Shown here: positions 1-64,000 of the stretch, piece after piece
How the letters are laid out: each line of letters begins with the position of its first letter
How positions within the stretch are numbered: the first letter of the stretch is position 1
From: Blepharisma stoltei ATCC 30299
Taxonomy: Eukaryota > Protista > Ciliophora
Direction: 5' to 3'
Length of the DNA stretch: 64,000 bases
Assembly: GCA_965603825.1 (NCBI GenBank)
Contig: CBFDEM010000051.1
Coordinates: 558,001-622,000, forward strand
The notes under the pieces: model-generated
The model's database searches: none
Seen by the model: only the letters and a program-made list of their open reading frames with translations
Told to the model about the DNA's origin: nothing
Position numbers and translations under genes: made by a program

Positions 1-83
1 CAATGACCAAGGCTTAGGTTTATGCTGTTTGAATCTTGGCTAATAATTTTACATAGAATTCTGATTTAAATAACTATAATAAT

Positions 84-2111
84 ATGAACTCTCATAGTGA
101 GCTTAAATTTAACCCACAAGGAGTTATGGGGAGAATGGAATGATTTAGAGATTTAAGAAGAATCTTTAATAAATTTGGAATACAAGAAAACAAAAACTCC
201 GAAAATGACATAGATTCAATTCAAAAAATTCAATTATTAGAAGAGCTTAATAATCGAGCTCACAAGTTCGAGCTACAATCTCCTTCTGATATTGATGCTA
301 ATAACTCAACAACATATTTTAGCTTTGAAGAAGTCTTAAACTGTCTAAAATCGTCTGATTCTAAAATTTTGACATGAGACAAAGTCATTGATTTGCTGAT
401 ATCATTATCAGTCACACTAAAAAGCAAAAAAACCCAGAGAAAACCTGATAAAAGTTACTATAGAAATCCTTCAATAGATATAGAAAATCCTCAGCAAATA
501 GAAGTAACACCTTATACGATAGATGAACTTTCAAGTATTCTAGATCAAGCAAATGCTCCGCCCAAGCCGTATCATGGATGCTTATCGTTAAAAGATTTAA
601 GGACCCCTATTAAAAGCTTTAGGGAAACTCCAGATGATAGAATTAATAATACACTTTCTCGATGCTCTAGTTCAATAAAACTCTTGTGCAGTGAAATCGA
701 AAACTATGAGAAAATAAACTCAGGGAATTCTTATGATTTAAGTTTTCCTGGAAATAAAAGCTCTATTGTCCCAGAAGCAAAATTAAGAAAATATGGGAAT
801 TCACTATTATATCTAAGTTTGGCTGGGAATTTATTGACTCATACAAAATGGGAGTTTCCTGAATCGCTGATAATTTTGAATTTAGCTTCAAATGAAATCC
901 AAGAATTTAGTATGTCCAAAAGCTTGCCAAGCCTAAAATTATTGAACTTAAGCAATAATAGAATTAGAACTATTGGAACTTTGCCAAGGATTAAAGAAAT
1001 AATTGAGCTTTATGCAGGCTATAATTGCTTAACTTCAGTAAGTACCTTATGCAAGCTAGAAAAACTTAAAATTTTAGATATCCAGCATAACTCGATATCA
1101 AACTTTGAAGATATTGCGATATTATCAATAAATCCAAAGCTCACAACTATGAATATAAAAGGAAATCCTATAGAATCTCGACTTAATTTTCAAGAGTCAA
1201 TAAAAATAACTCTACCGAAAGTTTACAACTTAAACCCTACAAGTATTTTTGAATTTTCTGAATTTAAAGATTTTGGATATATGCCTTTTATTCCACTCAA
1301 AAAACCTCCAGAGCACTCTAAGCCATATCGTCCAATAGGCCCAGATTCTTCTATAAAAGAGAATTTTTCCATTGAAACTCCTCGGCCATTAACGCCTGTA
1401 AAACCTCAAAGTGTTTCTTATTCCCTCAACAGTTCAAAAATCCAAGAAAGTTTTATAAGTCTATCAGAGAGAACCAAGATTGCAGCTGCCCCTCAAGCTT
1501 CTTTTCGTAGCACAAAGCATGATGAAGAAGAGTTTGAAACCCCTATAAATTTCTCAGAAATTCCTTTTCAAATTCCAACACCTAGGAGTGAAGAATTTCC
1601 ATCAAGGCAAAGATCTCAATCAGTGACTAAAATTTCTATGGCTAATTCAATGAGCCAGATGCCGGCCAATAAATATTTAGTATCACAAGGACACAATACG
1701 GAAATTAATTCAGCCCAACATAATAAAAGTGATGTTGAGAGTTCTTACAATTCAATGCCTCAGGCAAAGACACTTTCTAAACTATTTGAGAGTTCCAGAA
1801 ATAAAAACAAAGAAGATGCATATGAAGAAATGATGAGCTTTATGTCACAAGCTGAAAATAGAATTAAAAAGGAGCCAGAAATAAAAGAAAATTTCATTGA
1901 AAGTGCTATTAATGCAGCATCAGCCCCTATTTTAAAATTCAAAAATGAATATGGGATTAGACCTGTAAAGGTAAACTATGGAAATCCAGAAGCTGCATTA
2001 ATGATTGGACCACCTGCTATAAAACCTCAAGTAAAGCAAAAACAGTCTGAAAGTGCTTATGACAGGACCCAGTATGAAGGGATAAGAGCCAAAGGAAATT
2101 CTATGATGTAA
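84..2111 (+). CDS. Leucine-rich repeat protein (SDS22-like LRRs, long disordered tail)
   Basis: ATG at 84 is in frame with ORF 393..2111 through TGA(Trp) at 141 and 375; LxxLxLxxNxI repeats (LYLSLAGNLL, LNLASNEI, LNLSNNRI, LDIQHNSI). Confidence 0.8.
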
Positions 2112-2130
2112 CCTATTTACTTAATTTATA

Positions 2131-3006
2131 TTATATATCAAAATTACTCCGAAAGATTTTATTTTCTTCTTTATCAATTTTTTCAAAAATGATTTCTGAT
2201 CTATCTTCATATATAGCTGTGATTCTTGTTGTTTTGTTGTTAACTTGGATTACTTCTAATGCTGATCTAATTGAATTTAACGCCTTAGAAATTCCAGTAT
2301 CAATAAAAATTGCTTTTTGATTGCATTTTTCTGTGATTTGTTGAAAGATAGTATGTCCCATTACCATAAATTCAGCTTCCAAAATTTTCAATGTTTTCAC
2401 CACGTCATCACAAATCACTCTTTCTTTTTCTAATGCATACCCTCGATACCATAAAGGTCCACTGCTTCCGTATAAAATCTTTTTATCGTAATTACTTGTT
2501 CTATAAAGAAAATTGATATTTTCTATTGTTTTGTACTCTTCAGCAATTTCAAGGCTTATTCCTCCATGCATAAATACAATGTCACCTATCCTCTCTATAA
2601 TCTTCTTATCACTCAGATATTTCCCATATTTTCCTTCCTTTTTAAATGCTTGCCCTCTTGCAGAGCTTCCCCTGAAAGACTGTAAATCGCCTCTACTCAC
2701 ATATCTTCAATCACCCCTTATGTTCATTTCTTCATGGTTTCCTAGCAAATGAATTATATTTTTGTGTGAATTTTCTATTAAAAAATCCAAAATTTTTATT
2801 GTATCGTCTCCTCTATCTATTGTATCTCCAGTGATCAATAGCAAGTCTTCTGATTTCCAATTCGTGAAATTTAAAATGCTCATGAATGCATCAAAGTCTC
2901 CGTGTAGGTCTCCAATAACTATCATCCTGGTTGTGTTTTTATATGGCTGTATGCTTTTTCCTGCATAAATTCCAGCTAAAAACCCTAAAATAATTAATTT
3001 TTTCAT
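2131..3006 (-). CDS. Shewanella-like (Shelph/SLP) metallophosphoesterase with N-terminal signal peptide
   Basis: Two ORFs join through TGA at 2707-2709, giving GNHEEMNIRGD-W-RYV; motifs GDLHGD, GDTIDRG, HGG, GPLWYRG, GHT, IDTG. Confidence 0.9.
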
Positions 3007-3035
3007 TTTATTTCTATTCTAAATTTATTAGAGAT

Positions 3036-4535
3036 TTACAAAGGCGGGATCAAGTTTTGTGATGTGAGCTGAAGACCGTTCATATTATGCAGCCCCACAA
3101 CATGTGAATCGATATAAGGCAACTCAGGCGGCTTAAATTCTGGATCAAGGACTTTGGCCTTGGCAGCTAAAGCATCCCATTTGGCTTCTGCCTGCGCTCT
3201 TTGTGGCAGGTTGTGCATGATACTAAGGGAGTTGTTTCTCGCCATATCTCTTGATCCGGTTTGTAGAGCTCTATCAAAAGCTACTGGGTCTATTTCTTTG
3301 AGAATCACTTTCAGAGCATTGAGTGATTCTTGAAGAATTTTATGCCAATGGGTATCAGCTAATTCTACAATGATCGGCACGACCATTGGGAAAGTGACTT
3401 GTTTGAATGTTCTAAGAATTCCTAAGAAATAATCGTTCTCGAAAAAACACATTGCTCTGTCGGCAACCTGAAGCTGAGGCCCAGATATGCATCTTACTAG
3501 TCTCTTAAACAGTTTCGGGATAAGTGGCTCCAGCTTTGCAAGCTCACAGACTTCTAAAACATCCTGCAACTCTGACAAAAATAGAGTTTCTTTAGGTGAG
3601 TTGCCAAATGGCCAATATCTCAATAACCCTTCTACGAGTGGGATTGCTAATGAATGGTCTTTACTTAAAAACAGCATTGAGCATCTCAGCAGCTGCTCAT
3701 GGAAAATATGAGAAGTCTGGACCTTGTGTAGCGGGATCATCGCAATTTTGAAGAAAATTACATGCTCTTCTCTTAGAGGTACCGCAAATCCACTAATGAT
3801 TGATGCCAAAATATCCAGTAGCTCGCTAGCTCCATTGAATCGTTGTGTATCGTGAATCATTGTCAAGAAACAATCATTAATCGCTTTTCTGATCATTTTT
3901 CTTCTAGGCACCAATTTTGCGTAAAGTCTATGCAAAATGTTTTTCAGGTAATCTCTTTCTCTCGGCTCCTCGCTATCGAAAAGTTGCAAGAAATCTTGTA
4001 TGAATGACGGAGTAACATAGATTTTAAGGCTTTTTACGTCAGTGGCTTCACAGATAATTAATTCAAAAAAGAACTCATAAACACCTTGCAAATGTGGCCA
4101 AGCTGGGTCGATGACAATGTCTTCATCATCAACTCCTCCTCCTTCTCCTGGAGATAGCTTTTCGCCTCCTTTTTTGTCCATAGGGAGAGGCCTAAAAATG
4201 TTTTTCTTGATCATATCTATGACCAGGTCAAGATGAGGGATGACATACTGGGCAACATTTTTGGAATCGTTGAGGAATTCTTTGAGTTCTTGCAAAGCAG
4301 CGAGACGATCGGCTTTGGGCTTCACATCTTTGTTATCGTCTGAGTAGTCAAAGGTGACGCTACACATTTGAACTCTCTTTAAAAACATTTCTTTGGCATC
4401 CTTTGTGTTATGCTTAGGATCAGCTTGAGCTTTGCCACGCACTGGAGCTGCAGTCGGTCCTTTGCCGGTTTTTGCTCCTACTTTTCCTCGACTGGCAGCT
4501 GTGTTTTGGCTTTTGTATGCGCTTGGTCCTGACAT
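3036..4535 (-). CDS. PPP2R5: PP2A regulatory subunit B' (B56)
   Basis: Motifs DPAWPHLQxVYE, LFDSEEPRERDYLKNILHRLY, NGASELL, QVADRA. Confidence 0.95.
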   Translation of the reverse strand: MSGPSAYKSQNTAASRGKVGAKTGKGPTAAPVRGKAQADPKHNTKDAKEMFLKRVQMCSVTFDYSDDNKDVKPKADRLAALQELKEFLNDSKNVAQYVIPHLDLVIDMIKKNIFRPLPMDKKGGEKLSPGEGGGVDDEDIVIDPAWPHLQGVYEFFFELIICEATDVKSLKIYVTPSFIQDFLQLFDSEEPRERDYLKNILHRLYAKLVPRRKMIRKAINDCFLTMIHDTQRFNGASELLDILASIISGFAVPLREEHVIFFKIAMIPLHKVQTSHIFHEQLLRCSMLFLSKDHSLAIPLVEGLLRYWPFGNSPKETLFLSELQDVLEVCELAKLEPLIPKLFKRLVRCISGPQLQVADRAMCFFENDYFLGILRTFKQVTFPMVVPIIVELADTHWHKILQESLNALKVILKEIDPVAFDRALQTGSRDMARNNSLSIMHNLPQRAQAEAKWDALAAKAKVLDPEFKPPELPYIDSHVVGLHNMNGLQLTSQNLIPPL

Positions 4536-4819
4536 ACTGAATAGTTATATAATAAGAAATGTTATTTACTAATCATTGGCCAGTTCAGAAATTTGAATAA
4601 TCAATTGTTTCAAGGGAATTAAATACTAAACAGAATTATTTTTTCTCGGAAATTAAGGGCACATAAAAATCCTGGACAAAAGAGGCACAAAAATTGTTTA
4701 AAGATAAAATAATAAAGAAATAAGAATAAGAATTTATTTATAAGAGGAAAATAAATAACGACTTCATAATTCCTTTTTTTCAAATGATTTTTATTTAATA
4801 TTCTATTATTTCTTTTCAT

Positions 4820-5647
4820 ATGGTTGAAAGCAATGTTCTGATTGTAGATAAGCAGCTTCTTGAATCTTGCTTACAATGTCCAATCTGCTTTGAGTATTTC
4901 ACAATTCCTATATATCAATGCGACAGTGGGCACTCAATTTGTGATCGTTGTTCCCAAAGAACCCAAAAATGTCCATCGTGCAGAGAGGTAATTGGACGAA
5001 AATTAAGGAATTATCATCTAGAGCAGCAGCTTTATCAATGTGAGTATACATGCCAATTTACTGGCTGCAATGAAAAAGTAAAACTTTCAGCAAGGCTTGA
5101 GCATGAAGAAGAATGCAGACACAATCCAAACTACCAGTGTTTGTTAACAAACTGCAAGTGAAAAGGGCAACTAGACTCATTATTGAGCCATCTCAATACT
5201 AAACATAAAATTCCTCACTATGACATTACAGGAAATACAGCAGAATACTCATCAAGGCTTAGATCTAGTTCATTGCCACCGACAGCTGGCTGTGTAAAAC
5301 TGTTGCATACTTTTTATATAACAGAGGATCAAACTTGTACAATTTTGACGTATATTTTTATGGATTCTTTGAAAAATTTATTTTATCCTCAATTTCGGAC
5401 ACTTGGGAAAATCCCTGCTAAATTCACGTTAAAAATTTGGAATACTGATTCAGATGAAAATGAAGAAATTGTTATAGCAGGAATGGCAGAAACAGCTAAA
5501 AATAGCTTAGACGAAGAAAGAGAGAAAAAACAATGTATAGCTCTGGATTTGGAGAGCTTGATAAATAGGTTTGCATTTCAGGATAAAGTTGAACGAGGGC
5601 ACAAGTTACTGCACTACAGATTGACAATAGAAATGAAAGAAAATTAA
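4820..5647 (+). CDS. SINA/Siah-type RING E3 ubiquitin ligase
   Basis: RING CPICFEY..QCDSGHSICDRC..CPSCR plus SINA zinc fingers; TGA 5159-5161 supplies the W in C-K-W-KG..L..HL. Confidence 0.85.
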
Positions 5648-5737
5648 TTTGTATGCTAATCTTATTGATATAATTGGAATCTACAAATTAACTATATATA
5701 TGTTGCTTTTATAATAAATCTTTGTTACTTAATTGAG

Positions 5738-8149
5738 TTAGCTCTGATTTTGTGATTCTTCAATAAGTTCTGTAACTGCTCTTGGGTGTCTATGCTTATG
5801 CTGTGCACTTCTAGAAAGTTCCAAAAATGTTTCTGCATCATATAATCTTGCGACTTGTAAAACATTTTTGACTGATTTTTGTATGTTTTCACTTGGATCA
5901 TCTAAATGAACAAGAAGAGTTTCTATCATGAATTTGTAATTCCCAAATCTGATTCCTCTTTCTAAAATAACTTTAAATAGCTTCTCAAGCGGGACACAAA
6001 TTATCATTCTAATATAATCTTGAGAGTCATCAAGTCTTTTTAGCAGCTCTGGATAAATACCTGATACCAAGATTTCATCAAGGATGTGTGAATAGAATTC
6101 AAAAAATGAGATTATGACTCTGCAAGCAGAAATTCTTAAATCTTTATCCCAATCGTCATCTAAACAAGTTTTTACCACAGGAAATACTTTATCTCATAAT
6201 TCTACGAGTACAGAGTCTTCAATAAGCATTTTCCCAATCAGCTTTTCAAGACAAAGCATACTAGAAACTCTTATTTCTACATTAGAAATCCCTACCTTTC
6301 AGGCAGCTGTAGGAACAATAATGCTTTCTAATATTTTTCTACAGTAACTTCTTATGTAATTGTCTAATTCAGATAAATTCAACGAGTTTTCGAGAATTAC
6401 AAGCATTGTAAATCTGACTTCAGAATCTTTTTCGCGCTGAGAGTTGACTGACATCACTTCAACAATGGTATCAAAATATTGAGAAACTGCACTTCCTGAT
6501 TTTACAATTAAAGATTTGAATAAGCTTCTTTCTTTTGAGTCGGAGTCCCAGTTTCTATAGTCTCTTGTAAGTAAAGGTAAAGCTGTTGGCAGTTGTGTGG
6601 CATAAAGATCAGATACAGACAATAATCCACAATACTCAGCCAATATTCCCATTGTTTTTTGAACTGATTCTTGAGCTGAAGAATTTTCAAGCAATAAAAG
6701 TGAATGGAAAAGACTATTAACATGTGAAATGCATAAAGACTTAGCTTGCAGAATTAGTGATTCTATTACTAATTGAAGAGATTTTGGAATTTCTGGGTAA
6801 TCGGATAAGTCTTTTTCAGCTATAAAGCTTACTATTTTTTTCATTCGGTCTTCAGTTAAAAGCAGCGAATTCAGCATTTTTGCAAACAAAATCAGTCCTC
6901 CTGATTTTTCTGTAGGTGAAGTTATATCAGTCAAACAAAATTTTCTAAAAAGCGTTAAAACCAAGTCAAAATCACAAAACATTCCGATTTTCTCAATACA
7001 ATTTTCAAATAAAGCAGAAAATGCTTTATCTTCTGATTGTGCATAAGCTTTGAAAATCACTTTAAAGATTGAATCTAAATGAGGAGTTATATGATTTTGT
7101 GCTGCTCTTATTGTATAATCCAGTATAGAAGCTGCTTTACTTCTATAGTGGTCTTGCATTGTTCACTCTTGGATATCATCTAAAGCTAATTGTACCAATT
7201 CTTGAAGATTTCTTAAAATCAAAAACTCTCCAGCATCAGACATTATGTAATCTTCGACGTTTTCTGTGAATTCTTGGGCTAAAACTTTTCTCCTATAGCC
7301 AACATTATCAATTACTTCATTAATTCATGCAAACTCGCTCTCTGAAAATCCACCAAGCAATAAATAGCTCAATTTTCCTTCAAAACTCCTTAAAACTGTA
7401 TACTGTAATTTACACATAATATCTCCTATCACTTTATACAGTACTTCTCTCACCTCTTTTCTCCTATCTAATTGTAGTTTTTTAAAATCCACGATTATGT
7501 CTTCAAATATAAGCGCGCCTTCACATATACATATTTTTCCAAGCGTTGTTAGAGTTTGAAGCCTTACTTTAAACTGCTGATGATATAAATTGTTTCTCAT
7601 GCTATCAAAAATCCTTTTGCTTGAAAATCCTATCCTGTCTCCAAAGGAATCGCATAAAATTGACACAATTTCAGCTATTGAAATTTTAATAGCTGGAGAT
7701 GACTCTTTTCCTTGTTTACACACAATATCAATGATATACCCAAACGAAGGCAATAAAAGATTCCAATGGTTGGTCGCAATAAGTTTTAAAGTAACCGACT
7801 CTTTGACCTTTATTTCTTCACATGTCTCTGGGCATGGATCGTGGCCTAATCTTTCATGAAGCTTTTGAACGATATGAGGAATATCATCTTCGTTAATTTT
7901 ATTTTGTGATAGAAGCTGGTTTATAAGATCGATAACTTTTTCTCTATTGGATTCACTAGAATCGCCAAAAATTTCTATCAAAGCTGGCTTTAGCTTGCTT
8001 GAGAAAAGAGATTTGACATTTTCTGAAGATTCTGACTGAAGAATGTTAGAAAGCTGAACCAGACCGTCTTTACGCTTATTACGGTTCGGATCGTGAAGGA
8101 AATTAATTAGCTGGCCTATGCTAACAGCTTCTTTTAGCCCGCTTTCCAT
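5738..8149 (-). CDS. DNAAF5: Dynein axonemal assembly factor 5 (HEATR2), HEAT repeats
   Basis: Three ORFs join in frame via TGA at 7325, 7163 and 6299 (DDIQE-W, PTAA-W-KVG); C-terminal IYPELLKRLDDS and LLVHLDDP motifs. Confidence 0.85.
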
Positions 8150-8560
8150 TTATTATTTAAGTAGAATAAGGAAATTGTAAAGCAAATAGTAAAAATAGAG
8201 TTTACTATATACAAAGGCAACTAAATAATAAAATAATATTAATTCGAAATATCGCTGCAAGCCATAAACATTATGATGAGTGGTTGATAATGTAGTATTG
8301 AGGTGCATAGACAACATTGTTGGAATTTTTCCGTTTGCATCGACAACACTAATTATTATAGCCACTTGTGGATCATGCGAAGGCTACCGATATAACTACT
8401 AGATTTATTGTAATTTGTTTAATTAGTATAAAAGCAGTAAAAACTCACATTCTTTCTAACACTTGCTTTTGAAAGCAGCTGCAATCTTGCCAAAATAATT
8501 TCATCTTGTTGTGGTTATCTAAAATAAGGCAATTCGAGCTTTAATTTTATTATTAAAAAG

Positions 8561-10963
8561 ATGCTTTCTAAGATCATCAAGCTTACAGGCAGATTTTCGA
8601 CGCAAGGAAAGCTTCCTCCAAGATACAATGAGGCACCCTTACGTCGACAAAGAATCCCTCAAAGAAGCCCTCAAAAAATTCCTAGCTCAAAGAATTTCGG
8701 AAATAGCCAAGAATACAGCCAACATAGCGAATCTCTATCTTCAGCCTCTTTAAGAGGTCCCATGAGATTTGATCATTATTCTGATGTGACATTACTCAAT
8801 TTGCAATCAGAAATTAGAATATTACTCAATTCTTCACATAAATTACTCTCCATAGCCAATTCAATACACCAAGCAAAATCTGATAAAGGTTATGATTATG
8901 AAGGCTCTACGACTAATAGAATGTTTAGGTGGTCAGAATTTTTATACGAGACAAAAGCTTCTACTGATGATATAGCAAAACTAATCAAAATTATTGAAGA
9001 CAAAGAATTAAATATGAAGCAAATCCGAAAAGAGGAAGCTAAATCTGCTTTACCCAAAGCAAGCCCACAAGTTGAAAAGAAAAGCATTCAGTCTGATTCG
9101 CAACCAGAAATAACTGTAGAGAAGCCAAAAAAAATGGAGACCTCTAAACAGAATGAAGAAAATCTTAGTAAAGAAAGTGGAATTGAAGAAGAGTCCCATA
9201 AAGAAGGGAAGGCCTCTGAACAGATAGAAAAAACTGTCAGCACAGAAAGCGGGGATGAAAATGATTCTGCCAACATTAACGAGCTTTACAAATCATGCTA
9301 CAGTACAATGCAAAACCGTATGAGTAAAAGCATGCTAGTCGAGAAACTCAAAACAATCGACACTTCCGCCTTTGGAGATCTCACTGAAAGCCAATCTAGT
9401 ACAATTTGTTTGGCTCTATTACAATGCTACTCAGAAGAAACTAAAGATGTCATAGCTAAAGCTTTAACTTATCTCGACACAAGTTTCGCAAAAAGCCTCA
9501 AAGATTATAAAAACTCAAAAGAAATCGAGTTATTCCTTCAAAATCGTTTGAAAATTTATAAAGACTGTGATATTCCGATAGCAAATAAACTTCAAAGTGC
9601 TTTATCTGAGTTTATGACTCAAAGCTGCGATCCGATAAACGAGATAACTCTAATCAACATCATTATGCATCTGCTGCATCCTATTAAAAACCAGACTTCT
9701 TTTATTGCTGATTTAACTCAATTGGTAAATAAAATCAAGCTAGTTGACTTGCAGACTTCGTTTTCAGAAGTTTTGGACAACATATTAGATACTTTTACAT
9801 CTGCATTAGAAATGGTAAAGAACAAAGATGCTCAGCTTGAAATAGCTGAAAAAAGAGAGTTATTTGAATCAATCATGGACATCCTAGCCGTGCGCTTTAT
9901 CAAAGGGGATTTGGCGTTTGATCTTACGTCAAAGTATATCAATGCCTTCACCCCTACGAAAAATAAAGAAAACCTCTTAAAGATACTTACAAATCCTGAT
10001 CATCTTGCCTTGAAAAGCATCGAAAATAAGTCTATTCTTCCTTTATTGAAAACAGGACTACAGACTTACAGCGACGACTATAAAAAACTCTGCGAATATG
10101 TCTTAAAGCCTATTTATGAGATTTTTTTCACCAGGCTAAGTAATATCAAGAATCAGATGATGGTTGAAATTCTGGAATCTCTTATGAAAACTTGCTATTA
10201 CCTCGAAAACAAAGTTGACGATGCTTGCAGACTTATTTTAGCTGATTTAACTCGTGGCAGAAAAGAAAATAAATTAGAAGCTTTTTATAGCATCCTTAAA
10301 TTTATTTGGGATTCCACAGGACAGGTTGACAAGGAAAACTTTGAAAAGCTTGCAGATTTGATATTTAAATTTTCTGGAGACGAAGCTGAAAGTATGCTAA
10401 TAAATGTAGCTACTTTGCTATCTCAGGTCGATCTTGATTTAGATGATTTCTGGCAGGAGTTTTTCAAAGAAGTAGAAATTACATATAAGCACGAAGAAAA
10501 ATATTATAAAAGCCTTTATCAGATTCTATTGAATTTGAATGGGACGCCAAAATATGATACTTATCGACACACTTTAGAACCATACGCAAGTATAATGGAG
10601 ACGAATTACAAAGAAGATGTTGAAAAAGCATACAGGCAGCATCAAAAACCCCGCGCTTATGAGTTTTTGAATAATTTACTAAAAGAAAGAAAAATTGAGT
10701 ATCAAGAAAATTTTTATGATGGATTTTACTTCGATTTTGCAATACCTTCACAGAAGATTGCAATATCACTTATGTCTTATGAAAATTACGTGTTTCCTGA
10801 GCTGCAAATAAAGCAAAGCTCACTAGCGCCAACCCGCTACCTGGAAAGTAAAGGCTGGAAAGTTTGCAATGTACCGTACTTTGCATTAAATTCTTCAAAA
10901 TTAGCAGGAGCAGTTGAGTCAGTTTTAGATTTCAATAAACCAGATAATACAAATAATCAGTAA
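8561..10963 (+). CDS. RAP-domain protein (FASTK-like), probably mitochondrial RNA-binding
   Basis: Basic N-terminal presequence-like region; C-terminal FDFAIPSQKIAISL...RYLESKGWKVCNVPYF resembles a RAP domain. Confidence 0.7.
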   Translation: MLSKIIKLTGRFSTQGKLPPRYNEAPLRRQRIPQRSPQKIPSSKNFGNSQEYSQHSESLSSASLRGPMRFDHYSDVTLLNLQSEIRILLNSSHKLLSIANSIHQAKSDKGYDYEGSTTNRMFRWSEFLYETKASTDDIAKLIKIIEDKELNMKQIRKEEAKSALPKASPQVEKKSIQSDSQPEITVEKPKKMETSKQNEENLSKESGIEEESHKEGKASEQIEKTVSTESGDENDSANINELYKSCYSTMQNRMSKSMLVEKLKTIDTSAFGDLTESQSSTICLALLQCYSEETKDVIAKALTYLDTSFAKSLKDYKNSKEIELFLQNRLKIYKDCDIPIANKLQSALSEFMTQSCDPINEITLINIIMHLLHPIKNQTSFIADLTQLVNKIKLVDLQTSFSEVLDNILDTFTSALEMVKNKDAQLEIAEKRELFESIMDILAVRFIKGDLAFDLTSKYINAFTPTKNKENLLKILTNPDHLALKSIENKSILPLLKTGLQTYSDDYKKLCEYVLKPIYEIFFTRLSNIKNQMMVEILESLMKTCYYLENKVDDACRLILADLTRGRKENKLEAFYSILKFIWDSTGQVDKENFEKLADLIFKFSGDEAESMLINVATLLSQVDLDLDDFWQEFFKEVEITYKHEEKYYKSLYQILLNLNGTPKYDTYRHTLEPYASIMETNYKEDVEKAYRQHQKPRAYEFLNNLLKERKIEYQENFYDGFYFDFAIPSQKIAISLMSYENYVFPELQIKQSSLAPTRYLESKGWKVCNVPYFALNSSKLAGAVESVLDFNKPDNTNNQ

Positions 10964-11023
10964 ATTTGGCTGAAATTCGATAATAATGAGTTGTTAATTA
11001 ATAATAAATCTAGTGTTTAAAAA

Positions 11024-12467
11024 TTATTTAATAGGAGAGCTATACCGTAGGCTTGACCGGGACTTTGAAAATCTATACCGAACAGGAGTTAATTCCACTC
11101 TAACTCCACGGTCATTAGATTTCTCATCTTTTAAAGGATTTAGCTCAACTCAAAAATGTCGGTTTCTCCTGCTTATTGCTTCTTTTTTATAAATGTCAAT
11201 TTTTTCTTTTTCTTTTTTAACAATTTTCGTGTGGTTTTCAGGGCTTGAATATGGACTTTGGACAAAACTAGGTGATGGTGATCTTCTTACGAATGGAGAC
11301 TGAACTTTACTTGCATTTAAAACTACTTCTCCAGATAATTTTTGGAAAATTTTGGCTCGCGAAGAAGGCCTCATAGGTGATGGAGTAAGATTTTTCGCTC
11401 TGAAATCTTTTACTTTTTTGATAGAAAGACTTTTTCTGGTGATATCGTTAGGTTTCAGACCTTTATCAAATGGCTTATTTTCAATTAAAGGCAGCTTTTC
11501 TTTGAATTCTTCAGGATCAATTTGAAGGAAATCCTCAGGCAAAAATTTTAAAAATAAAATTTCAAATATGATATTATCAAAATCTTGGCTGATTAAGAGT
11601 TCATCATTTAAGGGCTGATTAATGAAATGCATTTCTCCATCTAATGAAGGCATGTCATTAATTTTCTTGTGTTCCTGGGATTCTGGAAAAAATTCGAAAG
11701 TTGATGTGCTTTCGCATGATTCCACATTTATATTTCCGATCTCAATTTTTTCTATAAATCCTTTAGCAATATTTTTAATTTTAAGGCTTTCTATGCATTC
11801 CATCATTTCTCTGCACAATTTGATAGTCGATTCTGTATTTTTTTCTAGTTTTAGCTTTACTCCGCCTAAGCATAAGCTGATAATTCCACACAATTCTTTT
11901 TGATTCTCTTCAGTAAGTTTTGTATTTAAATTTCCACACATGACTTCTGTGATTATATCTGAGGCTAATTCTATATAAGTGGCTGCTTTTTGAAAATGCT
12001 TTATAGATCACATGATAATAAAGGTCACTATGTGGCAGCATAATTGGATATCAGCCTCAAAAGTTTTGTTGTGCTTATTTGCTGTCAAAATTACTGATTG
12101 AATTTCATATATGAATCTTAAAGCCTGATGGTTTTTATGTGCCCAAACTATAGAAAAATTACTTATAAAAGAAAAATGCCATGGTTGAATAAAACAGAAG
12201 TTTTTCTTGTGATAGTGAATGCTTGGGAATTTTTGAGGCAAAAAAGTCTATTTTGAGAGCTTTATTAAGAATTTGGGAAGCTTCAAAGAGCTTATGATGC
12301 TGAATTAAAATTATCCCGAGAGATGTAGCTTCACTAATAAAACTTAAAAACCGAGAATAATGATCAGAATTGTCAATAACAATGAGCTTGCGAAGTTTTT
12401 CAAGTTTTTTATATTCAGTAGATAATTCTTGCAATGTTTCTTGTATTGAATAATATTTATCGTCCAT
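11024..12467 (-). CDS. Hypothetical protein with TPR-like N-terminus; atypical junction near 12150
   Basis: ORFs 12008..12241 and 11150..11941 join via TGA at 12008 and read through TGA 11150 to TAA 11024; joining to 12159..12467 needs a 3n+1 removal at 12162. Confidence 0.55.
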
Positions 12468-12676
12468 GCTAAGTGAGTTAAGTTAATTTTTATTTAAATC
12501 TTATGAAAATTAAAATCGAATTTTTATATGATAGTTGAAAAGCTACTTATCGGATTTGTTGTGCGAAATAGTGAGTGAAAATCCTGTCCTTTGCATGAGT
12601 GTAATTTACAATTAATAGCAAGTTGTTAAATAAGCAATTAAGTCTAAGTATTTATATAATAATTCTATTACATCTA

Positions 12677-15013
12677 TTATTCCCTGTATTGCACATATAA
12701 TTTTTGCCTCTTTATCTTAGATATCACATTTTCATCACTAATTTTACAAGCACTAAAAAATTTTCATAGCCATCTTATAGCTGCTTCCTCAGTTCCTCCA
12801 AAATCTGCTTGATAAGTTTGGAACAATTTCGGTAAAATTAGCTCTTCTACAGATAAGTTTAAACAAACTTCTCTATTGCAATACTCCTCAGTCTTTTTTT
12901 CCAATATATCATCAACTCCTTCATGAAAATCAATTATAGGCTGCATTGGATATGGTGGATCCTGACATACGATCAACACTCTTGGATCTTGATGATTTGG
13001 CAGCATATTTCTTGGATCTGAGTTATAAAAAAACCTCGTATAGCTGCCTGGTGGCTTTTTATTTCCTCTTAACACTCCATGCTTCAGCTCTTTTAAAGTG
13101 TAGTTTAAAAAATTGATACAATAATAAAAATTGTCAGCTGGATCTTTAAACCACCCTGCCTTTGTATCTCCCAGCTCAATCATTTGGTGCAGAGCCATGA
13201 TTTGATAAACTGCTAAAAAGAACTCAACTTTTTCATTTCTCGTTAAATTTCTAGTCTCTACTCTTTGCAGCTCTCCAACTGCTCTAATTAGTTCTCTATA
13301 TTCATTGCTGCTTCTTATAGTTTCCACATCATCTTTATACTGACTTATAATTTGATTAGCAATTTGCACCAAATCTCTTACAACAACATGAGGAACACGC
13401 ACATCTTTGCTTCACAAATAGATCATGTTGCGAGCTACATCAGTTCTGTCTTCTCTAAACTGATAGAATAAAGTTTGAGAGAAAAGGGACTGTCCATCAA
13501 TATTATGAATTAAGCCTTGCTCAAGCATTTCTTGCCCTGCATTTCTTGACTGGTCTAAGGTGTATTTATATTTGCTTTGCAAATATTCTAATAAGTCATT
13601 TCCTGTAAAGACCCTTTGGTAAGTTTTACCAAACCAGCCAATTTTTTTGTCTTGGAGGCTCATTTCTGAGCGAGCAAAGCTCGCTATATCACTAACTTGG
13701 ATTATATTTGGTTTTGGAGCATTGCCTGCTTTTTTACGATTTCGAGGATCATGATCAAAAAGAGGCATAATTGTGTCAGCACATGAAGTTTCTTCCACGA
13801 ATTTTGTGATGTGTTCTTTGACAATTGGCATATTAGCTAAGTCCCAAACTGTAGGTCGTCTATTTGGATCCTTATTCAGCATTTGAGATACAAGCAACTT
13901 TATATTAGTATCAACGTAATCTGGCAATGGCTGATACTCTTTGTTTAAAACTACATCAATCAAGCTCTGGACATCTTTTCCTTCAAATGGTCGTTTAAAT
14001 GTAGCCATTTCATATAGTACACATCCAAGCGACCAAATATCTGTCTTTTGTCCATATTTTTCCTGCCTCAGGATTTCTGGTGCCATACTATAAGGAGTCC
14101 CAGCCACACTTTGAGCCATTTCATAAGAGTTACTTAGGCTCTTCGCAATTCCTAAGTCTCCTACCTTAATAACATTCCCTTGCAAAAATAGATTTTCAGT
14201 TTTCAAGTCTCTATGAAGTACATGTTTGCTGTGCATAATCATCAAGGCAATAATAATTTGGGCAAACCACATGATTATTTGTTCATCACTCAGTCTCTCT
14301 CCTCTGTTTCTCAGTTCTTGCAATTTTTCGCTCAGACATCCTCCTGAGGCGAACTCCATGCAAATGTACAAAGTTTGCTCTTCAACAATTTGCTCGTGAA
14401 ACTGAATTATAGTAGGGCCTACTAGAACTCTCATAAGTGTCGCTTCATTTTCTGCGTTCCTTCGGTCTCTTTCATTAGATAAAAATTGCATATCGATTTT
14501 CTTTAAGGCTAGTAATTCCCCTGTGCTTTTTTTTCTTACTAAATCGACTGATGCAAAAGCCCCTCTTCCGAGAGTCCTAATTCTTTCATATGCTTTAAGC
14601 CCAGTTTCAACTGTAGGTGAGTTTTTCGGACGGATTTTTAATTGATTAACTACGGTTTTGACGGCTCCTGGCCTGATAGGCTTGATCAGGTAATCCAGGG
14701 CACCAAGATCCAAGCTTGCATACACTTTGTCCATTTCGCTATGTGCTGAAAGCATGACGACAGGGATATCTTTGAGGTCTGGTGTTTCCTTTAGCTTTCC
14801 CAGAAGCTCGAGACCGTCCATTCCTGGGAGCTCTAAGTCAAGAAGGACCAAGTCGTAGGTGGATCCTTTTTGTTTTAAAAGTTCTCAAGCCATATGCCCA
14901 TCTTCAGCTGTCTCTACTTCGTAATCAAGCAGAGAGAGTATATCAATCATTGCAAGACGCTGGAATGGCTCGTCTTCAACAACTAATATATGAATTAAAG
15001 CTTCATCAACCAT
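12677..15013 (-). CDS. Multidomain protein: response-regulator receiver + NEK-family kinase + DEP + DUF547-like
   Basis: Joined via TGA at 14885, 13412 and 12764. REC: VVEDE, LLDLELPGMDG, LIKP. Kinase: GRGAFA, HRDLK, DLG, GTPYSMAPE. DEP: FTGNDLLEYL..GLIH..FYQF. DUF547: HGVLRGN, DPR, YQADFG. Confidence 0.85.
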
Positions 15014-15074
15014 TTGACTAATAAATATATGATTATTAAATGGAAGTTCAGAATGAATTTTTGTGCTAATAACA

Positions 15075-15776
15075 TTAAGTTTTGCTGGAAACAACAGACT
15101 TTAATTCTTGCAAGTATTTTTCTTGAAGCTTTGTTTTCATTTCAAGCCTCGAAAGAAGCTCCTTTTCACGTTCTTTTAAAGCTTTTATTTCAGTCCAATT
15201 TTGAATTGTTCTGGTTTTTTCGTCAGAAAGTTTCTCTTTAATGCGAGATGGGCCTGGCGAGCTTTCTACGCTTGACTTATTATATGTGCTTGATAACTCT
15301 TTAAAGTTATTTTGGCACATAGGGCCAAGCGAGTTTCTCTTTTGTTTTGTCAGAAAATCCTTAAGCTCTCTAACCGTCCTTTTCCTTTCTTCTAATACTA
15401 TCCCTTTATGTTTCATGATTATTTCTTTATTTTCTAGTCTTTTTTGATTGTTCCTTTGCCTCAATGTCTCCAATTGCTGCATTTTCATCATCTCATATTG
15501 CTTTTTGTCAGCTTTTTCTTTGCGTTTTCTATTTTTTAGCTCATTCACACTATCAATATGTTGCTTTGCTAAATCAATTTTTTTCTGGGTCTTTTGTTCT
15601 TCTTTTTCTAGCTGCTTTATGCGATTTTGCATAGAAATTAGATGCTCAGTTACTTTCTTCCGTTCGACAAAGGCATTAAATAAATCAAGCCCTTCTGAAT
15701 TTGTTTGTCTAAAGAAAGAGACTTTTGAATCTCTAGGAGATAACGAATAAGGAGAGCGAAGAGAAGTTTTTGACAT
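15075..15776 (-). CDS. Coiled-coil hypothetical protein
   Basis: 233-aa K/E/Q-rich ORF, ATG to TAA. Confidence 0.7.
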   Translation of the reverse strand: MSKTSLRSPYSLSPRDSKVSFFRQTNSEGLDLFNAFVERKKVTEHLISMQNRIKQLEKEEQKTQKKIDLAKQHIDSVNELKNRKRKEKADKKQYEMMKMQQLETLRQRNNQKRLENKEIIMKHKGIVLEERKRTVRELKDFLTKQKRNSLGPMCQNNFKELSSTYNKSSVESSPGPSRIKEKLSDEKTRTIQNWTEIKALKEREKELLSRLEMKTKLQEKYLQELKSVVSSKT

Positions 15777-16014
15777 TTTAGATTTAATTATTGATTAATT
15801 TAATTAATGCAATTTCATATCTAATTTAATTGGTCTTAATGGAACTGAGTTTCTTATCTTTGAAAAATGAATTTTTTTATGTTCACCTTTATCATAATTA
15901 TCACTTAGACTTTTTTCCAAAACAATTGATTAATTTTTATTATTAATGCTGAATTTATATGGTTTAAATAAAATTTTATAAATAGCTAGAAGTTAATCTA
16001 AACGGAATAATGAA

Positions 16015-16833
16015 TTAGATTACATGTCTTTTCCTCAGAAATGAATTGCTTCTCGCAAATTCTTTAGTCGGCCTAATTTTAGGCAAGTATTCAATTTGGT
16101 TTACACTTTTTTCTCGGACTTTTACTGCAGGAGACATAGTTTCGTCTATTGGCTTCATAGCGGCAGAATTGCAAATTTCTTTAAAGTCTTGGAAATCTTG
16201 AAAATCTCTTCTATGAGTAGAAGGCTCAGAAAAGTCTGCATCCATGAAAACTCCAAGCCTCAAACTGCTTTTTGATCTTTTCGGTGCTAAATATTCTTTT
16301 TCTTTATAGCTTGACCCATACGTCGTTAGATCGTTGAATTTTAATTCATCACTATGCAGATTGTGAGGATAAGGACTAAAGGATCGTTCTTTAAGAGGAC
16401 TATAGTTTTTATAGGAAACTTTATAGGTAGATCTTGTATCAAGTTTTGCAATATTCGGATTATATTTTTTTTTAGTAAATTTTATAGGACTAATTTGATG
16501 TTCTTTGTATTCCAATCTATAGCTTGAATTGGAATTAAATGGATATTTAGATAGCGAATAACAAGAATCAAATGATCGGTTTACCTTGTAACTGGGAATC
16601 TTAATATATTGGTATTCTGAATTATAAGAAGATTGCAATTTTATAGGAATTTGACGAAATATTTTTCTGCTAGGGCACTTGTGCTTACCACAAGTGCATT
16701 TATGGCAGAGACAAAGCCCAACGTTATGGTCATTTTCTGTAACAATTCCTAAGTCTGGATCATCAAGCAAACAGCCTTGGTCTATATTTATATGGGAGTT
16801 AGAACTAACTGGCATTTGCAAATCCATATTCAT
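16015..16833 (-). CDS. SAXO/STOP-like (FAM154) axonemal microtubule-stabilising protein
   Basis: N-terminal CLCHKCTCGKHKC motif and repeated S/T-T-Y-x-x-x-Y Mn-like motifs (SSYNSEY, SSYRLEY, STYKVSY, TTYGSSY). Confidence 0.65.
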   Translation of the reverse strand: MNMDLQMPVSSNSHINIDQGCLLDDPDLGIVTENDHNVGLCLCHKCTCGKHKCPSRKIFRQIPIKLQSSYNSEYQYIKIPSYKVNRSFDSCYSLSKYPFNSNSSYRLEYKEHQISPIKFTKKKYNPNIAKLDTRSTYKVSYKNYSPLKERSFSPYPHNLHSDELKFNDLTTYGSSYKEKEYLAPKRSKSSLRLGVFMDADFSEPSTHRRDFQDFQDFKEICNSAAMKPIDETMSPAVKVREKSVNQIEYLPKIRPTKEFARSNSFLRKRHVI

Positions 16834-16849
16834 TTAATTAAAATTAGGG

Positions 16850-18412
16850 TTAAATTATTGCAGTTTGGTCTGTAGTTTTTGAAAACTCTTTATATTTTTT
16901 CTTGTGTAATGCAATTATAGCATTATTTACGTCAATACCAATAATTTCTTTGTTTATATTTAACGTTTCATCAATATTTTTCTTTACTTGAGACAGCTTT
17001 TTTTCAGTATCTTTTATTCTTTTAATAAAATTATCTTTTTCCTGTTGCTTGTTCAAAATTTTTTTCATAGTTGTGTTTAAATTGTATTGGTTTTTTGTGA
17101 AGTTTTCATAGTGATCAGACCTGCGGAGGCTGTTTCATTCTGACAGAAGTTGGGCTTGTTGTGTGTATCATTCTTTGGTTTGCTCGCGAATTTTTTCTCT
17201 ATTTAATTCTTTTACGTCAAATTCTCTGTTTCTCAAGGTTTGCCTTTCTTCTTCTTTCCTCAATTCTTCCATTACTTTTTTCTTCCTTCTTTGGCTAACA
17301 TCACTTAATTTCTCAGCAATTCCTTTAAGATAGTCCTCTCTTTTTTTCTGCTTATTTCTTACTTTTGAGGCTTCTAAAGACTGATTAAGTGTATTTATTT
17401 TTTCTATTGTTTTTTGCTCTTCATAAATTTCGAGTTTGCTTTTGTTTTCCTTTACTTTGTAAGTAAAAGCATTCTTTGAGTTTACTTTTTCTAGCTGAAA
17501 TTTTTTTGCTCTCTTGATCGATTTTTCCATTTTTTGTTGCAGCTTTTCAAGCCTAAAATCAACTTCAACGTCGACTGATAAACCTCAATAGAAAAATTAC
17601 TCATTCATTCTTCTTGATGATGCTCTAGCTGTCAGCGAAGATTTTGATCTCTCATCACTAGCTTCATTAATAACTTCTTCCAACATTAAAGCTTTGGTTT
17701 CATTTTCTTGTATTTCCTATTTCTTTCTTACTACATATTTTCTTTTCAATTTCTCTTGCCTTTTCATATTATTTTCTTGGATTTTTTGCTTTCTTTCAGC
17801 CTCTTTTAATGCTTTATCTTCTTCTAGCTTTTTAAGCTTCATTTCTTGCCTGATTTCTTTGCTTATTATTTCTTTTTCTTTGTTTACTCGAAGGTATTTT
17901 TGGTTATTTTGAACTCTTAGAAATCTGTCTAATTTTTGCTGTTGCAGCAAAACTTGACGCTGGGTAGTAGTTAAAGGGCTAATTGGGTAACGGGGAGTAA
18001 CATCTGGCTCTTTATGAATAACACTAAGACTACGCTTAATTCTTAATGGAGAAGGGGAATTCGTGCTTACTCTTGAATCGTCTGGGGAGTTAGTTGCACT
18101 ATCAAATTTGTGAGCAAACAGTCCTTTTGAAAATAAGGTATTCGATAAGATTTCAATTTTAGCTTGACGGCGAGCTTCATAATGGCTATAACGGAGCATT
18201 TGAACCTCCATTGTTGAGTTTTTATCAGAAAATTCCTCAATTGGTTTAGGTTGTAACTCATTCGGGGAAAGACCAAGTTCGTTTAATGTTGGAACCAGAA
18301 GTGGATGAATGTAATTGACTTTCTTCATAAAAGAGTGTATTAATTTAAGCTGATGCTTATCAGACGTGGATTTAGGAGCGGCACTAGTGTTGCTTAAAGC
18401 TCGAGTTTCCAT
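16850..18412 (-). CDS. Coiled-coil hypothetical protein (two introns, two TGA-Trp)
   Basis: One reading frame runs from 18412 to 16850. It is interrupted by a 15-nt intron (17717-17731), an atypical intron starting at 17600, and TGA at 17168 and 17135. Confidence 0.7.
17717..17731 (-). other. 15-nt spliceosomal intron
   Basis: GTAAGAAAGAAATAG; A at position 10; removes in-frame TAG and restores the ORF. Confidence 0.8.
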
Positions 18413-19070
18413 TATAAAATATAATGGAATATCAATAAATTTTGATATGCCATTAATTTGCTCGATGATGCTATAATCTTGTGAAGTTAGTATAAATTAG
18501 ACTAATAAGATTATTACTATCTTTTATATATAAATTTTACAAATTTGACTGAAATTGAAAGTATAATTGATTTATAATATATTGCCCATTTAGCTGGATC
18601 AACAAATTTCGTTTTCATCTGCCCTTTTAGCTTTGTTTATATCATCAATCAAACTATACACATTTTCATTTCAGTTTTAGCTGCGCTTTTATATCTTCAA
18701 ATAAATGCCTTATATTTTTTATGCAAGCAATCTTCCTCGTTATCTGAGCTAAGATTGCATCTCTAGGTATTCATGAATCATCTTTATTTGGCGGTTAGCT
18801 TGCTCTTCGGCGAATGGGATATCCTCGCAGCTGGATTTATAAGTGCTTAGCTCGGTTTTTGCAGTCTCCCTGCATAAGAAAAATAATTTTTGAACTTGGA
18901 ATTCTTAGTTATCTAAGTAAATATTCAAATTTCGTGATTGCTATTAAAAATTCCCAAAAAATAAACATTATATTATAATGTAATTCCATTTATAAAATTG
19001 ATGCTATGAATAATTATTATTTATATAATTTTCCTTACATGTCCCATTTTCAATTCAAATTCTAATATAA

Positions 19071-21302
19071 ATGGCTTCCAAAAAAGTCGAGAGCGTAAAA
19101 GTAGCAGTCCGATGTCGTCCAATGAGCGAAAAAGAGATTGTTGATGGCAGAGCATGCATAGTCCAAGTTGATGCAAAAAGAGGCGAGTTAATTGTCGCCA
19201 ATCCTAAGCCAGATACAAGTGAGCCTCCTCGCCAATTCACATATGACAATACATACGGGCAGGATTCAGCTCAAGAACAAATCTATTGTGATACTGCCTA
19301 TCCAATTGTGCAAAGTGTGCTAGAAGGCTATAACGGCACAATTTTTGCTTATGGACAAACCGGAACAGGCAAAACCTTCACAATGGAAGGTAAAGAGGAA
19401 CCTCAGGAAAACCGTGGTATTATCCCACGTGCCTTCGAACAAATTTTTTATGGTGTCGATCAGCATCCTCAAACTCAGTTTTTAATTCGTGCATCTTTCT
19501 TAGAAATTTATAATGAAGATGTCCATGACTTATTATCAAAATCATCCAAAAATAAGCTTGACATTAAAGAAAGCCCAGACAGCGGATTTTATGTAAAAGA
19601 TTTAACTACATGTGTTGTCAAAGGAATTGAAGATATGAAAGCTGTGATGGACTTGGGCAAAGGAAACAGGCATGTTGGCGAAACCTTAATGAATAGAGAT
19701 TCATCAAGGTCTCATAGCATTTTCACTATCACAATAGAAAGCAGTGAATCAGATAATACAGGGATTAACCATTATAAGGTCGGAAAACTAAATTTAGTCG
19801 ATTTGGCAGGAAGTGAAAGACAAAGCAAAACTGGATCTACAGGAGATAGGCTAAAGGAAGCCACCAATATCAATAAGTCCTTACTAACTTTAGGAAACGT
19901 TATTTCTGCTCTTGTAGATGGAGCTTCAACTCATATCCCATACAGAGATTCTAAGCTCACAAAACTTCTTCAAGACTCATTAGGTGGCAACACAAAAACT
20001 GTAATGATTGCTAATATTGGCCCTGCTGACTGAAATTATGATGAAACCTTATCCACCCTTCGTTACGCAAATAGAGCCAAAAATATCCAAAATAAGCCAA
20101 AAATTAATGAAGACCCAAAAGACGCTATGCTTAGAGAGCTTCAAGATGAAATTGCAAGACTAAGAGCCCAGTTAGGCGACGGAACCTTAACAGCAGAACA
20201 GCTGTCTATGGGAGGACAAATTTTGCAAGCAGGAGACCCTCAGGTAGTTGAAGTCGAAAAAATAATTCGTGTTGAAGACAAGGCAAAAATTAAAGCAATT
20301 GAGGACAAAATCGTAAGGGAAAAAGAAGAAATTTTGTTGCAAACTGAAGAAAAGAAAAAAGAAATTGAGGCGCAAAAGGATATAGCTGAAAGTGAGAAGA
20401 AAAAACTTATAGAGGAACTCCAAAAAGAAGCTGAAGAACAGCAGATAGCCCAAGAAAAGCAATCAAAATTGTTAAAGAAGCTGAAACAAATGGAGCAAAA
20501 AGTTATCAGTGGGGCGCAGATCATGGAGCAAGCTGTTAGGCAAGAGCAGGAACTGCAGAAAGCAAGAATGGAGCTCGAAATGAGAGAGCAGCAAGAACAA
20601 CAGCTGAATCAAGATATAAATGACAGGGAAACTGAAAATACAGAAATGCTCAATAACTTCAATTCTAAGCATGAGGAAATTGCTGATAAGGATAAAAAAC
20701 TCAAAAAATTGTACTCCAAATTCCAAAGTGCCCAGGATGAGATGAAAGACATCCAAGCAGAATTTGCACAGGAGCGCCAAGATTTAATCGATACAATAAA
20801 TGTGCTTAAGCAGCAAGTTTGCTTAAAAAACCTGGTTTTAACAAGCTTTATCCCTCAAGACCAACTGTCTTTAATAGAAAGCTTTGCACAGTGGAACGAA
20901 GAAGGTGAAGAATGGATCTTGCCAAGGCTAGATTTGGCAGGAAATAACTTACGTGGCCCGGGTGCTGGAAAAATCAAGAAAAAATCCAAGAAAAATGAAA
21001 AAGAATACGACGGGGCCGTGTCACAAAGAGTGCAAACAGTTGTGCAAAGCATACTGCAAGAATACAGCGAAGATCCTATGGTGATGCCTATAGAAGCCAA
21101 CCCTACAGTCTATTTTATGTACACTGATGAAGGGGCTATGAGAGCTGACAGTGAGCAGTCAGAGTCGAAACCTAAAAGACTTAAAAGCGCAAAAAGGCCT
21201 GCAAGTGGCAAAAAATCAAGCGCGCCAAAAGAAAACCCTCAGCCGAAGCCTGAAGAAGCTTACCCTCAAGCAAGAGGCTTAGTTAGTGCTAAAAGACGAT
21301 AA
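19071..21302 (+). CDS. KIF3: Kinesin-2 motor subunit (KIF3/FLA10-like, IFT motor)
   Basis: [19 protein letters not shown]; TGA 20031-20033 gives [22 protein letters not shown]; C-terminal YPQARGLV. Confidence 0.93.
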
Positions 21303-21303
21303 G

Positions 21304-22248
21304 TTACTTAATCCCTTCATTATTCTTAAACACCTCTTGCCTATGGGTATAGAGCATTTCAGTCTGCTCTTTCTTGGCTCTCCAGTAATCCTCTGCATAC
21401 TGCTTTGCGCCTTCTTCCAATACAGCTTCTTCTATATCTTCTCTTGCAATAATGATCCCTTTTTTTCTATTCTCCTTATCTATTTGTATCACTTTTCTTT
21501 TAAGCATTAAATGCTGTTGCTGTCTGCCTTTCGCTGTCATAGTGCTGGTTTCAGCTTGTAGATCTGATAAATCACAGCCTCCATGGAAAAAGTCATTTCT
21601 TAACTTAGCAGCCAACATAGCTGGGAATTTTCCTTTCATCATGATTTTATATATATCTTCTGGGCTTTTTTCTTCTAAAGTGATCCTCACTTGCACTCTT
21701 GCACTTTCGCCACGTGCTGCAAGCCCTTTTGCATGAAATTTTACAAAACGCCCTGGTGTATTCCTGCCTACTTCAATAGTTTTGATGAATAATCTGTCGA
21801 CAGACAAATTTTTGTGAGTAGTCGCATTGTGGACGGCTGCATTTAATAGTCGTAATAGATAATCAGCTGCCTTCTTGTAAGAAAGAGCTATGAGCTTGTA
21901 TTCAGCGTCTGCAACGTGGATTCGTTTGAGGATGTGAAGCAGTGGGACGATTTTTTTCATGCTGGAGGGGATTTTCTTTCGAAGTGCGACTGCAACTCTT
22001 GGGACAACTGGAGGCTTCTCGACGACCACTTTGTGAAAAGGTGGAGGAGGAGGGACGAAAGAAGACTCAGGAGGAGTAAATGTAAGAGAAATAGTTGGAG
22101 GTGGGGTAAAAGTTTTTTGGGATGGATGGATGATAAGACCACGATCTGTGTAATGTTGAATTGGCTTTGGGTGGTCTTTTTTAAAGATGAGATGGACAGA
22201 GGAAAGGTTGAACCAAGATCGATACCCTCTTGCTATTTTTGAGAGCAT
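21304..22248 (-). CDS. MRPL22: Mitochondrial ribosomal protein uL22
   Basis: L22 core SMKK..AVHNA..LFIKTIEVGR...HAKG; presequence-like N-terminus. Confidence 0.75.
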   Translation of the reverse strand: MLSKIARGYRSWFNLSSVHLIFKKDHPKPIQHYTDRGLIIHPSQKTFTPPPTISLTFTPPESSFVPPPPPFHKVVVEKPPVVPRVAVALRKKIPSSMKKIVPLLHILKRIHVADAEYKLIALSYKKAADYLLRLLNAAVHNATTHKNLSVDRLFIKTIEVGRNTPGRFVKFHAKGLAARGESARVQVRITLEEKSPEDIYKIMMKGKFPAMLAAKLRNDFFHGGCDLSDLQAETSTMTAKGRQQQHLMLKRKVIQIDKENRKKGIIIAREDIEEAVLEEGAKQYAEDYWRAKKEQTEMLYTHRQEVFKNNEGIK

Positions 22249-22498
22249 TTTTATGATGAGAAAGTTAGATTAGATTTCGAATTATGAGGCTTAATAATAT
22301 AATAGAGTCGAGGTATTCTAATTTTCTTCAAATGAGTCGATGTATTTATGAAGTGAAGTAAAAGAATTAAATGCTCATTATGTAATTAATATTGTGTATA
22401 ATGCAATAAAATCAATATTTACGGCTTTTTCAATATTTTAAATTGATCAAATTTATTTTTTTGATAGTGTTATATTGTTATATTTAATTTATTTTAAA

Positions 22499-24520
22499 TT
22501 AGATATGAGGATCTTCATAAAGCTTATCAATGATAGCTTTATTCTTTTTATGGACTACACTTCTCTTTAATTTCATAGTTGGAGTCAAATCTCCGCCAGC
22601 AACTGAAAATTCTTGCGGAAGGAAAGCCCATTTTTTGATTTGATGTACTCTTGAAACAGCATGTTTATTATAATGATCAATTGCATGCTGAATATATTTA
22701 TGCACTAATGGACACTCCATAGCTGTTTTATTTTCAGATGCCGGACTCCCGAATGATTTCAAAATTGAGATGACCTCTGGAGTTAAATTTTCTGACAGAC
22801 TTCCATCAGAGTTTGGAACTCTCTTTAAAGTCAAAAGTAAAGCAAGATATTTCTTAGCATCACCAACACAAAGTACTGAATTTGCAATTTTACAAAGTGA
22901 TTTGATTTCATCTTCAATCAGAACTGGAGGAATGTTTTCACCTCCCGCCGTAATAATCAGCTCCTTGATTCTTCCAGTTATCGTAAAAAATCCATCCCTG
23001 TCCATAAACCCTTCATCCCCAGAGTGCAAAAATCCTTGAGAATCAATCGTTTCTCTCGTGCTTTTTTCATTTTTCAAGTACCCCAAAAATCTATTTCTTC
23101 CTTTATACACAATTTCTCCAATTTCCCCACATGGTAGTTTCTCCCCTTTGGAATTCACAATTTTTGCTTCACATCCTCTTAATGGTTTTCCAACGCTTCA
23201 AACTGAGCACTCATATATTGTATTCATCATCAATGGAGAAGCAGCTTCAGACATCCCAAAAAGATTTGTTAAAGGTATTCCAACTGATAAAAAGAACTCA
23301 AGGGTTACTTTACCAAGTGGAGCTGCCCCAAATAAAAACGTTTTGCATCTCTCAAAACCTAATGCTTCTTTGAGAGGCTGGAAAAATAAAGAATTTGCAA
23401 TATGGTAATTATGAGGAAGAGGCTTTTTCTCAAACAACAAAAGCATTGATTTTAGTCCTATTTCTCTTGCCCAGGCAATCATTTTCTTTTGGCTAGGTGT
23501 GCTTGCAGCAATCATACGCTTGATTGACTCTTCAATTTTTTCATATATTCTTGGGACACCCCAAAAGAAGGTGGGTCTGTATTCTTTTAGAGCTGGGCCA
23601 ATACCAGTTTGAAGAGCTGATTCATCTGGAAAATTCACACAGCCTTTAGCTAGAATAACTGTAAAAAAGTCAAAACACTGAGCAGCCACATGACTGTAGG
23701 GAAGATATGAGAAAAATTGTTCATCAGTTCCACTGGTTCTGTACTTTTCTAGAGTTCTTTTGGCAGCGAAAATATAATTGTCGTGGCTAAGAAGAACTCC
23801 TTTAGGAGGTCCAGTTGTGCCTGAAGTATAAACAATAGTGACCGCTTGAGTTGCTCTTATTGAATTTATGCGATTTTCTATTTCTTGAGGATCAACATCT
23901 GAGCCTAAGTTCATGAACTCCTCCCATGAAAATACAGGTCTTTCTCCTTTGTATTCTTTTAAATCAGTCTTTGGGGCAAAAACCACAATTCCTTTTACTT
24001 TAGGGAGCTTATCTCATATATGCAGATATTTCTTTAAATGAGACTCGTTTTCTACAACCACAAGCTCAGCTTCGCTATGCTCCGCAATATAAAGGCAATT
24101 TTCACTTCCACTTGTAGTGTAAACTCCAACTGGAACACAATTTGCAAGGATGGCACCAGAAAAAGCAATTATCCATTCTGGTGAATTAAATCCAATTATG
24201 TTAATTGCTTGTCTCTGTGCAATTCCTAGACAAATCAGTGATACAGAAAATTGGAGAGATTGAGAATAAAATTCTTGGTAATTATAAGTTACGGTGGAGC
24301 TGTTACGCTTAGCTCTTAAGAAAGTTTTAAACGGAGATGCTATCACTGCTTCTTGAATAATTTGGGCATAAGTGAGAGGTTCCTCATAGGGCATATTTGA
24401 TGACATTATGATTGGAAGTTCATCATTGATCCCTGTGACCCAATATAAATATTTACCGTCGTCTTTTGGAAGGATTGATCTAGTAGCATTGTCTGAAAAC
24501 CAATAATGCTTGGACTCCAT
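22499..24520 (-). CDS. ACSBG: Long-chain acyl-CoA synthetase, bubblegum (ACSBG) family
   Basis: Joined through TGA at 24014 and 23198; IIGFNSPEW, YTSGTTGPPKG, GRIKELIITAGGENIPP, LTPTMKLKR. Confidence 0.9.
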
Positions 24521-24795
24521 TTATATAAGTTATATGATAAAAAATTTCAGTTATAAATTTTAGGTTTATATTAATTTGATTTCAGATTAATTATATTTGT
24601 TGTTTAAGTCATATATGCTTATTTAATTTTATTTCCATGAAAATGTTTTTTGCTAATTTTCTAGGCTCATTTATATAATTTCTTTTCTTTTTGAGTGACA
24701 GAGTCAAAAATGAATTCAAATGCAAAATCCTATATTTCATGTGGAACAAATTCAGAGCTAAAAGAAAAAAGAGCATTTGTTTGTATTTATTTTGA

Positions 24796-24836
24796 GATCT
24801 TCATAAACTTATCAATGGTAGCTTTTATTTTTATGG
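24796..24836 (-). pseudogene. Degenerate ~40-bp copy of the 3' end of the neighbouring ACSBG CDS
   Basis: gatcttcataaacttatcaatggtagcttttatttttatgg vs 22510-22553 gatcttcataaagcttatcaatgatagctttattctttttatgg; same orientation, with indels. Confidence 0.6.
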
Positions 24837-25259
24837 CATTAGCTTCTCCATTAATTTGGCATTTGACACTTAAAATTCTTAAGTGGGGGAAGTATTGATT
24901 ATTTAAACAACGAGCTTATTATAATAGTTATTTGCGAGCTGAATTTATTATGCTCTAATTTGCATTATATAGCTGCTTATTTTCAGAAGTTTCTATCCCC
25001 TGACTTTTAAAAATCAAGATCCCTAATAATTAACTATAATTTAAAACTGATATAAAATTAACTTTACTAAAATAAAGGTTTTCATTGGTTTAACTTATTT
25101 TTCTTGAATTTTTATACTCTCTGACTGAAGCTTTTCTAAAAATATGATCTCTTTTAAGAATAATAGGCTTAATTTTGAATATTTTTTAATGTTTAAATAA
25201 TTATCAATATTAATATCTGCATAAATTATAAACAAAAGCAATGTTTATTTCTATAATTA

Positions 25260-26315
25260 ATGGAAGCAAAAAGACAAGAAATGAAGTTAGCACTTATTGG
25301 CATGGGATTTGAGGAAAGTAAGGTTGATAATGTGTTAATGCTAACAGATGACTTTGAAGACGCAGTCACTTATTTGACTGAAGGCATCAATGCCAATCAA
25401 ATAGCTCTTTCTATAAAAAACAACATTATTTCTCAGCTCAAAGAAATGGGATTCTCTTCAGACATTGCAAACATGGCTGCAGAACGATACAAAATAATTA
25501 GAGAAGCAGCAGAGTTTGCTACCAACGCTTCCATGTGAGATCTTCAAGGCGATAGGCCTCAATACAACCTTCGTCCAATCATACCTCCTCCTCTTCCCGC
25601 TCCGCTTCCCAACACTAAGCAGAGAATTGTGGACCAACTCAGAGAGTTCGGTTTTGACAATGCCAAAGCTCAAGAAATCTCGAATAAATTCAACAATTAT
25701 GAGGAAGCAATAGAATATGCTACTAGCACAATACACTTAAACCAAGCACCTCAGCCCCCACAAATAGAGCCAGAACCGAATCCACAAGAATACGAAGACC
25801 CTGAAAACGAGCTTGATATAAGAGACATTAGTATTAACCTTTACCGCTCAGGGATTCCTGCTGAGGAAGCATTTGCAAGGATATTGCAGTGGCTTGGGAA
25901 TGAATATGTGGAAGATCATCAAATTGTGGAAGTTCCTCATCCATTCCCATCACGAACAATTGCTCGAAGAGACTTTTATGGTCAAAATCCCCAAGCTCAA
26001 TCTATATATATATCTCCAGAGTCAATCAATATTGAAGGAAGAAAAATTCGAGGAACGTCAAGAGAAGAAATTATCGACATTCTTGGAGAGCTGTACCCTC
26101 CCAAAGGAGCTTCAGAAGAAGCTAAGAGCAAAATTTCAGAAATTTTGTACAGAAATTCGATGAGTCAAAAGGAATGCGTAATTTGTCAAGAAGATTTTAA
26201 GCACAATGATCGGCTATTTCAATTGCCCTGCTCTCACATTTACCATAAGAAATGCATAACTAAGTGGCTCGCAATGAGCGAAGCTTGTCCAGTTGATAAC
26301 CTTAAAATTGAGTAA
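25260..26315 (+). CDS. Triple-UBA + RING-H2 ubiquitin ligase
   Basis: UBA motifs LIGMGF, LKEMGF and LREFGF; joined via TGA 25536; C-terminal CVICQEDF..LPCSHIYHKKCITKWL..CPV. Confidence 0.85.
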
Positions 26316-26318
26316 TAA

Positions 26319-27782
26319 ATGAAATTATTAAGAAATCTTCGAAAAATCTCAACTTTTCAAATCCCTGAAAGAGGTCATTATAAACTCTTAGACAATAAAG
26401 ATATTGATTTCTTTTCAAGCATCCTTCCTAGCCACTCAATCCTAACCAAAGATCTTGATGCCTATAATACAGATTGGCTGCGTTTTCATAAAGGCAATTC
26501 CAGCATTGTCCTAAAGCCAAAAACTACAGAGGAAGTAAAATCTATTTTGGAATACTGCAATAAAGAAAAAATCGCGATTGTTCCACAAGGAGGAAATACT
26601 GGCCAAGTGATCGGAAGTGTTCCTATATATGATGAAGTAATTCTTTCATTGCAAAACATGAACCGAATCTTGAAAATCGATTCTTCACAAGGAGTGGTTT
26701 GGACTGAAGCGGGGGTTATTTTGGAATATTTGAATAGCTTCTGTGAGGAGCATGGATGGATTGTGCCATTAGATTTAGCATCGAAAGGGTCTTGCTTTAT
26801 TGGAGGAAATGTAGCAACTTGTGCTGGTGGGGTAAGGTATATTAGATATGGGTCATTGCATGGGAATGTGCTTGGTCTGGAAGCTGTTTTGCCGACAGGT
26901 GAAATTTTATCTGATTTAAAGGGGTTGCGGAAAGACAATACAGGCTATGACTATAAGCAATTATTCATTGGCTCAGAAGGCACTTTAGGAGTCATCACAA
27001 AAATTGCTCTGCTATTAGCTCCTAAGCCTATATCCCAGCAGGTAGCAATGATTTCCTGCAAAAGCTACGAAAATGTCTTGCAGCTCTTAAAAGATGCTAA
27101 GCAAGGGATCGGTGAAATTCTCTCTGCTTTTGAGATGATGGACAGCTACATTTATTCTCTGCTTTTAAAGCACACTCCACGTACAAGAAACCCATTTACA
27201 GCAGACTCAGAATTTTATGTTTTAATTGAAACCTCTGGGAGCAATAAAGACCATGATATTGAAAAGTTGCAGGCTTATTTGGAAAATGGGCTAAAGAATA
27301 ATGTGATTACTGATGCAGTTCTAGCCCTAGATCAGGAGCAGGCTAACAATTTCTGGAGAATTAGAGAAGGTACAGCAACTGCAACAAAAAGTGAGGGTTA
27401 TGTCTTTAAATATGATTTAAGTCTATCAATTGCAAAAATGTATGATTTGGTAAGAAAAACAAGGGAAAGAGTAGGCAGTTTAGGATATACAGTAGGCTAT
27501 GGGCACGTTGGGGATGGAAACTTACATTTGGTAGTGTCAACCAATGAGAAAGAAAAAGCTCATAGGATTTTGGAACCTTGGATATATGAGCAGATACAAG
27601 AATTAAAAGGAAGTGTAAGTGCAGAGCATGGAATTGGGTTGTTAAAAGCTTCGAAGTTAAAATACACAAAAAGTAAAGTGATGATTGAAAACATGGTAAA
27701 TTTTATATAGAAACTCATGAAAAACATTTTCGATCCTAATGGAATCATGAATCCATATAAAGTCCTTAATAATAGTAATTAA
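26319..27782 (+). CDS. D2HGDH: D-2-hydroxyglutarate dehydrogenase, mitochondrial
   Basis: PQGGNTG, LRKDNTGYD, GSEGTLG, GHVGDGNLH, SAEHGIG; after the 15-nt intron it ends FDPNGIMNPYKVL. Confidence 0.93.
27696..27710 (+). other. 15-nt spliceosomal intron
   Basis: GTAAATTTTATATAG; removal restores the conserved D2HGDH C-terminus. Confidence 0.92.
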
Positions 27783-27787
27783 TATAA

Positions 27788-28174
27788 ATGACAAAAAAGT
27801 CAAATTGGATGAAACCAGAACGAGGGGTAATGTTCCTTAAAACTTTAGCATTAAGCTATTCAAGCTTCCTGCTGTTTTCCTTCACTAGCACATGTCAAAC
27901 GGCCTCATGACTTTATTACTTGTGAATGATGTTTTTAGTGGAAATTTCGCTAGGACTTGTTTCAGAATTAATTACTCGCACACAGAAATTTATCAAAAAT
28001 TTTATTTTAATTATTCAAGTTTTGGAGTTTATTTGGCAGCTGATAGGGATTTATTTGACAATTAGTTCAACTTGTCAAGATGAAATGCAAAATGGAATTC
28101 GAATTTTGCTCTGTTGTTTTGGGCTTTCAACACTTATTTTATTCATAGGGATGGTAAGAGCTTTATTTAATTAA
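27788..28174 (+). CDS. Small multi-pass membrane protein
   Basis: ATG 27788 is in frame with ORF 27926..28174 via TGA at 27908 and 27923; about four hydrophobic segments. Confidence 0.6.
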
Positions 28175-28185
28175 TATAAGTTAAT

Positions 28186-28851
28186 TTAAGGACCACAGTT
28201 TTGAACTATACGGCTTGGGTTGAAGATGTCAAAACAAAAATAATGCATCATCACAAAATAATATATGACTGAAAACAGCATAAGATTTAACGCAGCATGC
28301 ATCATAATGATCCATCTAGATTTAACCATGCTGTGGTAGCCTGATAAAAAGTCATTGTTGTAAACCATGAACCGAATTTTGCTATCATATCTATGTTTCC
28401 TAAGTTTTAAATTGTGTAGGACATCTCTATGCAAATTGAAGGAATACAGCTGATTTTCTTCGACTTCATAAAAGAGATATGATGATGAACTCTGGTTGCA
28501 TAATAAAGGGTTATAAATCATTTTCGCTAATGGGTCTTCGATTTTGCGATGATTTGAATTAAAAATGCATAAGGCAGATTCGTGAAAAATTATTGCTAAA
28601 ATATTCCCAAACAGTGACAGCAAATTTATATATGGGATGACATATAATACAATGAGAAAAATCGGGTATTTGCATTGCATAGCATATCAAAATTTATATA
28701 GGACACTATTTGGAGCCTTCGCTAAATATTTCTCGTTTTCTCTGTTAACTGGGTCGTTGTATTGCTGGATAACAATATTATACTGTGATATAGGGTCATT
28801 ATCGCCTTTAATCTGCACTTTCAATTGAGAAAATCTCATTGTCCTTATCAT
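28186..28851 (-). CDS. Hypothetical membrane protein
   Basis: ATG 28851 is in frame with ORF 28186..28680 via TGA at 28687; hydrophobic segments. Confidence 0.6.
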
Positions 28852-28881
28852 TTTTAATCTATTATAAAGAATTATTAAGCC

Positions 28882-29517
28882 CTAGCAGCATCCTGACTTT
28901 TTCTGGTATTTCACAACACTTTTGGGGACGATTTTTAGAGGTGCAGCGTTATCTTTTTTGAATTCATCAGTTTGTTTCATATACAGCACCTCAGCAACTT
29001 TAAGAAAAACCCTAAATAGCTCACTTACCTCGTCAACATTTTGCGCAGTTTTAGCTGAAGCTTCAGTTCCTCCATCCAATCTGTTTTCTCTGACAAATTT
29101 GTCCAATTCTTCTGGAGAGACCTCTCTTTCCTCATCAGCTAAATCAATCATATTACCTACACAGTAAATTGTTATGTCAGGGTCAGAGTTTTGCTTGATT
29201 TCTCTCAACCACTCATATAAGTTAATAAAACTTTCTTTATGAGTCAAATCATACATTAGAACGACACCATTTGCATTTCGGTAAAAACTCCGCGTTATTG
29301 ACCTAAAAGATTCTTGTCCTGCAGTATCCCAAATTTGTAATTTTATTTTTTTATCGCCAAGCCTTATTATTTTAGCGCTGAATTCCACACCAATAGTGAC
29401 GCTGTGATCTTTAGTAAAGTTCCCTTCAGTAAATTGCAATAAAAAGCAAGACTTTCCCACTCCGGAATCTCCAATAATTAAAATCTTAAACAAAGCATCA
29501 GGGACTTCTAAATCCAT
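28882..29517 (-). CDS. Rab GTPase (Rab2/4/14-like)
   Basis: GDSGVGKS, TIGVEF, WDTAGQESFRSITRSFYR, ASAK, terminal CC; contains an intron-like insertion VSELFR. Confidence 0.92.
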   Translation of the reverse strand: MDLEVPDALFKILIIGDSGVGKSCFLLQFTEGNFTKDHSVTIGVEFSAKIIRLGDKKIKLQIWDTAGQESFRSITRSFYRNANGVVLMYDLTHKESFINLYEWLREIKQNSDPDITIYCVGNMIDLADEEREVSPEELDKFVRENRLDGGTEASAKTAQNVDEVSELFRVFLKVAEVLYMKQTDEFKKDNAAPLKIVPKSVVKYQKKSGCC

Positions 29518-29525
29518 TTTATTAA

Positions 29526-31361
29526 TTATCTGCCTTGAACTAAAGTCTGCAAATAAGCTGCGACAACGCTATCAAGCTCATTCCTATACATTTTCTTTAT
29601 TTCGTCTGACAGCTCTGCGATTATTTTGAGCCTTAAGTCTCTCTTTGTGGAGGTCAAATTTACAAGTGCTTTGGCAGCCATTCTTTGTCCATCAATATTG
29701 CTGTCTCTTAATAGATAAATTAAAGTATTGATCCCTCCGCAGTACTCAATTTGAGGTTTAAGGTAATCTCTTAATGATAAGCCTGCTAGACATGCTGCAG
29801 CTGCATTTCTGTAGTCGCTTGAAGCTTTATCTGAAGTGCAAGCACCTATGAAAAACCTGATATGATTTTCAAAAATTGCATCAGGGACCTGAGATTCTCC
29901 TGGATCAGCAAGTGTTGCGAGTGCTCTCATTCCGACTTCATTGATTCTTTGGTATGGTGACAAGGAAACTGCAATTAAAGATGGTATATCAAGAGTCCTT
30001 TTTCCAAGCTTTAATAGCTGCTCAAGAAGATCAATGACAGCGATTTGAAGCTTTGAGGAGACTTCGTTATAAGCTTTGACGAGTCGAGAAAGGCCATTTT
30101 GTTGAGCTGCATCTTCTGCCCTTGCACGGGTTATTCTGGTGCTTAGTCCTTTTAGTAATTGGTATTGCAAATTTTCATAATTAGCAGGGACTGGGATTTC
30201 TATCAGCCCGAAAAGCTTTAAAAACAGATCAGAATTTTCAAGGGAGATGTCAAGAGCCTCATCCATAACAGTCTCTAAGTTATGCAAGCCGAAACAGATC
30301 ATTTCAAGAGTGTTAGAAGGAGAAAGCATCTCTATGTAGTCAGCAATCATTCTTCCCATTTCAGTTTCAGGAAGACGTGTTTGGTAGCCTCTGTTTTGGT
30401 CTCTAGAGTCGAAACGAGGAGGTTGGCTAGGGTTCTGGGACTGGATTTTAGCTTCATAGCGGTTTGGGTTAGGGGCTGGATCTTGATGTCTCTCTCTTGA
30501 TTGGCCTTTTAATAAAGATTCTCTTTTTGCCTGAGCAGGCACGGGTTCTGAAATATTCTGCTGCTCCCATCTTGGTTCTTCTCTTCTCGCAGGAGCTTCA
30601 TAGGCTTCTCCTTTGCTTAAAGCTGCAATAATTCTAGTTAATTTCGCTTTTCCTGTGGTATTCAGACCCCTAGTAGCATTCATTAATTTAGCCATAATCG
30701 TTTGAGTTTTAAAGCTAGACGTAAAAAGTCTGCTTCTCATGCAGATTTCTAAAATATCGATAACTGCTTGCTGGACAATGCTATCTCTATCCATAAGCTC
30801 CATAACTCAGTATTGTAATACAGTAATTAGCATACTGAGAAGGTTGCTATAAGAGCGGTCGTCTAATAATCTTACTGTTCCTTCATGAATTCCTTTTGTC
30901 AAAATGGTACATACACTATGCAATGTTGCAGGGTTTTGGGTAAAACCTAGTGGGAGGATACTTAAAATCAATTCTTCTGGAGGCTGGTGGGCTACAACAG
31001 CGGCTTCTGACAATTTGCCAACAATGTTTTCTTGAATTGTAGAGAGCATTGATAATAACTCATGAGTATCATGAGCTGATATAAAACCAGGCCCATTTTC
31101 ATCAGGAACTGCTACAATTCTATCATCGTTCTTCAATAAATCCCCTACAAAAGAAGTGTTAGATAAGCTGTAACCGTATTGATCATCAACTTTTCCACAA
31201 ATGAATGGCCTTTCAATTGGAAAAAGCTCAGTGAATTCTTGCTCAATCTTCCTTTTGAGCATTGAGATTTTAACAGTAGTCTCAACCATAAGAATAAGCT
31301 TCTTGTACTCAATTTGTGAATCTGAGTGTTTTAATAAGGTCACATATAATCGAATACTCAT
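29526..31361 (-). CDS. Armadillo-repeat protein with ubiquitin-like-fold N-terminus
   Basis: Joined via TGA 30807; ARM-like GGINTLIYLL..AAKALVNL. Confidence 0.7.
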
Positions 31362-31747
31362 TTTAAATGCAATACAAACTCATTTATATAAAAGAAAATT
31401 ATATATTGTCATAGGACAACTCTTCAAATTTCTATAGGTTTTTAGCATCTAAAATTGGCAAGAAACTGTGTAAGATAGATTTGAGATAAAAAAAATATTT
31501 AGATTTTCCCGACATGTTCATAATTTCAAAAAATCTACAAACCCAATTTTGAATTTAACTATTTTCAACTTTGCAATATGTTGCAAAAATTATTAAACCT
31601 ATTTATTATAATTAAAGGCTATAACTATCGATATCATGGCTTTGCTTTTCTTTTTTGAATTATAGTTGAACCTATAGCACGCCATTATTGTCCTCACTTC
31701 TGAAATTTAGACCTAAAAATAAATCTTATAACTGGAAATAAAGTAAA

Positions 31748-34441
31748 ATGGGTGTCTGCATGACAATTAATAGAACTCTAGGCAATACTTCAATTTCCAA
31801 GCGACAAATATTAAGTACCGCAATCAACCTTCCAGAAGAAGAAAAAAAGCAAGCTGATAATTTTTATCTAAAGGTTGGCGAACGAAAAAAAGTGAAAAAG
31901 AAAGGACCAATCGGAGACATGAGATCAGAAGTAGACTACACAGTAGATGCCCCATCTGCACAAATTGCTGATAAACCTAAAAACTTAAGGGACTGTGAAA
32001 ATATTCGAGCTTCCTTAGGGCGTCACTTCATTTTCAATAGTTTAACAGATGAGCAGCGTGAAGTCATTATAGACCAAATGAAACATTACACATTGGGCCC
32101 AAATGCAATTATTTTCGAACAAGCCCAGCCAGGAAACAACTTTTTCGTTGTGTGTACAGGAAAATTAGAAGTATTAATAAACAATAAAAGAGTAAATGTC
32201 CTCAGACAAGGCGACAGCTTTGGGGAGCTTGCTCTTCTGCATGATACGCCCAGAAGTGCAACTGTAAAAACTATGGAAAGAAGTACGCTATGAGGAGTTG
32301 ATAGAAAAACTTTCAGGTCTGCTGTAGAAGGCATAAACTCTTTGAATTATCAAGAAAATTTGCAATTTATTGAAAGTATCCCAATTTTTAAAATTTTGAC
32401 ACCTCAGCAAAAAGACTCCTTGGTTAGCTCTTTGTCAATACACAATTTCAATCCTCAGCAGAAAATCGTGAATGAAGGTGACCCTGGCGATTTGTGCTAT
32501 ATAATTAAAGAAGGAACAGTGACTTGTAGCAAAGATGGAGTAGAAATAAGAACAATGGGAAAGGGTGATTACTTCGGTGAACAGTCTTTATTGAATAATT
32601 GTTTAAGGACTGCAAGCATAACTGCTAGTTCACCAGTCAAGTGCTTAGCCATTGGCAGAGAAAATTTAACCAAAGTCCTTGGAAACAAGCTACAGCAGAT
32701 AATTTATATTAACTCACAAAGAATTGCGCTAGAGAAAAGTCCTCATTTTGCTCGCTTAACAAAGGAACAGATAGAAAATATTATAAAGCATATCAAGATA
32801 TTCACTTTTTTGAATGGGCAAACTGTAAATAGCTCAGAAAACGAAAAAGGGAAATTATTGTGAATTTTATTAAAAGGATCACTCCGAAACCAAGAAGGAG
32901 AAACCTTATATCGTGATCTGGTTTGCTTTGGAGATTCAGAAATTGTTAAAGAGCCTGAAGAAGCCAACTATGAAGAAATATTTGCAGTCGGGGACGTTGT
33001 GATTGGAGTTGCGACACGAGCTGATTTTGAGTCAGCAATTGGAGGCCCATTCCACGAAGTCATCGTAAAAAATGACGCTTTATACGTACTTAAAAAAGTA
33101 AACATTTTCAGAGAGCTGCCTAACGATAAAATATTTTCTCTGCTAAATGAGCTAAAAATTGAAGACTTCGAAGACCACCAAGTTATTTTCAGAGAAAATG
33201 ACCCTGGAGATTCCTTTTTTATTGTGAAAAATGGAAAAGTGGATGTAATGAAAAATAATGTATATATCAGGACTATCACAAAGCATGACTATTTTGGAGA
33301 AAGGTCAATTCTCTTCAATGAAACAAGAACCGCTACTATTACGGCTAAAGGGAACGTTTCGTGTTGGGTGCTTCATCAGCAGGACTTTCTGAGTGCTATA
33401 GACGACAAAATTAGAAACCTTTTGTTAAAGAGAATTCAGCTTCAGGACAACAAGGTTCAGCTTGATGATTTATATATGATAAGAACGCTTGGGAAAGGCA
33501 TGTTTGGGATTGTGTTTTTAGTAATGCATAGGGATAAGCAAACAAACTATGCACTTAAAACTGTTTCACGTAAAAAAATCGACAGATTCAATATCCAAGA
33601 AAATTTGGTGCTTGAGAGAAAAGTGCTGATGCAGCTTGATCATATTATGATCTTAAAGCTCATCAAAACCTTTAAAGATGCAAAAAGAATTTATTTCTTA
33701 ACAGAATATGTAAAAGGTCAAGATCTATTTGACGTACTTCGGCAGATGGGAATAGTAAGCGAGAGAGACTCAAGATTTTATTTTGCGTGTCTTGTAGCCA
33801 TACTAGAACATCTCCATGAAAGAGATATTATTTATCGAGATCTGAAACCTGAAAATGTCATGATTGACGAAGATGGCTATCCAAAGTTAATTGACTTTGG
33901 AACAGCCAAAATTGTCCAAGGAAGGACTTATACAGTTGTTGGGACTCCTCATTATATGGCTCCAGAAATAGTTACTGGGAAAGGGTATGGTATTGCAGCT
34001 GACTACTGGAGCTTGGGAATAATGCTTTACGAATTTTTATGCGGAGGCGTTCCTTTTGCAGAAAATGAGGAAGATCCTTGTAAAGTATATGAAAAGGTCC
34101 AAGCACATGTAATTGAATGGCCGTCTTGGGTTGATCAAAATTTATCTGCAAGGCCTCTTATAGAGCAGCTTTTAAGCAGAAACCCCTCATTAAGAAATGG
34201 AGGAAGTATAGAAAAATTGAAAGCAAACCCATGACTAAGTCCTATGAATTGGGAAAAACTGTTAAGCAAACAATTAATACCTCCATTTGTTCCTCCATCA
34301 GATGAAATGGGGATGGATCGATTTTTAGCTAACGTCCCTATGGATGAATTCATTTCAGCAGAAGAAGAAAGCACAGAAATTCCAAAAGGACCCAAAAGAC
34401 GCAAAGCTCAAGTTAGTCCTAATTGGGATGCAGATTTTTAG
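31748..34441 (+). CDS. PKG: cGMP-dependent protein kinase (four cyclic-nucleotide-binding domains, one degenerate)
   Basis: Joined via TGA at 32291 (TL-W-GVDR), 32861 and 34232 (NP-W-L); FGELALL..PRSAT, FGE..RTAS, FGERS..RTAT; kinase RDLKPEN, DFG, GTPHYMAPE; MGVC N-terminus. Confidence 0.92.
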
Positions 34442-34496
34442 AAGAAGATTTAAAGTTTGACATCAATTCGTTATCATTACTATTAAATCTGGAGGC

Positions 34497-35273
34497 TTAA
34501 CATTCATGAGCACTCAACATTTTCATCTAAATAAAAAGTACCTTTGTAATATTTCTAATATCATCTCTTCTTTTTTCATGAGGAGCTACATAATTGTTCT
34601 TTCTGTAGTCATGGGAAGCCTTGACGACCTCAAAATCTTTTTGAGGTGGGTTTAAATTTAATTTTCTCCCTTCTCGAGTATTTAAGGTATTTGAACGCAA
34701 AAAGGCATTTGACTTCCATTCTCGCTGCCTCTGATTAAATAATGCAACAGGATCGCTCTTTTTCTTTTTAGTTGTTATTGGAGTCGCGAAAAATGAAGGC
34801 GTTTTGGGGAATTTTGCACTTTGAGGGCGATATATTTGAGGCTTAGCGGTGTGTGGCCTTTGTGGCGCTTCTTGAGCTTTTTCAACTCTGACTGGAGGGC
34901 CTAATTGGTTTTTCTTTTTTCTGATTTCTTCAAGGCGCTTTCGAATTTTTTCTCTTGTGTCTTCTTCTTCTTCCTCACTTAGCTCTTCATCTTCACTTTC
35001 TGCTTCTCTTATATCTTCCCTTCCTGAATTTTCCTCTTGATCCTCATCCTGCTCTTCTCCTTCTTCCTCCTCACTTTCTGAATGGTACGATGGCTCTCGC
35101 TTGTATCTTGAAGGCAAATAATCCTCTTCTTCCTCTTCATCTTGCCTATAGTCAGGATTTTCCTTATTTTCCTCTATTTCTTCTTGCAATTTTTTTGAAT
35201 TCCTGTATTGGTTATTTTCTTCCTTTAGCTTTTGAAGTAGGCGGTCGATATCTCCAATTCGCTTATTTTCCAT
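34497..35273 (-). CDS. HYLS1-like basal body protein
   Basis: Acidic N-half; C-terminal KSDPVALF..QREW and YVAPHEKRRDDIR resemble the HYLS1 box; one 15-nt intron. Confidence 0.55.
34527..34541 (-). other. 15-nt spliceosomal intron
   Basis: GTACTTTTTATTTAG; A at position 10. Confidence 0.75.
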
Positions 35274-35284
35274 TTAAATTAATA

Positions 35285-36052
35285 TTACTTCCCATAATGT
35301 ACAACAGGTATATACACAAAATCTTCCATTGAATGAGAGTAGTGATGCTGAGAAGATTTCAATGGAATTCGAGTCGCCTTAATGGGAGCTTTATAAGGAT
35401 TTTCCCTTGAGAGAGACTTAATGCTTCCTTTTGTCTGGGTATTTCTAAATAACCCTTACTTAAGAGGAGTTCTGTCAGGTGACCTTGATCTGATCACATA
35501 GACTGGTGTTCTAGACCTAACGGCGTCGCTTTTCGTCCTCAAATGTGTAGGTATTCTTTTTGGCGAAATTTGTTTGGAACTGGTTCTTTTTAAAATCTCT
35601 GAGTTTGTATTTTCGTATGCTAATGCATAATTTTTTCTACATATTCTATACATTTTCTTATAGCTGGTATTGCTAACTCTGCTTTTCGATTTTGGATATA
35701 TCGTCATAGAATCGTTTTGTGACTTAAGCCCTTTATGAATTATTGGAAGTGACTTCTCTAATGTCAAGCGCTGCTTGATAGGAGTAGGATAAAAGGACTG
35801 CAATGGTCTTTGCATGCTTGTTGATGATCTTTTTCGGCTTTGGCTTGCACCTTGCTGCCGAGGAAATACATAATGAGAATTAACTTTCGATTTCCTGTAT
35901 TTAGATTCTATTTCCTCTCTGATTGATTCATCAATATCAGAATTATAAGGAGTTTCCTGAAGAAAAGTATTGTCACACACTGAGCTCAAAGAGCTAACTG
36001 TGCTTTGAAGCCTATCAGTGATTTCTTGATTCATTGTTCGAACTTGCTCCAT
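35285..36052 (-). CDS. Hypothetical basic S/R-rich protein
   Basis: ORF extends to TAA 35285 after removing intron 35445-35459. Confidence 0.65.
35445..35459 (-). other. 15-nt spliceosomal intron
   Basis: GTAAGGGTTATTTAG; A at position 10; removes in-frame TAA. Confidence 0.8.
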
Positions 36053-36152
36053 TTTAGAAATGTTAAACTTTCAGTTGTATTTTCATTATAAAGTATTTTG
36101 AGCTTATAGATACAGGTAAAACTTGGGTTATTCAAATTAAAGGGGGCTTAAA

Positions 36153-37553
36153 ATGAATAAAATCCCAGTGTCACTAAAAATAAGTTATCAAGACGACTTA
36201 TATAAGCTCTCCCCAGTCCCTTCAAAATATGAAGACCTAATTGAAGCAATTTTCACTTTAATTCCAACATTTGAATCCTATCCCAGCTTTTACTACATAG
36301 ACAGATCAGGAGACAAGTTAAAAATTTCTACACAAATGGCTCTGGATCTCTTCTATGAAGAATACCCCAGTGATTCAAAGCTTTATGTCACAAGTGTCCA
36401 GCAGCCTTTCACCCTTCCCCAAAAGCGACCAAAACAAGATACAGAAGCCCCTCCACCAGAAAAGAAAATCCTAAAGCAAGAAGCAGAAATAAATTCAGAA
36501 GAGAAAAAGCCTACAAAGCAATCTAAGATAAAGGATAAAATTACTGATTTATTTGATGATGATTCTCCATTAGGATGCAACCCGAAATCTGAAAGCCAAT
36601 TGCAAGACTTGATTTCTTATAAAAATGTTCTTCTTGAAGTCCAAAATGAGTCAACTGGCGACAAATTTCCTCCTTCTAAATGTGAAGGGACGATAAATGG
36701 AATCATCCTTGACCCTATAAAGGATATCCCTAGATGCCCTTCAGATTTATACCAAGGTCCTTCTCGCTTTATGAGGGTTATTTCTGAGCTTATCTTCCAA
36801 ACTTGCAAAAAACATGGCCCTCGCTCTACAGCTGCAGTATTTAGAATCCCATTAGAACTTGTATGTTATATTTTTAAAGAGCCTGCCATGCCTCATACAG
36901 GAAAGCTTAAGCACTTTGATAACTGCTACTACCTTGAGCAGTGCAAGCCACAAAACGGATACATTTTTACCCCACTAATATGCTACAATATAGTCCGCAA
37001 CCTTAAAGAAGCAAAGATATCAAAAGAGCAAGTCCAACAAGACTTTGCAGTGGGCCCTGATGTGGTTCAGCTGTGAATCAATTTATTTTCTGAGCCAAAA
37101 GAAGCTCCATATCAGCTTGATCCGTATCCTGACTCAGTGAAGCCTTATATAATCAGTGATTATTTAGCAAAGAAATTGGACGAAGACGATCTTGAACTGC
37201 TGTTTAATATAAAAAAGGATACAATCATCAATTGGATTTACTCTAGGCTCATGATTGATGAAGAACCAGTTGAGTTGAGAATTATACATGCAGACGAAAA
37301 GTATCAAGCTGTAAAAGATTACAAGGACAAAACCCTGAAAACTAGCGAAATTGAAGAAAAGTATATGATTTCTGACAAATCACTGAGAAAGTGGATAGTG
37401 AAAGTGGATAAAGGAGAACCTTTGAAAGACTCGAAGTCAGGAGAAAAAACGACTTATGCCATTAAACAGGCTTGGGAACAGCTAAGTGGAATTGAAAATT
37501 TAGATTCTTGGGACTGCGCGCCTAGGCATCCAACAGCTATAAGAATTAGATAA
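36153..37553 (+). CDS. PB1-domain protein with tandem helix-turn-helix-like repeats
   Basis: N-terminal LKISYQDD...YYIDRSGDKLKIST PB1 motif; joined via TGA 37074; HTH-like segments in the C-terminal half. Confidence 0.7.
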
Positions 37554-37567
37554 TGTATTTGAAATTA

Positions 37568-39319
37568 TTAAAGATTAACCAATTGTTCTAAAATTGCAGA
37601 TGGTCTGTCATTTTCATTAACCTTTTCTAATAGCCCTCTATAAGTTTCCAAAATTGAGCTTGCGACTATGCTTTTTACCTTATTTCTTATATTCATATCC
37701 TGCAGAGAATCTATAACAGGCATTGCCAATTTTCCTTCAGTCAGCACACTTTCTGCAAAAGTCTGTAAATTTCTAGGTAAAAAATTTTCAGCTAAATTAT
37801 ATTGCTCAATGATTGATTTAATGGAAGCCTTGATCAAATCTTCCGCATCAAGCCCTATGTCTTCGTCTAATTCTTGCAGCTCATTAACTGCAAAATCGTA
37901 CTCACTCAATGCAAATTTTATGAAATTCAAAATGTTTATCATGAGAACTGCAGCTCTTGCTGTGTCAAATGCAGATTTCGCTTCTTCTTTATAAAACTCA
38001 ACTGACTTTGTAATCAAATCTTTGTATAGATTTTGGTAAAAAGGAAGAAATTCGCGATTGCTGTCAATAACCTTAAGAAGTTGACAGAACTCAGTGAATC
38101 TTTCCATAAAAGCTCTAGGGACCTGCAAATCAGTGCTTATGCTGAAAAGCTTTATATGTGTTAAGGACTGCAGCACTCTTTGTCCAAGCTTTTCTTCACA
38201 AAGTGTGCTGATCTCATACAAGCTTTTAATTATCATGCTAGCAAATGACAAAATTGATGTATCTGTAAAATTTCTGATATAAAAAGCTATGATCCTTAAA
38301 GAATGAAAACTGTCCAGTAAGCTGCATTGATTTATTGCTTTTTCTACAAAATCCTTTAGGTCATTCACTGAAGGGTCCGCTATTTTATCAATTATTGTTG
38401 ACTCTTGCAGATTTTCTCCTTCGGCTGTCAGAGTTTCAATATTTCCAAGCAATCCTTCAATTAGATGTTTTTCTGAAATTAAAGTGCTGTGAATCCACGC
38501 AAGACATTCTCCTATAAACAGTGGAGGGTCACTTATATGTCTTTCAATCGCTTCTTCACCACTCGTCAAAGTCTTTCGAAATCTCCTTAAAAAATAATAT
38601 TGCCTTGACTTAATTAACTCTTTTCTGCAGTGATTATAATAAACTGGCCTATTTTTCAAATGGGAAATCGCCGAATAAAAGCCAGGTAGCACCTCAACCT
38701 TTTCTTGTTGTAATATTTTGCATTGCTGCTGGACAAACCTAAACAGTTTTTCATAAGCCGCTTCTTGAATTTCTGATATATAATCATCTAATGAAAATTT
38801 GAGAAGCCTTGAGTCATTGGTATCTAATACCAACGAAGTTTCGCTCAAAGTTTGCAGCTTGTTTAGAGCATTAAAAAAAGATTCGTCAAGCTCTTTTTCA
38901 GGGCTGGTCAAAATGACTTTTTCTTGTTCTGATAAAGTGACTTTGTTCATTACACAGTCTAATATGCCTTGTCTTTTTTCGTAGTGCTGGAATTCTTGCT
39001 GCAATTTTTTGCCTTGCCTGACTGCATGATCTGTTTTTTCGATGCAGCGGTTTACTTCTGTGCTTATTGTTTCTAGGTTTTCAATTAAGTTATTGTGTGT
39101 TGTTTCGAGATTCTTTATTTGTTGAATGATGGGCTTAAAGTCTTCGATAAAGCATTTGTATGTGTGGAGACTGCGCCGCTTTAGAAGTGATTTTAAGTCT
39201 TTTTGGAGGGGATAAGAGTCTGTGAGTGACGATAATGAATTTAAAGAATCACTGACTGAAGGCTTGCTAAGATCGATATTTAGGATAGCTTTCACTTGCC
39301 TTCCAAATGAAGTTTCCAT
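37568..39319 (-). CDS. COG6: Conserved oligomeric Golgi complex subunit 6
   Basis: QEAAYEKLFRFVQ, LKNRPVYY, IERHISDPPLFIGECLAWIH..SEK. Confidence 0.85.
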   Translation of the reverse strand: METSFGRQVKAILNIDLSKPSVSDSLNSLSSLTDSYPLQKDLKSLLKRRSLHTYKCFIEDFKPIIQQIKNLETTHNNLIENLETISTEVNRCIEKTDHAVRQGKKLQQEFQHYEKRQGILDCVMNKVTLSEQEKVILTSPEKELDESFFNALNKLQTLSETSLVLDTNDSRLLKFSLDDYISEIQEAAYEKLFRFVQQQCKILQQEKVEVLPGFYSAISHLKNRPVYYNHCRKELIKSRQYYFLRRFRKTLTSGEEAIERHISDPPLFIGECLAWIHSTLISEKHLIEGLLGNIETLTAEGENLQESTIIDKIADPSVNDLKDFVEKAINQCSLLDSFHSLRIIAFYIRNFTDTSILSFASMIIKSLYEISTLCEEKLGQRVLQSLTHIKLFSISTDLQVPRAFMERFTEFCQLLKVIDSNREFLPFYQNLYKDLITKSVEFYKEEAKSAFDTARAAVLMINILNFIKFALSEYDFAVNELQELDEDIGLDAEDLIKASIKSIIEQYNLAENFLPRNLQTFAESVLTEGKLAMPVIDSLQDMNIRNKVKSIVASSILETYRGLLEKVNENDRPSAILEQLVNL

Positions 39320-39419
39320 TATTTAAATAATAAATTAAAAATAGAGCACAATGATATTGATTTAAAAATAGCTTGTATTTATAAAATAAAAGAAAGGAAT
39401 TTCATATTAATAAATTGTG

Positions 39420-39848
39420 ATGGAAGATATTTTTGGTGTCAACCTAATTTCGCAAGGAGGCGTAGTGAGGACAAGCACACTACACAACTATAGAATTGTT
39501 TTAGTACTTGCATCTGCATCATGGTGTCCTACATGCCATCAGTTTCTACCAAGACTTATAGATTTCTATCGAGCAGTAAATTCAAGTGGGAAAATTATGG
39601 AAATTGTCTTTGTCAGCAGAGACAAAAAAGTGGATGAATTCAATAATATAGTTCGCAATGTTCCTTGGGTTGCAATGAACTTTGATCAAAGAAGAGCAGA
39701 AGCAGTTTTCCAGAGATTTGGGATAAGCGGAATTCCTAAGCTTATTTTACTCAATCAGAACGGAGCTCCTGTCAGAATGGAATGCAGAGAAGACATCTTA
39801 GCCAATGGGCCTGGCTGTATTGAAATCTGGAGGAATCTCTTAGATTAA
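39420..39848 (+). CDS. Nucleoredoxin/tryparedoxin-like thioredoxin
   Basis: SASWCPTC active site; EIVFVSRD, PWVAM, GIPKL. Confidence 0.85.
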   Translation: MEDIFGVNLISQGGVVRTSTLHNYRIVLVLASASWCPTCHQFLPRLIDFYRAVNSSGKIMEIVFVSRDKKVDEFNNIVRNVPWVAMNFDQRRAEAVFQRFGISGIPKLILLNQNGAPVRMECREDILANGPGCIEIWRNLLD

Positions 39849-39866
39849 TAATAAATAATTGAAAAA

Positions 39867-40742
39867 ATGTTAACCGATTCTTATGAAATTGCATCAGCAG
39901 TTGATAGTGACCTGCCCTTCACAACTCGTGTCGAATTAAAAGAAACAAACAACGAAATCAGGGAAAGAGCTTCCTGAATCTTCATCCAAATGGCAAAAGT
40001 TTCATGTGGGAAAAGACTATTGATAAGTGAAGATATCGTGAAAGATTTGGCAGTTCTTTTTGATGATTCTATAGAAAAAATAAGAAGCAATGCTTATGAA
40101 GCCATGCTATATCTGAGCGAACAAAGAGAAGGCTGTGAAGGAGTGGTTAATGCAGGAACTTTGGAAATTCTAGTAGATAAGCTAATCTCTGAAAAAACTG
40201 AAAGAATTTTGGTTCTGACTTTAAGACTTATACAACAACTTTTAGGAGTAGAGCAAGGCCAAGTTAGAGCTTTGAATACGCCAATTATTAGTAGAGTCAA
40301 AAAATTGTGTGAATCGGTAAGCAGCGAGCTCAGAAGACTTTCTTGTGAATTGCTTGCAGCAATTGGGTTTGCTTATCCAGGAAAGAAAAGAGTTATAGAG
40401 CAAGGATGTGTGGGGGCTCTTGCTGAGTTGCTATTTGATAGCATTTCAGAGGTCAGGGCTTCAGCTTTGCTGGCATTAGCATGTCTTACAATAGAAAAAA
40501 CAGCCAAAGTAGAACTGATTGAAGGGCAGTATCTTGAGAGAATTGCTTTGATGCTGGATGATGAGAGCTTGCAGATAAGACTTAATGCAATTCAGCTTAT
40601 AGCAAACGTAGCTGAGCATCCGCTTGCAAAGCTCGAATTTCAGAATTCTTTAGATAGGCTGAGAGAGCTACTAGAAAATGATGCTGAAATCATTAAGAGA
40701 TTTGCTGATAGAGCTATCAATGTTATTACATGGAGACCCTAA
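39867..40742 (+). CDS. RSPH14: Radial spoke head protein 14-like (armadillo repeats)
   Basis: ATG 39867 in frame via TGA 39975; ARM repeats; C-terminal AINVITWRP. Confidence 0.7.
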
Positions 40743-40838
40743 GTTAACTTTTTTACATAAGTTCTTTTGCAAAAAATAATTTGATAAAGGCACTGAAATT
40801 TATATAAATAATAATAAATCGGATATAATTGATTATTA

Positions 40839-42488
40839 ATGTCTGCACCTCAGCAATTTTTAGCATCAATTTATAAAGCTGAGCCAATTGAGATTTATCG
40901 AATTTTACAAAGAAGTAGAATTGAACCTTTCACAATCTATGACTCTCGTGGATACACAGCTCTTCACATAGCTAGTCTAAATGGAAATTATGCAGTTATT
41001 CAGTTTTTGGTAGAATATGTAAGCTTCAATTAGGTTAAAGAAGTCTACGGAAGTCAGGCTTGTCAGCACCTATCAGATTGAGCCAACATGAAAACTGATG
41101 AAGGCTTCACCCCACTGCATTTTGCCGCATTTAGAGGCCACCTCGTAAGATCTACATAGAATATCGTCAAAAAACTAATTGAAATTGGAGCTGATATATA
41201 TGCTTTGAATAGACAAGGGCTTGGAGTTATGCACGTAGCTGCTCAGGCAGATCAACCTTTAATTTTATCATACTTCAAAGAGCAGAATTTATCTATTGAC
41301 CTTTTAGATGAAAAAGAAGGAACTCCGCTTCACTGGGCAGCCTATATGGGATGTGAAATTTCTTCGTCACTTCTGCTTGCTTGGAAATCGCCAGTAAATC
41401 ATAGAGACAAAGACGGCCACACTCCTCTTCATCTGGCCACTATAGCTGGAAATTCAAGGATTGTGAGGAATCTATTGATAAAAGGAGCTGACAGAAAGAT
41501 AAGAGTAACTTTAAATTAGGACGCAAAAGGAAGAATCCCTATTGATATTGCTAAAGAAAGCAAAAACACAACGCTTATTGCGATGCTAAAGCCACCAACT
41601 TTGATGTCTGAGTGTGGGCTGAAGCCTCCACTAAGACCTCCTCGGCCAGCATATATATCTGTTGGGACTTTTCTTTTCTTATATGGGGGCGGATCAGTCG
41701 CAACCTTGCTATTCAACGTGAGGTATATTGGTGATATCCTATCTTATGTGTATGGCGGCATTCTTGCAACGTCACTATTCTTTTTTTTGTGTGTAGTCTC
41801 TAGGAATCCTGGATATCTTGAAGGCGCTGTTGACGCGAACTTATTTCAACTGTACGATAAATATGAAAGCCACTTAGTCTGCCCTGACTGTAGAATTTAT
41901 CGTCCAGCTAGATCAAGGCATTGCCAATGCTGCGACAGATGTGTAGAAAAATTCGATCATCATTGTCCATGGGTCAACAACTGTATAGCTGCAAGAAATC
42001 TTGGACACTTTTTTATTTTTATTAATACAGTCTGGGTTACACTTGCTTTCAGCATTTATGTATGTCAAGAAGTACTTAGAAGTGATGACACAGAGGATGG
42101 AATAATTCCGCTTGACCTGTTTTACAGTAAGTTGATTGCTGGAGCTTTAGGAATCTTAGCACTTTTATTTATCATTCCTGTGACTATTCTTGTAGTTGTG
42201 CATTATCAGAATTTTTCGAGAAATACAACGACAAATGAGAGATTTTCGAAAGCTGTGAATCGGTTAAATGAGAATGTATCGGGGGCACAAGTGTCATTTT
42301 TGAAGCCAAATCAAAGCTTCGCACTGAATTGTATAGAGATGTGCTTTAATACAAAAAAACATAGGAGAAATTCTTGCGAGATCAGGCCTACTGAAGAGAA
42401 ATCGTTTGTGTTTAAAGATATTGTCGAAACTTATAACAAGCAAGAGGCTACAGATATTAATAGACTACAACTGCTAGACTTATCTTAA
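40839..42488 (+). CDS. Ankyrin-repeat DHHC palmitoyltransferase (ZDHHC13/17/Akr1-like)
   Basis: Ankyrin TALH/TPLH repeats; DHHCPWVNNC; joined by three 15-nt introns and TGA 41079. Confidence 0.92.
41019..41033 (+). other. 15-nt spliceosomal intron
   Basis: GTAAGCTTCAATTAG; A at position 10. Confidence 0.9.
41145..41159 (+). other. 15-nt spliceosomal intron
   Basis: GTAAGATCTACATAG; removal restores ankyrin RGHL-NIVKKL. Confidence 0.9.
41505..41519 (+). other. 15-nt spliceosomal intron
   Basis: GTAACTTTAAATTAG; removal restores ankyrin IR-DAKGRIPID. Confidence 0.9.
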
Positions 42489-42577
42489 AGCTATTAACTT
42501 AATATGATGATAAATATTGTCTTCAATATGTGAGCTTAGAGTCTTTAAAGTTGCTGGCAATGGCTTTGGATACATTA

Positions 42578-43120
42578 TTATTCATCTAGCTCTCTTGAAG
42601 ATTTAAATGAAAAAGAAATGATTCCTGATACTGTGCTGATTAAAGAAACCTCCCCAGAATTATAGACCAGCTCACAAACTTCAGTGTTCTGCATAATAAA
42701 AATTTGTTCCATAAATCTTGAATAGCAAAACCACATATCCTGTAAGCTCCCAAACCCAGGAGCACATGCTATGACATTTTTAGGTCCCGCCAAAAATTCT
42801 TTTACATCATTAGCAAGTGATAAAATTTTTGACTGGTCTTCTAATGAATATTTTTTGAGATCTATAACTAAACTGGATATCTCTTCATCATTCAAATGGA
42901 AATTTATCAGAAATTTCTCAATTTCCTCACAATTTTTTACAAACCTGATTTTGATTTTCTTCAAAACTTCTTTCTTCTGAAATTCATGATGCCTATGAAA
43001 AGCTCCAGAATAAAATCCTTTCCCCAATATAAGCCCTACAGCTTTATTTTCAGCCTCTGCAACTTTATAAGCAATCATCAATATTTGGTCTAGAGATGCA
43101 TCAACGATAGCAAGATTCAT
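42578..43120 (-). CDS. Small RecA-fold-like protein, possibly SWSAP1-like
   Basis: 180 aa; LKKIKIRFV...EIEKFLINFH...SLVID resembles the SWSAP1 core (recognised by eye only). Confidence 0.45.
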   Translation of the reverse strand: MNLAIVDASLDQILMIAYKVAEAENKAVGLILGKGFYSGAFHRHHEFQKKEVLKKIKIRFVKNCEEIEKFLINFHLNDEEISSLVIDLKKYSLEDQSKILSLANDVKEFLAGPKNVIACAPGFGSLQDMWFCYSRFMEQIFIMQNTEVCELVYNSGEVSLISTVSGIISFSFKSSRELDE

Positions 43121-43175
43121 TAGAAAATATTAACTAAAGATTTTCAGTTAAAAATTAATTAAACGGCATCTTTTG

Positions 43176-46100
43176 TTACTTAAGCGCATACTGTTGATCC
43201 AAGCCAACATAGCTATCACATATTAAGTATATCTGCATATTTGGATCATTTGGGACTTGGATATTTAGATTGAAGCTTGTGAAATGCTTATTTGGCAGCT
43301 GGAATCTCTTTATCGCTAAAACTTGGTCATTTTTCTTGCACCCTACCATCACCCAAAATCCAATTTCTGTCATCCTTCCGGTCCTATTGAAAACAGGACG
43401 TTTCGAAATGTTCTTTTTGGCTTTTTCAATTGTAATTTTAACTGGTACAATAGATCCTGGCTCAAAGTGTGTGTCTTCTTCCCACAAGCTTTCTTCTTTG
43501 ACGCCTTCATCAACAGTCCATTCCAATCCTATTAATGGAAGGCCTTTCAAAGCTGTGAAAAGCTGATTTTTTTCAGTATTGCTCATATTAAAGCCGAGGT
43601 CATCCAAAATTTTGTTTATTTCTTTAAAGTCCATCTCTACTAGCTGTGCTAAAGTTTCAATATTATAAATAGAGTGATAAAGTGCATGAATCCTATTGTG
43701 GTTCATCCCAGGCAAATTCAGCAAAGAAGAGTTGTAATACCACTGTCCTTGAGATACCATTTGTGTGAGGGTCATAATTTTGAGGGTAGTTTCAAGTGAG
43801 CCAACTTGTGAACTTATGTCGACCATGGCGAACAGAATTCTAATGCATTGATCCATCACAAGTTTTGTATCAGTCATGTAATCAATGATAGGGAGTGGGA
43901 CTCTTGAAAAGTGAGCTTGAAGAAGCAGGTTTGTTTTAGTGTATGGGGAATCAAGGGATTTTTGGTCAACTGGGAGCGGCACAAGACGGGAGAGCTCTTC
44001 GTTTAAGTTGTCTTCATTATGTCTAACAGGAACCTCAGAAAATTCAGGGACTCTGCTGATTATTTTTATTAGGTCTTCAAAAGAGTGTGCAGTCCCTGTC
44101 AGCTGGTCGCTTAGGATTTTGACTGTTTTATGTGTAACGTAGTAGAAACTTGCTATATGGCCCATTGGTAGAGGCTGGATAAACCCATCTTCTAATTCAA
44201 TACATTTGGACTCTGCTAATTTTCCTAGGACAGAATCAATAAGACCTGTAAGGAATTCGTTAACTCCTTCTGCCGTTGTATCATGGAGATTATAATAAGC
44301 AGGGTTTTTAGTAAGCCTCCTAAAGTAATAAGTCCAAGTAAGATAATTAATGCAAGCTGCTCTCGAAGTTAGTGTCCCAGCCGCTACTTCAGCATTTATA
44401 TGGTCAGGAAGTTGATCCGCCAAAGATGACTCAACTGGGAAAGGCTGATACAAAAATGTCTTGAGGAAATTTCTCTTTTCTTCCTGTGCATAGATACAAA
44501 CAATTCCATTATCATCAAACTGTGGCCTTCCAGCTCTGCCCATCATCTGCAAAACATCAGTAATTGGAAAGTCAACATATCTTTTTTCCTTTGCGTCATA
44601 AAATTCAGTGCCCTTAATAATGACCAAATGGGCAGGGAAGTTCACTCCCCAAGCCAAAGTACTGGTCGTCACTAAAATTAAGATTCTTTCATTAGCAAAT
44701 AGTTCTTCCACTGTAGTTCTGTCTGACTCTGCAAGCCCAGCATGATGGATACCTATGCCAAACATTAATGCATGTCTGAGGTTGGAATCTTTAATTCGTC
44801 GAATTATCATGTCCATTTCTTCTCCTGGAATTTGTAAGAATCCGGTGCTTGAGCCTAGCTGTGCTGAACAGTGGGCAATTAAATCAAAAGCGGTCAGTCG
44901 GGTTTGCCTTCTAGAAGACACGAAGATGAGAGTTGGCTTTTTAGGGCTGTAACTCATAATTGCGTTAAAAGCTGGCTTATTCATTGTTGCCATGCGGGGA
45001 CAGTAAGCTTTTTCTGGAAATCCATCAACGTGGACTTGCAGTGGGACTGGCCTGACTGAAGGCTTGAAATTGAAAAATCCAGGCTTTTCGATACCAAGCC
45101 AGTTTCCAAGATCATGAGCATTGGCCAAAGCAGTGCTGAGCCCAATAATTCTAACATTACTGTTAATCTGGCTTGACATATACCTCATTCTAGATACAAT
45201 GACCTCCAGCACAGGCCCTCTATCTTGCCCCAGCAGATGAATTTCATCAATCACAACCAGCGCGACTTTTTGCACATATTCTCTATGCTGCCAATTTCTA
45301 CTAATACCATCCCATTTTTCAGGAGTTGTCACCAATACGTCAGCAGCGTTCAATGCATTTATATCAGGTGTGTAATCTCCAGTCAGTTCTACAACTTTTT
45401 TCCCAATTCCTACCAGCCTAACATTCCAGTCTCGCAGTCTTTCTTTTGCTAAAGCTTTTAGTGGAGCTATATAGATTATTTTTTTGTCAGGAGTTTGGCT
45501 GAAAACTCTGAACATTGCAATTTCTGCTATAATTGTTTTTCCAGAGCCAGTAGGAGCACCTACCAAGGCATTTGTATCATGATGGTAGAGGGTGTGGAAT
45601 GTCTGCGTTTGAATTGGATTGAAAAATTGGAATTTGTATAAGCTTTCAAAGGTGGCGTTTTGCAAGGCAGATTTAGGGAGAGGATTTAAATCTAGAAGTT
45701 CAGTATGAAGGGTTTCCTCACTTGGTAGAAGAGATTGATCGATTTCTATAGGCACAATTGTGTCAGCACCATACCAATGGTCGTTGAAACATCTTATATA
45801 AAATAGGTCTCCAGCTCTCTGCTTGTGAATAGGAATTGCAAATGTGACTGTTGGCTTCTCATCTTTAAGCAGGGCTTTTAAGTGCAGAACAAAGTACTCA
45901 AAGTGCAGAATATCATGGCCATCATCAACCCAAATTCAATAGCCTTGGCTTTGTCCATGCCACCTTTCTCTCCAAGTAAAATCTGGAGAAATCTCTAGGT
46001 GGACCTTAATAATATTTCCTGTAATCGGCTGCAAAGTTGGGTCTAGATCTAAAATAGGCAGATAACTAGCAAATTGCTTTGCAGATTTTGCAGACTCATC

Positions 46101-48914
46101 CCTCCTTAGCAGCAATGAAAGCTCATTTAATTCATATTCTTTGATTCTCTCTATTGTGATGCCAAGACTTTCAATTTTCTGCACAAGTTCATCAGAGATG
46201 TATCCTCCTTGGAAGAAGCTCGAACTTGTAGAAGCAGTGTAGCCTCCTAAATTCCCAAATGTTGAAAACTGCCTCAAAGGACTCATCCAGTCCATCACTC
46301 TTCTATCCAGCATTTTGCTTATTTTCAATAGCCTCTCAGCCATATAAGACCAATACCTTTTCATGCAGATTTCAAAGAGCCCTCTAAGGATTCTGACTCC
46401 ATTTTGTACAATATAAGCCATATCAGCTACTAATGAGAAGGCTTCGATGGGATATCCTATTAAGTAAGCATACATCAGACAAATTACTTTTCCATAGGTG
46501 GTGCATGCATCTTCTTTTTTAAGCTCAATCCAGTTCCCGCTAACTTCGTTTACTAGGATGTTAAGGTCAATCAGTTCTTCTTCTCTTTGCTTGATTTGTT
46601 TGAATTCTGAACATTCACAAAACATTCTGTATATTTCATCATCTGTGAGGGCTGGTTTTAGAGTTTCGTTGAAAACTTCAATGGTCTCAGCTCTAATATA
46701 GAAATTTGAGGCAATTCTGCCTAGGGCTGTGGTAGACATTGTATAGTTGTTTTCTCCATACCGAACCATTTTGAAGATGTTGAGGGCTTTGGAAGCTTCT
46801 ATGATTCTTTTTTCTATGTTTAAACTTAGTAGTTGAGGGGTTTTGGACTCATCTAAACTGAAGCCATAGGTTAGAGGGCTCTTTTTAACTCTGACGTAGA
46901 AATAGGTATAAGTAAGCCACCTCATAGCTTCTTGCAAATTTGTAACGGTGCCAAGAGAAACCTCAGCATTGAGAGCATCTTTAAGGTTGGTTAAAAACTT
47001 ACTTTCTATAGGACGTTGAAAAACAAGCATTTCCAAATATTTTGGCATTTTCTGAACTGTTGTGATAATAATTGCTAAACCAGAAGTATCATAATCCGGC
47101 CTCCCTGCTCTACCAAAAATCTGCTGCACATCTAAAACTCCAATATCTCTAAAATCTCCAGCATTTGTGTCATAAATTTCAGTTCCTTTAATAACTACAC
47201 AATGTGCTGGCAAGTTAACACCCCATGCCAGAGTAGCTGTACACACAAGCACTTTAAGGTTCTTTTCCTTAAACAATTTTTCAGTCAAATTTCTATCTTT
47301 TCTCAGCATACCAGCATTATGAATTCCAAACCCATGCTCAAAAAGATTTCTGAGATCTCTGTTTTTACTCTTTTCTACTTCTTTTTTAGATGCCAAAGAA
47401 TAGCAGCAATCAAAATCCCCAACTTCTCCATTGAGTACAGCTAGGTTAAGTAGCCCTTCTGCAGTTTTAATTGTGTCTCTTCTTGAATGCACGAAAACCA
47501 TGACTTGTTGATCATTTCTGACCTGTTCTAAAACTTTGTCATAGCAGGCTTCCAGCATCATATTTTGCTGCTGCTGTTTATTTACAACACTTTTCACAGA
47601 TATGAATCTCTGCTCAAGTGGAACCGGTCTATAGCTTCCATCAAAATAAAAGCATGCATTATCTGGAACCCTCAAAAATGAAGCGACATCATAATAGTTT
47701 GGCAAAGTTGCAGACAAAGCAACTATTCTGATGGATGACTGGGATGATTCAACTTGTCGAAGAGTTCTTGCAACCAAACTTTCAAGAACTGGGCCTCTTT
47801 CATCATCTAGAAGATGGATTTCATCCAAAATTAGCAGTTTAACTAGAGGAGCTATGGACTCAGATTTCCTAGTAACCACATCCCACTTCTCAGGAGTTGT
47901 CACTATAATATGGGTTCTTGCCATTTCAATCCTTGTCAACTGCATATCTCCTGTCAGCTCCCTCACAAAGATTCCTAAATATTTAAGTCGAGAGCTAAAT
48001 TTGTCAGTCACTTCTGCAGCAAGTGCTTTCATTGGAGCGACATAAATAATCTTGAATGGTTCTGAAATAGTCCCGTTTTCATCCATAGCGTTCTTAAGAA
48101 CCCTCATAACAGCCATCAGGGCTATATTGGTTTTGCCTGCTCCAGTTGGAGCACTAACAAGGACATTATCATTTGTAAAATAAGTTGCTTCAAACACTTG
48201 GGTTTGCATCGGATTCAGGTGGGAAATCCCTGCAAATGCTGGCCTGCACCATTCTTCAAAAGCTTCAATAGGGATCAAATGATCTTTTGACACTGCAGCT
48301 TTTGGAATTGCAGGCAGAACTTGTTCAGTATAGTACTTTTCTTGGATTTCATAAAGGGTGCTTGGCAGAGCCTTGTTTTGAAATCCGCTTCCCCCTTCAA
48401 GCTGGCTTGTAAACTGTTCCATATCTTCGTCTTCTTTAATCTGTTCTTCATTCTTCAAGAAATTCTCATCAAATCCTAAATCAAGCAGAATCCCAGTGTC
48501 AGATTTTGTAGTGTTTTTGTTTCTTTTTGCCCCTTTTCTCATTTCTTTTTCAAATTGGATTTCGCTTTCTTTTTTGATGATGATATTGGACGAAAATTTC
48601 CCTTTATCAGAAGGCTTTGTGGATTCTAATGCTTTTACAGATTTGACTATGGCTTCTCTACTTTCAAGCATTTTCCCGACAATTTCAATGCAGTCAAAGC
48701 CTAGGAGGTCAACCAATTCACTTTGGATTTGGTCCAATGATTGATTTGATATAAGCATATTGAGAACTTTTAAAGCAATTTCTGGAGATCTTAAGACATC
48801 AGGATTCAGAACTGTGGCTTGCATATAAAGATCTTTGAAAAGTTCCTTCTCCTTCGCCTGGTCTTTTGATGCACTTCCGATCTTCATGGACCATTTTTTG
48901 GACTTTTGTCACAT
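43176..48914 (-). CDS. ASCC3: ASCC3/Slh1 Ski2-like tandem helicase
   Basis: Two helicase cassettes (APTGAGKT/DEIH; APTGSGKT/DEIH) with Sec63 domains; TGA 45936 gives GY-W-IWVDD; upstream ATG 48914 followed by TGA is in frame (alternative start 48887). Confidence 0.92.
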
Positions 48915-49196
48915 CTTTATATTATTTTAGCTTCACAAAAATCTATCAAAGAAATGTCGTTGATAAGATGATATCAGAAATGGCTTGAGCAATATGCTTA
49001 ATAGTTATTGAAAACTTAATCGATACTTATAGGCAGATATTAATAATATTTTTGAATAATTAAAGAAGGTTTATTAGTATTCCTATCAAAAACAATAACT
49101 ATCTTTATGATTTTCTTAACTAATTATTTTCATAGTCTTTTTGCGCTATAAATGGCATTATATTAATTAATGACGGTTTGTAAGCTTATTGCATAT

Positions 49197-51203
49197 TTAC
49201 ATTCAATTATAGAGGCTCTTATTGGTGATTTGTCTTTTTCGGTAGATTGAAGGAGAAAAACTGCCAATTTTGGGCATCAAAAATTTCCCTTCGCTATATA
49301 AAAATTACGAGAATAAAAAGTCTTCGTCCAGTAAATCTGCAGCAATGACAGATTTAATTTGCATTGGTTGTTCCTGAAATCCAAGTGTTCGCTTCATATT
49401 TTCAAAAATTCTTTTTTCCTTTAAAATATCATCTAGTCTAGCATTTCGAGGAGACTCGTGTCTTTTTTTATTTTTTAGTTTCATTGGATTTTTTTCTAAA
49501 TATATAGCTAAGTCAATAGTAGGTGTTGGAGGCTTAGGACTAAAATCAATTGTTGACTGTTCTAATCTGAAGCAAGGGTCAGGAGCAGCTTGGGTTGTCA
49601 TTATATATTCTTTTTTTGGAATTTGTGAAAGTCTTTCAAACACATTAGGACTAGCAGCTCTTCGATCATCACTATTGCCAATCGGAGAATACGCAACAGA
49701 GGAGCTTCTATTTGCGGATTTTACTTTTGGGGTTATTTTTACTGCTTTTTTAATTCCATTGTTTTCCATTGTTAGAGGTCTATCTTCTTCTTTTTTTAGA
49801 GCTGTTTTTCTCCCAGTTGACTCTACTCAAATATTTTTTGCAGATTCAATAAACTTTTCGTAATCTTTTTCTTTATGATCGGGGTAAATTTGTTGGAAGC
49901 TTCCTAAGTGCGATTTTTCTCACCTATCTCGTTTTGATTGTGCTCTGAGTATTTCTTCTTTTTTCTGGTCTTTAAAATCGGCGTTCTTTTTTCCTAGCGC
50001 TCTTTTTAAGATGTCTTGCCTTTGTTTCGAGAGATATATTTTTTTATTGTCTGTGTTGATATTTAAAAGTGTCATTGCTTCGCTTATGACTTGAAATTTT
50101 ATTTTCCAGTCCAATGGAGAATCTGTAGTAAACGAAGGAGAATGGTTGACTTCTAGAAGTCATGGCTTCAGTTTCTTATCTAAAATTATATCAAATCCTA
50201 GTATTTCAAAGCACATACCATTAAAAGGATCGTCGGGTTGGCAAGCTCGATAAGTGTGGGATAGGAATGGCTGGACAGAGCAAAGAGTTTTTATAATAAT
50301 TTCTTTAATATCTTCCCACAGTTTTGCTGTATTATGCCCCATCTCTTCAAGCAACTTCATAGTTGCTGTCAAACTTCGCTTATGTCCAATGTCATCATTT
50401 GCAGGGTCTTCATTGAACACAAAATTTTCACTATTCTTGTTAATTGCATAATTAGTTAAATGCATACACTGTTTAGCTAAATTCTGACCTGAAGGTTTTA
50501 CATATGATTCTGTGGCAAATCTTGCAAGCCCTTCTTTATGCAAATATATTCTAAGAGGATCGCAGCCTGCAACCAAGACATAAAGTCTCAAGTCAAATTT
50601 CAAGCCTTCGATTAAAAATGGATGCTTCAGATATTCTTGTACAACATATCGGTCATCTTGTTCAAAAACATCCAGATTTTTTGTGAGAAAAATTCCTCTT
50701 CCTTGGCAACTTGCTTCTGGCTTGACAATGTAAACTTTATTTTTGGAGATTAGGCTTTGGTTTCTTAAGTCTGAGAGCTCTGAAGGTATAAGCCAAGTTT
50801 TAGGATAAAAACAATAGTCTTCAGAGTAAAGTTTTCTCATTTTATTGAGGTTCTTCCCTAAAAAGTTTTTTCTCGCTAAAGAATACATCCCAGGAAAGTG
50901 ATTTATTTTTTGGTAAGGCTTCATTTGTAAGAGTTTTTCTGGCTGGACAGCACCGTCAGTTCAGAAAAGGTCTCAGTTAAGATTATCGTCTTTGAAGTCG
51001 AGCCTTCATTGAAAAAACTCTTTCGCGACTCTTTTAACAACATCGTATTTTGTACAGGAAACGTTCACAATAACCTTTCTCTTAGTTTTAAGCTTGGATT
51101 TTATTGGAGGAAGTGACTCTTTGATTTCCTCTTCTTGGTCTGATTCAGGACACGCTCTTGTTTCTTCTTCCCAAGAAGCCAGTTCTTCTTTGCTGCCAAT
51201 CAT
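49197..51203 (-). CDS. TTLL6: Tubulin polyglutamylase TTLL6/13-like
   Basis: TGA-Trp restores N-W-DLF-W-TD, KP-W-LLEVNHSPSF and R-W-EKSHLG; INHFPGM, KFDLR, MHLTNY; 15-nt intron near the 3' end. Confidence 0.88.
49294..49308 (-). other. 15-nt spliceosomal intron
   Basis: GTAATTTTTATATAG; A at position 10; removes in-frame TAA. Confidence 0.75.
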
Positions 51204-51345
51204 AATTTTGGAATCAAATTAATTAGAGATTTTTTGCAGTTTTTATACAAATGGTGAAATAATTCACGAAAAATGAGCGCTTAGTAATTGCTTGTTCGTA
51301 TAAAAATAAAGCTATTATGCAAAAATTAATTTAATTTTGCCATGT

Positions 51346-54207
51346 TTACGATTTATCAGGAGATAAGGTTCGCTTAATAATTTTTCGAGATCGAATTCCT
51401 CTTGGAGTATGTGCTTTTATTGGTGAAAGACTCTTTTTAGACTTATTTGTTGAAATATTTGAGGGGCTCTTGCTTTCAAACAAAAATTTTAAGTCATTTT
51501 CGTTATTTCGTATCTTTCGCTTGCATTCTTCAAGGTTTTTTTCGAGTGTTTTTATTTCCTCATCTTTAGAGACGATTTCTTTTTTAAGCTGAGCTGTCTC
51601 TTCTGCAACTAGTATTCTCTCTCTGAGCTTCTCATTTATTATTGTAAATGATGTTGGCGGTTTTTCGGTTTTTGACTGAAAGCTTTCTTTCAATTTTAAT
51701 ATTTCTACTTCAAGTTGATGAATTTTTTGTTCTAGCTCGTTAATAATAATATCTTTCTCATGAATTTGTTCCTTAAGAGAAATCTCGTTTTCAATATTTT
51801 CTTCTTGCTCAAGCTCTTCTTTCGTATCCAATTCGTTGCTCTTAGCACTTTCATAATTTTCTAATATTTGCTCTAATTCGTTTTCTAATAGTTTAATTTT
51901 CTCTTTGAGTTCAAGGCTCTTTTGAACTTCACTCTCAAAATTCTCTTGAAGCCTCTTAATTTCGCTTCTTAGTGTAATTTCATTTTCAAGATTGCAGCGC
52001 TTTGCTTCAGAAGTATCAAATTTTAATGATTCTACCAAAGCCTTCAAATCTTTAATTTGCTTTTCATAAAGTGCCTTCAATATTGTTTCACCATGGCTGA
52101 AGTGTACTTCTTTGTTAACTATTTCTTGCTTATACTGTTCTTTTAGTCTCTTGATTTCTTCTTTATAGCTCTCTTCCTGCTCTCTGAGAAGTCTTTCAGT
52201 TTCATTCATGGCAAGTATCTTTAAGTTTTCAACTTCTTTTTGGAAGAGTTCATTAAGATCCTTCTTTTTTTTTTTAAACGCTAATTTCTTATTGATTAAG
52301 ATCTGGTTTTTCTCTTCAATGACTCTTGAGTTTCTTATTTCAACATCTTGTAATATATTCTGGACTAGTTTTTCATTCTGAAGTTCGCTTAGTAAGTGTT
52401 GCTTTTCTTTTTCACCAATGATGTCAATAAGGACTTGTTTTTCCGTTGAAACCATATCTTTTGCTTTTTTGATTTCATTTTCATAAAAATGCTGGTTTTC
52501 CTTAATCTTTCTTTCGCAAGTTTTCTTCAATTGTTTTCTCTTTGCTTTCTGAACTAGCAGAACTTTTGTTATTTCATGTCTTATACGATCACCCATTTCA
52601 CTTTCAAGCATTGCAATTTGTTCATTTAGCACCTTGAATGTAGTTTTTGACTGGACCTGAGTGACTTTTTCTTTAATTGTAGACGTGTCAAGTTTATTTT
52701 GTATCTCTTCTGCCTTGCTCTCTGCGAATTCTGCTTCTCGCTTTTTCAGTTCCATTTCTCTTCTCAGGGCTTCAATTTCTAGCTTTACTTGATCATTTTG
52801 CTCAGACAGAACGTTAATTTCGTTTTGAAAAGCTGATTTCTGAGCATAAAAGAGCCCTTCTTGTTTGCTGAGTTGCTCATTTTTTTCCAAAATCCTGTCA
52901 ACATATCATTTTCTATTTTCACTATGCCTTTGCTGAAAATGAGCCTCAAGAATTTTTTCTTTTTCAGCGTGCTTTTTCTTTAAATCATTTATTTGATCTT
53001 CGCATTCTGTTTGGCACTTCTTTATAGCTGCAGAATGCTCATTTTTTAAAGAGTTTATTTCATTATTGTGCTCAGAGGTTAGTTTTTGAAAGAGCTGCTT
53101 TTGAGCACGGTCTGCCTCTTCTTGAGTTTCTTTTAATTTCAACAAAAGATTGTCGACTGTTTCTTTTAAAATTAAAATATGCTTATCATTTTTGGATAAA
53201 GCATCTGCAGTTTGTTCTCTTAATTCTTTTTCTTTTTCAAAAAGTTTGACTTTTACAGAAATTTCTTGCTGTTTAGCATCCAATTCCTGTTTAGTATGCA
53301 AAAATCTTTGATTTAATTGCTGCATTTTCAATAGAACTTTCTCTATTTGCAATGATTTCTTTTTAATTTGATCTTCAAGTTTCGCCTCCTGGGCTTGAGA
53401 TCGTTCTTTGAATTGAGAAAACTCGCTACTAAGCTGCGCATATTGATCTTCAGTCTTATTACTTTTTAATTGAAGATCGCAGATTTGTTGCTGAGCTTCT
53501 TCGTATTTTTTTGAGATCAAAGAGTTTTCCTCTTCAACTTTTGAAAGCCTTAATTTGGTATGATCAGCCAAGTTTTGAAGGCTTTCTTTTTCTTTTAGTA
53601 CTGATTGGAGCCTTGCTTGAGTCAAATTTAAAATTTCTTTCAAGTCATTGAATTTTGAATCGTGAGACCTCAAACTAAAAAGTCGGTCCTCATCAAGTCA
53701 TCTAGGTGTTTCTTTGCTCAAATCATGATTGTGCTTGTTTACAGCTTCATGGGTTCTTGCCCTGAAAAGTTCAGCCTTATCGTCATTAGAAATTAATTCA
53801 GAATTTTGGCGAAACTGCAGCAGCTCTATAGATGGAGGAATTGATAATGAACTCCCACTATGTTGAAGTTTAATTTCATACTCACTGATTCGACGTTCAT
53901 AATCTCTTCTTAAAAGCTGAATTTGTTGCTGATTTTCAGAAATTTGCTTTTCAAGCTCCAGCTCATGATTTTTTATTTCCAGTTTATACATCGCGAGTGA
54001 TTTATTTGAGCCTGGACCTTGAGTTTGTAGCCTGTTTATCAAAGATTCAATAGCTACAATACTTTCTCTCCCTGAAGGATCAGTTGAAATAATTTCTTTG
54101 AGATTCAGATTTTCTGAGCCAGATTCAAGCCGATAGATAAAGTTTTTTAGTTTAAATAAGTTATTTTTCAGGTCCTTTACAGTATCTTGCTTCTGGCTAT
54201 TCTCCAT
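51346..54207 (-). CDS. Long coiled-coil protein
   Basis: Three ORFs join in frame via TGA at 53698 and 52906; heptad K/E/Q/L composition. Confidence 0.8.
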
Positions 54208-54413
54208 GATATGTAGTTTGAATTTATATGTTAAATGACTTTATATTTTATAAATAAGCTATTAGTGAACTTTTAAAATAACTGTTTTATTGCTAATTAT
54301 TTGTAATTTAATAGTCTAAAGCAGAAAAGTTTCCTAGATTGCTTGTGAAATGCTTAAAAATAATTGCTGCTTCATTCAAGGTAATTTTAATTTGAAGAAG
54401 ATTTATATTTATT

Positions 54414-54707
54414 ATGGAAGCTCTAAAAAAGCATATTCGCTACGAAGTATTTGGCCACGTTCAGGGTGTCTTTTTCAGAAAGTACACTAAAACCCAGGCA
54501 CAAAAGCTTGGACTCACAGGATGGGTAGAAAATACACCACGAGGAACTGTCATTGGAGAAGCTGAAGGTCCATCTGATAAAATAGAAGAATTTAAACATT
54601 GGTTGAGAAACATTGGATCTCCTAAGTCGCGAATTGATGATCTCAGAATAACAAATGAAACAGATATTTCTCAATTGAAGTTTCATTCGTTCTCAGTAAA
54701 AAAGTAA
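54414..54707 (+). CDS. ACYP: Acylphosphatase
   Basis: VFGHVQGVFFRKYT, GWVEN, GSPKSRI. Confidence 0.95.
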   Translation: MEALKKHIRYEVFGHVQGVFFRKYTKTQAQKLGLTGWVENTPRGTVIGEAEGPSDKIEEFKHWLRNIGSPKSRIDDLRITNETDISQLKFHSFSVKK

Positions 54708-54812
54708 TAAATAATCAAGTCTTGTTCCTAAACAATATTAAATACTTCGAAATATCAATTATTACATAAATAAGTTTGGATAAAAAATTAAATATTTATT
54801 AAACTCATATAT

Positions 54813-57602
54813 CTAATCATCTACAGGAGGACTTTTATCTCCACTTTGCGAGAAAACTGAAAGGGAACTTGGCTTTCGAAACCTCAAATGGAAGGGAGAT
54901 CCGTTTAATGAAATTTTAATAGGTCTGGCCACTGTTTTGGTTTGCTTTATTAAGTCTTCTATTTTGGAATAATATTCTTTTGTTAGAGATCGCTTCAAGC
55001 CTGGAGCATCAGTTTCATCTTGTGATCTCGGTATCCCAGCTTTTTCTTGCAAATCCAAAAACATATTAATCCACCTTCCCAGCACCTCATGCAGCTCATT
55101 AATTTCTGATTGTTTTCTTGCCAGTTCTTTCTCACAAGAATTTTTTAAAGAATCAACATATTCTTTTCACCTATCTTTTTCTTTTAAGTAGACTTCCAAA
55201 TTTTCATGTTGATATGTCTCTAGTAATAGCTTAAAAGTCGTACTTTCAGATTTGGCGATTTCATACCCATTTTTTATTTGCTGATTAAACAGTGTCTGCA
55301 CTTCCAAATTTGTTTCAAGACTTCTGACCTTATAAGGGTCATTTTGGTCGCCATGATCCCCGAACGAAGCTTTGAGCCCTGCAAATCTAGGGGTTATATC
55401 ATCAAATCTAGGAGACGGAGAAAACAACTTGTAATTCAATGCAGTATTCATTCGGTTTGACCTTCTTATATCTGGCTTGTCCATTATTATAGTTGGCCTT
55501 ATACCTCTTATGAACTTCCCTTTTGGAGTTGGATCTGACAATTTTTCTTTGCCCCAGTGCTCATTTTCAAGCTTATTCATAAGATTTATGATTTTGTTAA
55601 ATGAGTTATGCAGATGGTCTACAAGCTGCTCAAGGGCTCCAATTTTGTTTTCTTGGAATTTTGAGAGCTTCAATTTCAAGTTGAATTTTTCTTTTAGTAA
55701 ATTGTATTTCCATTGAAGGTCATAGATTCTCCTTATAAGCTCGCAATTGATGAGACCTGACTGAATAACTTGCTTTCTAAGCTGGAATGCAACGATTTCT
55801 GAACTGATATCGGAGTTGTCTTCGAGGACTGTACAAAGTTCTTGGGAGTATAAGTCTTGGGTTTTCAGCACAGAAATGTTTAATGGCATGTCAATTTCCA
55901 CTTCATTAATCTTTGTCATCAAAAGGGAAGTTTCTTCAGTTTGCACAGGAATTTCGCCTGTTAAGGCAGCATCAACAGTTGCATCGATGAACTCTCACTC
56001 ACTAACTGTTTCTCCTGCTTTTATTTTTGATAAGCTATCGCTGAACCTATTATTGGCTTGGTTTAAGTGAGATATTAGCATCTCTATCTGCTTCTTCAGA
56101 CTTCTGTTTTCTTCTACAATCGCCTTGTAAGCATTTTCGTCAGTTTGCTTCATAATCAGCAGTTTTTTGTAGCATTCAAAGGATTCTGAAGAAGATGTTT
56201 CAGCTTTTATTCTTTTTCTTTGTTCTCTGCTCAGCTCATCTTCAAGCTCGCTTACCTTGCTTTCCAAATTTTCTTTATCCTGCTTTAAAGAATAAAGCTC
56301 TTCAATAATTTGATCATTTTGCCCGAAATCATCCACTAAGGAAATTCTTCGTTTATCAATAGCAAATGAGACTCCAATATCTTCAGTACTCCTGAAGTCT
56401 TCTGATTTCTGATCTTCTTCTGTTGGCAATGATGGAGAATTTTGCTGAGGTATGGTAGGAGAGCTTTCCTTTAGAGATTTTTTGAGTCTTTTTATTTCAT
56501 CTTTTGCATCAGCTAATTTTTTCTTTAATTTTGCAATCATTTTCATATAGGCTTCAGGAGATCTTTTTATGTTTAGCTTAACTTTATTTTTGATAGTCTT
56601 CGCACGCTGAGCAAATTTGAGAGTGTTTAATGTATCTTCTAGATTTCTTGGGTGAGGTGAACAATTCACTATAAGGGTTGTTTTATAGTTACCACCTAAG
56701 GATTCTTGCAAAAGCCTAGTTAATTTTGAATCTCTGTAAGGAATATGCTCTTGATTGCTGGTTAAAGCATGAATAACATTCCCCAAAGCGCTGAGAGACA
56801 AGTTTATTTTTTTAGCTTCTTCAAGCTTATTCCCAGTCACTCCTGTTTGGTTGATTTTCTCACAGCCTGCTAAGTCAACTAGATTCAGAATTCCTCTTTT
56901 CTCTGTATCATTGGGAAATTTTTGATTGACCTCAAGCATAAAAAGCTGATGACTCCTTGAGCTGACTTGATTCATTTTTGTTGAAGCTACAGTTCTATTG
57001 CTTTCCCCTAAAGACAAAACTTCAACCATTTCTTCCTCACAAACCACATACATCTCAGTTAGCCCTTGAACATAAATCCCTCTCCTCGGATCTTCTTTAA
57101 TTTTCAAATTTGTGTTATTCCCCAATAAATCCTTTAAAGTTTCTTTATAAATTTCAAGCATCGAACACTTTAAGGTGTATTCTGCCTCATCCTTAGCATT
57201 TGACAGGTAATCAAAAATCAAGCTAATAGCTCTTGGGATGATTCCTCTTGTTAAATCATCATAAATATCCAAACCCATCATAGTGTAGGATTTGCCAGAA
57301 CCTGTTTGTCCATATGCGAAAACAGTACCATTGTATCCAGCTAAAATATCCTCAATGATAGGTTTTCCTACACATTCAAAAATATCAGGCTGCTCTGTGT
57401 TTGGAGGGAAAACTTTGTCATATATAAAATTATCCGGATTGCTATTGCTATGTGCCACACTAACTGTCGAGTCGTCTGGAAAGGAGTAATGCTCTGCTTT
57501 GTTTTCTGGAAGCTGGAGTTCAATATCAATTAATGGTCGGAAACGGCAAACAACCTTGATGTTGCTTGCTTCTCTCATTGTCTGCTGCCTTTTGGCCAAC
57601 AT
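54813..57602 (-). CDS. Kinesin heavy chain (kinesin-1-like) motor protein
   Basis: [39 protein letters not shown]; joined via TGA at 55995 and 55167. Confidence 0.88.
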
Positions 57603-58166
57603 GGTGATTATTCTAATTTATTTTGAATTACATTAAAGATTGATTTATAGTTATTTATAGTCATATTCTATGGTTTGAAAAAAAAATATTTAAACTAATA
57701 TTTCTATGCTGAATGCAAAACTATTTTATTCAAATGATGAGAGCATGAAAGACTTAATAATTAATGTAGTGCATATGTGAATAGATAAATTATTCTAAAT
57801 TAAATGATTTTATTAACTAATCAAAAATATTGAACATCACCGATTCATGGACATTTTCACACTTTTCATTAAATAAAAAGCTATTCAAGAATTAATTTCA
57901 GATTCTAATAATATAACATGTAAAAGTTGAGGCATCGTGCTGCTCTATAAATAAGATATAACTCCAACTACTTTATTAAATTTATGGATTTTGCTTTTCA
58001 TAATTGAGAATCAGTTAAGCTTAGCTAGACTTAGATAAATAGTGTACTAGAGTAGCTTGAAAACAAGTCAATAAGCCAAACGAACTCACAATATTTTTTA
58101 AGATTGAGTCAGCACACAAAGCAATTTGAAGAGTGTTAGAAAAAGAATATTATTATGAAAACGAAT

Positions 58167-59372
58167 TTACCTTTCAGCACTCGGAGATCTACAAAGCTTA
58201 CTCACATACTTCAATGTGGTATCTAGATTCTCTTGTTTACCTTCTTTCAGCCATTGATCTTCAGCTATTTCACTTATATTTGGCCTTGCTGAAGGATTCA
58301 AAGATAGCATTTTCTTCAAAAGTATCTTTGCTCTTGCAGGTATTGAGTCAGGAAATTCACTGATTCCAAGCACAATTTTTCTGAATAAATCTCTATCACT
58401 TGTGCCTCTGAATGGGAAGGTCCCTGTCAAAATGACATAAAGCATCACTCCAAGTGCCCAAATGTCAGCTGGAGGCCCAAAAAAATCCTTTCTTTTCACG
58501 ATTTCTGGAGCCATATAGCTTGGAGTTCCACAAAAAGACCTCGAAGGCTGGTCTTTTTGCATAATGCACGAAAATCCAAAATCTATCAGCTTAATGTTAT
58601 TGCTCGAGTCAAGTAAAATATTTTCCAATTTAATGTCTCTATGGCTAATATCCATTTCGTGTAAATATTTGACTGCAGAAACGCATTGTTTGAAAATCCT
58701 TTTAGCTTCTTCTTCATTTAGTTTTCTAACCAGCCTTGATTTCACATAGGAATGCAATGAGCATCCACCAACATATTCTTGGATCAAATGAATGTGTCGG
58801 GTCGATTTGATGGCTTTGTGAAGCTTTACAATATGAGGATGGTCTAGTTTCTGCATGATTTGGATTTCTCTACGCAAATTCCTTCTCCGATGAGGCTGAG
58901 TAAGTTTTGACTTGTCATAAGATTTAATAGCAACTTGCATCTTGGTTTGTTTATCTACAGCCTGCTTGACTATAGCATAAGCTCCCTGCCCTAGAGCCCG
59001 ACCAATTATATAGTCGTTGATATCGCCGTCCACAAGATCGTTAAGTTCCTTTGTAGGGGATTCAATAGAAGGTCTCGCAGAGTTTGATCTGGCCTTCTTT
59101 AAATAATTATTTTCTGTGGCAAAAATGTTGGCGATGTTATAAGGAGGCTCAGTCACTTTTTTGGAACTTAGGGGCCTTGAAGGCACTTTTTCATTGCTTC
59201 GATCTGTAGCAATCTTGGCTAGAGTATTGGTAAGATCTTTTCCAGTGAACTCTCTATGAGTTTTCAATTTGTTCTCAATAAGATTTGGGGTCAAGCTTGT
59301 TCTTTGGTTTCTGGTGTATATCACTGTATTCCCTATCTTTGGTTTCGATGACATCGGGTTATGAATTTTCAT
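58167..59372 (-). CDS. CAMK-group (MARK/AMPK-related) Ser/Thr kinase
   Basis: GQGAYA, HRDIKLEN, DFG, FCGTPSYMAPE, DIWALGV. Confidence 0.9.
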   Translation of the reverse strand: MKIHNPMSSKPKIGNTVIYTRNQRTSLTPNLIENKLKTHREFTGKDLTNTLAKIATDRSNEKVPSRPLSSKKVTEPPYNIANIFATENNYLKKARSNSARPSIESPTKELNDLVDGDINDYIIGRALGQGAYAIVKQAVDKQTKMQVAIKSYDKSKLTQPHRRRNLRREIQIMQKLDHPHIVKLHKAIKSTRHIHLIQEYVGGCSLHSYVKSRLVRKLNEEEAKRIFKQCVSAVKYLHEMDISHRDIKLENILLDSSNNIKLIDFGFSCIMQKDQPSRSFCGTPSYMAPEIVKRKDFFGPPADIWALGVMLYVILTGTFPFRGTSDRDLFRKIVLGISEFPDSIPARAKILLKKMLSLNPSARPNISEIAEDQWLKEGKQENLDTTLKYVSKLCRSPSAER

Positions 59373-60035
59373 TTTTTAAATTTAAATAGCTAAGAAAAGC
59401 AGTTAATTATTTAGGATGTGAAAGATAGTAAACTTTTGACTTTAAAAATAAGAAAATAATTGAAATTTATTTTAGGGAACAATTTTTATTTTGGTTTATA
59501 AGTCTATATGTAAATTGACAAAAGTATAAGTTCTATTTGTTAGAAATTTTATCCTAATCATACTTTGATTGGATAAAATCCTGATATAAATATATATTGC
59601 CACTCTAAATGAGTTCAACATTTTTTGTGCTTTTTTATTGACTGACTATTCACAAGAAATGCAATCTCAAATTCTATTCTTAGCAATCAAAAAACAAAAA
59701 AAGCATCTTAATTAATGTTGTATTTAATAGAGTGATAGATATCAAGCATAAAGTTGAAGGCAAAGTAGTTTATCTTAAGGTCAGAAGCCTAAAACTTAAT
59801 TTATTATATTTTTCACTTCATAAATGGTAATAGTGATCTCCATAGAAAGTTAGCTAGGTATCATTTATGATAGCCTAAATCGCGCTAAACTAAGTTGTAC
59901 TATGTGTTTTATCCTATTCTGCTAATATACCAATAAAAGATAGTTCATTAGCTTTCCATTTTTAATGATTGGCTATTACTAGAATTTTCCATAATCCTTA
60001 AATTTTAATTGATGGATCATGGCTAATAATAAAAA

Positions 60036-60752
60036 ATGGCAATGCAACAAAATCAAAATATGCTTATCGTCAGGCCTCTCAGAGCCAAAATTGAAGATGA
60101 TTTCAATAAGAAAAGCCTCAATCCTTATTGTTTATTGAGAATCGGAAACCAAGTGAAGTATACAGATGTGTGCTTTAAAGGTGGGTTAAATCCTTTTTGG
60201 GATAATATCATTCGCTTTGATCTTTCTGGCCAAGATGAAAATTTCAACATAAGCATCTGGCATAAAGGTAGGCTTGTCCCTGACTTTGAAATGTGCAGCA
60301 GCCAAATTCCTCTTAGCAGAATAACAGCAAGCAAAACATTTGACGACTGGATTGAGCTTCACTATGAGGGCAGAAAAATCGGGGTTATCAGACTTTTTAT
60401 AACTTATAATCTTACTAAGACTCAACATGAATCACAATCTCAAGAAGGTCTTGTATCAATTAATCTGAGTCCAGGAGCAAGTGAAGAAATCAGATACACT
60501 GATAAAGGGTATGTCCGTGTCAAGAGAAGAGAAGATGAATACACAAAAGAGTACCTAAAAGAGGTTAGTGAGCCTGGCTTCTGGGGACATTTTTACTCTG
60601 GAGTCACAGTGATTCCTTTTGGAGAAAGAGAAATTAGGAAATCTGGAGAAAAGGAGCAAGAGCAATCTTCTATGAAAAAAGAGCAGACAGCTGAGAAAAA
60701 GGATATCCGTCAGCAATCTCAAGCTCCTCAGCAATCAAGCCCAGCCCATTAA
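60036..60752 (+). CDS. C2-domain protein
   Basis: NPYCLLRIG..GGLNPFW..FDDWIEL..GVIRL. Confidence 0.8.
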   Translation: MAMQQNQNMLIVRPLRAKIEDDFNKKSLNPYCLLRIGNQVKYTDVCFKGGLNPFWDNIIRFDLSGQDENFNISIWHKGRLVPDFEMCSSQIPLSRITASKTFDDWIELHYEGRKIGVIRLFITYNLTKTQHESQSQEGLVSINLSPGASEEIRYTDKGYVRVKRREDEYTKEYLKEVSEPGFWGHFYSGVTVIPFGEREIRKSGEKEQEQSSMKKEQTAEKKDIRQQSQAPQQSSPAH

Positions 60753-61346
60753 ATGATTAATTAATTTTTAATTTTTAAAGCGTGTTTAATGAATTGATAT
60801 TTTGAATGCTTAATATAGTAAAAGTCATAAAATATTTTTTAGTTTATTTTTAAAATGCTTTTCTATTATATGTTTATGAATTTTAGTTTATTCGCACCAA
60901 ATTTGAATCTAATAAATCCATTGATTTCAATATTTATTTGAATAAGTCTTATGGCTCTTAAATTAATTGCAATTTTATATAAACCTAAATTTCACAAACA
61001 ATATTATAGACTTCATATCACAAGAATTGATTACCCTTTTTAATATGACTATTTAAATTTTTCAAAAAATTAGCTTCCTTCATATAGGTAGCCAGAATCA
61101 GAAGATTTACAGCTAAAGTTCATTATAGAAAAATTGCACAAGTAGTTTTATTATCTTTTAATAATGTTAATTTAAGGAAATATTGTCCATTTTAATTCAA
61201 GAAGAGATAATTATCCAAATTTCATCCTGTATTATCTAATTAAGATAGAAAGATGACTACCATATTGAACAATCACAGATGCCCGGCATAAGCTTTACCT
61301 CTGGAAACAAAGATATTTCTTAAGATAACTAATAAAAATATAAAAT

Positions 61347-64000
61347 ATGATTAGTCCTACCAGGATGAGACGATCTTCTGGGGCGAGTGATTACTATAGT
61401 CCAGGACTAGAAAGGCTTAGCGAAAAAATATTCGGACGAACAACAAAGAAGAAGCCAACAGTCAAAACTCCAATTGAAAAGAAAACCAAAGGAAGGCAAA
61501 CTTTTATAAAGCTAACATCATTAAGCCAAAGCGATTTCCAGATTAAATGAGCACTTCTAATTTTCACTATAAACCTTTACAATCTTTTTACAGTGCCTTT
61601 ATTTTTAGGGATTCAAGGATTTCCTTGGGGAGTATGGCTAGCGTTGGAAATTTCTTTTGAGGTAATTTTCATCATTGATTACATCTCAAGGATTATCTTT
61701 AAAAGATTTGAAATTTGAAAGCGCCTCTGGATGCTGCATGAGAAAAGCGACTATGCGCACTTATCATGTCTATTGCTTTCATCAGTTCCTTATTCCTTTT
61801 TGTCATTAGCGATTGGTCTCGATTTAGAAGGATATACTGTTGCGTCTCTTAGAGCGCTTAAACTGCTAAGATTCTTTCAATTTTTAACATGATTTTCAAA
61901 CCAAGAAGTAATATCAAAGGCTCCTGAAGGATTAAAGATGAGGATTTTTAAAAATTTGATTCTTCTTCTTGGAACAATTCACTACTCTGGGATGCTCCTA
62001 GCATTGATAGCAAGAATAGAAATTGATAATGGAGATACTGGAACTTGATTACAGCCTTGAATTGATGGAGGAGCTAGGAAATATGAAATCTACATAGACT
62101 CTGTATTCTGGGCTACAGCAACTTTATCAACGATTGGCTATAATGATACAACACCATCCACTCTTGCAGAAAAGTATGCATCATCCTTTATCATGGTTAT
62201 TGGGGCTTCCATCTGTGCGTGGGTCTCTGGGAGCATTGTTTCAGCATTAATTACATTAAAGTTTAAAGAATATGAAACTCAAGAAAAGATAGAAAGAGTA
62301 AAGAAGTGATGCAGACTAAGGCATTTGACACCAAAACTAAGCAAGAGAATTATTACCTACTACTCTTCTATAAGAAATCAATTTTCCTACATCATTGATG
62401 TCGAATTTTTGAAGGAGCTGCCAAGTTCACTGAGAGGTGAGATATCGACTGCTCTTCATGAAGATATGATACCAAAGGTTTCTCTTTTTGAAAAGGCCGA
62501 GCCAAGTTTTGTTCTTGAAATTCTCAAATACTTAAAGCCTAGTATCTTTATGAAGGGAGACTTTATCATAAGACAAGGAGACTACGGAGAAGAAATGTTC
62601 TTTGTCAAAGTAGGAATTGTTGAGATTATTGCAGCTGATGCAGAAATGATTATAACCCTTTTGTATGAAGGCGATTATTTTGGAGAAATAGGAGCTTTGC
62701 TTAATATTAGAAGAACAGTTTCTGTTCGCGCACAAACAGCAGCCATGATCTCTTCGATAGCTAAAGAAGACTTGGTTAGAATCCTGAAAGATTATCCGGA
62801 TTACCATGACTTTTTAGTCAAAGTTGGCCAGCAAAGAATGGCCACAACTAAAATGGAAGATTTTAACTTTACTTTAGAAATTCCAAAAGAGGAAGACTCT
62901 CCTGAAGATGAAAATGATGATGGTAATGAAAATGATAATATGAAATTAGAAGACAACCCACAAAAACCTGAGAATGCAGATATTGGGTGGCTAAGAACGT
63001 TTATATATAATGAAAAGCATGACCAAAAAAACCAAGAGCTCATAATAGATCCGTTCTCGGGTTTTTTTTATCTTTGGTCTTTTGTGCTAACTCTAGCTTT
63101 TGGCTTTTATCTATTTTATATCCCGTTTGCAATTGCTTTTGAATTTCCCCTGTATGGAGTATGGCTAGGTTTTGATATAGTTTCTTATATAATTTACATA
63201 ATAGATATGCCTATACATCTGAGAACTGCAATTTTCACACAGCTTGGGACATATACATGAGATCCATCAGTTCTACAAAAAAACTACTTAAACCGCTATT
63301 TGCTATGAGATGTTATTTCTGTGCTACCAATTGATTTTATATGTGAAGCAGCTGGCAGCTATCAATATGTTCCTGCCTTTTTTAGAATTCTAAGACTTTT
63401 CAAGTCTAAGAGAATTTATAGGCTCTATAAATACTTTTTCTATAACCCTCACTCAACATTATCATATGCACGTCTTTTAGCTCTCTTCGTATTCACTATT
63501 TATTTCAGCCATTTTATTGCTTGCATTTCCTTTTATTTAGGTAAACTGCAATACTGAATTGATCCAGATGCTCGTTTTAATCATCAAAATTTCATCAATT
63601 CATTCCCTCTTAATCACTATTACCCTCCTGGAACAATCATTTTAGATATCCCAATATATGATCAATATGTGAATTTATTATACTTCGGGTACTCAATAAG
63701 TACCTCTGGAGCGTATGGTGATATCCCTGTCCCAACAGTAGCTGAAAAAGCCCTCAATATTTTCTTTAATATCTCTTCTATGATACTAGCCGCATTTATT
63801 ATTGGAGAAGCAGCAAGCTTGGCTTCAAGCTACCATAAAAATCAAACTGAGTATTTAAAAAAATTGAGAGTGATAAAGGAATGGATGGCTCACTGTGATC
63901 TTTCTCAGGAATTGCAAAGGCGTATCTTAAATTACTACGATCTTCTTTGAAACAAACTACAGGGCTATGATGATGAAGAAATCATGCAGGATTTCCCAGA
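61347..64000 (+). CDS. Tandem cyclic-nucleotide-binding (KCNH/CNG-like) cation channel, runs off the window end
   Basis: One frame through 10 TGA codons; S4 LRALKLLR, pore TIGYND, CNBD FGEIG..RRTVSV; second S4 RILRLFKSKR and pore STSGAYGD. Confidence 0.85.

Follow-up and report, generated by a model that had tools for sequence, protein, structure and literature searches.

Tiny introns with predicted non-AG 3′ ends at matching positions in diverged genes of Blepharisma stoltei and other ciliates

Three elements on the minus strand of a 64,000-nucleotide stretch (the window) of the Blepharisma stoltei macronuclear genome, in which UGA encodes tryptophan, are best explained as tiny introns of the major spliceosome whose non-AG acceptor is set by its distance from the branch point and whose ends are old and inherited; we give this reading a probability of roughly 0.78. 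Non-AG tiny introns are an oddity already known for the B. stoltei genome, while the new aspect is that sequence comparison finds the same odd ends again, at matching positions, in gene copies that diverged long ago as well as in other ciliates. Since they recur in this way, the conserved non-AG ends are taken here to be old features and not errors.

The three elements and their genes

Three GTAA-N5-CTAT elements beginning at 12162, 17600 and 29028 on the minus strand, which an earlier note had singled out, are present as described. Frame tests at all three sites also bear out its statement that removal to the nearest AG (15, 17 and 17 nt, respectively) leaves the reading frame +1 out of register, with a stop following. 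The features of the three genes, with the evidence for each, are:

11024..12143, minus strand, exon 2 of the site-1 gene, in which two tryptophan codons are UGA (sequence)
12144..12162, minus strand, site 1, 19-nt GT-TG intron, phase 2 (RNA contigs, gene model P0121, paralog L034, ortholog L045)
12163..12467, minus strand, exon 1 of the site-1 gene (frame test, gene model)
16850..17582, minus strand, coding region 3′ of site 2 (blastp homology)
17348..17362, minus strand, stop-free standard 15-nt GT-AG intron in the downstream region of the site-2 gene (absent from an X9 contig)
17583..17600, minus strand, site 2, putative 18-nt GT-AGG intron, phase 2 (frame test, conserved downstream exon, homolog L253)
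17601..17716, minus strand, exon 2 of the site-2 gene (sequence comparison)
17717..17731, minus strand, standard 15-nt GT-AG intron of the site-2 gene (absent from RNA contigs of X8 and X10)
17732..18412, minus strand, exon 1 of the site-2 gene (sequence)
28882..29010, minus strand, exon 2 of the Rab2-like gene, encoding the last helix, the hypervariable tail and the terminal CC (sequence, homologs)
29011..29028, minus strand, site 3, predicted 18-nt GT-AGG intron of a Rab2-like GTPase (homologous introns, identical 18-mer in the C24 paralog)
29029..29517, minus strand, exon 1 of the Rab2-like gene (PF00071; E 1.5e-49)

Contigs from a DNA run (X1) and three RNA runs (X8, X9 and X10) were compared over 11950-17900, which covers sites 1 and 2. 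The contig of the DNA run, which is possibly the source of the assembly, is identical to the window over this interval, with zero differences or gaps. The RNA runs stem from a single study and possibly underlie the public gene models, so runs and models are not independent of each other, and their contigs lose rare isoforms. The eight standard introns of 15 nt with A at position 10 that had been reported find a counterpart in nine 15-nt GTA..AG candidates in the window that likewise carry this A and break the frame, of which that at 17717-17731 is spliced in RNA contigs.

The site-1 gene encodes a 474 amino acid product in which a Pfam search identified no domain, and a word search with its exon 1 gave no matches. 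The internal AG of the element (positions 14-15) lies out of frame. The 19 nt are missing from the RNA contigs of X8, X9 and X10 and present in the DNA run X1, so that looking in RNA for non-canonical junctions, as had been proposed, revealed a non-AG junction (TG, 19 nt) in the contigs of three runs. The public gene model P0121 has the identical junction, while a paralog (L034) and an ortholog (L045) share both the intron length and the TG end; in L034 an A directly follows the TG, making the boundary unambiguous. The 15-nt form is absent from the RNA contigs, in which rare forms are lost. A TG acceptor used in RNA, the mark of U2-type GT-TG introns, is thus seen at site 1 in three runs of one study, and with this end the site lies outside the Blepharisma GT-AGG group. 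The candidate branch A, judged from the sequence, is at position 12 (-8) or 14 (-6), and the TCTATAG core is kept in 4/4 members of the family. An internally eliminated sequence removed by DNA excision was considered and rejected, as the element is present in the DNA contig and gone only from the RNA contigs.

The site-2 gene belongs to a K/E-rich protein family, for which no domain was found by Pfam search. Retention of the element introduces an in-frame TAA, at which the public model P0123 ends without calling an intron there, while the canonical AG at positions 16-17 is out of frame and a branch-type A is located at position 12 (-7). By blastp, the region 16850..17582 is homologous to the C-terminal half of complete members of the family (P0127, E 5e-11) and matches the restored frame of the homolog L253 (E 1e-28). 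This homolog (43% identical) carries a 16-nt GT-AGG element at the site-2 position and a stop-containing 15-mer at the position matching the 17348..17362 intron. Stop readthrough was rejected, as it fails to account for the +1 frame in L253. The B. stoltei paralogs carry no stop-bearing intron at the site-2 position. No splicing at 17600 was found in the RNA contigs, three of which, at low depth (5-8x), retain or run into the element. Comparison with the family predicts an 18-nt product at the window's own site 2.

The second exon of the Rab2-like gene can be reached only via an 18-nt cut or by retention of the element: the former is in frame, a 17-nt cut at the AG truncates the protein and retention adds six residues. 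The earlier claim that the full-length protein needs a non-AG cut cannot be upheld for this element from the window alone, as its 18 nt contain no stop and leave the unspliced frame open, but the homologs do require it. The homologous intron is present in seven paralogs and eight environmental genes. The C24 paralog contains an identical 18-mer and its gene model takes the 18-nt cut, whereas the model of the window gene (P0001) takes the truncating 17-nt cut. A branch-type A is found in the sequence at position 12 (-7), and the window's own Rab gene would likewise yield the 18-nt product. In two of the three window genes the public model is cut short, and it probably misses the productive isoform.

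AGG ends in diverged homologs

Sites 2 and 3 share the features of the Blepharisma GT-AGG introns, namely a 5′ GT, a 3′ AGG, a length of at least 16 nt (18 nt each) and an internal GT-AG form that produces a premature stop. Long-form splicing in RNA is recorded for the Rab paralogs; at 17600 it is absent from the contigs, and the window Rab model has the 17-nt form. The proposal of non-AG 3′ ends is sustained by the GT-TG junction at 12144-12162 in RNA contigs and by the published GT-AGG junctions of the Rab paralogs, while that of a single class is not, the ends being of two kinds, TG and AGG.

Within B. stoltei six paralogs share the AGG end of the Rab element, and so do five homologs from environmental data (L037, L039, L040, L042 and L127). 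Two of the latter, L037 and L127, do not use the Blepharisma code, as their Rab genes end with TGA. At four-fold degenerate sites the window Rab is 15-41% identical to its homologs, saturation lying at 27%, and the AGG end is thus kept at near-saturated synonymous divergence. Gene model P0065 keeps an Asp before the Val, which places the shift at the 3′ end of the intron and not at a 5′ GG.

Canonical phase-0, AG+G and canonical phase-2 introns, one base apart, all occur at this one position in the Rab clade, and the canonical sister introns in phases 0 and 2 suggest, at the level of sequence, a slide of the intron by one nucleotide. The intron has been repaired or lost in L007, L008, L043, L126, L128 and Stentor coeruleus. 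The Rab tree does not order these states, as it derives from a quick search on exon 1 only and 43/87 of its inner branches are open. A scan of metagenomes with Rab exon 1 returned mainly generic Rabs.

Acceptor choice and alternative explanations

All thirteen AGG elements (16 to 19 nt) contain a TA with its A exactly at -7 (-6 from the AG), and each consists of a perfect canonical intron plus one G. A branch-type A as in heterotrich U2 tiny introns, lying 10-12 nt beyond the donor and 6-7 nt before the 3′ end, is present in the sequence, and a branch point moved to A12 fits this geometry. We suggest that in these ciliates the 3′ cut would be set approximately 5-6 nt past the branch A, with the terminal dinucleotide only loosely checked. 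At sites 2 and 3, a cut at the AG would result in a frameshift and premature stop, the product probably being lost to nonsense-mediated decay (NMD), while a one-base slip to AG-G would yield the full-length protein. At site 1, the AG may be too near the branch region, such that the cut would fall at the first dinucleotide ending in G whose distance is usable, the TG at 19. These ends would be old, passed on through gene duplication and speciation, although in some lineages they have since been repaired to a canonical form or the intron has disappeared. U12-type minor introns were also considered and rejected: the donors are GTAA-type, and the genome lacks minor snRNAs according to the supplementary information (SI) of PMC9942806.

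The earlier note had read the shared C at position 10 and CTAT at positions 10-13 as marking a distinct class of introns with its own mechanism, an interpretation we consider improbable. The three window sites do share the motif, as does the family of site 1, and 4/4 exact genomic copies of the site-1 15-mer lie at frame breaks. Its occurrence does not, however, exceed chance: the window holds three matches against 1.87 expected (28/100 shuffles reach three), and the genome 89 matches to the 17-nt form of GTAAN5CTAT against 122 for the reversed control. Most of the 89 do not break the frame; by a length-based frame test on all of them four need the canonical 17 (one borderline) and one needs 15/18, while a codon-usage frame test left 74 unclassified. 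CTAT is thus neither enriched nor tied to an out-of-frame AG. It further occurs in in-frame canonical 17-nt introns (L208, L211 and L222), occupies positions 10-13 in 4/13 AGG elements and is missing from 9/13, and is missing from most homologous elements. Most simply, C10 would be a by-product of an intron of 17-19 nt, which must be without A at position 10 or 11. Marginally less probable still is that site 1 is also translated, either because unspliced RNA undergoes a +1 frameshift at AAG-TAA or by means of a 16-nt cut, keeping Ser-Ile-Val-Trp or Trp. Its 3′ half does read S-I-V-W in the exon-2 frame in three homologs with only synonymous differences, but the RNA contigs and gene model have the 19-nt cut, and in a distant C55 paralog with the same core a stop closes that frame and the intron end is canonical, at 17 nt. 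Moreover, AAG-TAA differs from AAA-TAR, the +1 frameshift motif known from the ciliate Euplotes. The least credible alternative, that assembly errors or decayed genes underlie the pattern, could draw on the location of every extra base inside a short homopolymer and on the truncated window Rab and site-2 models; against it, the DNA contig is identical over sites 1 and 2, the same extra base is found in independent assemblies of other organisms, and the downstream exons are intact and conserved.

Two further proposals are tentative. The loss in heterotrichs of Prp18, a factor of the second splicing step, may permit both the 5-nt branch-to-acceptor distance and GG or TG acceptors. A PF02840 profile search of the genome gave no match over the cut-off, the best weak match being the tail of a Sec16/Sec31-like protein, while Slu7 was found at E 8e-44; for Stentor, Table 1 of PMC9505925 likewise gives Prp18 as not found, and the pattern matches that of the yeast prp18 deletion (PMC10711555). 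The same search, however, missed PF08799, expected on Prp4, which points to limited sensitivity, Slu7, too, is missing from the Stentor table although B. stoltei has it, and second-step factors are reported to be conserved in all ciliates examined (PMC13685798). Equally tentative is selection for non-AG ends as dampers or switches, in which a productive non-AG product is set against an AG or retained product lost to NMD. The productive-versus-NMD idea is already found in the SI of Singh et al. 2023 (PMC9942806). A single G-to-A change would be enough to turn each AGG end into an AAG that is canonical and in frame. AGG has nonetheless been kept in 11 Rab genes whose synonymous distance is near-saturated, and the 18-mer of the window Rab is identical to that of the C24 paralog although their four-fold sites are 26% identical. 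The constancy of the site-1 core in its family, the differing dominant outcomes of identical introns (P0001 vs P0030) and the presence of Upf1 in Blepharisma point in the same direction. The repair or loss in the lineages named above, however, makes the intron dispensable there, and AAG may be a poor acceptor, in which case AGG would persist without regulation. Such a damper or switch would be an addition to the branch-distance explanation and not a replacement for it. Unlikely as a whole is the broader scenario in which selection has kept specific non-AG tiny introns in heterotrichs as splice-slippage dampers of expression over hundreds of millions of years, Prp18-type acceptor checking having been lost, with the same state serving as the natural intermediate in 1-nt sliding.

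Relation to known systems

Conserved non-AG acceptors in introns of 16-19 nt offer a minimal natural system for the study of 3′ splice-site choice, in which every intron base can be varied, and the three intron states at one position of the Rab clade allow 1-nt sliding to be tested in genes that exist today. The sliding of introns by a single nucleotide is an established concept, matched here by the homologous phase-0 and phase-2 introns one base apart; the Rab clade differs in that the bridging non-canonical state is present in living genes.

Tiny GT-GG (GT-AGG) and GG-AG (GGT-AG) introns were described in B. stoltei by Singh et al. (2023 PNAS, PMC9942806, SI text and Table S9), and Table S9 includes introns of two window-Rab paralogs, with splice fractions of 0.54 and 0.648. 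They resemble sites 2 and 3 in the GT start, the AGG end, the length of at least 16 nt and an internal GT-AG form that leads to a premature stop, for which NMD was proposed. The cases in Table S9, however, are all of 15 or 16 nt, and GT-TG does not appear in the SI text, whereas the window sites span 18-19 nt. Conservation among paralogs or between genera, a fixed -7 branch geometry and one-base-shifted canonical sisters are not reported in that paper. The choice between GG-AG and GT-GG was left open there; P0065 and the GAT-preceded homologs favour the 3′ end. Vertebrate U2-type GT-TG and GT-GG introns (GNAS, TSPYL2 and BANP; Parada et al. 2014, PMC4176328) likewise pair TG or GG acceptors with the major spliceosome, and some of them are conserved across long distances. 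Those introns are long and their TG is usually an alternative to AG, whereas site 1 has a 19-nt intron with TG as the sole form observed in the RNA contigs and the only productive one. Yeast lacking Prp18 activates BG and branch-proximal acceptors (Roy et al. 2023, PMC10711555), and hence the major spliceosome is capable of such cuts; the likeness extends to the slip to a BG one base beyond the normal AG. In yeast, however, BG use represents low-level errors of a mutant, whereas the non-AG cuts of Blepharisma are the productive form in wild-type cells.

Three tiny elements and the CTAT motif

Three intron-like elements are located on the minus strand of the window where the earlier note placed them and, as it stated, cutting each at its nearest AG leaves the reading frame +1 out:

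12144-12162, minus strand: site 1, 19-nt GT-TG intron of a gene for a 474-aa protein without Pfam domain (RNA contigs)
17583-17600, minus strand: site 2, candidate GT-AGG intron of a K/E-rich protein gene (frame test, homolog L253)
29011-29028, minus strand: site 3, candidate GT-AGG intron of a Rab2-like GTPase gene (paralogs and homologs)

Reading TGA as sense gives longer open frames in the window (C51:558001-622000), and two of its proteins are 100% matches to Blepharisma stoltei records; in the published Blepharisma stoltei macronuclear genome UGA encodes tryptophan and most introns are 15-16 nt (Singh et al. 2023, PMC9942806). Homology searches were made exon by exon, while the read evidence comprises assembled contigs from a single RNA study, covering sites 1 and 2. 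The RNA label of these runs is a guess, supported by zero intergenic depth and the absence of standard 15-nt introns. A DNA-run contig, possibly from the source of the assembly itself, is identical to the window over 11950-17900, a span that includes sites 1 and 2. The RNA runs also contain a second allele with clustered substitutions at 13799-14393, absent from the DNA run, as would be expected if the RNA samples included a second strain.

The proposal that a shared GTAA-N5-CTAT motif sets these elements apart was not borne out. The window holds three copies against 1.87 expected, with at least three in 28 of 100 shuffles, while the genome-wide search (41.46 Mb, 64 contigs) returned the 17-nt form 89 times and its control 122 times. 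All 89 were retrieved for a frame check, and the frame is unbroken at most of them, contrary to the suggested tie between motif and out-of-frame AG. The motif is furthermore found in canonical in-frame 17-nt introns (L208, L211 and L222), two of which (L208 and L211) are identical to site 1 over their first 15 bases. C10/CTAT is thus a sign of a longer intron, with its branch A at position 12, rather than of an out-of-frame AG, and a distinct CTAT class is rejected. The sites instead belong to an already described type, that of genuine non-AG tiny introns, with sites 2 and 3 as candidates.

Several other elements depart from the standard pattern. A fourth exact copy of the site 1 15-mer, followed by G, occurs in L248 (C53:430976, minus strand), where the frame requires removal of 16 or 19 nt; the 16-nt GT-GG cut would leave its A at -5, which does not fit the usual geometry. 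The CTAT-type element L206 (C54:313577, minus strand) has an in-frame stop and C at position 10, yet a 15-nt AG cut is in frame, which would point to an atypical branch position or else to a cut of 18 nt at a non-AG acceptor. A 15-nt GT-AG candidate joining frames at 39736-39750 (minus strand) carries G at position 10, preceded by A at position 9.

Removal of the GT-TG element at site 1

The predicted non-AG 3′ cut was upheld at site 1, where exactly 19 nt are missing from the RNA contigs of three runs (left-aligned at 12143), corresponding to a GT-TG cut; at site 2 the contigs only retain the element. The site 1 junction is identical in public model P0121, which may have been built from the same data. 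A 19-nt intron in the paralog L034 (45% identical) shares its last ten bases with site 1, and the A directly after it fixes the TG boundary unambiguously. A 19-nt GT-TG element also occurs in L045, an ortholog from another organism. A distant paralog on contig C55 (exon 2 match, E 2e-18 to 9e-29) has its intron at the identical codon; the core is shared, but the end is a canonical AG at 17. The conserved half of the element could alternatively be read as protein, since it encodes S-I-V-W in the exon 2 frame of three homologs; however, this frame contains a stop in the C55 gene and the element is excised in the RNA contigs, and this reading is therefore given little weight.

Candidate AG+G acceptors in the K/E-rich and Rab2-like genes

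Retention of site 2 introduces an in-frame TAA, at which the public model P0123 stops, and cutting at the AG shifts the frame, while removal of 15 or 18 nt restores it. The RNA contigs, at depth 5-8, show retention and no splicing of site 2. The downstream region nevertheless encodes conserved protein sequence (E 5e-11 against the full-length P0127). Six homologous gene calls terminate near the same place. In the one examined at DNA level, L253 (43% identical), a 15-mer of canonical appearance with A10 likewise leaves its AG +1 out of frame, and a G comes next; removing 16 nt there gives an open frame that aligns with the downstream exon of the window (E 1e-28). Stop readthrough cannot account for L253 and is rejected as a common explanation, leaving an AGG acceptor as what would be the simplest common reading. 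In some RNA runs both standard introns of this gene (17348-17362 and 17717-17731) are removed, whereas in others they remain, and the gene may thus be poorly spliced throughout. Both P0123 (16850-18412) and P0001 (28882-29517) are public models truncated at a non-canonical intron and probably lack the full-length isoform; P0001, the 166-aa model of the window Rab, uses a truncating 17-nt AG cut.

Retention of the site 3 element keeps the frame. Its position is common to seven Rab paralogs, five of which are of the AG+G form, requiring removal of 16, 16, 19, 18 and 18 nt, and two of which have canonical 15-mers in phase 2. Full-length models exist for three AG+G paralogs (P0002, P0030 and P0065), and because P0065 retains Asp before Val, the shift can be assigned to the intron's 3′ end. 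Published Table S9 lists two AG+G Rab paralog introns with splice fractions of 0.54 and 0.648 (Singh et al. 2023, PMC9942806). Five environmental homologs (L037, L039, L040, L042 and L127) are likewise AG+G, at 17-19 nt, with a stop or frameshift on retention in all; TGA terminates the Rabs of L037 and L127, which hence are not Blepharisma-coded. The introns of L043 and L126 are canonical in phase 0 and that of L128 canonical in phase 2, while the Stentor coeruleus Rab has no intron at this position. A distant Rab on the metagenome contig L048 has a stop immediately after the same motif, suggesting a putative further phase 2 intron at this position.

Four-fold sites of the homologs are 15-41% identical to those of the window Rab, with saturation at 27%. 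The Rab tree did not fix the order of the three intron states, which lie one base apart; a slide through the AG+G state is suggested to link them. Selection might maintain the odd ends: in favour, they have persisted for long, and a C24 paralog carries an 18-mer identical to that of the window Rab despite 26% four-fold-site identity, but repeated repair and loss argue that they are dispensable.

Branch geometry and comparison with known introns

Each AGG element corresponds to a canonical tiny intron, perfect in form, with one G added. Irrespective of length, 13/13 have a TA whose A is at -7 relative to the productive end (-6 from the AG); the site 1 family has As at -8 and -6 relative to TG. 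From this geometry and the published splice fractions, the major spliceosome most likely branches at the A of the TA motif and would ligate approximately 5-6 nt beyond it, accepting GG or TG, with AG and AG+1 products potentially competing at sites 2 and 3.

In yeast without Prp18, acceptors likewise slip by +1 to BG, and branch-proximal acceptors are used (PMC10711555). A profile search of this genome did not find Prp18, although it also missed the Prp4 motif, while a clear Slu7 homolog is present (C41:564068-564697, E 8e-44). Neither factor was found in Stentor (PMC9505925), but second-step factors are reportedly conserved in ciliates (PMC13685798). Given that report and the missed Prp4 motif, a link between Prp18 absence and GG/TG acceptors is a lead only.

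Singh et al. (2023, PMC9942806) classed 62/4,670 introns as non-canonical, naming GC-AG, GT-GG and GG-AG, and suggested NMD of short forms. The candidates at sites 2 and 3 would fit their GT-GG type, whereas the GT-TG of site 1 is unnamed there, yet used by a public model. Our literature search, covering few subscription journals, yielded no report of such ends conserved in heterotrichs. To the known types are added a 19-nt GT-TG intron with RNA support, deep conservation across three gene families and, as read from sequence, a fixed branch geometry.
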